From Candidatus Auribacterota bacterium (GTDB lineage Bacteria > Auribacterota > UBA6266): a stretch of DNA of 6,624 nucleotides. The translations under genes were made by a program, and so were the position numbers. The DNA is taken from contig JAGLRQ010000093.1 in NCBI GenBank assembly GCA_023136205.1, positions 1 to 6,624 of the forward strand, written 5' to 3'. Of this stretch, positions 1 to 6,624 are shown piece after piece. How positions within the stretch are numbered: position 1 is the stretch's first letter; the number at the start of each line of letters is the position of its first letter. The notes under the pieces were generated by a model, which searched no databases, had not been told where the DNA came from, and was given only the letters and a program-made list of their open reading frames with translations.

Positions 1-188
1 CCAAAATAAAGATCCATTATCTTGAACTTAGGCGTACAGCCGTCCCACGCGTACCCATCCTTATTTGACCCCTTAACGGTTACGTTTCCATCCTTCTCTA
101 ACTTGAACCACTCATTCTCAAACTCCCGGCCCGTGATGGATGTCTTATGTACATGATCTTCTTTTATGCAGTACACATATACACTCAT
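1..188 (-). CDS. Hypothetical protein, N-terminal fragment (62 codons; the C-terminus lies beyond the left edge). No signal peptide. Possible DUF1353-like motif.
   Basis: My own translation of the reverse strand gives ATG at 188..186, then MSVYVYCIKEDHVHKTSITGREFENEWFKLEKDGNVTVKGSNKDGYAWDGCTPKFKIMDLYFG with no stop up to position 1. An SD-like AGAGGAG (194-200 on +) lies 5 nt upstream of the ATG. The GYAWDGCTPK stretch resembles the G-x-x-D-G-x-S-x-P core I recall for DUF1353-type proteins; this is a weak recollection only. The ORF track omits it because it is edge-truncated. Confidence 0.55.
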   Translation of the reverse strand, partial: MSVYVYCIKEDHVHKTSITGREFENEWFKLEKDGNVTVKGSNKDGYAWDGCTPKFKIMDLYF

Positions 189-210
189 ATCCGCTCCTCT
201 TTTCTTTTCG

Positions 211-252
211 TTTTTTTACTTTTCTTATTTCTTTCTTTAAAATCATTTATTA
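211..252 (-). repeat. Copy A of a 42-nt conserved element (5' leader/promoter-like), upstream of the truncated gene at 1-188
   Basis: tttttttacTtttcttatttctttctttaaaatcatttatta at 211-252 matches 4160-4201 at 41 of 42 positions (the only difference is 220 t versus 4169 c). In gene sense it reads TAATAAATGATTTTAAAGAAAGAAATAAGAAAAGTAAAAAAA and ends 22 nt before the ATG at 188. A cctttacc motif follows about 10 nt further on in both copies (262-269 and 4212-4219). Confidence 0.8.
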
Positions 253-276
253 AAACAGACACCTTTACCCCTTAAC

Positions 277-342
277 TATAAAAAGAGTGGATACTATTAA
301 ATAAAATCATCTTGATTTAACAGTAAAATCACTCTTTTTATA
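277..342. repeat. 13-bp perfect inverted repeat with a 40-nt spacer (AT-rich stem-loop; candidate terminator or operator)
   Basis: tataaaaagagtg (277-289) is the exact reverse complement of cactctttttata (330-342). The 40-nt spacer contains a nested aaatca/tgattt 6-bp stem. In minus sense the 3' arm ends in CTCTTTTTATA (T-rich). It sits between the small ORF stop (372) and repeat copy A. Confidence 0.5.
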
Positions 343-371
343 ATTTTTATTTCGGAACAAAGAGAGGAGAA

Positions 372-557
372 TTATTCCGGATTTCTTGCTTGTTCACGTT
401 TTTGCTCCTCGTCGCCTCCGGCATTCTCGTTTCCTTCTCTAACCTGTTCCTCGGCCTGTTCTTCGTGACATTCTTGATTCTGAAACAGAAAAAATGTTAC
501 AGCAAGAATCATTACAAAAAACACACATATTCTTTTCATACGGTTGAACCAGGCCAC
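372..557 (-). CDS. Doubtful small ORF: predicted single-pass membrane peptide with a Glu/Gln-rich acidic tail (61 aa from GTG 557, or 55 aa from ATG 539)
   Basis: The product has a hydrophobic stretch ICVFFVMILAVTFFLF followed by QNQECHEEQAEEQVREGNENAGGDEEQKREQARNPE. It has the same orientation as all neighbouring genes. The first codon is GTG, and I see no Shine-Dalgarno before either GTG 557 or ATG 539. The region is strongly pyrimidine-rich on + (purine-rich on -), which suppresses stop codons on both strands and also creates the shadow ORF 390-644 on +. Confidence 0.25.
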   Translation of the reverse strand: MAWFNRMKRICVFFVMILAVTFFLFQNQECHEEQAEEQVREGNENAGGDEEQKREQARNPE

Positions 558-611
558 GTGGGAATCACATTTGTTATCTCTTTGGCAATTAAGTGTTTCC
601 CCGTATCTGTA

Positions 612-1370
612 TTATTTGGTTTTCTTTTTCTCTTTTCTATATAATTTATCGACATCGTAGGCATCTAAAACACGATTGTATATTCTAACTTCATCCACAA
701 GGCCTTTCCACCATCTGTTTGGATCCTGCCCATAACCATTACCTATTGCTACATTTCTAAATGTCAATGACAGTAGTCTCCATTCCCCAGCGGTTCCCGG
801 AATATTTGGATGAACTGATGAATCTGGATCTGGATATGGTGTTGTTAAAACTAACGCACCATTTAAATACGCGTATGTATTTATATCATCCCATACAAAA
901 ACAACATGATACCATAGATTTGGTTGGAGTGAATTAGTAATTACTCCACTTCCAAAACCCAAAGCTCCCCAGACAAACATTCCTGTTGAATATTCTTCAA
1001 ATCTAATACAATCATCCCAACCCGCGAAATCTGTAGAAAATGGATTACGATAATTTTCTACAACTTCTGGATTCATCCAAAATGAGATAGAACCAATTTC
1101 ATTATATCCTAAATCTCCAGCTATAATTGAATCCTCAGAACCATCAAAATAATAAGCTTTATCTTTATCATTTTTTCCAGTTGGTACTTGTAAAGCGCCA
1201 GTTATTGTACCAGGGTGATTACCCATGCTTTCATCTGGAACTTGATCATCTATGGGATCTAAATCAAATGAATAATATAATATTAATCCATCATCAAAAT
1301 GGTCCGCGTATAAATAATTAAGGAAACAAAAAGAAACCAAAACAAAAATAATTAATACAGATTTTTTCAT
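612..1370 (-). CDS. Secreted LamG-like (concanavalin A-like lectin/glucanase, Laminin_G_3-type) jelly-roll domain protein, 252 aa
   Basis: - Start and stop: ATG at 1370..1368, TAA at 614..612. SD AAAGGAGA (1378-1385 on +) lies 8 nt upstream.
- Signal peptide: MKKSVLIIFVLVSFCFLNYLYA.
- LamG_3 hallmarks: GLILYYSFD...DESMGNHPGTITGA, AYYFDGSEDSI, GSISFWM, WYHVVFVWD, AYLNGALV, and the C-terminal signature WWKGLVDEVRIYNRVLDAYDVDKLY. Confidence 0.9.
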   Translation of the reverse strand: MKKSVLIIFVLVSFCFLNYLYADHFDDGLILYYSFDLDPIDDQVPDESMGNHPGTITGALQVPTGKNDKDKAYYFDGSEDSIIAGDLGYNEIGSISFWMNPEVVENYRNPFSTDFAGWDDCIRFEEYSTGMFVWGALGFGSGVITNSLQPNLWYHVVFVWDDINTYAYLNGALVLTTPYPDPDSSVHPNIPGTAGEWRLLSLTFRNVAIGNGYGQDPNRWWKGLVDEVRIYNRVLDAYDVDKLYRKEKKKTK

Positions 1371-1628
1371 AATTTTTTCTCCTTTGAATGGTATTTTATA
1401 AGCTTATTTATTTTTTGTAAATTTAACAATTAAGGGCCTCTTATAAAAATTCTACTTTTATAATTATTTACATATATATTATTTGTAAATTTTAAAAATT
1501 GTATTTTATGCACTTCCCCATTGGATATCTTACCACTACCTTCAGAATACGCCACTTAAATCTTTTTTCACTCTTCTCTTAAATTAAACAGAAGCGTTGT
1601 TCATGTTCAATTACTGAGCTAGTTCAAC

Positions 1629-1650
1629 CTGTCCCCTTTACTCCCTTTAC
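1629..1650 (-). repeat. GTAAAGG micro-repeat at the stop codon of the peptidase-like gene; shares a 13-mer with 4206-4218
   Basis: ctgtcccctttac (1629-1641) is identical to 4206-4218. The unit ccctttac occurs twice in tandem (1634-1641 and 1643-1650, period 9). The TAA stop (1647-1649) is embedded in the second unit (minus sense G-TAA-AGGG). Confidence 0.5.
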
Positions 1651-2789
1651 ACACTGGGAGGCTTTTCCTCTATAGGGAGCATTCTCCAAAACAGATAAAT
1701 GATAATGATGAGTATTAGGAGAATGATACCCCACTTAATATTTTTCCTAGTGCTATGCCAATCCTTAGCATCATTCAATAAATCTTCGAAAGAGGGTACT
1801 CCAACACTAGCAAGTATTTGATCTATGGTGCCCGCTTCTATTGCATGCTTGATAAATCCGTACAGACTCTCTTGTCCAATCTTAGATTCAAGGTAGTTAA
1901 ATACAATTTTATATTCTTTGTACTCTTTCGGGTCTCTAACAGTATATGTAATATATACGTACCCTCCTATAGTTGGGCTCACTTCAGTTGCAGATTCTGT
2001 TCCACCGCTGCCACTGAAATAGATTGCACATCCCTCATGAAACCAAAGAGGCAATTTTGAACGATCTAATAAACTCATGTTAGAATTAATATACACATGA
2101 ACTAATTCATGAGAGACTGTTTTAGGTAACATACGTTTCTTCAGTTGTTTCTTGGCGACACTTACCTCTGGTTCTGAGAGAACGGCAACATATCTGGACA
2201 GAAGTGTTACTGCTTTAGTATTCTCACTTTTAAATGCCGGTTGGACCGCTTTAGGCATGAGTTCCTTACTAGGGTAATACCTAATATATACAAATCCCTT
2301 AGGGACGGGCAAGCCAACTTTTTCTCTAAGCTTGACTATCGCAGGATCTGTAGTAGTCTCCAAATTGACTAATTCGCGTTTGGCACGCAGTAGATTCAAT
2401 ATACCTTTTCTCTCAGTGATTTTGAAAGTGGTGTCCTCATAGGTACCAGCGAAAATAATGAAATATTCAAATAGTGTTTTGACTGCTTTTAAGATATTAG
2501 GCAATGTAAGTTCTGACTCTATATACGATAGGCAAACGAAAATTTTCTCGTAAGACTGCTGTCTTTCTCGAATTTCCTCTTCAGTCATTAGGACCGGATT
2601 GCTCAAGTTGTCAAACCAATTGTCGGAACTTATAAACTCCCCTAATTCTGGGCACAGCACCAAAGCAAGTTTTATGATAGTTTCATCTTCGGTTTCTTGG
2701 GCCATAGCATACGGAGTCTGGCTGGTAAAGAAACAAAGAATCAATAATGTCCAGAGAACGACACGAGGGAATTTAGTTACAACATACAT
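1647..2789 (-). CDS. Putative zinc metallopeptidase-like protein (gluzincin, Peptidase_MA-like HExxH...E) with an N-terminal signal peptide and a C-terminal transmembrane anchor
   Basis: - Zinc motif: HELVH at 2097-2111, then 20 residues to LPLWFHEGCAIYFSG. This matches the HExxH + downstream Glu pattern (W..EG.A.YF) of MA-clan/Peptidase_MA_2-type proteins.
- C-terminal TM helix: WGIILLILIIIIYLFW, followed by a short tail.
- Start choice: the track ORF begins at a GTG (2996) that lies 59 nt inside the serpin gene and has no SD. The internal ATG at 2789 is preceded by AAGGAG (2801-2806 on +, 11-nt spacing) and yields the signal peptide MYVVTKFPRVVLWTLLILCFFTSQTPYAMA|QE. ATG 2816 (MSRKGASKK...) is an alternative.
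- Stop: TAA at 1649..1647. Confidence 0.8.
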   Translation of the reverse strand: MYVVTKFPRVVLWTLLILCFFTSQTPYAMAQETEDETIIKLALVLCPELGEFISSDNWFDNLSNPVLMTEEEIRERQQSYEKIFVCLSYIESELTLPNILKAVKTLFEYFIIFAGTYEDTTFKITERKGILNLLRAKRELVNLETTTDPAIVKLREKVGLPVPKGFVYIRYYPSKELMPKAVQPAFKSENTKAVTLLSRYVAVLSEPEVSVAKKQLKKRMLPKTVSHELVHVYINSNMSLLDRSKLPLWFHEGCAIYFSGSGGTESATEVSPTIGGYVYITYTVRDPKEYKEYKIVFNYLESKIGQESLYGFIKHAIEAGTIDQILASVGVPSFEDLLNDAKDWHSTRKNIKWGIILLILIIIIYLFWRMLPIEEKPPSV

Positions 2790-2879
2790 CTTTTTGCTGG
2801 CTCCTTTTCGGCTCATGCTTGGCACAAGCCCGGAAGCAACTAATTTATTTCTGTAATCATCTGAACCATAAATACTGCC

Positions 2880-2901
2880 GGAATTAATGGGAATTAATGG
2901 G
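2880..2901. repeat. Tandem decamer (ggaattaatg x2 plus partial gg) in the serpin/peptidase spacer; each unit carries the palindrome ATTAAT
   Basis: Read directly: g gaattaatgg gaattaatgg g at 2880-2901. The two ATTAAT hexamers are exactly 10 bp apart (one helical turn). The repeat lies 38-57 nt after the serpin stop and about 90-110 nt upstream of ATG 2789. Confidence 0.6.
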
Positions 2902-2937
2902 GATGTCCCAAAGAGTGCCCTCTTTTGTCCCACGTTT

Positions 2938-4158
2938 TTATTTTGTCGGGTCAGCAATTCTTCCGATAAATAAAATGCTTCCTGTTTGACTTTCACGAAT
3001 CAAGAAAACAAAGGGATGATCTGCTTGGAACAATAAAGTTTTGCTAATACTGCCTTTTGCCATAGCAACTGCTGTTGCGGCAGCAGCTTCTGTCCCTTCC
3101 TCATTGACATGAACAAAAGCTTTATGAACAACCTTGCTTATAAAAAGATCTTTTTTTCCTGTTATCCCGGAGAAATTAGCTGGTGGAAGTGAAAAAGCGC
3201 TTGGCATACCCATGCTGCCAAGCGTTTTCGATAGTTCAAATTCACAAGTAGTTTTAAACTTAGGTAATTTTATAAGTATTTCTGACTTGTATGAATTGGA
3301 GAGTTCAGCTATCCAGTTTTTTACATTATCATTTGTTAGGTTTTTTTCAAGCTTTGTTAACCCATTAATTTTTTTGGGCAAAAAGATAATCATGGATAAA
3401 TCATTGCCTTCATAAGGCAGTTCTATCGCGCTAAAACCGCCAAAATCTCTAAATTTAAGTTCTGATTTTTTGCTCATCATGGAAACTTTTATTGTTTTAT
3501 CAGGGGAAACATAAAAATCAGCATCCATTGTTCTTTTTTTATAGAATGGACTCAACCAGTTTCCTTTGAAATAGATTGCGTTGCAGAGAACCAATGTTGT
3601 AAGTGGATCAATCATACCCGGCTTGATTAATTCTTTGATTTTCTGTTGTGTTTCGGTTTCTATCCAGGTATTAATAGTTATTCTTGCGGCTTCGGTTTCT
3701 TTTTCAAAATTAACGAAATTTAACGCCGTGCTATAATACTTTTTAGTTATATCAGAAAAAGTGTCCATAAAATGATAACCCTCTTCCGCCCACACTGAAT
3801 TAGCTATGCTGAGTCTGATATGGCCTTTATTTTGGATAGCATTTAATTTTGACTGGAGATTGGAAAATGATGCATGCAATGGCTCCTGGCTTAAAGAAAA
3901 GCGCAAAACTTCTGCCATTTCTTTTTCAGTTTGTCCTTTTGCGCCGGCGTAAGTCATAGCAAGTGCTGTGGAGATACTGTAGGGTGAAAAAAATAAATTC
4001 CCTTCTGCATCTTTAAGTTCTTGATATAAATCAAAACCAAAATCGCTGTTATCTTGTACTGCTGTTTGTAGATTACCATTTGTATCTGCAAAAGAAAGGA
4101 AAGCCGTTGAAGAGATAAATACCACAATAATCAGGATAAGCGTAAATTTAATTTTCAT
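2938..4158 (-). CDS. Secreted serpin (serine protease inhibitor family I4), 406 aa, inhibitory-type reactive-centre loop
   Basis: - Start and stop: ATG at 4158..4156, TAA at 2940..2938.
- Signal peptide: MKIKFTLILIIVVFISSTAFLSFA|D.
- Serpin signatures: NLFFSPYSISTALAMTYAGAKGQT, LVLCNAIYFKGNW, SMIIFLP, the hinge EEGTEAAAATA (3070-3102), FQADHPFVFLIRE, and the C-terminal ILFIGRIADP. Confidence 0.95.
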   Translation of the reverse strand: MKIKFTLILIIVVFISSTAFLSFADTNGNLQTAVQDNSDFGFDLYQELKDAEGNLFFSPYSISTALAMTYAGAKGQTEKEMAEVLRFSLSQEPLHASFSNLQSKLNAIQNKGHIRLSIANSVWAEEGYHFMDTFSDITKKYYSTALNFVNFEKETEAARITINTWIETETQQKIKELIKPGMIDPLTTLVLCNAIYFKGNWLSPFYKKRTMDADFYVSPDKTIKVSMMSKKSELKFRDFGGFSAIELPYEGNDLSMIIFLPKKINGLTKLEKNLTNDNVKNWIAELSNSYKSEILIKLPKFKTTCEFELSKTLGSMGMPSAFSLPPANFSGITGKKDLFISKVVHKAFVHVNEEGTEAAAATAVAMAKGSISKTLLFQADHPFVFLIRESQTGSILFIGRIADPTK

Positions 4159-4159
4159 T

Positions 4160-4201
4160 TTTTTTTACCTTTCTTATTTCTTTCTTTAAAATCATTTATT
4201 A
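4160..4201 (-). repeat. Copy B of the 42-nt conserved element, abutting the serpin start codon
   Basis: tttttttacCtttcttatttctttctttaaaatcatttatta at 4160-4201 is 41/42 identical to 211-252. In gene sense it reads TAATAAATGATTTTAAAGAAAGAAATAAGAAAGGTAAAAAAA, followed by A and the serpin ATG. The AAAGG inside it is the only SD-like sequence before the serpin start. Confidence 0.8.
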
Positions 4202-4211
4202 GGCGCTGTCC

Positions 4212-4250
4212 CCTTTACCTTCCTTTACCTTCCCTTATTTTCCTTATTTT
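4212..4250. repeat. Two adjacent short tandem duplications between the 756-aa gene and the serpin: (cctttacctt)x2 then (ccttatttt)x2
   Basis: cctttacctt occurs at 4212-4221 and 4222-4231. ccttatttt occurs at 4233-4241 and 4242-4250. The second ccttatttt unit contains the TAA stop of the 756-aa gene (4244-4246), and the first supplies a second in-frame TAA two codons later. The minus sense reads AAAATAAGGAAAATAAGGGAAGGTAAAGGAAGGTAAAGGGGACAGCGCC, with four GGA trinucleotides in 49 nt. Confidence 0.7.
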
Positions 4251-6514
4251 TTACCTTCTGAATTTTTAACAAAAAGTGCATGGATTTTTTTATCAAATTC
4301 AGCAAGTAAATCTTTATCTTTTTGGCTTTCATCAAAAGCCGACTTTGATACTTCATATTCACCTGTTTCAACATCAACATAGGCAAAAAATTTATTTCCG
4401 TGTTTAAGCGCCAGAATTTTCGAATTCTCAGACCAAATTAAAGTTCCCTTCGTAGAACTGGAAAACACTTTCATAGGAATGTCATCAGGAGACTTTGATA
4501 TATAAATTATATAGCTGGGATCAAGAAATGATGTATCTTCAACATAAACACGATATTTCCCGTTAGGGGCAACTGATTTCATAATAATTCTCCCAATATC
4601 AAAGAAACTTGGTCCGGCAAATTCCATAAAGGTTTTCCCGTCTTTCGAGATAAAATGGGTCCTTGGCAATTCAAACCAATCCTTTTCAGCAGGAATCCCA
4701 TCTTTTGGCAAGTGAATACATGAAACTGTTACAATTTTTTCACCCTTAACATTGGTATCCGTGGTACTGATATCTAAGAGATAATCTACATCTGGAATTT
4801 TAAACTGGGACCAACTTTTACCTCCATTGTTTGATTCTTCTATAATGTAGGGAATACCATTTTCCGGATGATTCGTTTTTTTTATGCCCCAAATGAATAA
4901 ACGATTCTTAGGCAAGAAAAACATACCTTTAGGATAGTAAGGAATATTATCGCGTATTATTGTCCAATTATTCCTCATAGGACTATCTTCGGAAGTTAAC
5001 AGCACAGGAGGTGTACTGTAGAGCAACCAATACTTCTCACCATAAGACAAGGCTGACAGAGCTTGATTATACGGAGGTAAAATTTCATCTTTTACTACAG
5101 GACACTTAGCTTCCCAATATTTAACATTATGTTTAAACCAATATTTGCGAGTTTTATGTCCAACTTTTGGCAGTGTAGCAAAGTCCCTTTCTTGTTTTTT
5201 CCATGCAATTTGTTGATATCGTGCAGTGTGCCCATCAATCAAAACTTGTATATCCGCCATAATTTTATCCGACCATTCTCTGTAAGGTTGAGGAAGAATG
5301 ATTGAAACTTGGTCAAACTGAATTTCATATCCCGATTTTACATCGCTTGCACAGAAGTTGAGCTTATCATTACTGGTACATCCTTCAGGCAAAATAAGAG
5401 AAATATCCAGTTTTTCGATATTTGCATTTGCCGGTGCAGTTGTACTCAATCTAAATCCTAATCTATCAGAATTCTCAGAGTAATGACCGTACATCGACAG
5501 TTGAGGCAATTTAATACGGCGTTTACTATAATATTCGTTATAATTTTTCTCATAAATTTCCAAATAGTATTCTTCATATTCTTCTTTTTCTACTAAACTG
5601 CCAATCCCGGTTTCAACCTTTCCGGTTAGATTACCAAAAAGATCATAACTTTCAGCTTTTTCTAAAACATGGTTTTCTCCGAACTTTCTGTAAAGCATCA
5701 ATGTCCCGGATGGGTACCATCTTTTTCCGCCTTCTTTTGCTTTCTTTCCGTTCTCGTAATACCGGACAGATGGTCCGACTTGCTTTCCGTCAATATAATT
5801 ACTCGTTGATCGAATTTGTCCATTTCTATACCAACCTGTCGATTTCCCATGTTTAAAGCCGTCTCTGTAATTCTGCTCGATGTTTTTCTGTCCACCAGAC
5901 ATCCATTTAGTCATTGTGCCATGCAGTTTCGCATCCCTGTAGTGAGACTCTTTAAACTTCAGGCCTTTCTCATAATCTCTATATAAAATTTCTAGCCCTT
6001 CTTTTACACCATTCTTATAATTCGCGAATCCTATAATCTTAGCGCGTGTATTTTTCATCGGTCTATCAAACAGAACCCTTTTCCCTTTCCCATTCTCTAT
6101 TTGAGATAACATTATTCCAGAATCATTAAAGTAGGAGCCTGTTAAAAGTTTTCCGTCTTTAATGTTTTCTTCAAATTTAATTTTGCCATCAGGATACCAT
6201 TTTTTTTGGAGTCCGTGTTTGAGAGAGTTCTTATAGGATATAAAACTTGCAGGCATGCCGTTAAGGTATAAATGTAGTACCGATCCATCTTTCATTGCCT
6301 TTTGCATAATACAAATTTTTTCTGCCCGGGACATGTCTTTATAAGGCTTCATAGTTGCAAGTGGGTTGTAAATAAAGATATTTGGATCTTTAAGACATTT
6401 TTCAACGAATGCTCGTGCTGCAGTTTCATGGCTACTCTCTTCCGCATACCCCAATATGGTCATTAGGGTTAATCCTAAAATTATCACTGTAAGATTCTTT
6501 GGAATTGATTGCAT
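4244..6514 (-). CDS. Secreted multidomain protein, 756 aa: N-terminal MORN-variant (MORN_2/YwqK-like) repeats, Tyr/Glu-rich linker, uncharacterised middle region, Asp-box-containing beta-propeller-like C-terminal region
   Basis: - Start and stop: ATG at 6514..6512, TAA at 4246..4244.
- Signal peptide: MQSIPKNLTVIILGLTLMTILGYA|EE.
- Residues ~80-280 (5675-6277) carry repeated [YW]-x-[DN]-G-x(5-7)-Y-x-[DN]-G-K-x-x-G units, for example KHGLQKKWYPDGKIKFEENIKDGK, NYRDGFKHGKSTGWYRNGQIRSTSNYIDGKQVGPSVRYYENGKK.
- Linker: EEYEEYYLEIYEKNYNEYY (5516-5587).
- SNNGGKSW (4811-4834) fits the Asp-box/BNR pattern S-x-[DN]-x-G-x-[ST]-W.
- The C-terminal TLIWSENSKILALKHGNKFFAYVDVETGE looks like a propeller blade.
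- Only a weak SD (GGAAG) is present. Confidence 0.88.
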   Translation of the reverse strand: MQSIPKNLTVIILGLTLMTILGYAEESSHETAARAFVEKCLKDPNIFIYNPLATMKPYKDMSRAEKICIMQKAMKDGSVLHLYLNGMPASFISYKNSLKHGLQKKWYPDGKIKFEENIKDGKLLTGSYFNDSGIMLSQIENGKGKRVLFDRPMKNTRAKIIGFANYKNGVKEGLEILYRDYEKGLKFKESHYRDAKLHGTMTKWMSGGQKNIEQNYRDGFKHGKSTGWYRNGQIRSTSNYIDGKQVGPSVRYYENGKKAKEGGKRWYPSGTLMLYRKFGENHVLEKAESYDLFGNLTGKVETGIGSLVEKEEYEEYYLEIYEKNYNEYYSKRRIKLPQLSMYGHYSENSDRLGFRLSTTAPANANIEKLDISLILPEGCTSNDKLNFCASDVKSGYEIQFDQVSIILPQPYREWSDKIMADIQVLIDGHTARYQQIAWKKQERDFATLPKVGHKTRKYWFKHNVKYWEAKCPVVKDEILPPYNQALSALSYGEKYWLLYSTPPVLLTSEDSPMRNNWTIIRDNIPYYPKGMFFLPKNRLFIWGIKKTNHPENGIPYIIEESNNGGKSWSQFKIPDVDYLLDISTTDTNVKGEKIVTVSCIHLPKDGIPAEKDWFELPRTHFISKDGKTFMEFAGPSFFDIGRIIMKSVAPNGKYRVYVEDTSFLDPSYIIYISKSPDDIPMKVFSSSTKGTLIWSENSKILALKHGNKFFAYVDVETGEYEVSKSAFDESQKDKDLLAEFDKKIHALFVKNSEGKK

Positions 6515-6544
6515 TTAAAAACTTCCAGACAAAAGTTATTTACT

Positions 6545-6562
6545 ACAATATCATGATCATGA
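6545..6562 (-). promoter_or_regulatory. Candidate extended -10 promoter (TGaTATTGT) abutting a 12-bp perfect palindrome TCATGATCATGA (candidate operator) upstream of the 756-aa gene
   Basis: tcatgatcatga at 6551-6562 is its own reverse complement and has a central GATC. In minus sense it is followed directly by TATTGT (6550..6545), giving TG-A-TATTGT (extended -10-like, 4/6 to TATAAT). This lies 31-48 nt upstream of the ATG at 6514. No good -35 is seen. Confidence 0.3.
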
Positions 6563-6624
6563 AATACATAAAAATTTACTTTTTCTGTATCTAACGTCTG
6601 AGCTCAGTGGCGTTGCGCACACGC

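What the first reader, a model, noticed from the sequence alone, without database searches (positions are those of the whole stretch)
1647..4158. Secreted inhibitory-type serpin immediately upstream of a membrane-tethered gluzincin-like protein: candidate extracytoplasmic protease-control pair
**Seen in the sequence.** Two consecutive same-strand genes are separated by a spacer of about 120-150 nt with no convincing terminator. The first encodes a signal-peptide serpin with an intact inhibitory hinge (EEGTEAAAATA). The second encodes a protein with a signal peptide, about 190 residues of unrecognisable sequence, an HELVH...(20 aa)...E zinc-site pattern and a C-terminal TM anchor.

**Established knowledge.** Serpins trap serine proteases (and some cysteine proteases) through the reactive-centre loop. 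They do not inhibit metalloproteases, whereas metalloproteases are classic inactivators of serpins by loop cleavage.

**Inference.** The neighbour is unlikely to be the serpin's target. Possible relationships are:
- a processing or inactivating partner for the serpin;
- a second arm of an envelope-protection module, loosely analogous to the alpha-2-macroglobulin/PbpC pairing described in bacteria;
- simple co-location in a secretome island.

No serine protease is encoded in the window, so the serpin's target is either outside it or exogenous. I do not recognise this pairing as a described system.
Basis: partly seen in the sequence, partly recalled or inferred. Interest (0 to 1): 0.7.

Follow-up and report, generated by a model that had tools for sequence, protein, structure and literature searches.

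The report
Serpin beside unrelated membrane zinc peptidase
A secreted serine-protease inhibitor (serpin) and a membrane-anchored zinc-peptidase-like gene do sit next to each other in this uncultured bacterium, but they are neighbours in no other lineage examined, so the adjacency looks like chance and not a new protease-control system.

Summary
On the minus strand there is a 406-aa signal-peptide serpin (2938-4158) with the inhibitory hinge EEGTEAAAATA. A 148-nt spacer follows, then a 380-aa protein (1647-2789) with a signal peptide, HELVH, a third-ligand Glu 21 residues after the second His, and a C-terminal TM helix.

The HExxH protein belongs to an unnamed family of about 200 clusters at 50% identity. 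Profile-profile comparison shows it is a divergent branch of Pfam Peptidase_MA_2 (gluzincins). Foldseek found no solved relative.

- None of 160 independent loci encoding the HExxH family carries a serpin.
- None of 22 loci from 8 serpin-orthologue lineages (59-82% identity) carries an HExxH family member.
- The two closest serpin orthologues are also named Aureabacteria. They are flanked by a cupin gene upstream and PFK or DUF3750 downstream.
- The closest HExxH homologue (82% nt, homology confined to the CDS) is a single-gene integron cassette in a GC-rich contig.

The adjacency occurs only in contigs carrying the identical protein. The best reading is two independent secreted-protein genes in a run of four co-oriented genes whose products start with signal-peptide-like sequences. 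Interest is low.

The parts
2938..4158 (-). Serpin CDS, 406 aa
   Evidence: It matches Pfam PF00079 at E 2.4e-125 over the full-length profile. The closest solved relative is chloropin 8GXV, E 4.7e-96. A 100%-identical protein is named 'serpin family protein [Candidatus Aureabacteria bacterium]'.
4087..4158 (-). Serpin signal peptide (residues 1-24, ...SFA|D)
   Evidence: Read directly from the translation; no predictor was run.
3040..3102 (-). Serpin hinge and reactive-centre loop, EEGTEAAAATAVAMAKGSISK (residues 353-373)
   Evidence: Translation. The hinge is almost invariant in 120 orthologues, while residues 367-371 are variable. Chloropin's P1 Arg aligns with Gly369, with Lys368 at P2 (PMC10090351).
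2790..2937 (-). 148-nt intergenic spacer. It contains a tandem CCATTAATTC x2, a 9-bp hairpin, and AAGGAG 11 nt before the ATG.
   Evidence: Sequence. No terminator-like site. Fold z -0.9.
1647..2789 (-). CDS of a membrane-tethered gluzincin-like protein, 380 aa (divergent Peptidase_MA_2 branch)
   Evidence: 26 homologues. 202 clusters at E<=1e-30. Alignment A1 has invariant H227, E228, H231 and E252. hhalign against bona fide PF13485 proteins gives 98.8% probability.
2700..2789 (-). Signal peptide of the HExxH protein (residues 1-30, ...AMA|Q)
   Evidence: Translation; assigned by inspection.
2448..2690 (-). N-terminal all-helical domain (residues 34-114), function unknown
   Evidence: The AlphaFold model has helices 34-45, 47-53, 58-63, 70-93 and 98-114. 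Ten-residue-block mean pLDDT is 78-92 across this region. A low-confidence linker follows at 121-133.
1785..2390 (-). Predicted catalytic domain (residues 134-335): beta-sheet, HExxH helix, WFHEG helix, beta-hairpin and three helices
   Evidence: The domain-only model has pLDDT 91.2 and pTM 0.88. hhalign aligns residues 168-332 with Peptidase_MA_2 proteins. There is a weak flagellinolysin hit over residues 217-337.
2034..2111 (-). Zinc-site motif HELVH-x20-E (H227, E228, H231 ... E252 in LPLWFHEG)
   Evidence: Translation. These residues are invariant in 24 family members.
1677..1739 (-). C-terminal transmembrane helix (residues 351-371), followed by a 9-residue tail
   Evidence: Translation. 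Other members carry ankyrin, HEAT or Zn-ribbon domains after this helix, which implies the tail is cytoplasmic.
4160..4201 (-). 42-nt element directly 5' of the serpin ATG. It is 98% identical to 211-252, which lies 5' of the next-but-two gene.
4244..6514 (-). Upstream neighbour (context): 756-aa MORN_2-repeat protein whose N-terminus reads as a signal peptide
612..1370 (-). Downstream neighbour (context): 252-aa Laminin_G_3 (LamG) protein whose N-terminus reads as a signal peptide

Best explanation
These are two functionally independent genes that happen to be neighbours in one lineage of Candidatus Aureabacteria (Auribacterota). They lie in a run of four co-oriented genes whose products all start with signal-peptide-like sequences.

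**Gene 1** is an ordinary prokaryotic inhibitory serpin of the chloropin-like "hub" type.
- It is exported by a Sec signal peptide.
- It presumably traps a serine protease by the standard suicide-substrate loop-insertion mechanism.
- The target is encoded elsewhere or is exogenous.

**Gene 2** belongs to an unnamed, sporadically distributed family that is a divergent branch of the Peptidase_MA_2 gluzincins. The predicted topology is a cleaved signal peptide, an extracytoplasmic helical N-domain, an HExxH/E zinc-peptidase domain, and one C-terminal TM helix with a short cytoplasmic tail. It most likely acts as a membrane-tethered extracytoplasmic zinc endopeptidase on an unknown substrate.

**Shown:** domain identities, motif conservation, lack of conserved linkage, and solo mobility of gene 2.

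**Inferred:** export, topology, catalytic activity, and independence of function.
For: **Identity of the two genes.**
- Serpin.
- The hinge matches the inhibitory consensus ExGTEAAAA (PMC8233489). It is conserved in 120 orthologues while the specificity residues vary.
- Gluzincin: H, E, H and E are invariant.
- 18 of 24 members give sub-threshold Peptidase_MA_2 hits.
- The family HMM hits a bona fide PF13485 protein (81.8 bits to Pfam) at E 1.3e-11.
- hhalign gives 98.8% probability, E 7.7e-17, over 157 columns.

**No linkage.**
- hmmsearch with a serpin profile finds no serpin in 160 independent HExxH-family loci.
- 34 of the 54 full-length loci have at least 1.5 kb of upstream sequence, enough to show a serpin gene.
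- The family has no conserved neighbour. The most frequent neighbour cluster occurs in 7 of 54 loci, and the neighbours are functionally heterogeneous.
- Eight serpin-orthologue lineages each have a different context, and none has an HExxH protein.

**Solo mobility of gene 2.**
- The closest homologue, in L081, shares 82% nt identity strictly over the CDS.
- That gene is 42-45% GC in a 56-69% GC contig.
- It lies just downstream of the 3' end of an integron-integrase gene (TIGR02249, E 7.6e-22).
- It is followed by a GCCTAAC...GTTAGGC hairpin with z -5.35.
- dN/dS is 0.34.

**Separate upstream element for the serpin.** The serpin has its own 5' element, which is shared with a different gene and not with the HExxH gene.
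Against: - The two genes are on the same strand, only 148 nt apart, and no terminator-like site lies between them. Co-transcription in this organism is therefore not excluded.
- Both products are predicted to reach the same compartment.
- Lack of conservation argues against an obligate module, but it cannot rule out a recently evolved, lineage-specific interaction.
- Foldseek did not confirm an MA-clan fold, so peptidase activity rests on sequence evidence only.
- Only 8 serpin lineages were sampled.
Confidence: 0.8

Rival explanations
1. A lineage-specific functional pair. The two genes are co-transcribed. The membrane-tethered gluzincin processes or inactivates the serpin by cleaving its reactive-centre loop, or it clears serpin-protease complexes. 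This would give a tunable extracytoplasmic protease-control unit.
For: - The genes are on the same strand, 148 nt apart, with no terminator-like site between them.
- Both are predicted to be exported.
- By established knowledge, metalloproteases are known to inactivate serpins by loop cleavage.
- The arrangement is stable across 7 contigs encoding the identical protein, from several samples.
Against: - No co-occurrence in 160 HExxH loci or in 22 serpin loci.
- The two closest serpin orthologues (81-82% identity), named Aureabacteria, lack the neighbour.
- The closest HExxH homologue travels alone as an integron cassette.
- The serpin's 5' element is shared with a different gene.
- The terminator scan finds no more sites in the window than in shuffles (3 against 4.3 expected), and none lies in an intergenic region. 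Its silence in the spacer therefore carries little weight.
Confidence: 0.07
2. The HExxH protein is not a peptidase. It would be a catalytically inert or non-proteolytic membrane protein, for example a sensor or scaffold using the zincin fold. The cytoplasmic repeat tails in relatives would point to signalling or anchoring.
For: - Foldseek finds no solved peptidase relative.
- Pfam and NCBIfam hits are all below the curated thresholds.
- Relatives carry ankyrin, HEAT, TPR or Zn-ribbon tails that suggest protein-protein interaction.
Against: - All four catalytic or zinc-binding residues (H, E, H, E) are invariant across 24 diverse members. The WFHEGxAxYFSG helix is also conserved, which is typical of active gluzincins.
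- The family is clearly homologous to Peptidase_MA_2.
- dN/dS of 0.34 indicates purifying selection.
Confidence: 0.1
3. The stretch is a mobile cassette array, either an integron or a cluster of attC sites without an integrase. The adjacency would then result directly from cassette insertion.
For: - The closest HExxH homologue is an integron cassette.
- The four genes are co-oriented with short spacers.
- A GGTAAAGGGGACAG motif recurs in the intergenic regions: 3 hits against 0.11 expected.
Against: - No RYYYAAC...GTTRRRY pair occurs anywhere in the window on either strand.
- Homology to the cassette stops at the CDS ends, so no attC is shared.
- No integrase lies within +/-10 kb.
- The genes' GC content (34-39%) matches their surroundings.
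Confidence: 0.03

Closest known systems
Chloropin (Chlorobium limicola serpin, PDB 8GXV) and the 'hub-like' prokaryotic inhibitory serpins
   Same: It is the best solved match, E 4.7e-96 over residues 37-404. It has the same ExGTEAAAA hinge that marks inhibitory serpins (PMC8233489). Chloropin is experimentally inhibitory (PMC10090351).
   Different: Chloropin has Arg at P1. Here the aligned residue is Gly369, with Lys368 at P2, so target specificity cannot be transferred. This protein's N-terminus reads as a Sec signal peptide. Nothing has been tested biochemically.
Pfam Peptidase_MA_2 (PF13485) / M1-type gluzincins (clan MA(E))
   Same: It has HExxH plus a downstream Glu in a W-x-x-E-G-x-A-x-Y helix. 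Profile-profile homology to bona fide PF13485 proteins is 98.8% probability. The M1 and DUF1570 models also give weak hits at the same site.
   Different: It scores below the Pfam gathering threshold (16.8 against 32.4 bits). It carries an extra ~80-residue helical N-domain and a C-terminal TM anchor. No solved structural relative was found by Foldseek.
Flagellinolysin (NCBIfam NF033876, proteolytic flagellin HExxH domain)
   Same: There is a weak similarity, E 3.2e-6, over residues 217-337, which extends beyond the bare motif.
   Different: The score is 26.9 bits against a 205-bit cut-off. The protein has no flagellin domains and is not a member.
Bacterial alpha-2-macroglobulin / PBP1c envelope-protection pair
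   Same: An exported protease inhibitor lies next to an envelope-associated enzyme.
   Different: From my own knowledge, not tested here, that pairing is defined by conserved co-occurrence across many genomes. The present pairing is conserved in none.
Integron gene cassettes
   Same: The closest homologue of the HExxH gene (L081) has cassette anatomy: it lies just downstream of the 3' end of an integron-integrase gene and is followed by an attC-like hairpin.
   Different: The window copy has no attC-like site, and no integrase lies nearby.

Membership tests
Serpin superfamily (Pfam PF00079), inhibitory type | Full-length serpin domain | tested here: met
   419 bits, E 2.4e-125, covering profile positions 2-370 of 370. 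161 PDB serpin sequences match at E<=1e-40.
Serpin superfamily (Pfam PF00079), inhibitory type | Hinge consensus P17-P9 ExGTEAAAA with small residues at P12-P9 | tested here: met
   EEGTEAAAA at residues 353-361. The consensus is quoted from PMC8233489. The hinge is conserved in 115-120 of 120 orthologues.
Serpin superfamily (Pfam PF00079), inhibitory type | Defined P1 residue or target specificity | tested here: inconclusive
   Counting from the hinge and alignment to chloropin's P1 Arg both place P1 at Gly369, with Lys368 at P2. The loop is one or two residues longer than in many orthologues.
Serpin superfamily (Pfam PF00079), inhibitory type | Forms an SDS-stable covalent complex with a protease | not testable with these tools
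   Needs biochemistry.
Gluzincin metallopeptidase, clan MA(E) / Pfam Peptidase_MA_2 | HExxH motif plus a third zinc ligand Glu on a following helix | tested here: met
   HELVH at 227-231 and E252 in WFHEG. All are invariant in 24 members. Both motifs lie on predicted helices, 211-237 and 248-259.
Gluzincin metallopeptidase, clan MA(E) / Pfam Peptidase_MA_2 | Scores above the Pfam gathering threshold for PF13485 | tested here: not met
   16.8 bits against a cut-off of 32.4. 18 of 24 members hit the model only below threshold.
Gluzincin metallopeptidase, clan MA(E) / Pfam Peptidase_MA_2 | Homology to bona fide family members beyond the motif | tested here: met
   hhalign gives 98.8% probability, E 7.7e-17, over 157 columns against proteins that pass PF13485 at 81.8 and 52.7 bits. 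The family HMM hits them at E 1e-11 to 2e-6.
Gluzincin metallopeptidase, clan MA(E) / Pfam Peptidase_MA_2 | Structural similarity to a solved MA-clan peptidase | tested here: inconclusive
Gluzincin metallopeptidase, clan MA(E) / Pfam Peptidase_MA_2 | Zinc-dependent peptidase activity | not testable with these tools
   Needs biochemistry.
Conserved serpin + metallopeptidase gene pair (the proposed module) | Adjacency recurs beyond close relatives | tested here: not met
   0 of 160 HExxH-family loci contain a serpin. 0 of 22 loci from 8 serpin-orthologue lineages contain an HExxH member or any HExxH...E ORF over 150 aa. The pair occurs only in 7 contigs encoding the identical protein.
Conserved serpin + metallopeptidase gene pair (the proposed module) | Co-transcription | not testable with these tools
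   There is no terminator-like site in the spacer. However, the scan finds no more sites in the window than in shuffles and none in an intergenic region, so this is uninformative.
Conserved serpin + metallopeptidase gene pair (the proposed module) | Physical or enzymatic interaction | not tested
   No multimer prediction tool was available.
Integron cassette (window copy) | attC site (RYYYAAC ... GTTRRRY imperfect hairpin) flanking the gene | tested here: not met
   No such pair occurs on either strand of the window. The homologue in L081 does have one.

The most novel reading that the evidence does not exclude
In this one Aureabacteria lineage, the serpin and the membrane-tethered gluzincin have recently been brought together and are co-transcribed. 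The gluzincin would modulate the serpin, for example by cleaving its reactive-centre loop. That would make it a nascent bacterial metalloprotease-controlled serpin switch.
Probability: 0.05. Interest if true: 0.55.

Novelty: new member of a known kind. Interest (0 to 1): 0.15.

Why it matters
If the pair were a real module, it would be the first bacterial system in which a metallopeptidase is genetically coupled to a serpin. It would also give a handle on the still enigmatic roles of prokaryotic serpins. The evidence says it is not such a module, so the main value is negative: this adjacency should not be propagated as a "system".

Two modest by-products remain:
- An unnamed, sporadically distributed family of membrane-tethered Peptidase_MA_2-like proteins. 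It has about 200 clusters at 50% identity and variable cytoplasmic ankyrin, HEAT or Zn-ribbon tails.
- An example of such a gene captured as an integron cassette.

Tried and rejected
2. **Sequence search of PDB with the family profile.** It returned only noise, with M1 and collagenase hits at E 0.2-0.6.
3. **Conserved neighbours of the HExxH family as a clue to function.**
   - No neighbour was conserved; the best cluster is a PD40 beta-propeller protein in 7 of 54 loci.
   - The other neighbours are an aldolase, an ABC-2 permease, a CDP-alcohol transferase, ANT(6), and LysM and META proteins.
4. **Cassette-array hypothesis for the window.** It was rejected because there are no attC-like motif pairs.
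5. **Integron context for a serpin orthologue (L175).**
   - The nearby recombinase scores best as Xer-like and is below all thresholds.
   - No clear attC family was found.
   - The lead was not pursued.
6. **Structured RNA or terminator in the spacer.** Nothing significant was found.
7. **Literature.** No paper links serpins with Omnitrophica. Nothing describing a serpin/metallopeptidase gene pair surfaced among the 15 top-ranked papers.
Full report
**What is in the window.** All sizeable ORFs lie on the minus strand.
- A 756-aa MORN_2-repeat protein lies at 4244-6514.
- A 406-aa serpin lies at 2938-4158.
- A 380-aa HExxH protein lies at 1647-2789.
- A 252-aa Laminin_G_3 protein lies at 612-1370.
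- A small gene starts at about 187 and runs off the left end.
- GC content is 27-41% throughout.
- Identical or 99%-identical proteins in public data are labelled Candidatus Aureabacteria bacterium.
- The same four-gene arrangement is found in seven contigs from several samples of one study, one of them 538 kb long. The adjacency is therefore not an assembly artefact.

**The serpin.**
- It matches the full Pfam Serpin profile at E 2.4e-125.
- Its best solved relative is chloropin from Chlorobium limicola, PDB 8GXV, at E 4.7e-96. Chloropin is an experimentally inhibitory serpin with Arg at P1 (PMC10090351).
- The hinge EEGTEAAAATA (residues 353-363, nt 3070-3102) fits the inhibitory consensus P17-P9 ExGTEAAAA. 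Spence et al. report this consensus for almost all "hub-like" prokaryotic serpins (PMC8233489).
- In 120 orthologues at 56-100% identity the hinge is essentially invariant. Residues 367-371 vary, as expected for a specificity loop.
- Counting from the hinge and aligning to chloropin both put P1 at Gly369, with Lys368 at P2. I therefore do not call the target specificity.
- The N-terminus reads as a Sec signal peptide. This is by inspection only.

**The HExxH protein: start codon and motifs.**
- The start is ATG 2789. AAGGAG lies 11 nt upstream. Nucleotide homology with the closest homologue begins at 2794. Orthologues start at the same Met.
- The 449-aa GTG-start ORF overlaps the serpin and is probably over-extended. 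The GenBank homologue has the same length.
- The spacer is therefore 148 nt.
- The protein has a signal peptide, HELVH at 227-231, E252 within LPLWFHEG, and a C-terminal TM helix at 351-371.

**The HExxH protein: family.**
- Word-indexed search found 26 homologues, none with a Pfam domain over the HExxH region. The only precomputed domains are ankyrin repeats in two members.
- An exhaustive profile search found 888 cluster representatives at E<=0.001 and 202 at E<=1e-30.
- H227, E228, H231 and E252 are invariant, and the WFHEGxAxYFSG helix is conserved.
- Several members carry ankyrin, HEAT or zinc-ribbon domains after the TM helix. This fits a cytoplasmic C-terminus and an extracytoplasmic catalytic domain.
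- Curated models hit only weakly: Peptidase_MA_2 at 16.8 bits against a cut-off of 32.4, plus M1 and DUF1570. 18 of 24 members hit Peptidase_MA_2 below threshold. Flagellinolysin hits at E 3.2e-6 over residues 217-337.

**The HExxH protein: link to Peptidase_MA_2.**
- More distant relatives fetched from genomes do pass PF13485, at 81.8 and 52.7 bits.
- The family HMM hits these proteins at E 1e-11 to 2e-6.
- hhalign between the two alignments gives 98.8% probability, E 7.7e-17, over 157 columns.
- The family is therefore a divergent branch of the Peptidase_MA_2-type gluzincins.

**The HExxH protein: structure.**
- AlphaFold models are confident. The full-length model has pLDDT 84.7 and pTM 0.80. 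The domain model has pLDDT 91.2 and pTM 0.88.
- The order of elements is strand, helix, strands, long HExxH helix, Glu helix, beta-hairpin and three helices. This is compatible with a thermolysin-like core.

**Is the pairing conserved? HExxH side.**
- I fetched 80 loci from species-representative genomes and 80 from metagenomes that encode family members. They come from Acidobacteriota, Chloroflexota, Armatimonadota, Planctomycetota, Cloacimonadota and others.
- tblastn with the serpin found nothing.
- A serpin HMM searched against all six-frame ORFs also found nothing.
- 34 of the 54 loci with full-length matches have at least 1.5 kb of upstream sequence.
- The family has no conserved neighbour at all. 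The most frequent neighbour cluster occurs in 7 of 54 loci, the gene is often preceded by a gene on the opposite strand, and the neighbours are functionally heterogeneous.

**Is the pairing conserved? Serpin side.**
- I examined eight orthologue lineages at 59-82% identity, 22 loci in total. They include the two closest orthologues, both named Aureabacteria.
- Flanks differ in every lineage: Cupin_2 upstream with PFK or DUF3750 downstream, a methyltransferase, DUF6577/AbiEii, Sde182_NH-like, DUF3786 and others.
- None contains a family member or any HExxH...E ORF over 150 aa.
- The two profiles co-occur only in the seven contigs that encode the identical protein.

**The closest homologue travels alone.**
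- The nearest non-self relative of the HExxH gene is in L081 (FWPU01023381.1), at 72% aa and 82% nt identity.
- It shares homology with the window strictly from 5 nt before the ATG to the stop codon.
- There the gene is 42-45% GC in a contig of 56-69% GC.
- It lies just downstream of the 3' end of an integron-integrase gene (TIGR02249, E 7.6e-22 for the 49-residue fragment).
- It is followed by GCCTAAC-N57-GTTAGGC, which folds as an attC-like hairpin. The bottom-strand z-score is -5.35, and 0 of 200 shuffles fold as well.
- dS is 0.44 and dN/dS is 0.34, which indicates a fairly recent transfer under purifying selection.
- So this gene is exchanged and maintained as a single-gene unit without a serpin.
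- The window itself has no attC-like motif pair, and no integrase lies within 10 kb. It is not a cassette array.

**Regulatory hints.**
- No terminator-like site lies in the spacer. However, the scan finds no more sites in the window than in shuffles (3 against 4.3 expected) and none in an intergenic region, so this says little.
- The spacer's predicted fold is ordinary, z -0.9.
- The 42 nt directly upstream of the serpin ATG are 98% identical to a stretch upstream of the small gene at the left end.
- A GGTAAAGGGGACAG motif recurs in the intergenic regions.
- If the repeated 42-nt element is regulatory, which is not shown, it links the serpin to that small gene and not to the HExxH gene.

**Conclusion.**
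- The sequence-level observation is right.
- The "protease-control pair" reading is not supported, by its own refutation criterion.
- The best explanation (confidence about 0.8) is two independent genes in a run of co-oriented genes for apparently secreted proteins: a standard exported inhibitory serpin, and a membrane-tethered member of a divergent Peptidase_MA_2 branch.
- A lineage-specific functional link cannot be excluded, because the genes share a strand, a compartment and a short spacer. Nothing positively supports such a link; I give it about 5-7%.
- Novelty is limited to new members of known kinds.

Noticed in passing
window 4160-4201 and 211-252 (minus strand): A 42-nt element occurs twice at 98% identity: TAATAAATGATTTTAAAGAAAGAAATAAGAAAGGTAAAAAAA. 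One copy abuts the serpin ATG. The other lies about 25 nt upstream of the ATG (about 187) of the 135-aa gene that runs off the left end. Weaker similarity continues upstream (GGTAAAGG...). It may be a shared leader or promoter, or a trace of recombination.
   Followed up: partly
window ~4206-4219 and ~1630-1643 (minus strand); L174 9940, 12517, 14843: The motif GGTAAAGGGGACAG recurs just after the stop codons of the MORN and HExxH genes. It has 3 hits in 21 kb against 0.11 expected. It is an intergenic repeat of unknown role.
   Followed up: partly
L081 1-152, 320-330, 1579-1646: The closest homologue of the HExxH gene is an integron cassette. An integron-integrase C-terminus lies upstream on the same strand, GTTAGGC core sites are present, and a well-folding attC hairpin lies downstream. 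The gene is low-GC in a GC-rich contig that also carries a second, degenerate integrase-like ORF at 4630-5283.
   Followed up: yes
window 2790-2996: The 449-aa GTG-start ORF (GTG at 2996; the GenBank homologue has the same length) overlaps the serpin 3' end by 59 nt. Homology boundaries, the ribosome-binding site and the orthologue starts all indicate that the true start is ATG 2789 (380 aa).
   Followed up: yes
window 2880-2899 (minus strand): A perfect tandem duplication CCATTAATTC-CCATTAATTC lies in the serpin/HExxH spacer. Its significance is unknown.
   Followed up: no
HExxH family members P0015, P0017, P0191, P0212, P0220, P0005/P0006, P0016, P0021/22: Family members carry variable cytoplasmic tails after the TM helix: ankyrin repeats, HEAT repeats, or zinc ribbons. 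One member (P0251) has TPR repeats, mostly N-terminal. This suggests the extracytoplasmic peptidase domain is coupled to cytoplasmic partners in some lineages.
   Followed up: partly
L018, L021, L093, L099 (adjacent); L003, L005, L013 (nearby): A ~1,100-aa protein with PD40 beta-propeller, CarboxypepD_reg and a C-terminal TM helix lies downstream of the HExxH gene in 7 of 54 loci. It is the only recurrent neighbour and may reflect lineage-specific synteny.
   Followed up: partly
L175/L176 1-6330: One Omnitrophica serpin orthologue sits in a run of small co-oriented hypothetical genes next to a divergently transcribed Xer/IntI-like tyrosine recombinase. A GTTAGGC lies about 100 nt after the serpin stop. 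This is a possible but unproven cassette-like context.
   Followed up: partly
L167-L173 (the two closest serpin orthologues, both named Aureabacteria): In both of the closest serpin orthologue lineages, a 114-aa Cupin_2 gene lies immediately upstream of the serpin on the same strand. This is the only partially recurrent serpin neighbour seen.
   Followed up: no
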